Assembly (NCBI GenBank): GCA_944393175.1
Contig: CALXZH010000010.1
Location: 2,733-66,732 of the forward strand
DNA length: 64,000 nt
Direction of reading: 5' to 3'
From: an uncultured Alphaproteobacteria bacterium
GTDB taxonomy: Bacteria; Pseudomonadota; Alphaproteobacteria; RF32; CAG-239
Shown here: piece by piece, positions 1 to 64,000 of the stretch
Position numbering within the stretch: position 1 is the stretch's first letter
How the letters are laid out: every line of letters starts with the position of its first letter
Notes under the pieces: generated by a model
The model's database searches: none
Told to the model about the DNA's origin: nothing
Seen by the model: only the letters and a program-made list of their open reading frames with translations
Position numbers and translations under genes: made by a program

Positions 1-44
1 TTTTTCTAAAATGATACAATATATTGCAACAAAGGAGACGGCCC

Positions 45-935
45 ATGAAATACTATTATATCCCCCTTCTTCTGATGATTGCATCTATTACTCCCGCAAA
101 AGCAGATAGAATTAATACTGACCTTAACGGACAGGTTGACTTAGTCAGAATGTCCGATAGTTTTATCAATAACATTAAAGATTGTATACCTATGATTGAA
201 GAAAAAACTCAGGACGCAAGCGGTTTGAGTTATGATTTTAAGTATAAAATCATCGGTTGGGTCGGAGATAAATGCCGTTGTGAATTTATTTCAACATCAC
301 AAGTCGGACATTTTATTAATCGTTGCGATTTTGATAAAGATAATTTGGCCGCCTACCAACAAGCTATTCAAGATTTCAGAGAAGAAGAAAAAGTTTCTCT
401 CAGCGAAGCAAAAAATCAACTCGTAACTACCGTAAAATCTTTAATATCAGATCCCGAAGTGTGCCAAATGAAAATCATAAATGTTGATTATACAAAAGAC
501 TTACGTGATAGGTTGATGAGTTGCACTCCTTATGAAAAAACACTCGTGTTCTCAAATATGGATAATATTATGCGTGTAGAGGGAAAAGACGGAGAACGTT
601 GCCACTATACATATACAATTAAAAATAAACCCGTCGATTTACAAAAAATTTATCCTGACGGCGTACCTGAGGCGTTGAAGGACTTGCCGCAAGAAGGAAA
701 TGTTACTACTCTTGACTGTTTGTTTACACCGGCTGATGTGCAAAAATATACAGATGCTTTGGAAGCAAATATGATTAACTTTGAAGAAAACTTAGATTGG
801 AACAGCGGAGATTCTGATATTACTAATCGGATGCTCCAGCCCTTTATAGATTCCGGAAGTTGCTCTTATGTGGATTTGAAAAAATTGCCACAATCTCCAA
901 CGAAAGAAGACTTCCTAAAATCTCTCAGCAACTAA
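45..935 (+). CDS. Hypothetical secreted protein. N-terminal signal peptide MKYYYIPLLLMIASITPAKA; several Cys.
   Basis: ORF 24..935. The upstream TTG is listed as M; the in-frame ATG at 45 is preceded by AGGAG (32-36) at good spacing. Hydrophobic N-terminus followed by AKA looks like a signal peptidase site. No recognisable domain. Confidence 0.55.
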   Translation: MKYYYIPLLLMIASITPAKADRINTDLNGQVDLVRMSDSFINNIKDCIPMIEEKTQDASGLSYDFKYKIIGWVGDKCRCEFISTSQVGHFINRCDFDKDNLAAYQQAIQDFREEEKVSLSEAKNQLVTTVKSLISDPEVCQMKIINVDYTKDLRDRLMSCTPYEKTLVFSNMDNIMRVEGKDGERCHYTYTIKNKPVDLQKIYPDGVPEALKDLPQEGNVTTLDCLFTPADVQKYTDALEANMINFEENLDWNSGDSDITNRMLQPFIDSGSCSYVDLKKLPQSPTKEDFLKSLSN

Positions 936-989
936 ATCATAAAGTCATTGACATTTGCATCCTTTTTGTTTATGGCTAATGTCACTTGT

Positions 990-1065
990 GGGGCTGTAGC
1001 TCAGTTGGGAGAGCGATTGGTTCGCAATCAATAGGTCGAGGGTTCGATCCCCTTCAGCTCCACCA
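990..1065 (+). tRNA. tRNA-Ala (anticodon CGC)
   Basis: 76-nt cloverleaf: acceptor GGGGCTG/CAGCTCC with the G3:U70 Ala identity pair, D-arm GCTC-AGTTGGGA-GAGC, anticodon loop TTCGCAA, T-loop TTCGATC, encoded CCA. Confidence 0.85.
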
Positions 1066-1350
1066 GTCTTTTATCCTTTAGACTGTCTTTCCCAATCAAA
1101 CTTCGCTTTATAAAATAAAGCTGCGTTTTCTTGGAAGGGGATAGCCTCTTAGGTATCTAAATTCGCCGCGGGCGTTCCTTCCTTGCTCATTAAGATTTTC
1201 TAAGAGCTTGCAGACAAAAATGACATTTAAGGTCATTTTTGCTTAGCGCTCCCTTCAGCTCCACCAGTCTTTACTTCTTTTAGCAAAAATTACCAATCAA
1301 ACTTCGCTTTCAAAAAAGCAAAGTTTTGCGTCTTATATCTGTTTGATTTT
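1046..1350 (+). repeat. Tandem copies of the tRNA-Ala 3' end plus its ~180-bp downstream terminator region. Full unit 1046-1248; diverged partial unit 1249-1350, which re-starts with gctcccttcagctccacca.
   Basis: The 3'-terminal 17-19 nt of tRNA-Ala recurs at 1250-1268. The flank (tatcctttagactgtctttcccaatcaaacttcgctttata...atgacatttaaggtcatttttgc) is near-identical to 3642-3957. Confidence 0.8.
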
Positions 1351-1355
1351 TAGTT

Positions 1356-1398
1356 AAAAAAAATCCCTGAGAATCTTTGCTCTCAGGGATTAGTTTTT
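1356..1398. terminator. Bidirectional intrinsic terminator hairpin atccctgagaatctttgctctcagggat, flanked by A- and T-runs.
   Basis: Perfect 10-bp inverted repeat with T-run 1393-1398 and A-run upstream. It sits at the 3' end of the minus-strand small ORF. Confidence 0.6.
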
Positions 1399-1407
1399 TA
1401 GAGCGGG

Positions 1408-1584
1408 CCTACTTTATTCTTTTGCTTCGGCCGGCTCTTCTTTTCCTTTTGCTAAATACTTTTTTACTTCAACGGCCAATTCAGCAGCTGTTTCTTTGAT
1501 GTAGTCTCGTTTAAACCAAGCTACTACCGCACCGGCAACAACCAATGTTCCGCCGACAATTCCTAAAATCGTTGTCTTTTTCAT
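1408..1584 (-). CDS. Small (58 aa) membrane protein: MKKTTILGIVGGTLVVAGAVVAWFKRDYIKETAAELAVEVKKYLAKGKRRAGRSKRIK. One N-terminal TM helix and a basic tail.
   Basis: ATG on the minus strand at 1584; below the 60-aa ORF-track cutoff. Terminator immediately downstream and an AT-rich promoter region upstream (1586-1730). Confidence 0.4.
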
Positions 1585-1726
1585 AAACAAATTTTTTTAA
1601 GTTAAACATAAATTATAATGTCTGCAAGAGCAGATATTTTATGCAAAATAATAGTGAATTGGTCTGCATATGTAGCACAAATTTTAGGTTTGTAAATAGG
1701 TTAATAAAAAAATTTTTGGAAAAAAA

Positions 1727-2019
1727 CATTCGGCTTCGCCTCCGCTCAGTCTCGAACTCTAACTCTTTTTTGTGTTGTGAGTTCTCACTGGCCTCGTGTG
1801 GCCATAAAAAAATCCCTCCACTTGGGAGGGATGTTTTATGGCGCACTCGGCGGGGTTGGCTTCGCCGTCCTTCGCGGTGCCTTCGGCATTCGGCTGACGC
1901 CTCCGCTCAGTCTCGAACTCTAACTCTTTTTTGTGTTGTGAGTTCTCACTGGCCTCGTGAGGCCATAAAAAAATCCCTCCACTTGGGAGGGATGTTTTAT
2001 GGCGCACTCGGCGGGGTTC
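1727..2019. repeat. ~160-bp tandem direct repeat, two copies (1727-1886 and 1887-2019). Each ends with the 3'-terminal 19 nt of tRNA-Arg (tggcgcactcggcggggtt) and carries the tRNA terminator hairpin atccctccacttgggagggat.
   Basis: Near-identical 120-nt blocks at 1737-1858 and 1898-2019 differ at one position (gtgtggcc vs gtgaggcc). The unit is unusually GC-rich for this genome (ggcttcgccgtccttcgcggtgccttcggc). Confidence 0.85.
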
Positions 2020-2076
2020 GAACTCACAACCTTCTGATCCGTAGTCAGATGCTCTATCCAATTGAGCTACGAGTGC
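2000..2076 (-). tRNA. tRNA-Arg (anticodon ACG)
   Basis: Reverse complement GCACTCG-TA-GCTC-AATTGGATA-GAGC-A-TCTGA-CTACGGA-TCAGA-AGGTT-GTGAG-TTCGAAC-CCCGC-CGAGTGC-G-CCA. The T-stem has one A.C mismatch and one G.U pair. A terminator hairpin follows on the minus strand at 1968-1996. Confidence 0.75.
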
Positions 2077-2311
2077 ATTAATGCTTAACGGAATTCTTAA
2101 TAACCCGATTCAAATAATTTTGCAAGCAAAAAATTCATTTAATTTAAAAGAATTTTAATCTATTTCATTTATGCTACGCTTAATTCGGAGATATATTTAT
2201 TCTTAGACATTATTTTCTCGCCTTTTTTTGAAAATTTACCTTTACAAATTGAGAGTTTAGTGTCAAAAACAAATATGTCATAACATGGGTTTCAAAAAGG
2301 TATTTTGACAG

Positions 2312-3439
2312 ATGAAAAATTCAATTCGCGCATTGTCTTTCGTTTCCGCTTCTCTTTTATTACTTAACGGCTGTGCTTTTAGCTCAGATGCGTTATTCCC
2401 TTCTTTGCTCGGCAGCAGCGACCAAGAAGCATTTAATGCTGATAAAAATGCTCCTGCAAGCGAAGGTTTACCTATGCTCGGTTCTTCTAACTTTGAACCG
2501 GTTAAGGTTTCTGACGGCGGAGATACCGGCACTTTTGTCGGACAAAAGGTTATATCTTTCCGTAGTGAATTAACTCAACTGCAAGATTCTATTCGCGAAA
2601 ACAATGCTGAACTGCAAAAAATTCGTGCTTCCGTTATCGCTAACGCTAGTCAATATCATAAAACTTTAGGGGCTATCGAAGCAAAGCTCCAAGTCGGCAC
2701 CACTCCGGGCAACCCGCAAATGTATGCTATGCTGCAAAGTGCTCAAAATAATGTTCAACAAATGAACATTAATTCTAATGCTTTGCAACAATTGTCTGCT
2801 CGCGTTACTTCCGATGCTTCGGTCGTTAATAACCTTTCGGATTCAATCCAAGCAACTTTTGCAATTTCAGGCGCCGTTGATGAAGATCACCGTCAATTGA
2901 GAATCTTGCAAAATGAAACAAATCAAACCGCTATTTTAATCAATAGCTTGCTTAGTGAAGTTAACAGCGATGTTACCCGCCAAATTCAATATAACGAAAC
3001 GGCTAACAGTAATATCGTTCAATTGGATTCAGCCATCAAACGCGGTAGCTATGGCGTAAACAATGTGCCTTTGACCGCTCCGATGCCTATCATGACTTCA
3101 CGTGCTGCAAAACCCGTTGCCATGAATTATGGTTCAAATGCGGCGATTGCCGGAAAACCCCTCTTTGTTGCTAAATTCAATAAATCAGGCGTAAATTATC
3201 ATGATGGATTGCAAAGAGCTGTAAAAGCTGCAAAAGCTAAAAAATCTAATGTTGTCTTTGAAGTTGTTGCCGTTACTCCGGTTAGCGGTAATGCTACAAC
3301 AAGAAGTAATGCACAAAATAACGCCTCAACAATCTTCCAAGAAATTGTTGAAATGGGAGTTAGTCCCGAAAGAGTTATGCTCTCTTCTCGCTCCAGCACA
3401 GAGGCTAATTCTCCAGAAGTTCAAATTTTTGTAAGATAA
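2312..3439 (+). CDS. Lipoprotein, hypothetical (signal peptide plus lipobox LLLLNGC). Coiled-coil, Q/N-rich middle.
   Basis: ORF 375 aa. The lipobox Cys follows a hydrophobic N-terminus. Terminator hairpin 3452-3484 downstream. Confidence 0.6.
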   Translation: MKNSIRALSFVSASLLLLNGCAFSSDALFPSLLGSSDQEAFNADKNAPASEGLPMLGSSNFEPVKVSDGGDTGTFVGQKVISFRSELTQLQDSIRENNAELQKIRASVIANASQYHKTLGAIEAKLQVGTTPGNPQMYAMLQSAQNNVQQMNINSNALQQLSARVTSDASVVNNLSDSIQATFAISGAVDEDHRQLRILQNETNQTAILINSLLSEVNSDVTRQIQYNETANSNIVQLDSAIKRGSYGVNNVPLTAPMPIMTSRAAKPVAMNYGSNAAIAGKPLFVAKFNKSGVNYHDGLQRAVKAAKAKKSNVVFEVVAVTPVSGNATTRSNAQNNASTIFQEIVEMGVSPERVMLSSRSSTEANSPEVQIFVR

Positions 3440-3451
3440 GTTTAATGCTTT

Positions 3452-3484
3452 CAAAAAAGGCGCTGTTAAAGCGCCTTTTTTTAT
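3452..3484 (+). terminator. Intrinsic terminator aaggcgctgttaaagcgcctt followed by T7.
   Basis: GC-rich 8-bp stem, 5-nt loop, T-run. Confidence 0.7.
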
Positions 3485-3565
3485 GTTCTTAAATGAGAGA
3501 AAAAAGTATTTGACAAGTGATAAGAGTTTTTCTATATTCTCTTTGTTTTACGAATTTATCCTCGT

Positions 3566-3957
<392 letters not shown>

Positions 3958-4479
3958 TTATTTCAATTTTTTATATTTTACTTTTTGGGATATGATTTGT
4001 TGCAATTCTTGCTTATCGGCCTCGCTCACAATATTATACAAAGGAATCGAGAAAGGCGTAAACTCTCCGTTATGCTTTTGCAAAAAATTATATTGATATT
4101 TAAGTCCCTTTTTCGGCACTAAGGCAATTATTTTTAACTTCTTAAAGCAACAACGAACTATTCTTTCTTCGGCATAGTCAATATCTTTCCATAACAGCGG
4201 TTGGCAATGGTCAATCGTGATACTCTTGTCATCTATCAAAGCCAATCTTTGCGGATAAATATATTTATAAGCCCACATGGCCCAAGAGAACACACACACG
4301 CCCCACAAGACTTGTGTTTGCCACCAAAAGAGCAAGCAAACACACTTTATGCTAACGTAAGACAGCATTATTAATAATGCCATGTTAAAGATAAACCAGG
4401 CATTGATTTTATCAAAATGATAATAAAATGATTTTGGCTCTTGCATGACTTTATCCTCCTGTTTCTTATAGTGTAACAT
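3958..4479 (-). CDS. Hypothetical membrane protein (two predicted TM helices, then a soluble domain). Possibly a bacterial PH-like or DUF304-type fold.
   Basis: ORF 173 aa, hydrophobic segments. No catalytic motifs recognised. Confidence 0.4.
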   Translation of the reverse strand: MLHYKKQEDKVMQEPKSFYYHFDKINAWFIFNMALLIMLSYVSIKCVCLLFWWQTQVLWGVCVFSWAMWAYKYIYPQRLALIDDKSITIDHCQPLLWKDIDYAEERIVRCCFKKLKIIALVPKKGLKYQYNFLQKHNGEFTPFSIPLYNIVSEADKQELQQIISQKVKYKKLK

Positions 4480-4519
4480 TTAGAGTTACCTCTAAGTCAA
4501 GGAGATTTTGATATTTTTT

Positions 4520-4987
4520 TTAAGAATCACCTTTGAGACGGACGATACCTCTTTGTGAGCCTTTGCTCCAGGCCATTATCAGTTCTTGGGCCTGAGTAGC
4601 TAAATTTTGACTTTCTTGAATGATTTTAAAGCCATGATAGCGATAAAAATTAATAGCCGGTTCGTTTTGGGTGTAAACTTTTAAGTTTGCCGAGGTTTTA
4701 TTGCGCAAAACATAGCGCAAGAGCTTAGAACCGATTTTTTGCGATTGGTCGGTGGGCCTTACAAACAAAGCGCCGATATACCCATTTCCAAACAAGCTGA
4801 TAAAGCCTTTAATTTGGTGCTTATCTACGTAAAGATATGTTTGGGCTTGGGAAACCAACAAATCTTCAACCTGTGGCAAGTTTTCATCCCAATAATTTGC
4901 GGCAATAAACGGATGCGCCTGTTTGGTGGAAGACAGCCAAAGTTTGGAGACTTGAGAAATTTCAGATTTGAGCAAGCTGCGTATCAT
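4520..4987 (-). CDS. GNAT-family N-acetyltransferase.
   Basis: 155 aa. Acetyl-CoA binding-like motif ...FVRPTDQSQKIGSKLLRYV... (Q/R-x-x-G-x-G/A pattern). Confidence 0.6.
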   Translation of the reverse strand: MIRSLLKSEISQVSKLWLSSTKQAHPFIAANYWDENLPQVEDLLVSQAQTYLYVDKHQIKGFISLFGNGYIGALFVRPTDQSQKIGSKLLRYVLRNKTSANLKVYTQNEPAINFYRYHGFKIIQESQNLATQAQELIMAWSKGSQRGIVRLKGDS

Positions 4988-4998
4988 TTTTCTTTGCT

Positions 4999-6987
4999 TT
5001 AGATGTCCAAATCATCAACAAATTTGGCGTGTTCTATAATGAACTTGAATCTGGTTTCCGGATTTTTACCCATTAGGCGTTCTACCTGACGACGGGTTTC
5101 AAAGCATTCTTCCTTGCCCTCCTCCGTATTCGGGGTCGGAATAACCACGCGCAAGAGTGTTCTTTTGTTCTTATCCATGGTGGTTTCTTTGAGTTGTTGT
5201 GCGCTCATTTCACCCAAACCTTTGAAGCGGCTGATGTCTGGACGAATGTTGCCTTTGACCTCTTTTTTCAAAATACGGTCTTTGTCTTCATCATCAATCG
5301 CGTAGAAATTCTTATTTCCAACAACAATCTTATACAAAGGCGGGGTAGCAATATATAAATGTCCGTTTTCTATCAATTTCGGCATTTGTTGATAGAAAAA
5401 CGTCATTAGCAGCGAGGCAATATGTGCACCGTCCACATCCGCATCGGTCATAATGATGATTTTCTCATAGCGGAGGTTTTCTTCCTTATAATTTTCCTTA
5501 ATTCCGCAACCAAGGGCTTCTATCATATCTTTGATTTCTTGGTTTTGGGTGATTTTATCAAGCGAGGCGCTGGCAACGTTCAAAATCTTACCACGCAACG
5601 GCAAAATGGCTTGGGTGAATCTATCCCTACCCTGCTTGGCCGAACCACCCGCAGAATCGCCCTCAACAATGAAAATTTCGGTATTTTCGGCAGCTGCTTG
5701 CGAGCAATCAGCCAATTTGCCGGGAAGGCGCAATTTTTTGGTCGGGGTTTTGCGATTTTGGATTTTTTCTTCTTTTTTCTTTTTGCGGCTTTCGGCACGG
5801 TCAACCACATATTCAATCAAAGCCGTGGCATTTTCTTTGTCCGAACTCAGCCAGTGGTCAAACGTATCTTTAACGGCTTGTTCAACCAAACGGATGGCTT
5901 TGGTGGAGGTGAGCTTGTCTTTGGTTTGGCCTTGGAATTGCGGGTCGCGAATAAAGACAGAAAGCATAATGCAGGCATCACTCAACAAGTCTTCCGCCGT
6001 TACCGAGGCAACTTTTTTGATGTTGGCCATTTCGCCATATTCTTTAAGACTGCGAATAAGTGCCGCACGAAAACCTATTTCATGCGTGCCGCCTTCGGGC
6101 GTAATGACCGTGTTGCAATAAGAATAGCAAAAGCCGTTTTCATCTTCCGGCCAGGTTACGGCCCATTCAACACGGCCTTCATCATTGGCCAAATCGGCAT
6201 CACCGGTAAACGGCATGCGGTTAATAGTGGTGCGGGCACCTAACTGATAATTCAAAAAGTCAAGCAAGCCGTTAGGATAATGCAATTCGGCTTCCAACGG
6301 TGTTTGGTCACCCTCACTCAAAACCTCAGGCGCGCATTTCCAGTTGATGAATATCCCCTTAAACAAAAAAGCCTTTGAACGCGCCATGCGATAGACGCGG
6401 TTCGGATTTAGCTGGGAATTAGAGCCAAAGATTTCGCCATCGGGCAAAAAAGTAACCGACGTACCGCGGCGATTGGGCGCATTGCCGACCAATTCCAACG
6501 GGGTTACGGGTTTGCCTTTGGCATAAGCTTGGCGATATAACTTTTTGTCGCGTGCAATTTCTACCACCAAAGAAGATGACAAGGCATTAACTACCGATAA
6601 ACCGACACCGTGTAAGCCGCCGGAAACCTTATAAGCCCCACCGCCGAATTTTCCGCCGGAGTGAAGCATTGTCAAAATTACCTCAAGCGCTGACATATTC
6701 GGATATTTGGGGTGTGGGTCAACCGGAATGCCACGGCCGTTATCGGTAATGGTGACCGAATAGTCGGCGTTCATTTTGACTTCAATGCGCGTTGCATAGC
6801 CGGCAACAGCCTCATCCATAGAGTTGTCCAAAATCTCTGCTACCAAGTGGTGCAAAGCCGTAGCATCCGTGCCGCCGATATACATACCCGGACGAGCGCG
6901 AACGGCCTCAAGTCCTTCCAAAACCTGAATATCTTGTGCCGAATAAGTATCTTGTTTCGGCGCTGTGCTTTCAAATAAATCTGACAT
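4999..6987 (-). CDS. parE: DNA topoisomerase IV subunit B.
   Basis: 662 aa. GHKL ATPase N-terminus (LEAVRARPGMYIGGT), Toprim motifs EGDSAGGS and PLRGKILN. Lacks the ~170-aa insertion seen in the GyrB at 50628. Confidence 0.85.
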   Translation of the reverse strand: MSDLFESTAPKQDTYSAQDIQVLEGLEAVRARPGMYIGGTDATALHHLVAEILDNSMDEAVAGYATRIEVKMNADYSVTITDNGRGIPVDPHPKYPNMSALEVILTMLHSGGKFGGGAYKVSGGLHGVGLSVVNALSSSLVVEIARDKKLYRQAYAKGKPVTPLELVGNAPNRRGTSVTFLPDGEIFGSNSQLNPNRVYRMARSKAFLFKGIFINWKCAPEVLSEGDQTPLEAELHYPNGLLDFLNYQLGARTTINRMPFTGDADLANDEGRVEWAVTWPEDENGFCYSYCNTVITPEGGTHEIGFRAALIRSLKEYGEMANIKKVASVTAEDLLSDACIMLSVFIRDPQFQGQTKDKLTSTKAIRLVEQAVKDTFDHWLSSDKENATALIEYVVDRAESRKKKKEEKIQNRKTPTKKLRLPGKLADCSQAAAENTEIFIVEGDSAGGSAKQGRDRFTQAILPLRGKILNVASASLDKITQNQEIKDMIEALGCGIKENYKEENLRYEKIIIMTDADVDGAHIASLLMTFFYQQMPKLIENGHLYIATPPLYKIVVGNKNFYAIDDEDKDRILKKEVKGNIRPDISRFKGLGEMSAQQLKETTMDKNKRTLLRVVIPTPNTEEGKEECFETRRQVERLMGKNPETRFKFIIEHAKFVDDLDI

Positions 6988-7200
6988 TTTTTCCCTTTTA
7001 GCTAAAATTTATGTTGTAAAATACGTCAAAACATTAAGTTTTTCAAGCCTTAAAAGCGAATCTATAACAGAAAAAGGCTTTAATATTCATTTGACAAGCA
7101 AGTTGAAAATATTTATTGTGCAAACATCTAACTATTATTTTATTAAGTATTAAGCTATTAGATTTTTATCATTAATAATAATTTATAATACCCTTAAAAT

Positions 7201-7338
7201 ATGAAAAAGCACCTTTCCAGAAGAAAAAGAAAGTTAAAAATCTTTCTTAAAAGAAAACGAGAATATTTGGCCTTGGGCAGTATATTTTTGTTGCTGGCAA
7301 TATTTTCGGTTTTATTTGTTTGTTTTGTGGGACATTAA
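7201..7338 (+). CDS. Candidate small tail-anchored membrane protein (45 aa): MKKHLSRRKRKLKIFLKRKREYLALGSIFLLLAIFSVLFVCFVGH.
   Basis: ATG at 7201. A sigma70-like promoter (TTGACA-N17-TATTGT) lies at 7091-7125, and a strong intrinsic terminator follows at 7347-7377. No SD. Confidence 0.3.
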   Translation: MKKHLSRRKRKLKIFLKRKREYLALGSIFLLLAIFSVLFVCFVGH

Positions 7339-7346
7339 TCTTCTTA

Positions 7347-7377
7347 AAAGAGCACTTTGATAAGTGCTCTTTTTTTT
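7347..7377 (+). terminator. Intrinsic terminator aagagcactttgataagtgctctt followed by T7.
   Basis: 10-bp perfect stem, 4-nt loop, T-run. Confidence 0.7.
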
Positions 7378-7573
7378 CGTTTTAAATATAAAAAAATGCT
7401 TGCAAATTAAATAAATAGGGAATAAAAGAACCTTGGAATTGTGATGATTCCAAAATGTTTTAACAATAATACACACGCAGACATGGCGGGGAATTGTTTG
7501 TTTTTCGCTCCGGTGTCTTGAGTTCAAGACCGATTAGTCTGCGGAGGTTTAACCGGAAAAAGGATATTTTAAT

Positions 7574-8377
7574 ATGACACTTCCTACATTTACTATGCGC
7601 CAAATGGTTGAAGCTGGCGTTCACTTTGGTCACCACGCACGTCGTTGGAACCCGAGCATGGCTCCTTATATCTATGGCAAAAAAGATAACATCCACATCA
7701 TTAACCTGCAAAAAACTTACCCGATGCTGTATACTGCTTTGAACGCAGCTCGCGAAGTTGCTGCTAATGGCGGAAAAATCTTGTTTGTCGGCACAAAGAG
7801 ACAAGCTCAAGATTTGATTAAAGAAAACGCTGAACGTTGTGGCCAGTACTATGTAAATCACCGTTGGCTCGGCGGTATGCTGACTAACTGGAAAACAGTT
7901 TACAAATCTATTTCTCGTTTGGTTAAACTCAACGAAATGTTTGAGAAAAATGCTTTCGAAGGCTACACCAAAAAAGAAATGCAGAATATCAAAAAAGAAC
8001 AAGAAAAATTAAGTCTGGAATTGGGCGGTATTATGAATATGGGCGGCCAACCGGATATGTTGTTCGTTATTGATACTCCGAAAGAAGATTTGGCTATTAA
8101 AGAAGCTAAAAAGTTGGGTATTCCCGTTATCGGTATTTGCGATACTAACGCTAATCCGAACGAAGTTGAATTCCCGGTTCCGGGTAACGATGATGCTATT
8201 CGCGCTATTCAATTCTACTGCGAATTAGTATCTTCAGCTATTTTGGACGGTATGCAAGCCGAAATCGCAGCTCAAGGCGTTAAAGTTGATGAAGCTGTCG
8301 AAGGCATTGAAGCTAAACCGGCTAAAAAAAGATCTTCTAAAAAAGCTAAAGAAGAAGCCGAAGCCGTAGCTGAATAA
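7574..8377 (+). CDS. rpsB: 30S ribosomal protein S2.
   Basis: MRQMVEAGVHFGHHARRWNPSM... is the canonical S2 N-terminus. A 5' UTR inverted repeat GTCTTGA-gt-TCAAGAC at 7515-7530 may be an autoregulatory structure. Confidence 0.9.
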   Translation: MTLPTFTMRQMVEAGVHFGHHARRWNPSMAPYIYGKKDNIHIINLQKTYPMLYTALNAAREVAANGGKILFVGTKRQAQDLIKENAERCGQYYVNHRWLGGMLTNWKTVYKSISRLVKLNEMFEKNAFEGYTKKEMQNIKKEQEKLSLELGGIMNMGGQPDMLFVIDTPKEDLAIKEAKKLGIPVIGICDTNANPNEVEFPVPGNDDAIRAIQFYCELVSSAILDGMQAEIAAQGVKVDEAVEGIEAKPAKKRSSKKAKEEAEAVAE

Positions 8378-8481
8378 TAGTTTTATTCTACTGCTTTTAG
8401 CAAACTTAAGCGGCGATACCTTTAAGTCTTTTAGAGTTATCGCCGCAATGGTTTAAAATTTTTTCAAGTGAGGAAATAATT

Positions 8482-9408
8482 ATGACAGATATTACCGCCG
8501 CTATGGTAAAAGAATTAAGAGAATCTACCGGTGCAGGCATGTTGGACTGCAAAAAAGCTTTGACCGAAACTAAAGGTGATATGGAACAAGCTGTTGACTG
8601 GTTGCGCAAAAAAGGTTTGGCCAGTGCTGCTAAAAAAGCCAGCCGTATTGCTGCCGAAGGTTTGGTTGCCGTTGCCGTTGACGGAAACAAAGGTGCAATC
8701 GTTGAAGTTAACTCCGAAACCGACTTCGTGGCTAAAAACGAAATGTTCCAAGAATATGTTGAAGATGCTGCTCAAGTCGCTTTGATGTATAACGGTGAAG
8801 TTTGCGATATGAAAACTTTCCAATGCCCGAAAGTTCACAAATCTTTTGAAGAACGCTTAACCGATATGATTGCAAAAATCGGCGAAAATATGAATTTGCG
8901 CCGCGCTAAAATGATTGAAGTTAATGATGGCGTTATTGCTTCATATGTTCATAATGCTGCTAAACCAAATGTTGGTAAAATCGGTGTTTTGGTTGCTCTC
9001 GAATCTAACGGAGACAAAGCTAAATTGGCTGAACTCGGCAAACATATTGCTATGCACATTGCCGCTTCTGCTCCGCAATTCTTAAATATTGCCAGCGTTG
9101 ATCCGGCTGCCGTTGAACATGAAAAAGCTATTTTCTCAGAACAAGCTAAGGCTTCCGGCAAACCGGCTAACATCATTGAAAAAATGGTTGAAGGCCGTAT
9201 TCGTAAATATTATGACGAAGTTGTTTTGGAAGAACAAGCTTATATTATGGATCCGGACAAAAAGGTTAAAGATGTTATTGCCGATGCCGCTAAAGAACTC
9301 GGTACCGACATCAAATTAAAAGAATATGTCTGCTTCCGTTTGGGCGAAGGTCTGCAAAAGAAAGAAGAAGACTTTGCCGCTGAAGTTGCTGCTCAATTAA
9401 AGAAATAA
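8482..9408 (+). CDS. tsf: Elongation factor Ts.
   Basis: MTDITAAMVKELRESTGAGMLDCKKAL... is the UBA-like N-terminus of EF-Ts. It directly follows rpsB. Confidence 0.9.
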   Translation: MTDITAAMVKELRESTGAGMLDCKKALTETKGDMEQAVDWLRKKGLASAAKKASRIAAEGLVAVAVDGNKGAIVEVNSETDFVAKNEMFQEYVEDAAQVALMYNGEVCDMKTFQCPKVHKSFEERLTDMIAKIGENMNLRRAKMIEVNDGVIASYVHNAAKPNVGKIGVLVALESNGDKAKLAELGKHIAMHIAASAPQFLNIASVDPAAVEHEKAIFSEQAKASGKPANIIEKMVEGRIRKYYDEVVLEEQAYIMDPDKKVKDVIADAAKELGTDIKLKEYVCFRLGEGLQKKEEDFAAEVAAQLKK

Positions 9409-9420
9409 TTGTTCTTTGAG

Positions 9421-9452
9421 CAAAAAAACCGTCCTTTGGGGCGGTTTTTTTA
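9421..9452 (+). terminator. Intrinsic terminator aaaccgtcctttggggcggttt followed by a T-run, after tsf.
   Basis: Hairpin plus T7. Confidence 0.7.
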
Positions 9453-9550
9453 TGCCCTTATATTTAATTTGACAAAAAGTAAAAACACTCTAAATTAAGT
9501 GCATAAAATTACAATTATCATAATTATTAATAATTAAAAATCTTTGCCTT

Positions 9551-19842: not shown

Positions 19843-20478
19843 ATGCCTAATTTAATTCAATATATTGTGCAGGATGACCCTGAATTAGAAATGAGCCAAA
19901 ATAACAAAAAGTCTTCCACTCCTTTGAGAGATAAGAATAAATCTAATCAATTCAGTTCTAAAAATTTGTTGGAAAATGATTTTTCTTATTTAGAAAAACG
20001 TGATTTATTTAATAATAAAGCAACTCTTCCTTTAAAAAGGTATAATCAATCATATAATATCGGAAAAGCTCTAGGAGATGCCTATAACATTTACAAAACA
20101 AATGGGTTTTATGCCATTGGTGAAAAATATGGAACTCCTTCGGTAAAAAAAGCTAGTAAATTGGCTAAAGAATTAGCCCCTGAACAAATTTCAGATACAG
20201 CCAAACATAGTGCTGTAAGCTGTGTTGGAGCTTCTGGAGGCATATTGTCTGCGATTGAAACACTAGGAGGAGGTGTTGCAAAAGAAATAAAAGATTTTTA
20301 TGAAAAGACTACTAATCCTCTTTTAAGAAACCAATATGGAGGAATATTGGGAATAGTTAAAGATAGTGCAAAAGATTTAAAAAATGACGTTCAAGCAAGT
20401 TGGAAAGGATTCAAAACTGGGAATAGTCAAATCTGTAAAGAATATTTACCTCCATATTTAAAAAATAAAATTAAATAA
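19843..20478 (+). CDS. Hypothetical protein (211 aa) with a Gly-rich C-terminal region. No signal peptide.
   Basis: ATG at 19843 is preceded by GAGGAG. The ORF track extends upstream to 19756 but that part lacks an RBS and overlaps the dnaJ terminator. Terminator hairpin tagccggttgacttaccggcta plus T-run at 20482-20515. Confidence 0.5.
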   Translation: MPNLIQYIVQDDPELEMSQNNKKSSTPLRDKNKSNQFSSKNLLENDFSYLEKRDLFNNKATLPLKRYNQSYNIGKALGDAYNIYKTNGFYAIGEKYGTPSVKKASKLAKELAPEQISDTAKHSAVSCVGASGGILSAIETLGGGVAKEIKDFYEKTTNPLLRNQYGGILGIVKDSAKDLKNDVQASWKGFKTGNSQICKEYLPPYLKNKIK

Positions 20479-20551
20479 ATTTAATAGCCGGTTGACTTAC
20501 CGGCTATTTTTATTATTATATCGTCAACGTAATTCAAATAAGCTAAATAAA

Positions 20552-21115
20552 ATGTCCCTAAATGCTAAACAAAAATATTTATGTATCGGTTTGTTGTTGT
20601 CAACATTGCTTTTTCCGGTGCAACTTGTTTTCTTATTTTTGATTATTCCTCCGATTTATGTAGGCTTTATTGTGCCTTTTTTAATTTGGAAAATTGCTTT
20701 CAACGGACAGGTCAAAAATATTTCTAAGATTTCCTTATTGTGGAAAATTCCTCTTATATTATCTTTTAATATTTTAAATATGACTTTTGGGGAATTTTTA
20801 GCTTTAAATGTGTTTTATATTCTTCCATACAATCCTTTTATACTGCTTGTGATATTCGGAATTGTTATTATTTGTTTGCGCATTATTAGCTATGCATTGA
20901 TTATTCTTATTTGGGATTTTAATGCTTTTCAAATTTCTTCAAAAATAAAAAAATTGCTTTTAACCTTCGTCTTGCTCCTGTGTTTATGCGGTAGCTCTTT
21001 CTTATATAACATATGGGTTTCTCCGGACGATGTCTCTTATGATAGTTATTTTATGTATTGTTTGCAAAATGGTACTTGCGAGAAAATTCCTGAACTTATT
21101 GACAATAGGACTTAA
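20552..21115 (+). CDS. Hypothetical polytopic membrane protein with a Cys-containing C-terminal tail.
   Basis: Hydrophobic helices throughout. The start is taken as MSLNAKQ inside ORF 20492..21115. Confidence 0.4.
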   Translation: MSLNAKQKYLCIGLLLSTLLFPVQLVFLFLIIPPIYVGFIVPFLIWKIAFNGQVKNISKISLLWKIPLILSFNILNMTFGEFLALNVFYILPYNPFILLVIFGIVIICLRIISYALIILIWDFNAFQISSKIKKLLLTFVLLLCLCGSSFLYNIWVSPDDVSYDSYFMYCLQNGTCEKIPELIDNRT

Positions 21116-21160
21116 GATGTATTTTAATACTCTAAAGCTAAATTATCTGAAAGAATATCT

Positions 21161-21691
21161 ATGACTAAAATTTCTAAAATCATAAATTCCGTTAATAATG
21201 ATATTTGGGGGGAGAGTCCTCTTAGCTTTTATTTTTCTTTTAATGGATTTTTTAATCGTCTTCAGTTTTTTGGCGCGATAATGACGCTTAATTTTTTTCT
21301 GAAATATTTGTTAGCTTTAGATATTTTTTTAATCTCTCTTATCTCTTTGGCGATTGTTTTTTATGCTAAAATTGCTGTAATACAAAAAAGAAGCCGTGAT
21401 TTAAATATGAAAGGAACATTCTTTATTTTAATATTTTCATTAGCTAACCCGATGAACATATATTTACAAACGATGAAAAGCTTTAACCTTCCGGTAAATT
21501 TTTATATCCAGAAAGGTTTTGGCGTAGTTCTTGTTTTGTATCTTTTAGTGTTTTTGTTTTTGCAATTTATGCCGGGGAAAAAGGAGAAAAATCCTGAATT
21601 AATCAGCCCTTTGCTCAAGCATCCAAATATTTACTTTGCGGTATGTGTGTTGGTTTCTGCCCTTGGGTTTGGGATTTTGAAAAATTTGTAA
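21161..21691 (+). CDS. Hypothetical membrane protein. The N-terminus is faintly DUF805-like.
   Basis: 176 aa, 3-4 TM helices. Confidence 0.4.
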   Translation: MTKISKIINSVNNDIWGESPLSFYFSFNGFFNRLQFFGAIMTLNFFLKYLLALDIFLISLISLAIVFYAKIAVIQKRSRDLNMKGTFFILIFSLANPMNIYLQTMKSFNLPVNFYIQKGFGVVLVLYLLVFLFLQFMPGKKEKNPELISPLLKHPNIYFAVCVLVSALGFGILKNL

Positions 21692-21737
21692 TTAACAATT
21701 TTGAATCAGGCAATTTGTTTTTTTAATCAAATAAAAA

Positions 21738-21765
21738 TTGATTTTAGCAAAATAATCTTTATACT
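21738..21765 (+). promoter_or_regulatory. Sigma70-like promoter TTGATT-N16-TATACT driving the structured RNA/leader that follows.
   Basis: Hexamers at 21738-21743 and 21760-21765. Confidence 0.4.
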
Positions 21766-21772
21766 TTGGTGT

Positions 21773-22023
21773 ATGGCAAAGTGAGGGGGCTCATTTTGCT
21801 TAGCACTCGGTGCGGAGCTGTCGAAAGCTCTTATCATCTTCGGTGTTGGGATATAACATCGTTAATTAAAAGTCGAATTTCGGCTTTTAGTAATTATATC
21901 CCCGACTTAGGGTCGGGGAGCTTTTAGCGTATGTCCAAGGGTTTCCCTAAAGGCTAAAAGAGTCATTTAAGATGATATGATTTTCGAACTCTCCGACCAC
22001 CTGCTCTGAGGTGGTCTTTTTTT
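21773..22023 (+). ncRNA. Candidate structured RNA (~250 nt): a long 5' leader/riboswitch-like attenuator of the lipoprotein gene, or an independent sRNA. Identity unknown.
   Basis: Non-coding stretch with several stable hairpins (CCCCGAC-TTAGG-GTCGGGG, GAGCU-GUCGAA-AGCUC, AGGG-UUU-CCCU). It ends in a strong intrinsic terminator (gaccacctgctctgaggtggtc plus T7, 21995-22023), which lies 28 nt before the ATG at 22051. Confidence 0.4.
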
Positions 22024-22050
22024 ATATAATATCCTTGGAGAAAAGAAATC

Positions 22051-22455
22051 ATGCTCAAAAAAATATCTTTTATCTTTCTATTTTTGCTTTGCGGTTGCAC
22101 TAATCTCTCCCGACAAGAAGAGCTTAATATTCGCTATTTGCAAAGCCAAGGCGTGACGATTGAAAAACCTGCCGGAAATTTCGTTCGTCCGGCAAACCCT
22201 GTTGCCGCCGGTGCGCTCAACATTCTACCTGGGGGCGGAAATTTCTATTTGGCTACCGGAAACGGGGCTGATAGCTCTCACTGGCTTTATGGTGGATTGA
22301 ACCTTATTACCTGGCCGTTTTCCGTTCTTTGGGGTGTGCCTGAAGCGGCAATCGACGCTAACCGAATCAATCAAAGAGAAATGATTTATTACTACCAATT
22401 TGACCCTTTAGGTTCTCAAGAGCTCAAAAAAGAAGGCAAAAAGTTAATGCAATAA
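22051..22455 (+). CDS. Lipoprotein (lipobox LLCGC), hypothetical.
   Basis: 134 aa. Signal peptide plus lipobox. Gly-rich middle. RBS GGAG present. Confidence 0.55.
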   Translation: MLKKISFIFLFLLCGCTNLSRQEELNIRYLQSQGVTIEKPAGNFVRPANPVAAGALNILPGGGNFYLATGNGADSSHWLYGGLNLITWPFSVLWGVPEAAIDANRINQREMIYYYQFDPLGSQELKKEGKKLMQ

Positions 22456-22494
22456 AAAACTCCCCTTTGTTTTTTGCAAAGGGGAGTTTTTGTT
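22456..22494. terminator. Bidirectional terminator aaactcccctttgttttttgcaaaggggagttt between convergent genes.
   Basis: 10-bp stem with A/T runs on both sides. Confidence 0.7.
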
Positions 22495-24948
22495 TTATAG
22501 GCAACCGTGCGTTTCTTTGGCGTATTTGACATAGCATTTATAATAATGCTCTAAGCCTTTGCTAACCTCATAGTTAACTGTGCCTTTCGGGAATTCACCA
22601 TGCTTATTGGGCTTGCCTGCCGGAATGCCTGTCAATATCTCTATTCCGTCATCAACCGTGTCAATCGCCCAGATGTGGAATTTTCCTTCATCCACCGCCT
22701 GAAGAACGTCTTCTCTCAACATTAGGCTGCTGACATTGGTGCGTGGGATAATCACACCTTGGTCGCCGGTTAAGCCTCGGTGGTTGCAGACGTCAAAGAA
22801 ACCTTCAATTTTTTCGTTGGCACCGCCGATTGGTTGAATCTCCCCAAACTGGTTGATTGAGCCCGTTACCGCAATGTTTTGTTTTATCGGAATATTGGAA
22901 ATTGCCGACAACAAACAATAATATTCGGTTGAAGATGCACTATCGCCGTCAACCCCGCCGTATGACTGCTCAAAAACTATTGAGGCCGACAAAGACAATG
23001 GAGATTCTTTGGCAAAGCGGTTGGCAATTAACGATGACAGTATCAAAACGCCTTTATTGTGTATCGGGCCGCTCATTTCTACTTCGCGTTCGATATTGAT
23101 AAACTCGCCTTTACCCAAACGAACCTGTGCCGTGATGCGTGAGGGTTTGCCAAAGGACATACTTGAGAAATTATAGACAACCAAGCCGTTAATTTGGCCG
23201 ACTTTTTTGCCCTCAACATCTATCAATATCGTACCTTTGTCAATTTGTTCAAGCATAGCTTGTTTGATGCGGTCGCTTCGATAGATTTGCTCAAATATTG
23301 CTTGTTCAATATGGTTTTTGCCGATTTGGTTGGCCTTGGACTTGCGCGCCCAATAGTCCGCCTCTCGTAATAAGTCACCGATTGAGGCAATGTGCGCGGT
23401 TAATTTCTCCGAATCTTCCGCTAAGCGTGAAGAATATTCGATTACTCTCGCTACCGCTTGTTTGTTCAGAGAACGAATTTTTTTCTTCTTTGAGAGCGAA
23501 CCAATCAACTTGGCATATTCAATCTCGTTGTCATAAGTTCTATCCATCAAGACACCAAAGTCCGCCTCGACTTTGAAATAGTCTCTAAAGTCAGGGTCGC
23601 GTTCGCTTAAGACTTCGTATAATTCCTCATCACCGGTCAAAATGACTTTGACATCTAAGGGAATCGGACACGGGTCAAGCGAAATTGTGGTGAAGCAGCT
23701 TTCATCGCTCGGGGTTTCTATTTTAACCGTCTTGGAAGAAAGAGCGCGTTTCAGCGAATCCCAAGAATAGGGTTGGAGTAACAACTTTCTTGCATCCATC
23801 AACAAGAAACCGCCGTTGGCGCGGTGTAATGCTCCGGCTTTAATCAAAGTAAAGTCTGTTACCAAGGCACCGTATTGTTGTATTCTCTCTACTCTGCCCA
23901 CCAAATTGGCTTGGGTCGGGTGGTCAAGTAAGATTATCGGAGCTCCTGAATCTTTCTCGTTTTTGACGATGACGTTTACTTTTAATTTGGCAAACTTGTC
24001 GTCATCTGACTTATTCATGCGGCTCAATAATGCCGATAATGGGTCTTCATCTCCTGTGCCGGTTTGAGCTTGTTCTTGGGTCGGTAAAAATTCATCAATA
24101 TTATCAACGATGTGTTTTTGAACGTTTTTCAAAAACTCTACCGCTCCCTTATGCGCTTTATATTTATGGCGGAGTTCATCAACCGGATTTTTTACCGCGG
24201 CTTTGATAAACTTCTCACGCAGTTGTTGAGATTCTTTGCGTTGCTTTTCTTCCCAGTTGGGCAGGTCTTGCGCCGTGTTCTCAATTTCGGCCTGCATATA
24301 GTTTAAGTCTTCAATTAGAGACTTTTTCTCTTCTTCGGGTAATTCATCAAACGCATCAGGGCTTAACACTTCGCCATTCTTAACCGGAGCAACCACCAAG
24401 CCTACCGGCATATGCAGCAAAGATACGCTCTTGCCTTTGGCTTTCTTTTGCAAAATGCGGACATATTCTTCCTTCTTTTGCTTGTATTTTTCTTTGATGA
24501 TGTTTTCGGCGGCTTTGTATTCTTCACTATCTAATATTGCGCCAATGGAAGTGTTTAATTCCTCTATTAACTTATCAATGTCTTTAGCAAATTCCGTGGC
24601 CTCGCCTGCCGGAAAATTAATCGCCTTTGGACGATAGGGTTCTTCAAAATTGTATACATAAGCCCAATCATCCGGTGTCGGTCGGTTCTTGGCCTCTTTT
24701 TCCAATATTCTTTTTACCAAGCTGGTTTTGCCCGTGCCTTCAGGACCTAAGCAAAATAAGTTGTAGCCTTTGGATTTGATGTTGATGCCTAATTCAACCG
24801 CACTGATGGCTCGGTCTTGTCCTAAGGCCGAAAGTCTTTCTTCCAAGTCGGCCGTGCTGGTAAAACTAAACTTTTTGGGGTCGCATACCCGATAAAGGTC
24901 GTCTCTGCTTAATTTCGAGATTGTCATTTTGAAAAAATCCCTATACAT
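22495..24948 (-). CDS. Lon-like ATP-dependent protease (AAA+ ATPase domain plus C-terminal Lon S16 proteolytic domain; LonB-like architecture without the LonA N-domain).
   Basis: Walker A GPEGTGKTS. C-terminal ...GDSASSTEYYCLLSAISNIPIKQNIAVTGSI... Lon protease Ser region. 817 aa. Confidence 0.65.
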   Translation of the reverse strand: MYRDFFKMTISKLSRDDLYRVCDPKKFSFTSTADLEERLSALGQDRAISAVELGINIKSKGYNLFCLGPEGTGKTSLVKRILEKEAKNRPTPDDWAYVYNFEEPYRPKAINFPAGEATEFAKDIDKLIEELNTSIGAILDSEEYKAAENIIKEKYKQKKEEYVRILQKKAKGKSVSLLHMPVGLVVAPVKNGEVLSPDAFDELPEEEKKSLIEDLNYMQAEIENTAQDLPNWEEKQRKESQQLREKFIKAAVKNPVDELRHKYKAHKGAVEFLKNVQKHIVDNIDEFLPTQEQAQTGTGDEDPLSALLSRMNKSDDDKFAKLKVNVIVKNEKDSGAPIILLDHPTQANLVGRVERIQQYGALVTDFTLIKAGALHRANGGFLLMDARKLLLQPYSWDSLKRALSSKTVKIETPSDESCFTTISLDPCPIPLDVKVILTGDEELYEVLSERDPDFRDYFKVEADFGVLMDRTYDNEIEYAKLIGSLSKKKKIRSLNKQAVARVIEYSSRLAEDSEKLTAHIASIGDLLREADYWARKSKANQIGKNHIEQAIFEQIYRSDRIKQAMLEQIDKGTILIDVEGKKVGQINGLVVYNFSSMSFGKPSRITAQVRLGKGEFINIEREVEMSGPIHNKGVLILSSLIANRFAKESPLSLSASIVFEQSYGGVDGDSASSTEYYCLLSAISNIPIKQNIAVTGSINQFGEIQPIGGANEKIEGFFDVCNHRGLTGDQGVIIPRTNVSSLMLREDVLQAVDEGKFHIWAIDTVDDGIEILTGIPAGKPNKHGEFPKGTVNYEVSKGLEHYYKCYVKYAKETHGCL

Positions 24949-25011
24949 ATAATTTTAGAAATACTATTCTTAACATAAATCGAAAATAACTAATTTAGCG
25001 TAAAGATTTTG

Positions 25012-26493
25012 ATGTCGTTTTTAGAATTTATCATAATTTTTTTGATTTTAGCGTCTTTGCTCTGGGTGGGGCTTTTTTGGCAGCGCTTGAAATATGACCA
25101 TTTCTTAAAACTCGTGCAAAAGGCTATTTGGGAAAAAGCCAAATTCTCAAATTTAGATGTCTTTTTGGCAGAGCCCTTCCTCTATCGGGCAATTAAAATC
25201 CTTAGCAAAAATAAGCCTGCGCTTTATGATTTGTGTGCGGGAAAATACTCTAAAGCTGAAAAATTTTTAGTAAAAAAACACAAAAATTTGCTCGCTGTGG
25301 CACTTAAAGCCCATTTTAACCCAAAGTCGGCACTCTCAGGCTTAGAAAAATTCTTAAGCTCCTTTCCGCAAAGCACTGAGGCTAAGGCTTTGTTGGCAGC
25401 ACTTTATATGATGCAAAATCAATTTGATAAAGCTTGGGAGATTTTAGAAAATATAAACTTGAAAAAATGCTCGCCTTTTACATGCGGAATTTATTATTAC
25501 ACGCAAACGCATTTGTGTCTGAAAGAAGGCGATTTGCTTGCTGCCTCGCAATCTTGCGTAAAGGCCGAAAAATATTTTATTAAAGCAAAAGCCTCTTTTT
25601 ATCTTGCCAAGACATATTTATTGCTCGGAACGATTTATCGCGTATCCTTTGTTGAGGACGTGGCCGAATTGATGTTTCGAAGCGCAGGCAAAATTTTTGA
25701 TGCTATTCATCTGCCGAAAGGAAAAGCCTTAGCCTTGGCAAATTTGGGAATGCAAAATACGGCCAGCGAACATTTTGATGTTGCGGAAGAATATTTTAGA
25801 GACGCCCAAACCATCCTTGAAAACGCACAGGCTGAAGAAGAAATGGCAGAAATTCTTAATCAAAGAGGATTACTGCATTTGTTAAGCAAAAATTTTAGTA
25901 AGGCTCAAAAGTTATTGTCGGAGGCGCAAAAAATATTTAAGGAATCGCCCAATAGTGCCGGAAAAGCTCTTAATGCAGAATTGTTCAGCTATCTTTGGGC
26001 GGCACAAAAAAATTTCAAAAAATCTTTCAATAAAGCAAAAGAAGCCGAAAAATTTTATCAGCAAGATAAAAATGCAGCAGCTCTTTTAAACAGCCTTTAT
26101 TTGCAGGCCGAAGCCTTGTATGCCCAAAATTTGTTTGATAATGCCGAATCCGTCTTGCGTGAGATTTTGGCAAAAGCTAAAACTGAGGCATCGTGTTTTC
26201 ATATTGCCAACGCCTACAGCCTTTTGGGTTTGATTTTTTTGCAAAAAGGCGACTTAAAACGCGCTAAAGGTTTGTTTCAACAATCCCTTGAGCAAGAGCA
26301 AAAAAATAATCGTTTATCCGGTCAGGTGTGCGATTATGCCAATATCGGTTTTTTGGAACTGAGAATCGGGCAGCTTGAACAAGCAAAAAAACATTTGCAA
26401 GCGGCTCAAACTTTAGCCCTTGAATTGGAAGATGAAGAAATGTCTGTTTTGCTTGAAAAAGAATTAAATAAGTTAAAAACTCAGCTCAATTAA
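25012..26493 (+). CDS. Tetratricopeptide-repeat (TPR) protein with an N-terminal membrane anchor.
   Basis: Repeated W/LG/Y-x-A-x-F-x-A TPR-like helices (e.g. AYSLLGLIFLQKGDLKRAKGLFQQSLE). Confidence 0.55.
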   Translation: MSFLEFIIIFLILASLLWVGLFWQRLKYDHFLKLVQKAIWEKAKFSNLDVFLAEPFLYRAIKILSKNKPALYDLCAGKYSKAEKFLVKKHKNLLAVALKAHFNPKSALSGLEKFLSSFPQSTEAKALLAALYMMQNQFDKAWEILENINLKKCSPFTCGIYYYTQTHLCLKEGDLLAASQSCVKAEKYFIKAKASFYLAKTYLLLGTIYRVSFVEDVAELMFRSAGKIFDAIHLPKGKALALANLGMQNTASEHFDVAEEYFRDAQTILENAQAEEEMAEILNQRGLLHLLSKNFSKAQKLLSEAQKIFKESPNSAGKALNAELFSYLWAAQKNFKKSFNKAKEAEKFYQQDKNAAALLNSLYLQAEALYAQNLFDNAESVLREILAKAKTEASCFHIANAYSLLGLIFLQKGDLKRAKGLFQQSLEQEQKNNRLSGQVCDYANIGFLELRIGQLEQAKKHLQAAQTLALELEDEEMSVLLEKELNKLKTQLN

Positions 26494-27387
26494 CAGCGGA
26501 TGATAGCTGTTTTTCTCTTTGGGCAGAAAGCTAACATCTTTAACACCAAACTTTTTATAAGCTAAAATATTTAGGCTCGGAACCGCAAAGGGGTTAAACC
26601 ATATTGCCCCATTGCTCATGATAATTCTGTTTTTTACTTCAAGTCCGGTCTTGTTTAAGAATTTTTGAAAAGTGTTTGACCATGCCGGAACACCAAAATT
26701 GCCGACAACTACAACCGGGTTATCCTGCATAACAATAAATTTGCTCAAGTTTTTATAAACGTTTTTTTCTTCCTGACGCGTAATACCGCTGAAGTCAATA
26801 TTTACAAAAACTAAAGGCTGCGACCCGGCCAAAATTGACATGTATGAACCGCTGAACCTTTCCGATAAAATTAACTTTCCGGAACGAAGCGGTGTAAACT
26901 TACTAATGATAAAACTTTGTCCTTGCTCCTTGTCTTCATTATATAAGTGATATTGCGGGTAGGAATCTAAACCAAAATTTTGTGTTTGAGCCCGATTTAA
27001 GGCGATTATGTCCGCCTGCGCCTTATCGGCTTGCTGCATTAACTTTAGCCCCTCTTGAGTGCGGTTTTGATACAGAATCGTTAACTGGCCCTGACCATCA
27101 GTGTGACTGCTGTTAAACAAATTGGCGCTGGAGGCTATCAGCGTATAATTAACTATTATTAATAAAAAAGCAAAAAATGTTTGCCAGAAAAACTTGTTAA
27201 ATAAGGCACAAGCAAAAACCAACAGTAAATAAATGTATATTTGAAACTGCCACTGGTTTATAAATGCGCTAAAACCCGTGCTGTTGTCCATAAGCGCTAA
27301 AATAGACGTGATGCTGATTACGCCTAATGACACGTTAAGCAGCATGTTTATTCGTTCGTGGTGTTTTTTTTGGCTGAGGTAACCCAT
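26473..27387 (-). CDS. Membrane-anchored endonuclease/exonuclease/phosphatase (EEP)-like protein with a degenerate active site; possible pseudo-enzyme.
   Basis: EEP-like beta-strand motifs are present but catalytic residues are replaced: ADIIALNRAQ (no Glu), GNFGV for GDFN, SYHPLLIEL for SDH. Confidence 0.4.
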   Translation of the reverse strand: MGYLSQKKHHERINMLLNVSLGVISITSILALMDNSTGFSAFINQWQFQIYIYLLLVFACALFNKFFWQTFFAFLLIIVNYTLIASSANLFNSSHTDGQGQLTILYQNRTQEGLKLMQQADKAQADIIALNRAQTQNFGLDSYPQYHLYNEDKEQGQSFIISKFTPLRSGKLILSERFSGSYMSILAGSQPLVFVNIDFSGITRQEEKNVYKNLSKFIVMQDNPVVVVGNFGVPAWSNTFQKFLNKTGLEVKNRIIMSNGAIWFNPFAVPSLNILAYKKFGVKDVSFLPKEKNSYHPLLIELSF

Positions 27388-27474
27388 TATTAATTTATTT
27401 CTGCTAAAGTTTCCCTATTGTTTATCGTTATATTAATCACTTATTTTTAATTTGTAAATGGTGCCTTCAAACTT

Positions 27475-28851
27475 ATGCTCGAACAGATAATAACTATAAC
27501 ATCTTCCGACTATTTCAAACTTATTGTGCATGATTTTTACGAAGTATTGGACCTTTTTAAAAATTATTTGAATGAGGCTAATTCTCTCAGGCTGATTTCA
27601 ATTGTGCTGATTGCGGCTGCTCTTAGCGTGTTTTTGCTGATGATTATTGTTTTGTATGTTAAATCTATTGCCGCTTTTCTGAAAAATGAAAACAAAACAC
27701 AAAATAATGATACTTTTGAATACGAAGAATATGATGACAACGAGACAGAAGATGAGAATCTTACTCCCTTTGATGCCGATGAAGACACTCCGGAACTGGA
27801 AAAAGAATTAGCCCAAGAGTTAAACTTACCCCAAAATAATCAATCAACTTTTGAGTTCTTTGAAAACGAAAAAACCGAGCTTAAAGAAGAACCAAAAGAA
27901 AATATTGCCAAACAAAACAAGTCTAAAGAACAAGAAAATAAAAAAGTTAATCTGATTGATTTAGATTGGAAAAAAGGTAAAAAATTTGATGAAAGTGATG
28001 ATAATACAAAACTTGACCCTTCTTTGCTTAAATACCAGCAAGCAAATAAATCTTTGGCTGATTTAATTGCGCTTATTATTGATATGATAGGACGCGGCGT
28101 TGATGAACTGAAAATTGCACAAACCATTATGTTTCGCAGCCAAGGACAAAACTCAGAAGACGATATTTTGCAAACCCTTACCGCCATCAAAGAATTTATC
28201 TCTCTTTGTGTGACGGGAAAATTCAAAAAGCTTAAACAAACACGAAATCTTCCCGATGAAGATGAAGCTCTTTTTCATTTGGCAATGGGGGATTCTTCTT
28301 TGGCCTTGACCCTAATCGAGGCCTTGATGGATGAAAATATTGAGTATGCATCAACTCTGCCCGCAGGAGATAAACGAGATAAGATTTTTGCTAATACGTC
28401 CGGTTATGCCATAACTTTCGGAACTTTGGCCGCCCTTTCAGACAAAGTCTTGGCTACGGGATCTTTTGAACTGGCAGTCGAACTTTCACCGCAAAATATT
28501 AATGCTTGGGGAAGATTGGCTGATATGTATCATCTCTTGGAAAATGAGAAAAAAGCCGTTTGGGCCTATAATAAGGTTTTGGATATGGCTGATGAAGAAC
28601 TTTCACCGCAACTTGTCGCAAACGCCAGAAAAATTCTTTCACAATATTATTATGCTCAAGGAAACAGCTTGCAGGCCGCAAAATTTTATACTTTAAGCAA
28701 GCAATACTATGATTCTATCGGAATTAACCGCCGTTTGGATAAAAAAGAAATGGAAATTATTGAACTGATTGAATCAAAACAAAAAGGCGATTTAGAAAAT
28801 ATTATTGCTAAAATTCTGGCAAAAGGCGAGACAAACGTTTATACCGCTTAG
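27475..28851 (+). CDS. Hypothetical membrane-anchored protein with an acidic low-complexity region and C-terminal TPR-like helices.
   Basis: 458 aa. TM helix near aa 40-62. D/E-rich stretch. AWGRLADMYHLLENEKKAVWAYNKVLDM TPR-like. Confidence 0.45.
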   Translation: MLEQIITITSSDYFKLIVHDFYEVLDLFKNYLNEANSLRLISIVLIAAALSVFLLMIIVLYVKSIAAFLKNENKTQNNDTFEYEEYDDNETEDENLTPFDADEDTPELEKELAQELNLPQNNQSTFEFFENEKTELKEEPKENIAKQNKSKEQENKKVNLIDLDWKKGKKFDESDDNTKLDPSLLKYQQANKSLADLIALIIDMIGRGVDELKIAQTIMFRSQGQNSEDDILQTLTAIKEFISLCVTGKFKKLKQTRNLPDEDEALFHLAMGDSSLALTLIEALMDENIEYASTLPAGDKRDKIFANTSGYAITFGTLAALSDKVLATGSFELAVELSPQNINAWGRLADMYHLLENEKKAVWAYNKVLDMADEELSPQLVANARKILSQYYYAQGNSLQAAKFYTLSKQYYDSIGINRRLDKKEMEIIELIESKQKGDLENIIAKILAKGETNVYTA

Positions 28852-29691
28852 CTATTTTTCTTTTTGCTGCTTTTTTGTTTCTAATTTATGCAATGACAGA
28901 TTTTTGCGCGAAACTTGAAAATTAGGCTCTTGCTTTAGCTTTGAGAGTCTCTTTTCTAATTGTTTTTTCTTGGCGATTTTTACTTGTTTCGGCTCTTTGC
29001 GACCTGTTTTTTCCAAAAGAATCTTTGCGACCTGTTTTTCATCCGAGGCTCTTTCCAACTGTTGAAGATTTAGTCCCTCAACGGCTTTAATCCCCCCTAC
29101 CTTTTTAATGTTGTTTATGCCTCTTAAAATTTGAATGTATTTTCCTTCCGAAAGCGGCGCTTTTTTGAGTTTCAGACCTTTTACCAAATCTTGTTTAATG
29201 GTATTTTCTATTAATTTTGCTTCCAGCCCAGCGCTTTGCATTACTCGATCCACCGTTTCGCTGGTTAGCCCCGAAGAACCATTTTCTTGCAATGTTTGTG
29301 CCGCCAGTGATAAGGCTTCCAGTTTGCCGGCATCTTGCTGCATCTTCATGTTATGTAATGTTTCATTTTGCCGGAGCTGCTTTTTTTCTTCTTCGTTAAG
29401 CGCGTTATACAATGAGTTGCTCTCGTCAAGAGACATGAAAGAGGAAGAGATTATAATTTCATCTTCTTCATCATCTTCTTCATCAAAAACATCTTTTATC
29501 TTTTTGCGGATTTTTTTGAGTCCGGCCGGTAAATCCGCCGACGTGACAGGATTGTGGGTTTGTGTCGGATTGCTTTTCTTGGCGTTATATTTTATCGCCT
29601 CTTGGGTATTTATATTTCGCGATAACTTTTCAATTGTGCCAAAGCCTGTTTTCTTCCATTCTATATTCGGATTAGAAGAATCTTCTGTCAT
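28852..29691 (-). CDS. Hypothetical charged/coiled-coil protein (279 aa).
   Basis: ORF only. Acidic stretch DEEDDEEDE. K-rich C-terminus. Confidence 0.4.
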   Translation of the reverse strand: MTEDSSNPNIEWKKTGFGTIEKLSRNINTQEAIKYNAKKSNPTQTHNPVTSADLPAGLKKIRKKIKDVFDEEDDEEDEIIISSSFMSLDESNSLYNALNEEEKKQLRQNETLHNMKMQQDAGKLEALSLAAQTLQENGSSGLTSETVDRVMQSAGLEAKLIENTIKQDLVKGLKLKKAPLSEGKYIQILRGINNIKKVGGIKAVEGLNLQQLERASDEKQVAKILLEKTGRKEPKQVKIAKKKQLEKRLSKLKQEPNFQVSRKNLSLHKLETKKQQKEK

Positions 29692-29785
29692 TTATTGCTC
29701 CGTTTTTTATTGTTATTGCAACAAACATTTACAATTTGCCACAAAAATGCTTTTTTGTCAATCTCACTCTCTAACCGCCCGAATA

Positions 29786-31474
29786 CTAGTTGGTTGATTC
29801 TTTTTTGCAGGTCACCATAATGGAGCCGTCAGACAAAAGTGAAGACAAAACCTCTACCACGGTATTATTGTTGCGTGTCAGACTAAAGGTTTTGGTTGTT
29901 GTACTCATAATGTGATTTATAATATCTTTTTTTAATTCAGGCCAATTTTCAACGTAGCTGAAGTAGCGTTGATGCGCCTCCCACAGCTCGGATATTGTCG
30001 GTTCTTTTTGCAAAAATATTTCCGGCAAATTCCATAGCTTGAGGTATGATTGATTATAAAATTTTAAACGCCCGTTTGAACCAAAAATCACAACACCGTC
30101 AAATAAATTATCTAGCAACTCCTGTTGAACAGACAGCAAAGAATTATAGGCACGGCGCGTGGCCAAACGATCCGAGACATCTTCAAAAGCAAAGACCAAA
30201 CCGCCTAAAGGATAAGGCGCACGTACTCGGCGAATCGTGTTTCCGTTGGGAAGATGCAATAAATCTTCTTTAGGCTCTATTATTCGAGAAAAGTCTTTTT
30301 GTTCGTCCGACTTATAACTTCTGAAATCGGGAACTTCAGGCAACATTCTTTTTTCTCTTATTATATCCAAAAACGAACTATAGCTCGGATGAGTCTCCAG
30401 CCAAACATCTTCCAAACCCCAAAAAGATGCAAATGACTTATTGTAAAACGACAGCTTATAGGCATTGTCAAACACCGCAAATGCCGTACCTAATGCACCC
30501 AAAATTTCAAGATGCGCATTTTGATGAAGTTTAAAATTGCGTTTTAGTTCATCTAGTTCCGTTACATCAATCAAAGCTCCAGCCGTATAGATTTTATCAA
30601 GACTGTCATCGCCGTGAAACGGGGTTTCAATTGCCTCAAAGCTCCTGCGCTCACCATTTTTAACTAAATTTATTGTTTGTTTGCGCGGGCGGTTTGTGGC
30701 TTGTGCCTGCAAGGCCAAATTTGCAGAAACACTCTCATTGTTAACACTCATAATTTCCGTTTGGTTTTTAAGAATGTCCTCTTTGTTTTTTTCTTTCGTA
30801 AACTCCATGTATTGTTTGTTTATTTCCTGAAGATGTAAATTTTCATCGCGCAACCATATCGGAAATGAAAGATTGTCGATTAAGTCTTCTAAGCGGTGAA
30901 TTTTATTGAAAGCTTGATTCTTTTCTTCTTCCAAATTAAGGATTTTATTGGTGTCTCGGCTTATGTCCCGAAACCAAATCATATCACAATAGACATTACC
31001 GTCCAACGCATTAATGCGACAACCTGCCAAATTTAAGTATTTATTGCTATTTTTGAGTAAAAACTCTTCTTCAAATGATATTCCTTCTTCTTTCAGAAAT
31101 TTTACGTATTTTTGAATTTTGGCACTGTCTTCTTTGGAAAAATTTTTCAAAATGTCGCTAAAATTTGATTGCGTGCCGTTCGGCAAATTCAGTATTACGG
31201 CCAGACGACGCGAACAGTGCTCTTTTATTTCTTTGCGCGGGTCATTCACTTTTTCATCAGGGTAAATAAAGGCAAAATACCCATCTTTTGAGGCATAAAG
31301 CGTTTCAGCATATCGTTCTCGGTCACGGTTCAAAAAATAATTGCGCTGGTTTAATTTAAGTATCTTTATTTCTCTGGTGCCGATGTATGCCAACAAAATA
31401 ATCAGACCCAAGCCAAGAGTATACCAAAGTTCCGGTGCGGCATAAAACATATTTATCAGCAAAGTTTCATTCAT
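29786..31474 (-). CDS. Membrane-anchored multi-PAS-like domain protein with no recognisable kinase or output domain.
   Basis: N-terminal TM helix. Repeated PAS-like segments (...VVIFGSNGRLKFYNQSYLKLWNL..., ...FAVFDNAYKLSFYNKSFASFWGL...). No H-box or HATPase motifs. Confidence 0.45.
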   Translation of the reverse strand: MNETLLINMFYAAPELWYTLGLGLIILLAYIGTREIKILKLNQRNYFLNRDRERYAETLYASKDGYFAFIYPDEKVNDPRKEIKEHCSRRLAVILNLPNGTQSNFSDILKNFSKEDSAKIQKYVKFLKEEGISFEEEFLLKNSNKYLNLAGCRINALDGNVYCDMIWFRDISRDTNKILNLEEEKNQAFNKIHRLEDLIDNLSFPIWLRDENLHLQEINKQYMEFTKEKNKEDILKNQTEIMSVNNESVSANLALQAQATNRPRKQTINLVKNGERRSFEAIETPFHGDDSLDKIYTAGALIDVTELDELKRNFKLHQNAHLEILGALGTAFAVFDNAYKLSFYNKSFASFWGLEDVWLETHPSYSSFLDIIREKRMLPEVPDFRSYKSDEQKDFSRIIEPKEDLLHLPNGNTIRRVRAPYPLGGLVFAFEDVSDRLATRRAYNSLLSVQQELLDNLFDGVVIFGSNGRLKFYNQSYLKLWNLPEIFLQKEPTISELWEAHQRYFSYVENWPELKKDIINHIMSTTTKTFSLTRNNNTVVEVLSSLLSDGSIMVTCKKESTN

Positions 31475-31570
31475 TTTGACTTAAATCCAGCATAAAATTA
31501 TTGTATCTGTTGTGAATTTATAATATAAAACAAATTATTCAAACATTAAAAACTTATAAGTGAACAAAAT

Positions 31571-32233
31571 ATGTATACTCTTGCTTTTGATACCACCGCC
31601 GCCGGATGTTCGGTCGCTTTAATGAAAGATGAAACTCTGCTTGATAAGTATGTGGAGGAAATGGATTTCGGACAGGCCGAGGTGTTAATTCCGGCTATTC
31701 AAAGTTTATTGCAAAAACATAATCTTTTGGTAAAAGAATTAGATTTAATGGCGGTTTGTACGGGTCCCGGATCTTTTACGGGCGTGCGCTCCAGCATTTC
31801 GGCCGCAAGAGCATTTGCTTTTGCCTGCCCAAAAACAGTGGTGACAGGTGTGTCGGCTTTTGATGCATATGCTTATTCCCTATCTTGGAATCCAGAAGAA
31901 ATTGCGCCGGTTAACGCCGTGATTATCGAAACCAAAAGAGAAGATTTTTACGTTCAACTTTTTGATGAACATCTTAATAAAATAACCGAACCAAATGCTC
32001 TAAACAGAGATGATATTATTGCCGAACTCAGAGGCAAAAAAGTTTCGTTTATCGGTGATGGGGTGGAGCGCTTTTTGGCGACGCCGACAGGCCTGAGTTT
32101 GCACGCAATTTTGATTGAGCCTCATTTGGATATTGAAGATTTGGCTTTGTGCGCCATCCGCAAATTTCAGAAAAAAGCAACCGATTATCCAAAACCGATT
32201 TATTTACGCGCCCCTGACGTTTGCATTAAGTAA
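31571..32233 (+). CDS. tsaB: tRNA threonylcarbamoyladenosine biosynthesis protein TsaB (YeaZ).
   Basis: MYTLAFDTTAAGCSVAL... GPGSFTGVRSSI motif. Confidence 0.75.
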   Translation: MYTLAFDTTAAGCSVALMKDETLLDKYVEEMDFGQAEVLIPAIQSLLQKHNLLVKELDLMAVCTGPGSFTGVRSSISAARAFAFACPKTVVTGVSAFDAYAYSLSWNPEEIAPVNAVIIETKREDFYVQLFDEHLNKITEPNALNRDDIIAELRGKKVSFIGDGVERFLATPTGLSLHAILIEPHLDIEDLALCAIRKFQKKATDYPKPIYLRAPDVCIK

Positions 32234-32235
32234 GT

Positions 32236-32778
32236 TTATGAAAGTTTTGCCAACAGAAGACTGTAGGCATTCGTGAGTTGTTTGAATTTTTCTTCGGCTT
32301 CTTTATCACCGTGATTTGCATCAGGGTGATATTTTTTTGCTAATTTTTTATATTGACGTTTAAGACTCTCCAGACTGACTTCTGAAATCTTTAACTCCAT
32401 TATCTCTAAACATTTTCGTTCTTCGGCGCTAAAATATTTTTCTTCTTGTGCTCCGCCGAAGGCCTCTCCATATTCTCCAAAAAAGCCAAAATCATCCTTA
32501 AAGTTATAGCCGTGTTTATACCGAACTTTAGAGCGGAAACTAAAGCGCATTCTTGATTTTTCGCTTTCTTCTTCATCCGGAATTTCTCCGGCATAATAAT
32601 TCCATTTTGCATTATATTCTTGGACATGTTTTAAGCAAAACCAATAATATTCTTTTAGCGAGCGGTCTTTGGGCGCACGATATTCTCCCGCTTTATTACA
32701 TCCGGGATGATCACATTTGCGCTCTTTGTCTTCCGTTTGCGGCGCAAAGTATTTTTTGCTTCTTTGTACTTTCCTCAT
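32236..32778 (-). CDS. Small J-domain (DnaJ-like) protein with an N-terminal Cys/His zinc-finger-like segment and a C-terminal J domain.
   Basis: C-terminal ...[37 protein letters not shown] (HPD motif). N-terminal CDHPGC...FCLKH. Confidence 0.6.
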
Positions 32779-32900
32779 TCGTTTATTTTTATTTGTTTTA
32801 CTCTTTTTAATTGTATTTTAATTTTTTATGTTTTATATTAGCTCAGTGAAATTTTAATAGCAATATCTTAAAAAGCTATTTTTGATGAAACGGATGATAT

Positions 32901-33257
32901 ATGACAAAACTTCTTAATCGGGTTATCATTATTAACAAACGACGAACAAGTATGCGCTTGTGCCAAGAAGAATGGGGCGCCTTAGACAGTATTTGTAAAT
33001 ATGAAAAAATGAATCGAAACAAAATTTTTGAAGTACTGGAAAGTTTGCCTGATTATGGCTTGGGACTGACTTATTTAACAAGATTGTTTATGCTGATGTA
33101 TTATCAAGATGTGGCTCGTGAAGCACTATATCAGCAAGGAAATTGCATTCCGCGCCGCGCCGTTAAAATCTTTGAAAAAATTGAGAATCTTCCTCACACT
33201 AAAGAAAATAGTAGAGCAAAAAAGCCGCTATCAGCAAAGGGCCCCAATAGTAAATAG
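32901..33257 (+). CDS. Ribbon-helix-helix-like small protein. Similar to the alphaproteobacterial 'aryl-sulfate sulfotransferase'-misannotated RHH family.
   Basis: KRRTSMRLCQEEWGALDSICKYEKMNRNKIFEVL matches the (K)R-T-S-V-S-L...FW-x-AL...LI pattern of that family. Its 3' end overlaps the convergent gene by 59 nt. Confidence 0.4.
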   Translation: MTKLLNRVIIINKRRTSMRLCQEEWGALDSICKYEKMNRNKIFEVLESLPDYGLGLTYLTRLFMLMYYQDVAREALYQQGNCIPRRAVKIFEKIENLPHTKENSRAKKPLSAKGPNSK

Positions 33258-34278
33258 ACGTTTTTTTAGTTTGGGACGGTGTTTTTGACTTAAGGCGCGA
33301 AAAAATTTTATTTGACTTTTCTTCAATGCGCAGATGACCATCTTTGGCTTTCAAATCATGTAAATATGACTTATTTTTGTTTTCCCAATTTTCATCATGG
33401 GTTTTAAACTCGGCCAACAATGGTGTGGCGTAGTGTTTGGTTATATCTTTTATATCCACCGCAGGACAATATAATTTCAGCAAATCTATTGCCCTTTTGA
33501 TGTTACATTCTTCGGCATTTTGCGGTTTTATTTCATTGATAACATTTTGAAAAGCATAGTATTGCTGTTGTTTGCTGATATTTCTGATAACCGAAAAGTC
33601 CAGCCAAGAAACCTCTTCTTTGGAATTGCACAAAACAGAATTCCAATCCAAAATTAAATAACATTTTCGATACAACATATAGAAAAATAGGCGTGATAAA
33701 TTTTGCTGCTCTGCCAGTGAAAGTGTTTCTACTGCCTTTATTTCCTCGGGAAAAACAATAAACAATTTTTCTGAAGTCGTTTGCTGCCAATCAATTGATA
33801 ATTTTAAATTGCCTTCGCATCCTGCCGCAAAATTTTGTATTTCTGAAAATTCTGCTCCATACAATCTCATGTCTGAGTTGAGCTCAAGCAGGTTAAGCAA
33901 ATAGCTTTCGTCGAGCTTGGAATTGGTAGAGACTAGGTCGGGCACCAGCTTTTCACCCAGCAAAAAATCTTCTTGCGACATGGCTTGCTTGGCTACAATA
34001 TCTCCTTTTAAGTTTCGCTCAAGACGGTGCGGCGGCTTTACGCCATAACTCAAGGCCAGCGTGGTGGCGCACAAAGCTCCCAAAGAATTGGGATGTGAAT
34101 TTATGTAATTCTCTATTCTGCGCGCCGGTTTTAACGGTGATTTTTTTACGAAGAATCGCGCAATAATAAGGGCTCTGTGAAATGACGGAAGATGATACAG
34201 CAAAAACAACATATCCGCTTTTGCCATATTAATTGCTAACTTTTGTTTTTTTAAGAATTGTAAAAATCCATTTATCAT
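33199..34278 (-). CDS. Hypothetical protein (359 aa) with a C-terminal transmembrane anchor.
   Basis: Long ORF. C-terminal YYWGPLLIAAFLLYYFL hydrophobic tail. Confidence 0.4.
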   Translation of the reverse strand: MINGFLQFLKKQKLAINMAKADMLFLLYHLPSFHRALIIARFFVKKSPLKPARRIENYINSHPNSLGALCATTLALSYGVKPPHRLERNLKGDIVAKQAMSQEDFLLGEKLVPDLVSTNSKLDESYLLNLLELNSDMRLYGAEFSEIQNFAAGCEGNLKLSIDWQQTTSEKLFIVFPEEIKAVETLSLAEQQNLSRLFFYMLYRKCYLILDWNSVLCNSKEEVSWLDFSVIRNISKQQQYYAFQNVINEIKPQNAEECNIKRAIDLLKLYCPAVDIKDITKHYATPLLAEFKTHDENWENKNKSYLHDLKAKDGHLRIEEKSNKIFSRLKSKTPSQTKKTSIYYWGPLLIAAFLLYYFL

Positions 34279-34338
34279 TTATAATACCACTTAACTTAAG
34301 GTCTTTTTCTTAAACAAAAAGTCATCTCTGAGGTTAAT

Positions 34339-35172
34339 ATGCCCGAACTGCCGGAAGTCGAAACAATTAAAAATGCTCTCCAAAAAGCTATCGGTTATGC
34401 TAATATAGTCAATGTTTGCATAAACGACAATCGATTTCGGCAAATTATTCCTGACGATTTTGCTCAAAAAATATCCGGCTCCAAAATCACTAACTACCAA
34501 AGAATCGCCAAATATATTGTTATTTCACTTGATAACGGTTACAGCATTATCTGGCATTTGGGAATGAGCGGCAGAGTGAAAATTTGCGACACGATGCCTG
34601 AACTTGAAAAGCATGACCATGTGGTGTTTGAAACATCTAAGGGAATCGTTATTTATCATGATCCAAGGCGGTTCGGATTGCTCTCTTATTGTAAAACAGA
34701 CGAACTTACTCAAAACAAGATTTTTAAGAATTCCGGACTTGACCCGTTTGATGAAAAGTTGACCCCCAAATTTCTACACGACAAGTTAAAAAACAAAAAA
34801 ACAGCCATCAAAATTGCTTTGCTTGACCAAAGGATTATTAACGGAATCGGCAATATTTATGCCTCGGAGGCTTTGTTTGAGGCTAAGATTTTGCCGATGA
34901 GAGAATCCTTATCTTTGAGTTTGGCGGAATGCAAAAACTTGATTGCGGCAATTAGAGATATTTTGCAAAAGGCTATAGCTGCCGGCGGCTCAACACTCAG
35001 AGATTATAAAAAGCCCGATGGCAGCCTCGGCTATTTTCAAAATCAACATTGTGTGTATAATAAAACCGGAATGCCTTGCCCCGATTGTACCTGCGGTCTA
35101 AAAAACGGCGGTATACAAAAAATTGTTTTGGGCGGACGTTCCACCTTTTTCTGTCCCGAAAAACAAAAGTGA
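34339..35172 (+). CDS. mutM: Formamidopyrimidine-DNA glycosylase.
   Basis: N-terminal MPELPEVETIK with catalytic Pro2/Glu3. C-terminal C4 zinc finger CPDCTCG...FFCPEKQ. Confidence 0.9.
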   Translation: MPELPEVETIKNALQKAIGYANIVNVCINDNRFRQIIPDDFAQKISGSKITNYQRIAKYIVISLDNGYSIIWHLGMSGRVKICDTMPELEKHDHVVFETSKGIVIYHDPRRFGLLSYCKTDELTQNKIFKNSGLDPFDEKLTPKFLHDKLKNKKTAIKIALLDQRIINGIGNIYASEALFEAKILPMRESLSLSLAECKNLIAAIRDILQKAIAAGGSTLRDYKKPDGSLGYFQNQHCVYNKTGMPCPDCTCGLKNGGIQKIVLGGRSTFFCPEKQK

Positions 35173-35178
35173 GATGTC

Positions 35179-35556
35179 ATGAAAAACTATATTTACAAAA
35201 TTATAATGATTTGTGTTTTAAGTATCTTGTTTATGTCAGGAAAAGTTTGGGCAACTACCTTTATTGACGGTTTGGAAGATGTCCCCTTAATGAACGGCGT
35301 TTCCCAAATTCAAAAAGACACCATTAGTTTCGGTAATGAGGAATCGCGTTTTGTTGAGGCTTATTTGACCAGTTCAAAAATCGGCTTTAAAGCAATTGAG
35401 AATTTTTATACCAAGACTCTTCCTCAACTCGGCTGGACTTTTCAGGGAAAAAACGGAAATACTTTGCTCTTTTATCGCGAAAATGAAATGCTCGAAATTG
35501 TTAAAGAATCCGCAAAACCTTTGGAAGTAAGAATTACGGTTAAAAATAAATTATAA
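35179..35556 (+). CDS. Small secreted hypothetical protein (signal peptide).
   Basis: 125 aa, hydrophobic N-terminus MICVLSILFMSGKVWA. Confidence 0.45.
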   Translation: MKNYIYKIIMICVLSILFMSGKVWATTFIDGLEDVPLMNGVSQIQKDTISFGNEESRFVEAYLTSSKIGFKAIENFYTKTLPQLGWTFQGKNGNTLLFYRENEMLEIVKESAKPLEVRITVKNKL

Positions 35557-35570
35557 GCAGAGGCAAAAAA

Positions 35571-36332
35571 ATGGAATTAAATACTCTTACCAGCGAAATC
35601 AGAGAAAATGTAGGCATTATTACACTTAACCGCCCCAAAGCACTTAATGCTGTCAGTGAAGAAATGCTTAAAGAATTAACTTCACAAACTCAGGCTTTTG
35701 ACGAAGATGAAAGAATAAACGCCATTATTATTCGCGGTTCAGATAAAGCTTTTGCCACGGGAATCGACGTCGGTGATTTGGTTGCAAAAATAAACACCAA
35801 AGATACGGAACTCTTGAAAATGCACCAATATATGAGCGTTTTTAGAATGACACGTAAGCCGGTTATTGCCGAAGTCGCCGGTTTTGCTTTGGGAATCGGC
35901 TGCGAAATTGCCTTAAGCTGCGATATTGTTTTGGCGGCAGATAATGCCAAATTCGGACAACCGGAACTCAGTTTGGCTATGATTCCTTGCTTTGGCGCAA
36001 CGCAACTGCTTACAAAAGCTATCGGAAAAGCAAAAGCTATGGAAGTGATTTTAAGCGGACGTGCGCTTAATGCCGATGAGGCTGAAAAATGCGGACTCGT
36101 CAGCCGAATTGTTCCTTTAATGGATTTGGACGCAGAAGCCTACAAGGTTGCAAAAAGAATCGCCGACCAATCAGTCATGGCCGTCGGTGTGGCAAAGCAA
36201 GTCATTAAACAAGCTGCCGCAAACGCACCTTTGGATGCGGGACTCGTAGCCGAAGCTCAAAGCTGCAGAATGTGCCTTAACAGTGATGAATTTAAGACTG
36301 CTTTGAGCAATTTTATTGAAAAACACTCCTAA
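35571..36332 (+). CDS. Enoyl-CoA hydratase/isomerase (crotonase) family protein.
   Basis: Crotonase-fold N-terminus GIITLNRPKALNAVS and oxyanion-hole region AFATGIDV / GFALGIGCE. Confidence 0.75.
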   Translation: MELNTLTSEIRENVGIITLNRPKALNAVSEEMLKELTSQTQAFDEDERINAIIIRGSDKAFATGIDVGDLVAKINTKDTELLKMHQYMSVFRMTRKPVIAEVAGFALGIGCEIALSCDIVLAADNAKFGQPELSLAMIPCFGATQLLTKAIGKAKAMEVILSGRALNADEAEKCGLVSRIVPLMDLDAEAYKVAKRIADQSVMAVGVAKQVIKQAAANAPLDAGLVAEAQSCRMCLNSDEFKTALSNFIEKHS

Positions 36333-36457
36333 GAGCTTAAAAAAAGCCAAAAAATGGCATTTTTTGTAAAAATTTGTGTTGACTTAAACCCCGCATAGAG
36401 TTTATAAAGCATATCAGAATTTAATATTGTTTAACTTTTTAAGACAGGATTAATATT

Positions 36458-36718
36458 ATGGCCAATCATAAATCGGCAAAAACCAGAATTAAAAGAAATA
36501 ATAAAAGAGCTGTTATTAACGGTGCTCGCAGAAGTCGTGTTCGTACTTTCGTTAAGAAAGTGATTGCTGCTGTTTTGGAAAACAATAAAGAAGCCGCTAA
36601 AGCCGCTTTTGCTGTTGCAGAATCCGAATTGATGAGAGCTGCTCAAAGAGGTGTTATTGAAAAACATAATGCTTCTCGTACAGTTTCTCGCCTTTCTAAG
36701 AAAGTTAAGGCTCTTTAA
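36458..36718 (+). CDS. rpsT: 30S ribosomal protein S20.
   Basis: MANHKSAKTRIKRNNKRAVINGARRSRVRTFVKKV... Confidence 0.9.
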   Translation: MANHKSAKTRIKRNNKRAVINGARRSRVRTFVKKVIAAVLENNKEAAKAAFAVAESELMRAAQRGVIEKHNASRTVSRLSKKVKAL

Positions 36719-37204
36719 TCTCACTTTTTAGAAGTGTTTTTAAACACAAATCAATCTTTCCTTTGTTATGCATAAGGAAATTTTGGTTTGTGTTTTTTTG
36801 TGCCCTAATCCTACGAATCTCAACGACTCTGAAAGAATCTTATGTCAAGAAAATTAATTTTAATGTTCTTAAAATGTTCTGTTGTAATTATTTTTTTTGA
36901 AGTTTACTATCCAAATTACTTTAGAGAAGTACCTCGTAAATTTTAATTTTCGAATCTTTTCTAAAATCCTTTCTCTTAACTTTCTTAAGAGAGTTTATCA
37001 AAATGAATTGTTGTGCTATGGGGATAGCATCAGTGATGTTTTGAGGCTTTTTTTATAAAAATATATGAGAGAAGTATTATTTTAGATACAGTAACGAAAG
37101 TTAAAATTTCGATTTTGCGAAATGATGTTTGGGGTTTTGGGGAAAGCTGAGTTGTTTTGCAAAATCTATTAGTTTGAAACTTATTTTTTAGATGGGGAGA
37201 TAAA

Positions 37205-38656
37205 ATGGCTGACGAAGCTACTATAATAAACAATTCTGTTCAAGACCAATGGGGACAGATTTGCAGCCAATTAAAAAATGAAGTCGGTGAAACTGCTTTT
37301 GACAGTTGGTTAAAACCGCTTACTCCGGGTTCCTTTTCTGACGGCGTAATGAATATTTGTGTGCCGACGCGTTTTATGCGCAACTGGGTCATCACCCATT
37401 ATTCCGACAGAATCCACAAAATTTGGGAAAAGAAAAACCCCGCCATTAAAAGTGTTAATTTTGTGGTTCAAGCTATGCAGGACGAAGCTAAAGGTCTTTA
37501 TAATCCTTCCTGCCGCTCCTTATTGAAGAAAATTTCTTCAAGTCCTTCTCCTTCGAATATTTATCAAAGCGGTATTAATTCCGTTTTGGCTAACAATAAT
37601 GATTTTCAGGTTAGCGGAGACAGCCAACAATCCTTATCCGTTCCTTTGAATCCTCAATATACTTTCGATAACTTTGTGGTCGGCAAAACAAACGAATTTG
37701 CTTATGCCGCTGCAAGAAAAGTTGCCGAATCCAGAAATGTTTCTTTTAACCCGTTGTTTTTATACTCCGGCGTTGGTTTGGGCAAAACACACTTAATGCA
37801 CGCTATTGCTTGGCACATTAAACAACAAGACCCGACCAGAAACATTGTTTATTTGTCAGCTGAAAAGTTTATGTATAAGTTTGTTCGCGCTTTGCGTTAC
37901 AAAGATACTACAGCTTTCAAAGAACAATTCCGTTCCGTTGACGTTTTGATGGTTGATGACGTTCAATTTATGGGCGGCAAAGACACCACTCAAGCAGAGT
38001 TCTTCTACACCTTTAATTCTTTGATTGAGGAAGGTCGCCAAATCATTATCTCTGCCGACAAATCTCCTTCAGATTTGGAAGGTATCGAGGCTCGCCTGAA
38101 ATCTCGCCTCGGTTGCGGTTTGGTTGCCGATATTCATCCGACGGATTTTGATTTGAGAATGGGAATTCTTGAAAATAAGGCTCGCCAGTTGGGTGTTGAA
38201 CTACCGCAAAAAGTGGCTGAATTTTTGGCTCAAAAAATTACTTCTAACATTCGCGAACTTGAAGGCGCTTTGCGCAGAGTTATCGCTCACTCTCAACTCT
38301 TGTCTGACAAAGAAATTACTTTGGATATGACACAAGATGTGTTGAAAGATATGCTGCGCTCTTTTGATAAACGCACAACTATTGATGAAATTCAAAAGAA
38401 AGTGGCCGAACACTTCAATATTTCGGTTAAAGAAATGCAATCTTCTCGCAGAGCTCGCACGGTTGCCCGTCCAAGACAAATTGCCATGTATTTGGCTAAG
38501 CAACTGACTTCTCGTTCTTTACCCGAAATCGGACGCAAGTTTGACAGAGACCATACAACCGTCATGCATGCCGTTCGCAAAGTTGAAGAGTTGATTTTGG
38601 AAGATGCTTCTTTGGCAGAAAACGTTGATGCTTTAAGACGTGCTTTGGAAGCATAA
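37205..38656 (+). CDS. dnaA: Chromosomal replication initiator DnaA.
   Basis: AAA+ Walker A GVGLGKTHL, sensor motifs, C-terminal DNA-binding helix ...HTTVMHAVRKVE. A 480-bp AT-rich upstream region (36719-37204) precedes it. Confidence 0.95.
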   Translation: MADEATIINNSVQDQWGQICSQLKNEVGETAFDSWLKPLTPGSFSDGVMNICVPTRFMRNWVITHYSDRIHKIWEKKNPAIKSVNFVVQAMQDEAKGLYNPSCRSLLKKISSSPSPSNIYQSGINSVLANNNDFQVSGDSQQSLSVPLNPQYTFDNFVVGKTNEFAYAAARKVAESRNVSFNPLFLYSGVGLGKTHLMHAIAWHIKQQDPTRNIVYLSAEKFMYKFVRALRYKDTTAFKEQFRSVDVLMVDDVQFMGGKDTTQAEFFYTFNSLIEEGRQIIISADKSPSDLEGIEARLKSRLGCGLVADIHPTDFDLRMGILENKARQLGVELPQKVAEFLAQKITSNIRELEGALRRVIAHSQLLSDKEITLDMTQDVLKDMLRSFDKRTTIDEIQKKVAEHFNISVKEMQSSRRARTVARPRQIAMYLAKQLTSRSLPEIGRKFDRDHTTVMHAVRKVEELILEDASLAENVDALRRALEA

Positions 38657-38820
38657 GTTATTCTCTCCTAAAAAAATAAAGGAAACCTCGTAAATCATTA
38701 CGGGGTTTTCTTTTATCGAATCGCCATCAAAAAGCTGTTGATAAGCCGTGTTTTTTGTTATGATTTTGGTGCAATGTGCTAAAATCAGCCTAATAAAAAA
38801 CTAATTTTTTGGTGATGAAA

Positions 38821-39939
38821 ATGAAATTTACTATCGAACGCGCAAATTTGCTCAAATCTTTAAGCCACGTCCAAAGCATCGTGGAAAAAAGAAATACGAT
38901 TCCCGTTCTGTCTAACGTGCGAATCGAAGCCTTAGAAGACGGCATCAGCTTTAAGGCGACCGATATGGATACCGAAATTACGGAAATTGTAGATGCAAAA
39001 ACCTCTGAAGTCGGCGCAACAACCGCTCCGGCACATATGCTCTACGATATTGTCAGAAAATTATCGGACGGCTCAGATGTTGAACTCACCTTCCCTGATG
39101 AAAAAGGACAATTAACGATTGCTTCCGGAAAATCTAAGTTTTCTCTGTCTTGCATAGGAGTTGAAGATTTTCCGGTTATTTCGGGTGACAAGTTGCCGAC
39201 AAACTTTGTGATGGCTAAAGAAGAATTAAAAGACGTTATTGACCGCACAAAATTTGCCGTTTCAACCGAAGAAACCAGATATTATTTGAACGGTGTTTAT
39301 ATGCATGCCAAAAACGAAGGCGAAGCTAAAGTTTTGCGCATTGTTGCAACCGACGGCCACCGTTTGGCTTGTGTTGAATCGCCTTTGCCGAGTGGTGCCG
39401 AAAATATGGTCGGCGTTATTATTCCGAGAAAAACAATCGGCGAAGTTCGCAAACTCTTAGATGACACAAGTGCCGATGAAATTTCGGTTGCTCTGTCTGA
39501 AAATAAAATTCGTTTCACGATGGAAGACATTACTTTAACATCAAAACTCATTGACGGAACTTATCCGGATTATGAACGCGTTATTCCGACCGATAACGAT
39601 AAAGTTTTGGAATTGGGCGTTAAAGACTTGGCTGCTGCCGTTGACCGTGTTTCGGTTGTGGCTGAAAGAACTCGCGCCATTAAAATGCTGACGGCCAAGA
39701 ATCATGTTACAATCACAACTTCAAGTCCTGACCTTGGCAGTGCTCAAGAAGAATTGGAAGCAAAATATGACAGCGAGCCCTTGGAAATCGGCTATAACTT
39801 CCGCTATTTGTTGGATATTTTGGCTGAGGTTAAGGGTGAGAGCGTTCGTATCAGTTTTGCAGACGGTTCTTCTCCTTCCGTTATTCATGATACCTCGGAT
39901 TCAAGCGCAATTTATGTTTTGATGCCAATGAGAGTATAA
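38821..39939 (+). CDS. dnaN: DNA polymerase III beta sliding clamp.
   Basis: MKFTIERANLLKSL... The start is chosen at the third Met of ORF 38809. Confidence 0.9.
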   Translation: MKFTIERANLLKSLSHVQSIVEKRNTIPVLSNVRIEALEDGISFKATDMDTEITEIVDAKTSEVGATTAPAHMLYDIVRKLSDGSDVELTFPDEKGQLTIASGKSKFSLSCIGVEDFPVISGDKLPTNFVMAKEELKDVIDRTKFAVSTEETRYYLNGVYMHAKNEGEAKVLRIVATDGHRLACVESPLPSGAENMVGVIIPRKTIGEVRKLLDDTSADEISVALSENKIRFTMEDITLTSKLIDGTYPDYERVIPTDNDKVLELGVKDLAAAVDRVSVVAERTRAIKMLTAKNHVTITTSSPDLGSAQEELEAKYDSEPLEIGYNFRYLLDILAEVKGESVRISFADGSSPSVIHDTSDSSAIYVLMPMRV

Positions 39940-39940
39940 G

Positions 39941-41161
39941 TTGGATAATACTGCCGAAATACTAAATTTTGCTCATCAGATAAAGTCAGGTGTTACACGC
40001 CTGACTTTAACTGATTTCAGAAACTATGCACATTTGCGGATTAATGCCGATTTGGCACCGATTGTTATTACCGGTGACAATGGTGTCGGCAAAACAAATA
40101 TTTTGGAAGCTATCTCTTTTCTTACGCCGGGGAGAGGCATGCGCAGTGCAAAGCTCTCGGATATCAGACGCATTAGTCCTTGTTTGGTTGATGATGAATA
40201 TGCCCCCACAGCCATAAGCAATACCAGCTGGGCGGTATCGGCAACCGTACGGAATAATGATGACGACATTGAAATCGGAACTGCCGTTGAAAAATCTGTT
40301 CGTGAAGACGATGAAGATTCAAGAAGTTTTGATAGGAGAATCGTTAAAATTGACGGAATTAAAACCAATTCACAAGCCGATTTGGGGCGCTATATTTCCG
40401 CAATTTGGCTGACCCCGCAAATGGATAGACTGTTTCGCGGCGGCTCTCAACCCAGAAGGAGTTTTTTGGACCGTTTGGTATATGCGTTTGATGTCGAACA
40501 CGCCAAGCGCACCTCCAACTTTGAACATTTATACAAACAATGGTATCAACTCCTGAAAAGCGGGCAACATGATAATTTTTGGCTGAATTCTTTAGAGGCA
40601 GAAATGGCCGGACTTGGTGTGGCTATTGCCGCGGCTAGGCGCGAACAAATTGCCAAGCTCAACACCTTTATTGAGCATGAACCCGATGATGTGTTCCCTA
40701 ATGTTTTGCTTGAGCTCGACGGTATGGTTGAAAAAATGCTGGATAAAATGCCGGCGCTTGATGCCGAAGAAGCCTATTGTGAAAGCCTGAAAGCGCAAAG
40801 GAGAAACGTGTTATACAATGACTTTGTGGACGGCGTTAACAGGACAGATTTTAAGGTTTATTACAAAAAGAAAAGGATGCCGGCCGAACTTTGCTCAACC
40901 GGAGAGCAAAAGTCTTTGCTCATCAGCATTATTTTAGCACAAACAAAGTGCCAAACCTTGGACAAAGGATTTGCTCCCGTATTGTTGCTTGATGAGGTTG
41001 TGGCGCATCTTGATGATATTAAACGCGAGGCCTTGCTTGAAAAAATTCGCGATTTGAGAGTGCAAGCCTGGATTACCTCAACAAATCCCGATTTGTTTTC
41101 CTCCCTCAAAGATGAAGCCCAATTTTGGCAAGTCAAAAACAACGCGATTGTTGAGATGTAA
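39941..41161 (+). CDS. recF: DNA replication/repair protein RecF.
   Basis: LTLTDFRNY...ITGDNGVGKTNILEAISF Walker A. SMC-like signature region near the C-terminus. Confidence 0.85.
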   Translation: MDNTAEILNFAHQIKSGVTRLTLTDFRNYAHLRINADLAPIVITGDNGVGKTNILEAISFLTPGRGMRSAKLSDIRRISPCLVDDEYAPTAISNTSWAVSATVRNNDDDIEIGTAVEKSVREDDEDSRSFDRRIVKIDGIKTNSQADLGRYISAIWLTPQMDRLFRGGSQPRRSFLDRLVYAFDVEHAKRTSNFEHLYKQWYQLLKSGQHDNFWLNSLEAEMAGLGVAIAAARREQIAKLNTFIEHEPDDVFPNVLLELDGMVEKMLDKMPALDAEEAYCESLKAQRRNVLYNDFVDGVNRTDFKVYYKKKRMPAELCSTGEQKSLLISIILAQTKCQTLDKGFAPVLLLDEVVAHLDDIKREALLEKIRDLRVQAWITSTNPDLFSSLKDEAQFWQVKNNAIVEM

Positions 41162-41275
41162 ATAAATAAAAAACTTCCGCTTATTAACTCAAAATTGACA
41201 CATTGGGGTTATTGTACTATTATGTTTGCAATGTAGGCTTTAAGATATTAAAGCGCTTTTAATAGGATAAATACC

Positions 41276-41692
41276 ATGGAAAACCAATATTATACTCTGA
41301 TTGAAAAACAAGATTTTTATGAAATCATTGAAAACAAGTTCGGTGAACTGGCTATTTTTATTGATGCCAGAGAGGGCGCTCCGGCTAATCCGGTACTCGA
41401 ATTTGACGGCAAAAAAACCGCTTTGCTCAAAAGAGATGAACGCCTAGCCGTTAAACTCGACAATATTGATGAAGAAACCAAAGGGCCTTTGGCTGAAGCC
41501 GAATTCGTCATGATTGTTGAATTGCAGGGTAAAATGGTTGAACGCACATACGGCGTTCCGGTTGAAAATGTTGAAGAAATTACCTTTAAGGGCAAACAAA
41601 CCCGCGCTGACGAATTGGTTCGCGCCAAGAGCAGAGAAGATGTTATTAACTCTTTCGGCGCCGTTAAAATTTGGTCTTGCGGCGAAAAATAG
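41276..41692 (+). CDS. Hypothetical protein (138 aa). It occupies the slot immediately upstream of the EIIA(Man)-HPr pair, where alphaproteobacteria usually carry hprK.
   Basis: No P-loop/Walker A, so not an HprK. Acidic, no TM. Confidence 0.4.
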   Translation: MENQYYTLIEKQDFYEIIENKFGELAIFIDAREGAPANPVLEFDGKKTALLKRDERLAVKLDNIDEETKGPLAEAEFVMIVELQGKMVERTYGVPVENVEEITFKGKQTRADELVRAKSREDVINSFGAVKIWSCGEK

Positions 41693-41704
41693 GTAGGAAA
41701 AAAT

Positions 41705-42103
41705 ATGATTGGTTTAGTTTTAGTTACCCATGGAAATCTTGCCTTGGAATTTATTTCGGCCATGCAACATGTGGTCGGCAAGCAAGAACAGGTTGAGGCT
41801 GTTTGTATCGGTCCGGAAGACGATATGGAAATGAGAAGAAACGAAATCCTCTCAAAGGCTGAACATGTCAACTCCGGCGACGGAACAATTGTGTTGACCG
41901 ATATGTTCGGAGGTACCCCTTCTAACTTGGCAATCTCTATTATGGACAGAGCTAAGGTGGAGATTATTGCCGGTATTAATTTGCCGATGTTGATTAAACT
42001 CGCCTCTTTACGCAAAGATAAGTCCTTAAAAGAAGCCGTTGAGGGTGCACAAGAAGCCGGCAAAAAATATATTAATGTCGCATCGAAGTTATTGGGGATG
42101 TAA
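41705..42103 (+). CDS. PTS EIIA component, mannose/fructose family (ManX-like regulatory EIIA).
   Basis: MIGLVLVTHGNLALEF... with the phosphorylatable His in the THG motif. 132 aa. Confidence 0.8.
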   Translation: MIGLVLVTHGNLALEFISAMQHVVGKQEQVEAVCIGPEDDMEMRRNEILSKAEHVNSGDGTIVLTDMFGGTPSNLAISIMDRAKVEIIAGINLPMLIKLASLRKDKSLKEAVEGAQEAGKKYINVASKLLGM

Positions 42104-42106
42104 ATT

Positions 42107-42385
42107 ATGGCTGGTGAAACTTTATCCGCAACGCTTGAAATTCAAAACAAAAAAGGTTTGCATGCCAGAGCCGCAGCCGCTTTTGTGAAAGCCATCGAAG
42201 ATTTGGATGCAGATGTTACCGTTGAGAGAATCGGCCAAACCGTGAGTGGGTGCTCAATTATGGGGTTGATGATGTTGGCTGCCGCCAAAGGCACAACCAT
42301 TAAAGTAAACTGCTCGGGAAAACAAGCCAAAGAAGCGCTGGATGCTTTGACCTTATTGGTTAACAGCAAGTTTGGCGAAGACTAA
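42107..42385 (+). CDS. HPr-family phosphocarrier protein (NPr/HPr).
   Basis: GLHARAAAAFVKA active-site His. Conserved Ser46-like context CSIMGLM. Confidence 0.8.
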   Translation: MAGETLSATLEIQNKKGLHARAAAAFVKAIEDLDADVTVERIGQTVSGCSIMGLMMLAAAKGTTIKVNCSGKQAKEALDALTLLVNSKFGED

Positions 42386-42387
42386 TC

Positions 42388-43308
42388 ATGAAGACAAAAG
42401 CTCCCCGTAATAAAACCTTGGAGCTCAACAGGGCACAGACGCATACTTACGCCGCGCAAGCACTCAAACTCAAAAGACAAGCCAGTTTACCGGAAGTTTT
42501 GAACCAAATTATTTGGCAAGACGCTTTTAAGGCGATTGATTTGTTGCCTGAAAATTCGGTGGATTTGATGATTGTTGATCCGCCCTACAATCTGACTAAA
42601 AACTTTGGAAAATCCGTTTTCAAAGAAATGGGGCTGAATTCTTATAAAGAGTGGTTGGATTCTTGGTTGTCTAAGACGGTGCGTCTTCTCAAGGATAATG
42701 CATCCATCTATATTTGTGCCGATTGGAAAACATCTATTGCCATTCCTGAGGTGGCCGGAAAATATTTTTTGTTGCAAAACCGAATTTCTTGGGAGAGAGA
42801 AAAAGGCAGAGGCGCCGCAAACAACTGGAAAAATTGCTTGGAAGATATTTGGTTTTTTACCAAAGGAAAAGATTATACCTTTAATTTGGATAATGTTAAA
42901 ATTCAGCGAAAGGTCATTGCCCCTTATCGGGATAAGTCCGGTTTGCCAAAAGACTGGGTGCAAAACGATGATGAAAGATACCGTTTGACAGCTCCTTCAA
43001 ATATTTGGACGGATATATCTATTCCCTTCTGGTCAATGCCGGAAAACACCCCTCACCCGACGCAAAAACCCGAAAAACTGATTGCTAAACTTATTTTGGC
43101 CTCAAGCAACGAAGGTGATGTGGTGTTTGACCCGTTTGTCGGCTCTGGAACCACCGCCGTTACCGCAAAAAAACTCAGGCGCAATTTTATTGGTATTGAA
43201 AAAGAGCAAGAATATGTTGCTTTGGCCCTCAAGCGCTTAGAACTGGCTGAAGAATTTCCAGAAATTCAAGGATATGAAAACGGAATTTTTCGCGCCCGTA
43301 ACGGATAA
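42388..43308 (+). CDS. ccrM: Beta-class N6-adenine DNA methyltransferase, CcrM-like. No adjacent restriction enzyme, so an orphan MTase.
   Basis: DPPYN motif IV precedes motif I (HPTQKPE...DPFVGSGTT), which is the beta-class order. Lacks the C-terminal ~80-aa extension of Caulobacter CcrM. Confidence 0.7.
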   Translation: MKTKAPRNKTLELNRAQTHTYAAQALKLKRQASLPEVLNQIIWQDAFKAIDLLPENSVDLMIVDPPYNLTKNFGKSVFKEMGLNSYKEWLDSWLSKTVRLLKDNASIYICADWKTSIAIPEVAGKYFLLQNRISWEREKGRGAANNWKNCLEDIWFFTKGKDYTFNLDNVKIQRKVIAPYRDKSGLPKDWVQNDDERYRLTAPSNIWTDISIPFWSMPENTPHPTQKPEKLIAKLILASSNEGDVVFDPFVGSGTTAVTAKKLRRNFIGIEKEQEYVALALKRLELAEEFPEIQGYENGIFRARNG

Positions 43309-43367
43309 TAAAATATTTTTTTTAATCCTCTTGTTTTTCAGTCTACGGGACCCTAAATGGAATTATA

Positions 43368-43388
43368 GGTGCTTATGGTCATAAGCAC
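43368..43388. promoter_or_regulatory. Perfect 9-bp inverted repeat GTGCTTATG-gt-CATAAGCAC; candidate operator upstream of the first tiny ORF.
   Basis: Palindrome about 20 nt upstream of the RBS of the 39-aa ORF. Confidence 0.35.
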
Positions 43389-43410
43389 AGTCTTTTTAGG
43401 AGAATAAAAA

Positions 43411-43530
43411 ATGTCTCACAAAACTAAAAAAAATTCACAAAATTCATCTAATTCTTCAACAAACGCGACAAATACTGCAAATGCTTCTGCCGCAAGTAAT
43501 ACAAAAAATACTAAAAGTTCTAAAAAATAA
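43411..43530 (+). CDS. Tiny ORF (39 aa), very polar low-complexity peptide: MSHKTKKNSQNSSNSSTNATNTANASAASNTKNTKSSKK.
   Basis: Strong SD (AGGAG) 8 nt upstream. Its own intrinsic terminator cagcctcctttcctttgcgggggctg plus T-run at 43548-43585. Confidence 0.45.
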   Translation: MSHKTKKNSQNSSNSSTNATNTANASAASNTKNTKSSKK

Positions 43531-43684
43531 ATTCGTCTTATGTTAAGTACGACAGCCTCCTTTCCTTTGCGGGGGCTGTTTTTTTATTAATAAAAAGTCT
43601 ATAAAACCTGTTTTTTCTCACATAACATCTTACATCTTTAATGAACCGATTAGGATTCAATCATAACCTTTAAGGAGAAAAAAC

Positions 43685-43810
43685 ATGTCTTGTAACTGCA
43701 ATAATAACAATACAAAAACAACAAAATCTGCCTCAAGTAACTCTAACTCATCTAACGAATCTAACTCCACAAAATCTACTTCCTCTAAAAAAGGAAGTTG
43801 CAATAAATAA
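43685..43810 (+). CDS. Tiny ORF (41 aa), polar Ser/Asn/Thr-rich peptide with terminal Cys pairs: MSCNCNNNNTKTTKSASSNSNSSNESNSTKSTSSKKGSCNK.
   Basis: SD AAGGAG 8 nt upstream. Its own terminator (ctcctcaacttttcagttggggag plus T-run, 43835-43868). Confidence 0.45.
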   Translation: MSCNCNNNNTKTTKSASSNSNSSNESNSTKSTSSKKGSCNK

Positions 43811-43932
43811 ATATACTCCCTAAATCAAGAAATCTCCTCAACTTTTCAGTTGGGGAGATTTTTTTGTTAGACTATTTTTGATTATTGATTATATTAGGTG
43901 TTGTTTGTGTTTTTAGAATAAGGAACGGCAAA

Positions 43933-44556
43933 ATGAAAATATCAATTTGGGCGGCTTGTTGCGCTGTTTTGCTCTTGAGTGTTCATCCGGCGTTGGCGCA
44001 AAAACAAGAAAACTTAAAACAAATTGAAGACTATCTTAACAACATCAAAACCTTGCAGGCCTCCTTTGTGCAAACAGCAAGCAACGGCGGCATGTCTGAA
44101 GGAAAATTATATATTCAAAAACCAAACAAAATTCGCATGGAATATAATCCGCCGGTGGATGTCGATATTATCGGTGATGGCGATTATATCGTCTATAACG
44201 ATAAAGAGTTAGACCAGGTCACAAATATTGACTATGACGATATTCCGGCCAGCTTGATTTTGGCAAATGATGTGAAGTTGGACGGGAAAGAATTTAAGGT
44301 TACCGACTACTATCATGATAACGGTATTACCAAAATTACCGTGCAATATATGGAAAAAGAAGATATTGGTCCGATTTCTTTGACTTTTAACAATAACCCG
44401 TTTGAGCTCAAACAATGGAGCATTGTTGACCCGCAAAGCGTGGAAGTTACCGTATCTCTTTATAACGCGCAAAAAGATGTGGCTCTGGAGAGCTCTTTGT
44501 TCAAGTTCAAAAAAGAAAATAAGGGTCCGAAAAACTACAAAAAAGGACGCCGTTAA
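43933..44556 (+). CDS. lolA: Outer-membrane lipoprotein carrier protein LolA.
   Basis: Signal peptide. ...LQASFVQTASNGG...GKLYIQKPNKIRMEY... LolA signature. The start is placed at the Met preceded by AGGAA. Confidence 0.7.
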   Translation: MKISIWAACCAVLLLSVHPALAQKQENLKQIEDYLNNIKTLQASFVQTASNGGMSEGKLYIQKPNKIRMEYNPPVDVDIIGDGDYIVYNDKELDQVTNIDYDDIPASLILANDVKLDGKEFKVTDYYHDNGITKITVQYMEKEDIGPISLTFNNNPFELKQWSIVDPQSVEVTVSLYNAQKDVALESSLFKFKKENKGPKNYKKGRR

Positions 44557-44558
44557 TT

Positions 44559-45374
44559 ATGGCTTTGGAACAGACTTTCAAGCTCGCAACCTGGAACGTA
44601 AACTCCATTCGCATTCGTTTGGAATTGCTAAAAATTTTGGTTGAACAAGAAAATCCCGATATTATTTGCATTCAAGAGGTTAAAGCTAAAAGGGAAGATT
44701 TCCCTTTTGAGGAAATTGAGGCTTTGGGGTATAAAAACATTGCTCTGTACAGTATGCCCGGCTACAACGGCGTGGCCATTTTATCCAAGACACATTTGGA
44801 AGGAATCGAGCAAAAAGATTGGGTCAGCAAAAGCGATGCCAGACATATTATTGCCCGCGTGTTTGATGATTTGGAAATTAACAATATCTATATTCCCGCC
44901 GGTGGCGATATTCCCGACCCGATTGAAAATATTTCTTTTGCCCACAAACTGACCTTTATGGACGATGTGGCAGAATATTGGGAAACTCACAAAGACGACT
45001 ATGGCAAAAGAAAAATGATTGTTTGCGGCGATTTTAACGTGGCGCCTTTAGAAAACGATGTTTGGAATCACAAACAAATGCTCAAAGTTGTTTCGCATAC
45101 GCCGGTGGAAGTCTCTCGCTTAAAGCGTTTAAAAAACTCTTTGGACTTTGTCGATGTCATAAGGCTGTTTCATCCCGAGCCTGAAAAGATATTTACCTGG
45201 TGGAGCTATCGCAACCCTAATTGGCAGACAAACAACAAAGGGCGTAGGCTTGACCATATTTGGGTTTCGCCTTGCCTAAAGGATAGAATCGTCTCGGTTA
45301 AAATTTGTAAATTTATGCGCGCTTTGGAGAGACCCTCCGACCACGTGCCGGTGATTGCGGAAATAAAAAAATAG
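44559..45374 (+). CDS. xthA: Exodeoxyribonuclease III (AP endonuclease).
   Basis: KLATWNVNSIR... EEP-family with intact catalytic motifs (GDFN, SDH). Confidence 0.85.
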   Translation: MALEQTFKLATWNVNSIRIRLELLKILVEQENPDIICIQEVKAKREDFPFEEIEALGYKNIALYSMPGYNGVAILSKTHLEGIEQKDWVSKSDARHIIARVFDDLEINNIYIPAGGDIPDPIENISFAHKLTFMDDVAEYWETHKDDYGKRKMIVCGDFNVAPLENDVWNHKQMLKVVSHTPVEVSRLKRLKNSLDFVDVIRLFHPEPEKIFTWWSYRNPNWQTNNKGRRLDHIWVSPCLKDRIVSVKICKFMRALERPSDHVPVIAEIKK

Positions 45375-45450
45375 CTTTCAGCCGTAATTGTGATTGACCT
45401 TAAAGATAACAATCTTTACACTCTTGATAAACATTAAAAGGTCAAAGTTC

Positions 45451-46581
45451 ATGAAATTTAAGTTTTCAATATTTTGTTTTGCCATGCTTGCCTTGAATGC
45501 CACGCAAGCAAGAGCTCAGGAATCGCAATTTATTTATGAGGGCAGAATCGATGCCTTGTATGGCTATAATATGCCCTCAAACCGCTATAAGCATAATTCG
45601 CCCAGAGACAAAACCATTTACAACCTTAGCCTTAATTTGGGCTGGGAAAAAGAGTTTAACGACGTGCGCAAACTCGGGCTTTATGCCGACCTTAATGCCG
45701 GAATTAACCGCGATATGTATAATTATAACAACGGCAACTGGGGGCAAGAGTTATACGCTATTTATGATGATATGTTCGGGCGGATTATGTTGGGTGAAAC
45801 CTACAACGCGGCCTATCAATTTCAGGTGGGAGCACCGCGCGTGGGTGCCATGGGGGTTAATGATTCCGATATTGTTAACTTTATGACCAATCCAAACTGG
45901 ATTAGAGATAAGCACATGACAAGTTTTCAGACGCTTAATTCCACCTCTATCAATACGGACGGTGTTGCTCCGAAAATCACCTATATCACTCCTGAAATTT
46001 ACAACACGATGTTTGGTTTTTCGTATGCGCCTGATAGTTATGACCGCCGCGGATTGGTCAATAAATTTGCCAGATATGAAGATGATTCCGCCTACGTATT
46101 TTCTTTATATACCGAACAAGACCTCGGGTTTGCGGATATGTCGGCTGCTTTGGGTTATGGTATTTTTCACCAAGATGATAAAGAGTTTTCAGCCGGTTTG
46201 AGTTTTTATAAAGGCGGTTGGACACTTGGAACAAGTTATCGTAAATCTTATGTGGATGGCGGAGACTTTCCGATTACGGAAGTCTCAAATAACCCAAGAC
46301 TGCCCGATTTGTTTGATAACTACCGCGAGGGACAGGCTTGGGATATTGGAATCGGATATGAAATCGGGCCTTACAGCGTGGCTTTATCATACTTGCACAG
46401 CGAGGCTGAAAATACCGATAACCAAGATGATATTTTTATGCTGTCGCAACAATACCAATTCAACAAATATGTTGATTTGTACTTAATCGGGGCGCAAGTC
46501 AACTTTAGAGGCGCAAACAAAGAAGTTGAAAACAACAACAAAGGTTACAGCGTTGTGGCCGGTGTCGGTTTGCACTTTTAA
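45451..46581 (+). CDS. Outer-membrane beta-barrel porin (alphaproteobacterial Omp2/RopA-like family).
   Basis: Signal peptide ...ALNATQARAQE, alternating amphipathic strands, C-terminal ...AGVGLHF aromatic terminal residue. Confidence 0.65.
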   Translation: MKFKFSIFCFAMLALNATQARAQESQFIYEGRIDALYGYNMPSNRYKHNSPRDKTIYNLSLNLGWEKEFNDVRKLGLYADLNAGINRDMYNYNNGNWGQELYAIYDDMFGRIMLGETYNAAYQFQVGAPRVGAMGVNDSDIVNFMTNPNWIRDKHMTSFQTLNSTSINTDGVAPKITYITPEIYNTMFGFSYAPDSYDRRGLVNKFARYEDDSAYVFSLYTEQDLGFADMSAALGYGIFHQDDKEFSAGLSFYKGGWTLGTSYRKSYVDGGDFPITEVSNNPRLPDLFDNYREGQAWDIGIGYEIGPYSVALSYLHSEAENTDNQDDIFMLSQQYQFNKYVDLYLIGAQVNFRGANKEVENNNKGYSVVAGVGLHF

Positions 46582-46595
46582 GCAGGAGAAATGTA

Positions 46596-47222
46596 ATGCC
46601 CAGTATTTTGTTTTTATCTGACAATGAAGGTTTTGCCGAAGATTTGTGCGGGCAAATTCAACTCTATGCTCCCGAATTTTCTATTGCAAGAGAAGATGAT
46701 GACAAAGACTATGATATTTATGTCTTAGATGAAAAAAAGGAGCTTTTGCCTCGGTTGCGAGAAAAGCACGTGAAATCACCCATCGTATTGTTGGAGAAAA
46801 ATATTGATGGTTTAGGAGAAGATGGTGATTTAGTGTTTTTGGTAGAAAAGCCGTTTCGCTTGAATGAGTTTTTGAACAATTTGCGCTCGTGTATTAACAA
46901 GTTTGAAAACAGTAGTGATGCTTATTTGACCTTTAACAATTATGAGCTTCACCCTGCGGCTAAAGAGATTTTGAACTTGCGCAACAATGAACTCATAAAA
47001 CTCACCGAAAAAGAAGTGGCGGTCATTAAATACCTTTACAAAGCAAAAGACAGAATCGTCAGCAAAACCGATTTGTTGCAAGATGTGTGGGATTATAATG
47101 CAGAAGTTTCGACCCACACCATTGAAACGCATATTTATCGCCTCAGGCAAAAAGTGGAACAAGGTGATGCGGACGCGCAACTCATCATTACCGAAAACGG
47201 CGGTTACAAGCTCAAATTCTAG
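46596..47222 (+). CDS. OmpR/PhoB-type winged-helix transcriptional regulator with an atypical (degenerate) receiver domain.
   Basis: C-terminal ...VAVIKYLYKAKDRIVSKTDLLQDVWDYNAEVSTHTIETHIYRLRQKV winged helix. The N-terminal receiver lacks the acidic DD pair. Confidence 0.6.
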   Translation: MPSILFLSDNEGFAEDLCGQIQLYAPEFSIAREDDDKDYDIYVLDEKKELLPRLREKHVKSPIVLLEKNIDGLGEDGDLVFLVEKPFRLNEFLNNLRSCINKFENSSDAYLTFNNYELHPAAKEILNLRNNELIKLTEKEVAVIKYLYKAKDRIVSKTDLLQDVWDYNAEVSTHTIETHIYRLRQKVEQGDADAQLIITENGGYKLKF

Positions 47223-48520
47223 CTTCTGGAATTGCCTCGGCCACGGGGCAAATTATTGGGGCGGGTTTGACGGCCTCTGGGATTGGTCGGACGATTGTTT
47301 CCTTGATTAGAATTTTGTGGGCCAAGAGCTTTTTGCAGGCGCGTCTTGGTTTTGGAATCTAAGTTTTGCAAAAATTCTTTAGAGATATGAGGGGCTCCCT
47401 TGGTTTTTACCCTAGGAGAAGATTCCAGACAAGCAATCAATAGACGAGCTTTAAACTCGTCATCTTCTATATTGGCAAATTCTATCTGGCAATTATCTTT
47501 AACTGCCTTGGAAACAATATCGCTAAAGTCTTTAATTGAGGGAATATCATCTTCACCGTTAGCATTTTGTGCACCTAATGAGAGGTTATATTCGTTATTG
47601 GCCTCAATATTGAGTTTTGAACCATCGGCGTGCGTAATATCAGCCACAAAATTTTTGTTTTTGAGGTCTTCGTGATAGGTAGCATTATCTCTGGCAGCCA
47701 CGGCTTTGAGGTGTTGACGCCAGCCGTCTTTCCAATTGTCGTTATTATGCGGCAAGACAGGTAGGTTGTTTTGATGCGAGATGGTAACAGCTTTGACCAA
47801 GCCCGGCATATTTTCTAAAGTTTGACGCATTGAGGCAATACATTCATCACAAAACGGAGGTTGACCTTTTTGCTTACGGTCCAGTCTTTCTTGCGTTAGT
47901 CCGACAAAGCCGCTTTCACCCATAATACATTTGTTGTTGGTGCAGTGGATGCCTAAATCAGGATTATCCTTGATGTGCGGGCGAGCGGCATGGGTGGCGT
48001 TTAGTATATGTCCGAACTCGTGAATAAAAATGGTGATAAACAATTCTTTATCGGTGCAGTTTTCAAGCGAGAGGACGGAATTGAGTTTTTCAATACCATA
48101 GCCGTAAAATTTCGGCTCAATCGGCTGATTTAGCAATGTTACAACCAAACTCTGCGATTTTTCACGCAACATTTTTTCTGCTTTGAGGCGAGCATAGTGT
48201 TCCATATCCACCGCATTAATTCCTTTGGCTTTGTTTTGCTCTGAAGCTACAGCCAAAAACCACTTCTCTGAAGCATAAGGCACCAAATATCTGCCATTGG
48301 GTAGTTTGAAATATTTGGATTTTAATTCATCATTAGGCAGTGCCGTATATTCCGCAACCGAAATTTCGGTTTTGTTTTTGGGGTGACAATCATCAAACTC
48401 TATTTGAAAAGAGGATTTATATTCCGGAAACATGGATAACATCTCTTGAGCTGCTTCCTTGGCCCAAATTTTATAGTGTGGCGGCGTGCCGGTCGGTGTT
48501 TCTAAAATTAGTTTTTTCAT
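47219..48520 (-). CDS. Archaemetzincin-like zinc metalloprotease domain protein (HEFGHILNATH...HCTNNKCIM...CDEC) with a C-terminal Arg/Gly/Asn-rich basic tail.
   Basis: HExxHxxxxxH followed by the C-x4-C-x-M and CxxC pattern typical of archaemetzincins. The tail RPTNPRGRQTRPNNLPRGRGNSRS resembles positively charged T4SS C-terminal signals. 3-nt gap to the upstream ORF (operon). Confidence 0.55.
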   Translation of the reverse strand: MKKLILETPTGTPPHYKIWAKEAAQEMLSMFPEYKSSFQIEFDDCHPKNKTEISVAEYTALPNDELKSKYFKLPNGRYLVPYASEKWFLAVASEQNKAKGINAVDMEHYARLKAEKMLREKSQSLVVTLLNQPIEPKFYGYGIEKLNSVLSLENCTDKELFITIFIHEFGHILNATHAARPHIKDNPDLGIHCTNNKCIMGESGFVGLTQERLDRKQKGQPPFCDECIASMRQTLENMPGLVKAVTISHQNNLPVLPHNNDNWKDGWRQHLKAVAARDNATYHEDLKNKNFVADITHADGSKLNIEANNEYNLSLGAQNANGEDDIPSIKDFSDIVSKAVKDNCQIEFANIEDDEFKARLLIACLESSPRVKTKGAPHISKEFLQNLDSKTKTRLQKALGPQNSNQGNNRPTNPRGRQTRPNNLPRGRGNSRS

Positions 48521-48522
48521 GG

Positions 48523-64000: not shown

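Follow-up and report, generated by a model that had tools for sequence, protein, structure and literature searches.

What kind of repeat places a second copy of a tRNA's own 3′ end behind the gene, and does it record a past integration event? We asked this of the minus-strand tRNA-Arg(ACG) gene in a window of 64,000 nucleotides from an uncultured alphaproteobacterium. Positions 1727–2018 form a tandem repeat with a period of 161 nt and 1.8 copies (97% matches, score 561, Tandem Repeats Finder), and a direct-repeat search recovers 121-nt copies at 1737–1857 and 1898–2018 that are 99% identical. Each copy of the 161-bp unit includes nt 58–76 (19 nt) of tRNA-Arg(ACG) together with the tRNA terminator. 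The 19-mer TGGCGCACTCGGCGGGGTT, the complement of tRNA nt 76 to 58, occurs exactly twice, at 1839–1857 and 2000–2018, against an expectation of 0 in 100 shuffles. A terminator scan places the hairpin ATCCCTCC-N5-GGAGGGAT, which precedes a T run on the tRNA strand, at 1812–1832 and 1973–1993. The G + C fraction is 0.57–0.60 over 1801–1950 versus 0.22–0.33 in the flanks. Repeat finding, exact matching, and the terminator scan therefore confirm what a sequence-only reading of this DNA had proposed, namely a tandem duplication carrying a partial tRNA 3′ end and its terminator, and the contrast with the AT-rich surroundings that it described is equally real. Two of its details need amending. Both 19-mers are exact, but the distal one does not close the first copy as had been claimed, since 29 nt (1858–1886) come after it; and the GC-rich palindromes assigned to each copy are present, but the first copy of ggcctcgtgaggcc is imperfect (ggcctcgtgtggcc).

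Moving away from tRNA-Arg, the order is the tRNA, a 112-nt trailer, the 29 extra nt (1858–1886), the 19-nt tRNA-end copy, a second 112-nt trailer, and unique flank. The two 19-mers are separated by 141 nt, of which 112 duplicate the native trailer. Identity between the copies reaches 112 nt past the 19-nt tRNA segment, giving direct repeats of 131 bp in all, and the Arg unit sequence occupies a single locus within the window.

The repeat resolves into a defined series of parts, all on the minus strand. The intact tRNA-Arg(ACG) gene lies at 2000–2076 (ARAGORN), with its last 19 nt (nt 58–76) at 2000–2018. The proximal trailer and intrinsic terminator (1967–1999; stem 1973–1993, T run on the tRNA strand), seen in the sequence and in the terminator scan, are followed by the proximal inverted arm ATGGCCTCACGAGGCCAGTGAGAACTCACAAC (1935–1966), which RNA folds and alignment to its own tRNA identify as a degenerate reverse complement of tRNA nt 76 to 46. 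This arm contains a perfect 11-nt complement to G46–C56, supplies the 5′ strand of the unit's closing helix, and aligns to its own tRNA with a score of 22 as opposed to at most 18 for other tRNAs. Next, at 1913–1934, the sequence presents an A-rich loop (1925–1934) and a direct pseudo T-arm piece, GTTAGAGTTCGA (1913–1924), that mimics tRNA nt 46–58; a GG(G/A)TTCGA piece stands ahead of the body in every G-family unit and in Escherichia coli. The GC-rich body of the full unit, GACTGAGCGGAGGCG...GGCGAAGCC (1858–1912), was delimited by alignment to single-unit contigs, and its start and end have homologs in L021, L207, L153, and E. coli. The same contig alignment shows that the distal 29 nt of the body (1858–1886) are missing from single-unit alleles. 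These "extra" nucleotides are homologous to body ends at other tRNAs, so they represent the distal part of a family-specific body rather than filler.

An exact-match search identifies 1839–1857 (AACCCCGCCGAGTGCGCCA) as a perfect copy of tRNA-Arg nt 58–76; units in E. coli end in the equivalent 19-mer, and by analogy this copy would be the 3′ end of an RtT-like unit. Beyond it lies a distal, truncated second unit (1727–1838) that comprises a terminator stem (1812–1832), an inverted arm (1774–1805), a pseudo T-arm piece (1752–1763), and the first 25 nt of the body (1727–1751), after which unique flank begins. Single-unit alleles retain exactly such a truncated unit and are arrays that have been cut down to it. 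In the predicted fold of the window unit, the inverted arm pairs with the tRNA-end copy (−43.4 kcal/mol, z = −2.9).

The adjacent tRNA itself gives no sign of damage. Its functionality had been questioned, but it scores normally against the Rfam tRNA model (62.3 bits versus a threshold of 29). An A·C mismatch in the T-stem, which had been taken as a hint that the 3′ half was replaced by element-derived sequence, does exist (A52·C62); however, the mismatch is shared by 27 of 27 tRNA-Arg(ACG) genes of the clade, with the repeat present or absent, and is thus ancestral and uninformative about any replacement. The neighboring T-stem pair covaries, from G51–C63 to A51–T63.

The host is a gut bacterium whose relatives are metagenome-assembled genomes that bear the labels "Proteobacteria bacterium CAG:495," "Candidatus Scatocola," and "uncultured Azospirillum." For alleles of the locus we compared conspecific metagenome contigs, from several samples, that encode identical flanking proteins. 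Two units are present in the window, L092, and L095, and the occurrence of the two-unit allele in independent contigs from other samples shows that the duplication is not an assembly artefact. The single-copy site that the sequence-only reading had proposed to look for in close relatives was found in L001, L002, L091, and L093. The units differ at two SNPs (GACGCC versus TTCGCC and GTGAGG versus GTGTGG), and the one-unit alleles carry three different combinations of them (L001/L002, L093, and L091). The single unit of L091 is a chimera of the proximal and distal units of the window, with its crossover between the two SNPs and outside the core; L093 is compatible with a crossover in the core, L001 and L002 need another parent allele such as L095, and in L092 one SNP has been homogenized between both units. 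These recombinant patterns show that strains gain and lose units when the 131-bp repeats undergo unequal homologous recombination and gene conversion, which is why unit number differs among them. The L091 chimera indicates a homologous crossover within the repeat and away from the core site, and excision at the core, as the earlier suggestion of an excision remnant would have it, is not supported by this allele. Within each genome, the tRNA-end copy and terminator match the functional copy, yet they differ between species, a sameness that is the product of concerted evolution.

The arrangement recurs well beyond tRNA-Arg. Using as a criterion an exact 13–14-nt copy within 400 nt and outside any other tRNA, we found an extra tRNA-end copy at 30 of 124 tRNA loci, in 25 of 58 related species, divided into 16 downstream 3′ copies and 14 upstream 5′ copies; degenerate arrays provide cases additional to this strict count. 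All three tRNAs of the window carry the pattern, as does the tRNA-Ser just upstream in the same species. The same part order is found behind Arg, Ser, fMet, and (in part) Ala(CGC) tRNAs and, in metagenome contigs, behind Ser, Pro, and Glu tRNAs, so that at least seven anticodons in the clade and related metagenome contigs carry the layout, the Ala(CGC) case being partial. The suggestion of a miniature element has in this respect held up well, as the unit belongs to a family of small elements present at other tRNA genes.

The generic unit consists of a terminator, an inverted degenerate copy of the 3′ half of the local tRNA (beginning TGG...), a short loop, GG(G/A)TTCGA, a GC-rich body, an exact copy of nt 58–76, and often a terminator again. 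The GG(G/A)TTCGA piece corresponds to the 5′ strand of the T-stem and the T loop to nt 58, and the junction always falls in the T loop at nt 57/58, ±1. At loci that bear units, the inverted arm is closer to the local tRNA than to other tRNAs. The body, by comparison, is common to different tRNAs and species, with the start CTAC.AGCGA.AGGC, a central hairpin with compensatory changes, and then GCCGGTGAGCGAAGCGAA. The window body is a shortened version with recognizable start (GACTGAGCGGAGGCG) and end: the start CT.AGCG.AGGC and the end GGCGAAGCC|AA recur at other tRNAs, and the latter is also found in a tRNA-Glu unit of an unrelated metagenome contig. Scanning metagenomes with an 18-mer from the body gave 120 loci, 6 of them near tRNAs and the remainder chance matches in GC-rich genomes. 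As a separate observation, small GC-rich modules combine as mosaics in L207 and at L079:14675–15205.

A weak Rfam match on the metagenome unit L192 (RtT, 14.6 bits) led us to the tyrT/tyrV locus of E. coli, whose tyrT repeats have been known since the late 1970s and whose RtT RNA has been known since 1991. In E. coli K-12 this locus holds 178-bp units, with 3.1 copies behind tyrV and one unit filling the tyrT–tyrV spacer, and each unit ends in the 19-mer AATCCTTCCCCCACCACCA, which is tRNA-Tyr nt 58–76. This 19-mer occurs six times; the nucleotide just ahead of it is T in the units and G in the genes. Each unit runs from the inverted arm GGGGAAGGATGAGAAGCTTCGA through the loop CCA, AGGTTCGA, and the body CTCGAGCG...GCTGAGT to the 19-mer. 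The Rfam RtT model (RF00391) scores 133–138 bits on the E. coli units, in its consensus the inverted arm and the tRNA-end copy form the helix that closes the RNA, and the annotated 3′ end of the RttR RNA is exactly the CCA of the first partial copy.

The correspondence with the window is close. As at tyrT/tyrV, the units are in tandem, directly behind the tRNA, and in the tRNA orientation; each ends in the exact last 19 nt of the tRNA (nt 58–76), with a T-loop junction after ...TTCG. Both have the order inverted arm, short loop, GGTTCGA, GC-rich body with a central hairpin, and tRNA-end copy, as well as a closing helix between the first and last of these parts (predicted in the window), and both have a fractional copy number (3.1 in E. 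coli and 1.8 in the window). The inverted arm also carries TGAGAAC in place of the expected T-loop complement TTCGAAC in E. coli, the window, L021, L014, and L070, and this shared derived sequence supports common descent. Convergence through repeated local duplication of tRNA ends is a less likely source of such likeness. The differences are the alphaproteobacterial host and the use of tRNA-Arg(ACG) instead of tRNA-Tyr, the shorter unit (161 nt versus 178 nt) and body (55 nt versus ~68 nt), and the strong intrinsic terminator straight behind the tRNA end in the window units, which the E. coli units are without. Unlike the E. coli repeats with their tpr ORF, the window unit lacks a tpr-like ORF, and the CCA end is paired in the predicted window fold, whereas the tail of the E. 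coli RtT RNA is free. Another point of comparison is the BIME/REP sequences of enterobacteria, which are likewise small GC-rich hairpin modules that form mosaics in AT-rich intergenic DNA, behind genes and beside terminators; the RIME are intergenic mosaic repeats of rhizobia. Unlike the window units, REP and BIME have no tRNA-derived ends and no tie to tRNA genes.

Model searches extend this kinship by way of intermediates. A covariance model (R2) made from seven alphaproteobacterial and metagenome units only finds 4/4 E. coli units at full length in a search space of 234 kb (29–34 bits, E = 2e-5 to 2e-4) and reports no ordinary tRNA genes. Conversely, the Rfam RtT model matches both tRNA-Ser units of the same species at full length, each match ending at the partial-copy CCA, with 17.7 and 17.9 bits; the corresponding E value is ~0.85 over 4227 families and ~2e-4 for a single family, which was run as a prior hypothesis. 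All RtT matches outside E. coli are far under the gathering score of 45, and the cross-match scores derive in part from the tRNA-derived segments. An nhmmer profile of the alphaproteobacterial units gave only E = 2 against E. coli, which is not significant and is inflated by the loci selected with the 18-mer; the covariance model was needed. Rfam at gathering thresholds reported only tRNAs and the rpsB sRNA in the window and seven loci. The Arg unit (window 1700–2080) has no match to the RtT model or to R2 at E ≤ 10, being too short and too diverged for either model. Its intermediate, L021, is 75% identical to the window unit and is matched by R2 at E = 0.006, and the window and E. coli units are ~56% identical in a global alignment. 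Judged by sequence comparison, the Arg unit thus appears linked to the RtT family only through intermediates and motif-level alignment.

Taken together, we consider it probable that the Arg repeat is an RtT-type tRNA-distal repeat with a five-part unit, of which the window contains one full and one truncated example. On this view the RtT class gains a divergent member, variable in copy number, in a new lineage and at a new tRNA; the kind itself is already known. RtT-family RNAs adjoin Asn, Lys, and other tRNA genes in Pasteurellaceae, the copy differs between Erwinia strains, and the RNA has been discussed as a possible modulator of the stringent response, its function being unknown (PMC4986893, PMC7542023, 10.1101/2024.07.17.603846). 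In E. coli, mobilome-seq registers an elevated exonuclease-resistant signal across tyrT–rttR (10.1101/2024.07.17.603846). The origin and function of the tyrT repeats and RtT are still called unknown (PMC7542023), and rtT-like sequences have been connected in one study with a dispersed repeat cluster of enterobacteria (PMC2965389). A keyword search of the literature on tRNA-fragment duplications yielded nothing specific.

Both tRNA-Ala genes of the window are followed by analogous units that hold a different element of ~105 nt, starting (T/C)GGCTAAGC, which we refer to as the "GCTAAGC" element. Behind tRNA-Ala(CGC) (990–1065), the unit spans 1066–1272 on the plus strand, with a tRNA 3′-end copy at 1251–1272 and the structured element at 1147–1249 on the minus strand. 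Behind tRNA-Ala(GGC) (3566–3641), a 1.6-unit array spans 3642–3954 on the plus strand, with a 17-nt tRNA 3′-end copy at ~3825–3841, starting 183 nt past the gene, and the element at 3722–3824 on the minus strand; L001, L002, and L011 have one unit there. A profile of the element detected 30 copies, of which 29 neighbor a tRNA gene. The window copies are downstream of the tRNA in antisense orientation and follow a duplicate of nt 60–76. Other species have the element on the upstream side of tRNA-Ala or tRNA-Thr, immediately behind a duplicate of tRNA nt 1–21; its 3′ end faces the intact tRNA in every copy examined. RNAalifold gives a structure of 28 pairs, 16 of them with compensatory changes, and the preponderance of G·U over A·C pairs (26 versus 2) indicates that the structure is strand specific. 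The element has no Rfam match. One copy is located in a tRNA-free intergenic mosaic (L079).

In this reading, each RtT-type unit presents, in the direction of the tRNA, the terminator of that tRNA, an arm complementary to the 3′ half, a T-arm piece to nt 58, a GC-rich body, and an exact copy of nt 58–76 including CCA. By analogy to E. coli, transcripts that run through the tRNA terminator would give rise to a structured RNA of ~130 nt. Its closing helix would form between the inverted arm and the tRNA-end copy, and the tRNA-processing machinery would trim its 3′ end at the CCA of the pseudo-tRNA. The strong intrinsic terminator between tRNA and unit counts against the expression of an RtT-like RNA, and a scan of the locus found no promoter for the unit. 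Selection to preserve the closing helix of an RNA would be the simplest reason for an inverted arm matched to each tRNA, and it suggests that at least some units are expressed. Units might reach a new tRNA gene when the near-universal T-arm sequence GGTTCGA|A serves as the site of recombination or template switching; the constant junction inside this sequence makes such short-homology exchange the simplest and most economical route, although a dedicated enzyme may carry units to new tRNAs.

The most familiar alternative is integration. A direct repeat from the T loop to the CCA end is reportedly the signature that Williams described in 2002 for the att sites of tRNA-targeting tyrosine integrases. 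With this classic signature (PMC9897764), a 19-nt repeat that begins in the T loop at nt 58, and one-unit alleles, the locus could be read as a scar or miniature derivative of a prophage, ICE, or CIME mobilized by an integrase and inserted at the T-loop end of tRNA-Arg, in which the 19-mers are attL/attR cores and all but ~140 bp has been lost. Islands bounded by attL and attR, including CIMEs, share with the window a partial tRNA 3′ copy downstream of the intact gene and alleles without one repeat, and the terminators flanking a unit differ from each other in L207, L153, and L210, as they would if an arriving element supplied a tRNA end of its own. In such islands, however, the att repeats flank kilobases of foreign DNA and an integrase, 9–23 kb in published examples (PMC9897764), whereas the window repeats are separated by ~140 bp of what is mostly a copy of the native trailer, with no recombinase and with loss by homologous crossover. 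Among the 40 larger ORFs of the 64 kb, Pfam searches found no recombinase, integrase, transposase, or reverse transcriptase; these ORFs match only core families (parE, rpsB, tsf, dnaK/J, lon, dnaA, dnaN, recF, gyrB, polA, and others), and the locus belongs to the core chromosome near dnaA. None of ~120 tRNA loci in 80 related genomes has an island with a tRNA-end copy on its far side, kilobases from the gene. The unit gave no blastn match among phages and the Ala-type element none among plasmids, and an exact-pattern scan of viral contigs was likewise negative. The evidence thus does not support the integrase-mediated insertion that the sequence-only reading had inferred. Its att-like core is at odds with an identity that runs well past the core into the native trailer, which makes the intervening DNA mostly not foreign, only 29 nt being extra relative to single-copy alleles; the crossover in the chimeric L091 is far from the core; and because identity begins at nt 58, just 3 of the 7 T-loop positions are shared. 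Nor is the 19-nt piece well described as a scar, given that it pairs with the upstream inverted arm and is integral to the conserved structure of RtT-type units, as the RtT consensus also has it. We therefore regard the integrase reading as improbable.

Still less probable, in our estimation, is a plain one-off local tandem duplication, by replication slippage or unequal crossing-over, that is unrelated to any element family. The head-to-tail copies, their 97% identity, the polymorphic copy number, and a unit found nowhere else in the window are all as such an event would leave them. It is already contradicted by the recurrence data, with the same architecture at all three window tRNAs, at the upstream tRNA-Ser, and in many species; moreover, the 29-nt junction is missing from one-unit alleles yet homologous to body ends at other tRNAs, and an inverted arm, pseudo T-arm piece, and truncated body persist even in those alleles. 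The Arg repeat is neither an integrase scar nor a trivial duplication. Somewhat better placed, if still unlikely, is an active non-autonomous element that inserts into the loops of tRNA genes (T loop at nt 57/58 and, for the second family, D loop at nt 21/22) and regenerates an intact tRNA, served in trans by an HUH/IS200-605-like, recombinase, or RNA-guided enzyme. Junction positions that are constant across unrelated tRNAs, bodies common to different tRNAs and species between local tRNA-derived flanks, the strand-specific conserved structure of the "GCTAAGC" family, and an intact tRNA facing every copy examined all favor insertion of this kind, as do copies that resemble each other more within a genome than between orthologs; neither terminal inverted repeats nor target-site duplications are evident by inspection. 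With regard to MITE features, the sole inverted repeats are the tRNA-derived arms, the junction overlap is 0–2 nt, and the Arg unit occurs once in the window. Against it, no transposase or autonomous copy is present in the sequence examined, the arrays look ancient and seem to have descended vertically within the Arg lineage, concerted evolution through gene conversion accounts for the local flanks and the within-genome similarity, and selection on the RNA helix accounts for the tRNA-specific inverted arm.

Several narrower candidates were also dropped as unsupported. Integron attC-like sites misfit in sequence and have their boxes in the wrong orientation, and a P4-type integrase crossover in the 7-nt T loop conflicts with an identity that begins only at nt 58. 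For IS200/IS605-type elements or guides of the bridge-RNA or omega-RNA kind no enzyme was found, and copies within a genome do not differ by target. A replication-strand bias fails because orientation tracks the tRNA and not parE, and tandem-inversion duplication through template switching alone leaves the bodies common to different tRNAs unexplained. Retrotransposition was set aside as no reverse transcriptase was found and the terminator is duplicated as well.

The presence of the RtT architecture in uncultured gut Alphaproteobacteria, at tRNAs with at least seven anticodons, with a junction at nt 57/58 and copy variation within species, argues that tRNA operons have had it since ancient times or have regenerated it repeatedly, and that it is more than an E. 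coli curiosity. More tentatively, and with considerable doubt, the RtT-type units and the unrelated "GCTAAGC" family (joined at D-loop nt 21/22 or in the T loop) could together represent a widespread, undescribed class of small structured modules that colonize proteobacterial tRNA operons. Such modules would copy the local tRNA end beside the intact tRNA, spread via conserved T-arm or D-arm sequence or a loop-specific enzyme, and encode RNAs that mimic the cognate acceptor end. As the kind is known, the novelty is modest; what merits further work is the breadth of the phenomenon, the constancy of the T-loop junction, and the second family. The alphaproteobacterial units provide a comparative set with which the conserved RNA core can be defined, with an inverted arm that tracks the sequence of each tRNA. 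The units also have practical consequences: they can be mistaken for att sites of integrated elements, they break short-read assemblies at tRNA genes, and they give rise to spurious ORF calls, as in L092, where a 146-aa "gene" spans the repeat.

Behind both tRNA-Ala genes of the window (positions 1066-1272 and 3642-3954) lie units of about 200 bp, whose last part repeats the 3' end of the tRNA. Within each unit lies one minus-strand copy of a second element of about 105 nt, the 'GCTAAGC' element (1147-1249 and 3722-3824), which belongs to a family unrelated to RtT-type units. Its secondary structure is strand-specific and covarying, and an Rfam search with the element returned no match. In other species, the element is found upstream of tRNA-Ala or tRNA-Thr, where it is preceded by a copy of tRNA nucleotides 1-21. 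A further copy, scoring 42.9 bits and with no tRNA gene close by, is located in a 530-nt intergenic mosaic built from repeated hairpin modules (locus L079, 14675-15205) that is similar to BIME/RIME-type mosaics.

RtT-like units also occur behind tRNA-Ser(GGA), just upstream of the window start, on a contig of the same species (L001:1011-1400). Two full units of 185 bp are followed there by a truncated third, and the 19-nt tRNA-Ser(GGA) end is present three times if the gene's own copy is counted. With the Rfam RtT model, the two full units each score about 18 bits. In a second contig of the species, L002, the locus has one unit fewer across a run of N. For a tRNA-Ala(CGC) unit, two loci, L019 (13195-13390) and L023 (13100-13175), form a clean filled-versus-empty pair. 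In L019 the two terminator copies differ in their loops, the second being the reverse complement of the first one (TTTAT versus ATAAA), a pattern suggestive of hairpin-mediated template switching. At the tRNA-Arg(ACG) repeat, a public assembly of the same-species contig L092 carries a 146-aa gene call (1741-2181, corresponding to window 1641-2081), which covers the repeat and continues antisense through the tRNA gene. The call is artefactual and results from the GC-rich repeat.

Because dnaA (37205-38656), dnaN, and recF are present within 36333-41161, with gyrB further on (50628-53069), the window spans the replication-origin region. A non-coding gap of 870 nt precedes dnaA and may contain oriC. 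Elsewhere, a 955-aa ORF without a match in a Pfam search (15459-18326) includes a 42-bp tandem repeat of 3.9 copies with 91% matches (15648-15812). An N6/N4 DNA methyltransferase ORF (42388-43308; Pfam N6_N4_Mtase) may be an orphan CcrM-like methylase; no restriction gene was recognized beside it, and Pfam gave no match for the ORF next to it. In two related species, the T stem of the initiator tRNA-Met (L082:8191-8267 and L088:303-379) is GTTGG/CCTTC and thus contains two U·U mismatches, conserved in both.

Follow-up and report, generated by a model that had tools for sequence, protein, structure and literature searches.

Several lines of evidence concern two very short reading frames, sORF1 and sORF2, that have an orphan DNA methyltransferase gene on one side and lolA on the other. 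We narrowly favor the reading in which they form a two-unit copy of a lineage-specific micro-gene cluster at this position, the putative thiol clasp and RNA hairpin discussed below being included in that reading. Both frames are most likely genuine genes overlooked by annotation; the cluster changes fast and consists of one to three micro-genes for disordered, highly polar peptides. At this locus, sORF2 represents a peptide family whose Cys-bearing ends are conserved. Its neighbor sORF1 is a Cys-less, strongly basic companion, and several lineages pair such a peptide with a Cys-capped one. Throughout, "the window" denotes the whole stretch of 64,000 nucleotides that was analyzed, and related loci are given numbers preceded by L.

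Two separately terminated units beside lolA

The earlier note had described two tiny, separately terminated reading frames, and both are present, each with its own Shine-Dalgarno (SD) sequence and strong intrinsic terminator (Table 1). Within the window, AGGAG at such spacing precedes 6 of the 341 ATG-initiated reading frames of 20-60 aa and 3 of the 50 reading frames of at least 150 aa. The 60-nt segment that holds the sORF1 terminator folds at -18.2 kcal/mol (z -3.9) and the sORF2 terminator at -22.2 kcal/mol (z -5.0), and in neither case were any of 200 shuffles as stable. These thermodynamic folds are the evidence used here, since both stems are imperfect and a scan for perfect-stem terminators misses them. 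The hairpin after sORF2 is kept in 12 loci, with stems that differ.

We propose that each unit would be transcribed from its own promoter of the form (C/T)TGTTT-N16/17-TAnAT, a pattern found 39-60 nt upstream of the ATG in nine of ten sORF units of the window and its relatives. The sORF promoters and transcription start sites are consensus-based predictions, and neither sORF promoter came up in a stricter sigma-70 scan. The 5' region of sORF2 is 89% identical to that of L062, with synonymous sites about 45% diverged. In relatives, a sigma-54 reading of the TTGGTTAGG...TTG motif was rejected on manual checking, as the spacing is 2 nt too long.

Table 1. Features of the two units and of their borders, with positions in the window
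Feature	Position	Strand	Basis
Orphan N6/N4 DNA methyltransferase gene, 306 aa	42388-43308	+	Pfam PF01555, E 2e-47
Promoter-like element, sORF1 unit: TTGTTT (43331-43336), 17 nt spacer, TAAATG (43354-43359)	43331-43359	+	inferred
Perfect 9+9 palindrome, GTGCTTATG-gt-CATAAGCAC, then CTTTTT	43369-43388	+	sequence inspection
SD of sORF1, AGGAG, 8 nt from ATG	43398-43402	+	sequence inspection
sORF1, 39 aa, MSHKTKKNSQNSSNSSTNATNTANASAASNTKNTKSSKK; Cys-less, basic, Ser/Asn/Thr/Lys-rich ("A-type")	43411-43530	+	ORF translation, composition
Intrinsic terminator, sORF1 unit: 9-bp GC-rich stem (hairpin 43552-43579), T7 run	43552-43586	+	thermodynamic fold
Promoter-like element, sORF2 unit: CTGTTT, 17 nt spacer, TACATC	43608-43636	+	inferred
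Antisense 48-aa ORF, judged spurious	43657-43803	-	public gene calls
SD of sORF2, AAGGAG, 7 nt from ATG	43672-43677	+	sequence inspection
sORF2, 41 aa, MSCNCNNNNTKTTKSASSNSNSSNESNSTKSTSSKKGSCNK; polar, Cys-capped ("B-type")	43685-43810	+	ORF translation, substitution pattern
Intrinsic terminator, sORF2 unit: long stem (hairpin 43827-43864), T7 run	43827-43866	+	thermodynamic fold
lolA promoter-like site: TAGACT, 16 nt spacer, TATATT; abuts sORF2 terminator	43868-43895	+	promoter scan
lolA, downstream flank and invariant right border	43933-44556	+	Pfam PF03548, E 2e-28

The cluster lies about 5 kb from dnaA, with dnaA, dnaN and recF nearby, and is flanked by housekeeping genes; in related loci the flanks are methyltransferase, lolA, xthA and porin genes. 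By synteny, the methyltransferase gene forms the left border in most relatives (L001-L028, L062, L086, L089, L090 and L092-L100). Relatives carry one to three micro-genes at the same position, in every case directly 5' of lolA, and the sORF still adjoins lolA in L014 despite an insertion of two genes behind the methyltransferase gene. The carriers of the cluster form a clade of uncultured animal-gut Alphaproteobacteria.

Coding evidence and its alternatives

The earlier note held that these are real small genes and not random AT-rich reading frames, a view that the strong SD sequences and terminators and the coding-type substitution pattern of sORF2 uphold. Compared with its ortholog in L062, sORF2 has a dN/dS of 0.085 (dS 0.70, dN 0.059), values that match those of the flanking genes (dS and dN of 0.62 and 0.016 for the methyltransferase and of 0.66 and 0.049 for LolA), while the other two frames give dN/dS of 1.8 and 0.7. 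Among five orthologs, the variable columns are distributed 3/3/12 over the three codon positions. The two marks of a generic coding test, purifying selection in frame and third-position bias, are both found in sORF2, and the substitution pattern indicates that sORF2 is under purifying selection as a protein. Positional orthologs occur in L062, L092-97 and L098c, and the family as a whole is found in more than 15 related assemblies; the protein-level conservation in relatives on which the earlier note had made its case depend is present. In our view, sORF2 is very likely a genuine gene that is translated and whose family is conserved.

The earlier note had also foreseen that such products escape ORF calling, and when the two peptides were looked up by exact match, public gene calls had neither on record. 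In L092-L097, public gene calls annotate the antisense 48-aa ORF in place of sORF2. We reject this ORF as a gene: its pN/pS is 0.44 versus 0.12 in the sense frame, and the promoter-like elements and terminators point to the + strand.

For sORF1, the peptide is identical in one related species (L092/L093), with two synonymous and no non-synonymous changes; the selection test consists of these two substitutions only, for which we estimate p at about 0.05, with low power. Cys-less, Ser-rich basic peptides are encoded at the same upstream position in L003, L086 and L089. We regard sORF1 as quite likely to be a real translated gene.

One alternative is non-coding: one or both units would be small RNAs, or their ORFs would be open by chance in AT-rich intergenic DNA, and the reading frames would be incidental, which applies mainly to sORF1. 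The sORF1 unit is 98.6% identical to that of L092 (1.4% divergence) whereas the flanking genes are 91-93% identical (7-9% diverged), and this excess could reflect RNA-level constraint or recent transfer rather than coding; the unit also has the 5' hairpin and the terminator of an sRNA, L062 and L095-97 lack it, and low-complexity A-rich sequence stays open easily. Nevertheless, the codon-position periodicity and low dN/dS of sORF2 are clear, a perfect SD, rare in the window, precedes both ORFs, both sORF1 substitutions are synonymous, and SD-bearing Cys-less polar ORFs are found again in this position in distant relatives of unrelated DNA sequence. A search of the whole window against Rfam found only tRNAs and the rpsB leader, with no match in the sORF region. 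We consider the non-coding explanation improbable. The other alternative, in which leader peptides would control lolA-xthA by attenuation through charged Ser, Asn, Thr or Lys tRNA, draws on the short ORF and terminator directly 5' of lolA in every carrier and on a codon content strongly skewed to four amino acids. We reject attenuation as very improbable because, past the terminator, lolA is preceded by a conserved promoter-like site of its own: the element TT(T/A)(A/G)ACT-N16-TATAT(T/A) lies between terminator and lolA in all 12 aligned loci, with TATAT invariant. Furthermore, many relatives have lolA straight after the methyltransferase gene without any sORF, the terminator begins 17-22 nt past the stop codon, the folds run on the post-ORF regions show a terminator hairpin only and no antiterminator pairing, lolA is unconnected with these amino acids, and the peptide termini are conserved as protein.

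The palindrome upstream of sORF1

The perfect 9-bp inverted repeat that the earlier note reported upstream of sORF1 is exact, but its interpretation as a repressor operator was not supported. Immediately 3' of the predicted -10 element, the repeat folds into an 8-bp stem (-9.2 kcal/mol, z -2.6). In the leaders of about 10 of 17 related units, the corresponding position is taken by a hairpin whose sequence is unrelated, the relatives concerned including L003, L007, L014, L028, L062, L086, L089, L090 and L098. An RNA structure would show such a pattern and a conserved site for protein binding would not, which makes the palindrome more likely an RNA feature than an operator. We think that the palindrome probably acts as RNA, forming a putative stem-loop where the sORF1 mRNA is predicted to start, and would there serve as a leader stabilizer or attenuator of that mRNA. 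The palindrome and its T-run could also be a plain terminator of the methyltransferase transcript.

The competing view is that the palindrome is a DNA operator for a dimeric repressor controlling sORF1. In its favor, a perfect 9+9 repeat overlaps the predicted transcription start, which is the classic operator position, and the palindrome is 100% identical in L092; this identity carries no weight, however, because the whole sORF1 unit is near-identical there. Against an operator, no copy besides the palindrome itself was found across the window, its half-sites occur at chance frequency (13 found versus 11.7 expected), it is absent from the paralogous sORF2 unit, the T-run that follows it and its score are terminator-like, and hairpins of unrelated sequence occupy its position in relatives. 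We regard an operator as unlikely and retain the RNA stem-loop as the preferred reading.

A peptide family with Cys-bearing ends

Most of the micro-genes in relatives encode a peptide that opens with M[SA]C[NK]DMRD, continues as a low-complexity linker and closes with GGCGC[ST]RNY, in which M1, C3, D5, M6, R7 and D8 and then G49, C50, G51, C52 and Y56 are invariant and the linker is variable. The family joins conserved Cys-bearing ends by a fast-evolving, low-complexity polar linker. In most relatives these ends are an N-terminal M-S/A-C and a C-terminal GGCGC, and in the window they are an N-terminal CxC (Cys3 and Cys5, as CNC) and a single Cys39 near the C-terminus. The homology of MSCNC to MSCNDMRD rests mainly on position and unit architecture, because alignments of low-complexity peptides are unreliable. 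Members occupy the same locus in L001, L003, L007, L014, L017, L028, L062, L081, L086, L089, L090 and L092-100, and the type of L098-100 is listed in 907 blocks of a public assembly index. A-type and B-type peptides are paired in L003, L086 and L089, the L089 pair being separately terminated as in the window. The C-terminal motif varies among relatives (GGCGC, CGCGC or GCPC; the Cys-x-Cys of L098b is CPC), and Cys positions are not strictly kept: the C-terminal Cys is lost in L098c and the N-terminal Cys is missing in L007 and L014.

The window peptides matched no Pfam or NCBIfam family at threshold, and NCBIfam searched at E up to 10 returned noise only, with no curated precursor family matched. 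A word-seeded profile search of 5.8 billion proteins gave two matches for the Cys family and none at E <= 1 for the sORF2/sORF1 type. An exhaustive HMMER profile search of 1.84 billion protein representatives gave seven matches, of which five are convincing relatives and two, a frameshifted fragment and a 581-aa low-complexity protein, were set aside. In JGI metagenomes, a peptide-pattern scan produced 27 pattern matches and 0 confirmed, and three loci found with the C-terminal DNA pattern are chance matches in unrelated reading frames. A general literature search for small disordered Cys proteins returned no relevant match.

Both window peptides are extremely polar, with S+N+T+K at 79% in sORF1 (net charge +7) and 83% in sORF2 (net charge +5), a GRAVY of about -1.6 in each, and no L, I, V, F, W or Y. 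Single-sequence AlphaFold2 predicts no secondary structure (mean pLDDT 67 for sORF1 and 62 for sORF2), which is weak evidence for a peptide of this kind when the model is run without an alignment. These results agree with the claim of the earlier note that the products lack hydrophobic residues and are disordered.

We hypothesize that the peptides would be abundant, cytosolic and disordered, and that the three terminal thiols of the Cys-capped peptide would form a redox-active or soft-metal-binding (Cu(I), Zn) clasp, which we liken to the CGC triad and to the CXC that DUF4266 proteins have at their C-terminus. For the basic partner, which lacks Cys, we propose binding to polyanions (RNA, DNA or ribosome) or a solubilizing role. 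The putative thiol redox or metal mechanism of the Cys-capped peptide is less likely than not, and it cannot explain the whole cluster, because Cys positions shift between relatives and sORF1 and the other A-type peptides have zero Cys. That the sORF2 product binds metal or is modified, as the earlier note suggested, is speculation.

DUF4266 proteins (Pfam PF14086) are small and secreted, with a conserved C-terminal CXC that may redox-cycle, and their genes cluster with those for ApbE, DUF3570, thioredoxin-like proteins and DsbD (bioRxiv 10.1101/2021.01.07.425746). Nine of 15 B-type members match DUF4266, and no other Pfam family, at the CXC end; the best member reaches about 18 bits against a gathering cutoff of 27 (E 0.0015-0.005) over the last ~30 profile positions, and this resemblance may be driven by low complexity and GGCGC. 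B-type members from relatives resemble DUF4266 proteins in their shortness (about 50 aa) and in closing the chain with a Gly-flanked Cys-x-Cys (GGCGC). In contrast, neither window peptide matches DUF4266, the CxC of window sORF2 is N-terminal with the single Cys39 at the other end, and the family adds a conserved N-terminal Cys motif and a low-complexity linker. Unlike the secreted DUF4266 proteins, the window peptides have, by composition, no hydrophobic segment, start with MSC or MSH followed directly by polar residues and so would lack a signal peptide or lipobox and be cytosolic. The 48 ORFs of the 64-kb window that were scanned against Pfam include no ApbE, DUF3570, thioredoxin, DsbD or maturase.

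CXC and CGC redox triads are mimics of protein disulfide isomerase, and the E0' of CGC is -167 mV, near that of the PDI active site (Woycechowsky and Raines 2003, cited in PMC4316792). At its C-terminus the main family conserves precisely Gly-Cys-Gly-Cys, whereas window sORF2 has CNC at the opposite chain end, and CXC and CGC triad chemistry belongs to synthetic peptides and to domains of larger proteins. We know of no natural free cytosolic bacterial micro-protein built around a CXC or CGC triad.

Metallothioneins (fungal Cu-MTs, mycobacterial MymT, cyanobacterial SmtA) typically contain 15-30% Cys in CxC, CC or CxxC clusters. The family peptides are similarly small, lack a hydrophobic core, carry CxC in a Ser/Asn/Gly/Lys-rich sequence and are probably unstructured without ligand; low weight and absence of aromatic residues, as in a metallothionein test, hold for the window peptides, and the main family ends in a single Tyr. 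However, Cys makes up 3 of 41 residues (7%) in sORF2 and 3 of 56 in L003b, a content of 5-7%, against 0 of 39 in sORF1. This content is too low for sORF2 to be metallothionein-like, and three Cys allow at most one metal site and no thiolate cluster. In addition, the window partner peptide has no Cys, and no metal-responsive regulator or operator was identified. For sORF1, the nearest analogy is with small basic peptides of the nucleoid or ribosome such as Coxiella ScvA, E. coli Sra and bS22, which are Arg/Lys/Gln-rich without a Ser/Asn bias; the shared features are a length of 30-45 aa, basic charge, disorder and stand-alone genes that would be strongly expressed, and Pfam, NCBIfam and profile searches detected no similarity of the window peptides to them.

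Two further explanations accept that the peptides are made. They may be micro-proteins of a generic hydrophilic or basic kind, for instance protectants against stress or peptides associated with the ribosome or nucleoid, in which the polar, basic, disordered chain is functional and Cys secondary. This accords with the alike composition of sORF1, L003a, L086a, L089b and L098c (net +6 to +7, 0-1 Cys) and with the shifting or vanishing of Cys positions between lineages, and the dnaA, dnaN and recF vicinity and very strong SD would fit abundant housekeeping peptides. Yet the only invariant residues of the main family lie at the Cys-bearing termini and the linker is least conserved, Lys at 15-18% is low for protamine-like or ribosomal peptides, and Pfam and NCBIfam gave no match to families of this kind. 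Hydrophilins are defined by Gly above 6% together with high hydrophilicity; the window peptides have the hydrophilicity but Gly of 0% (sORF1) and 2.4% (sORF2). We hold this explanation to be possible but rather doubtful. Alternatively, the peptides would be RiPP precursors, subject to thioether, thiazole or radical-SAM chemistry on Ser, Thr or Cys by maturases encoded elsewhere in the genome. Such precursors would be short and Ser/Thr/Cys-rich as these are, the conserved N-terminal motif is leader-like and the C-terminal GGCGC..Y core-like, two-peptide modules occur, and a C-terminal Tyr after Cys-Gly recalls cofactor precursors. We nonetheless find the RiPP explanation unlikely: no radical-SAM, LanB/C/M, YcaO, MNIO or peptidase/exporter gene is present among the 48 scanned window ORFs or among the genes read beside the sORFs in related loci, where every neighbor is a housekeeping gene, NCBIfam yields no matching precursor family, and the supposed core differs in Cys number and position, with one paralogue Cys-free.

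Our most far-reaching proposal, which we consider a long shot, is that the Cys-capped peptides are gene-encoded low-molecular-weight thiols in a rapidly diversifying cassette near the replication origin, with the Cys-less basic partner tuning localization or solubility. These thiols, disordered and conserved only in their terminal Cys or CxC caps, would buffer redox state or Cu(I)/Zn in the cytosol, as a peptide equivalent of glutathione-type thiols or as a free-standing CGC disulfide-exchange catalyst. On present evidence the cluster is not a new mechanism, and the function proposed for it is putative.

If the coding interpretation is true, these are micro-genes under purifying selection that standard annotation has overlooked, with the opposite strand annotated in several public assemblies. 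They would represent an uncatalogued peptide family in which the Cys-bearing ends are conserved and the disordered linker evolves freely, and whose range is limited to one clade of uncultured gut Alphaproteobacteria. At 41-56 aa the peptides are synthesizable and offer a system for the role of terminal CxC caps in a cytosolic disordered peptide, while the cluster offers one for the duplication, divergence and loss of micro-genes and for the contribution of a 5' leader hairpin to the expression of very short mRNAs. Were the thiol cassette true as well, it would constitute a previously undescribed class of bacterial micro-protein.

Two tandem units upstream of lolA

The interval from the methyltransferase stop to lolA holds two collinear units of ~280 bp each, unit 1 with sORF1 and unit 2 with sORF2. 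Both ORFs are preceded by AGGAG at 7-8 nt, an arrangement that is rare in the window (6 of 341 ATG-initiated ORFs of 20-60 aa; 3 of 50 ORFs of at least 150 aa), and each is followed by a strong hairpin and T-run (-18.2 kcal/mol, z -3.9, for sORF1; -22.2 kcal/mol, z -5.0, for sORF2) that no shuffled sequence equaled in stability. The peptides contain no L, I, V, F, W, or Y, consist of S+N+T+K to 79-83%, and carry net charges of +7 (sORF1) and +5 (sORF2). Single-sequence AlphaFold2 predicts no secondary structure for either, which agrees with the disorder supposed in the earlier note. The observation made there is real, and every detail is confirmed: two ORFs with near-consensus SDs and terminators of their own, very polar products devoid of hydrophobic residues, and an inverted repeat just upstream of sORF1. 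The units align over their full length, including the promoter-like box, SD-ATG-TCT, last codons, and terminator, and look like an old tandem duplication.

Of the 55 non-overlapping ORFs in the window with 90 or more codons, 48 were scanned against Pfam, and 15 of these had no match; matched ORFs include dnaA-dnaN-recF, EIIA, HPr, xthA, a porin, an OmpR-type regulator, gyrB, a second GyrB/ParE-like gene, polA, dnaK/J, rpsB/tsf and similar. Given the nearby dnaA-dnaN-recF and gyrB, the micro-gene cluster thus lies in an origin-proximal housekeeping region. At 19756-22455, four successive ORFs (240, 207, 176, and 134 aa) without a Pfam match occupy the window's lowest-GC stretch (GC 0.31 at 20-22 kb), which could mark an island that is foreign or specific to the lineage. 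A moderately hydrophobic 38-aa ORF at 59181-59297 (-), with AGGAG and a downstream perfect-stem terminator-like site, is probably spurious because it is antisense inside a PBP1-type gene (57898-59772).

Features of the window and, where an L handle is given, of related loci in other assemblies
Feature	Position	Size or sequence	Remarks
tRNA genes (three)	990-1062; 2003-2076 (-); 3566-3638
rpsB leader	7472-7569		Rfam RF01815, 48 bits; upstream of rpsB-tsf
dnaA-dnaN-recF	37205-41161		~5 kb upstream of sORFs
DNA methyltransferase gene (N6/N4)	42388-43308	306 aa	Left flank; PF01555
Palindrome	43369-43388	GTGCTTATG-gt-CATAAGCAC
sORF1	43411-43530	39 aa; MSHKTKKNSQNSSNSSTNATNTANASAASNTKNTKSSKK	Unit 1
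Antisense ORF	43657-43803 (-)	48 aa; Leu/Glu/Asp-rich	Public gene calls; overlies sORF2
sORF2	43685-43810	41 aa; MSCNCNNNNTKTTKSASSNSNSSNESNSTKSTSSKKGSCNK	Unit 2
lolA	43933-44556		Right flank; PF03548
gyrB	50628-53069		~7 kb downstream of sORFs
Cys-less upstream peptide, L003		MVKSKKERENVKSS...	Bicistronic
Cys-less upstream peptide, L086		MVSESSKESMSAAASSTKKPSSRSSASRSSKRKSSSK	Bicistronic
Cys-less upstream peptide, L089		MESSKKES...SRSKRK	Own promoter-like box, hairpin, terminator
L098-100 sORFs (three)	1277-1876	35 aa	C-x7-C
		72 aa, acidic	CPC motif, ...SGGCPCSG...
		MACGNSKNAKSASGNSNSS...	L098c; positional ortholog of sORF2; C-terminal Cys lost
TTGG(T/C)TAGG(T/G)TCTATTG sites	L001 ~4937-4953; L003 ~4927-4944; L007 ~5211-5237; L028 ~838-853; L081 ~492-509; L089 ~2583-2600, ~2915-2931

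Coding status of sORF1 and sORF2

Compared with its ortholog in L062, a locus whose methyltransferase is 97% identical, sORF2 has dS 0.70 and dN 0.059 (dN/dS 0.085), with ratios of 1.8 and 0.7 in the two other frames; the flanking genes give dS/dN of 0.62/0.016 (methyltransferase) and 0.66/0.049 (LolA). Among five orthologs, codon positions 1, 2, and 3 account for 3, 3, and 12 variable columns. The low in-frame ratio and this column pattern indicate purifying selection on sORF2 as a protein, so that the protein-level conservation on which the earlier note had staked its proposal is present for this ORF. Judged by its substitutions, sORF2 is a true protein-coding micro-gene that annotation has missed. 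Public gene calls miss it and, also in L092-L097 (about 1726-1872, -), annotate the antisense ORF. The latter has a pN/pS of 0.44 versus 0.12 for the sORF2 sense frame and reads against the direction in which the promoter-like elements and terminators point; we therefore treat it as a mis-annotation.

sORF1 is missing in L062 and L095-97, where sequence past the methyltransferase stop runs straight into the sORF2 unit. In L092/L093 the peptide is identical, with 2 synonymous and 0 non-synonymous changes, which agrees with coding constraint at little power (p ~0.05 by our estimate; 25 synonymous, 92 non-synonymous sites). sORF1 is probably a genuine protein-coding micro-gene. Its unit (43309-43590) differs from L092 1378-1659 at 4 of 282 positions (98.6% identity). 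The window and L092 represent two species whose flanking genes are just 91-93% identical in DNA, differing by 7.2% in the methyltransferase and 9.3% in lolA; the sORF2 unit differs by ~5.5%. The near-identity of unit 1 suggests recent spread by transfer or recombination, or else RNA-level constraint; recent recombination would fit the presence/absence polymorphism of the unit.

A micro-gene cluster in related genomes

The window derives from an uncultured gut alphaproteobacterium, and methyltransferase relatives 66-78% identical occur in ~28 such MAGs; LolA homologs led to further loci at 93%, 91%, and 79% identity. Many relatives carry 1-3 polar, SD-led sORFs at the same intergenic position. 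The commonest type consists of M[SA]C[NK]DMRD, an S/K/E/N-rich linker of 25-40 residues, and GGCGC[ST]RNY (L001, L003, L017, L028, L081/P0002, L086/P0004, L089/P0005, L090/P0007, and P0001, P handles denoting members of the family). M1, C3, D5, M6, R7, D8, S11, G49, C50, G51, C52, and Y56 are invariant and the linker varies freely; variant C-termini are NCGCGCGNK (L007) and SSGCGCAE (L014). Family members usually have three Cys, one N-terminal plus a C-terminal CxC, and sORF2 has the mirror layout, an N-terminal CxC with one Cys near the C-terminus. In several lineages (L003, L086, L089) a Cys-less, Ser-rich basic peptide (A-type, like sORF1) precedes the Cys-capped one (B-type, like sORF2), and the architecture of the L089 Cys-less unit exactly matches that in the window. 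A 54-aa Ser/Arg-rich ORF with AGGAG in L004 (5307-5471, -; MVSSSSKSEMES...SRSRSSSRK), on the strand opposite the methyltransferase, resembles A-type peptides. The L098-100 species (79%) is very prevalent, with 907 blocks of the assembly index listing its LolA. No sORF occurs in L005, L006, L008-L011, or L025, where lolA comes straight after the methyltransferase; in L014 the methyltransferase is followed by two inserted genes, yet the sORF keeps its place directly upstream of lolA. The constant neighbor of the cluster is lolA, not the methyltransferase.

Pfam and NCBIfam contain no family matching the peptides at threshold. Among 1.84 billion representatives searched exhaustively by profile, only five are convincing relatives, and none of these has a name; the scanned JGI metagenomes yielded no members. 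The sole family touched was DUF4266 (PF14086), with 9 of 15 B-type members aligning below threshold (best E 0.0015; ~18 bits vs a cutoff of 27) to the model's C-terminal CXC end. DUF4266 has been described as small and secreted, with a conserved C-terminal CXC that may undergo redox cycling in DsbD/ApbE/DUF3570/thioredoxin-like clusters (bioRxiv 10.1101/2021.01.07.425746). Relatives in the sORF family share the Gly-flanked CXC terminus, the window's sORF2 having its CxC at the N-terminus instead. The family has no evident signal sequence and, among the genes scanned, no such neighbors, and therefore is not a DUF4266 member.

Leader elements and possible function

The palindrome had been read as a repressor operator, which is the weakest part of the earlier note and now looks improbable. 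The window has no second copy of the repeat, half-sites are about as frequent as chance predicts (13 found vs 11.7 expected), and the paralogous sORF2 unit lacks it. Measured from the predicted promoter, the repeat starts ~10 nt past the -10 box, close to where the sORF1 mRNA would begin, and ~10/17 leaders of the window and relatives have a 5-11 bp hairpin at this position, of different sequence each time and in several cases followed by a T-run (z: L090 -4.9, L098b -4.1, L086 -2.5, L089b -2.5, window -2.45). Conservation of a structure but not of its sequence is characteristic of an RNA element rather than of a repressor site; the candidates are a stem-loop that stabilizes the 5' end, an attenuator in the leader, and a terminator of the methyltransferase gene. 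Downstream of the last sORF terminator, TT(T/A)(A/G)ACT-N16-TATAT(T/A) precedes the lolA SD in 12/12 aligned loci. Thus, lolA seems to have its own predicted promoter and the sORF units appear insulated from it, which argues against a leader-peptide attenuator of lolA and makes that idea very improbable. The sORF units have (C/T)TGTTT-N16/17-TAnAT 39-60 nt ahead of the ATG in 9/10 cases, and the region around this box is better conserved than synonymous sites. In the MSCNDMRD clade, the motif TTGG(T/C)TAGG(T/G)TCTATTG directly precedes or overlaps the -35-like box of each unit, twice in L089; the window lacks it. The motif is a possible regulator site, and its spacing is unsuitable for sigma-54.

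CxC motifs are classic soft-metal ligands, and the conserved N-terminal C-x-D-M...M of the family is presumably compatible with Cu(I). A CGC triad has a disulfide potential of -167 mV, near that of the PDI active site (Woycechowsky and Raines 2003, as cited in PMC4316792). The mechanism we prefer, tentatively, is that the Cys-capped peptide would be a disordered chain, abundant in the cytosol, with a three-thiol clasp for redox chemistry or metal built from its two ends, and that the Cys-less basic peptide would be a polyanion-binding or solubilizing companion; this two-part mechanism is possible but doubtful. Because L098c has lost a Cys and some paralogues have none, thiols can explain only part of the picture. 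A generic micro-protein, hydrophilic or basic, in which the Cys residues are incidental is rather doubtful, being weakened because conservation sits in the termini rather than the linker. It is unlikely that the peptides are RiPP precursors with distal maturases, as a maturase was found in none of the loci examined. An sRNA or chance ORF is excluded for sORF2 and could apply to sORF1, and we consider it improbable as a general account. sORF1 and sORF2 are part of a family cluster that is confined to one clade and missing from catalogues, and that falls under known kinds, the bacterial micro-proteins and the CXC-terminated small proteins.
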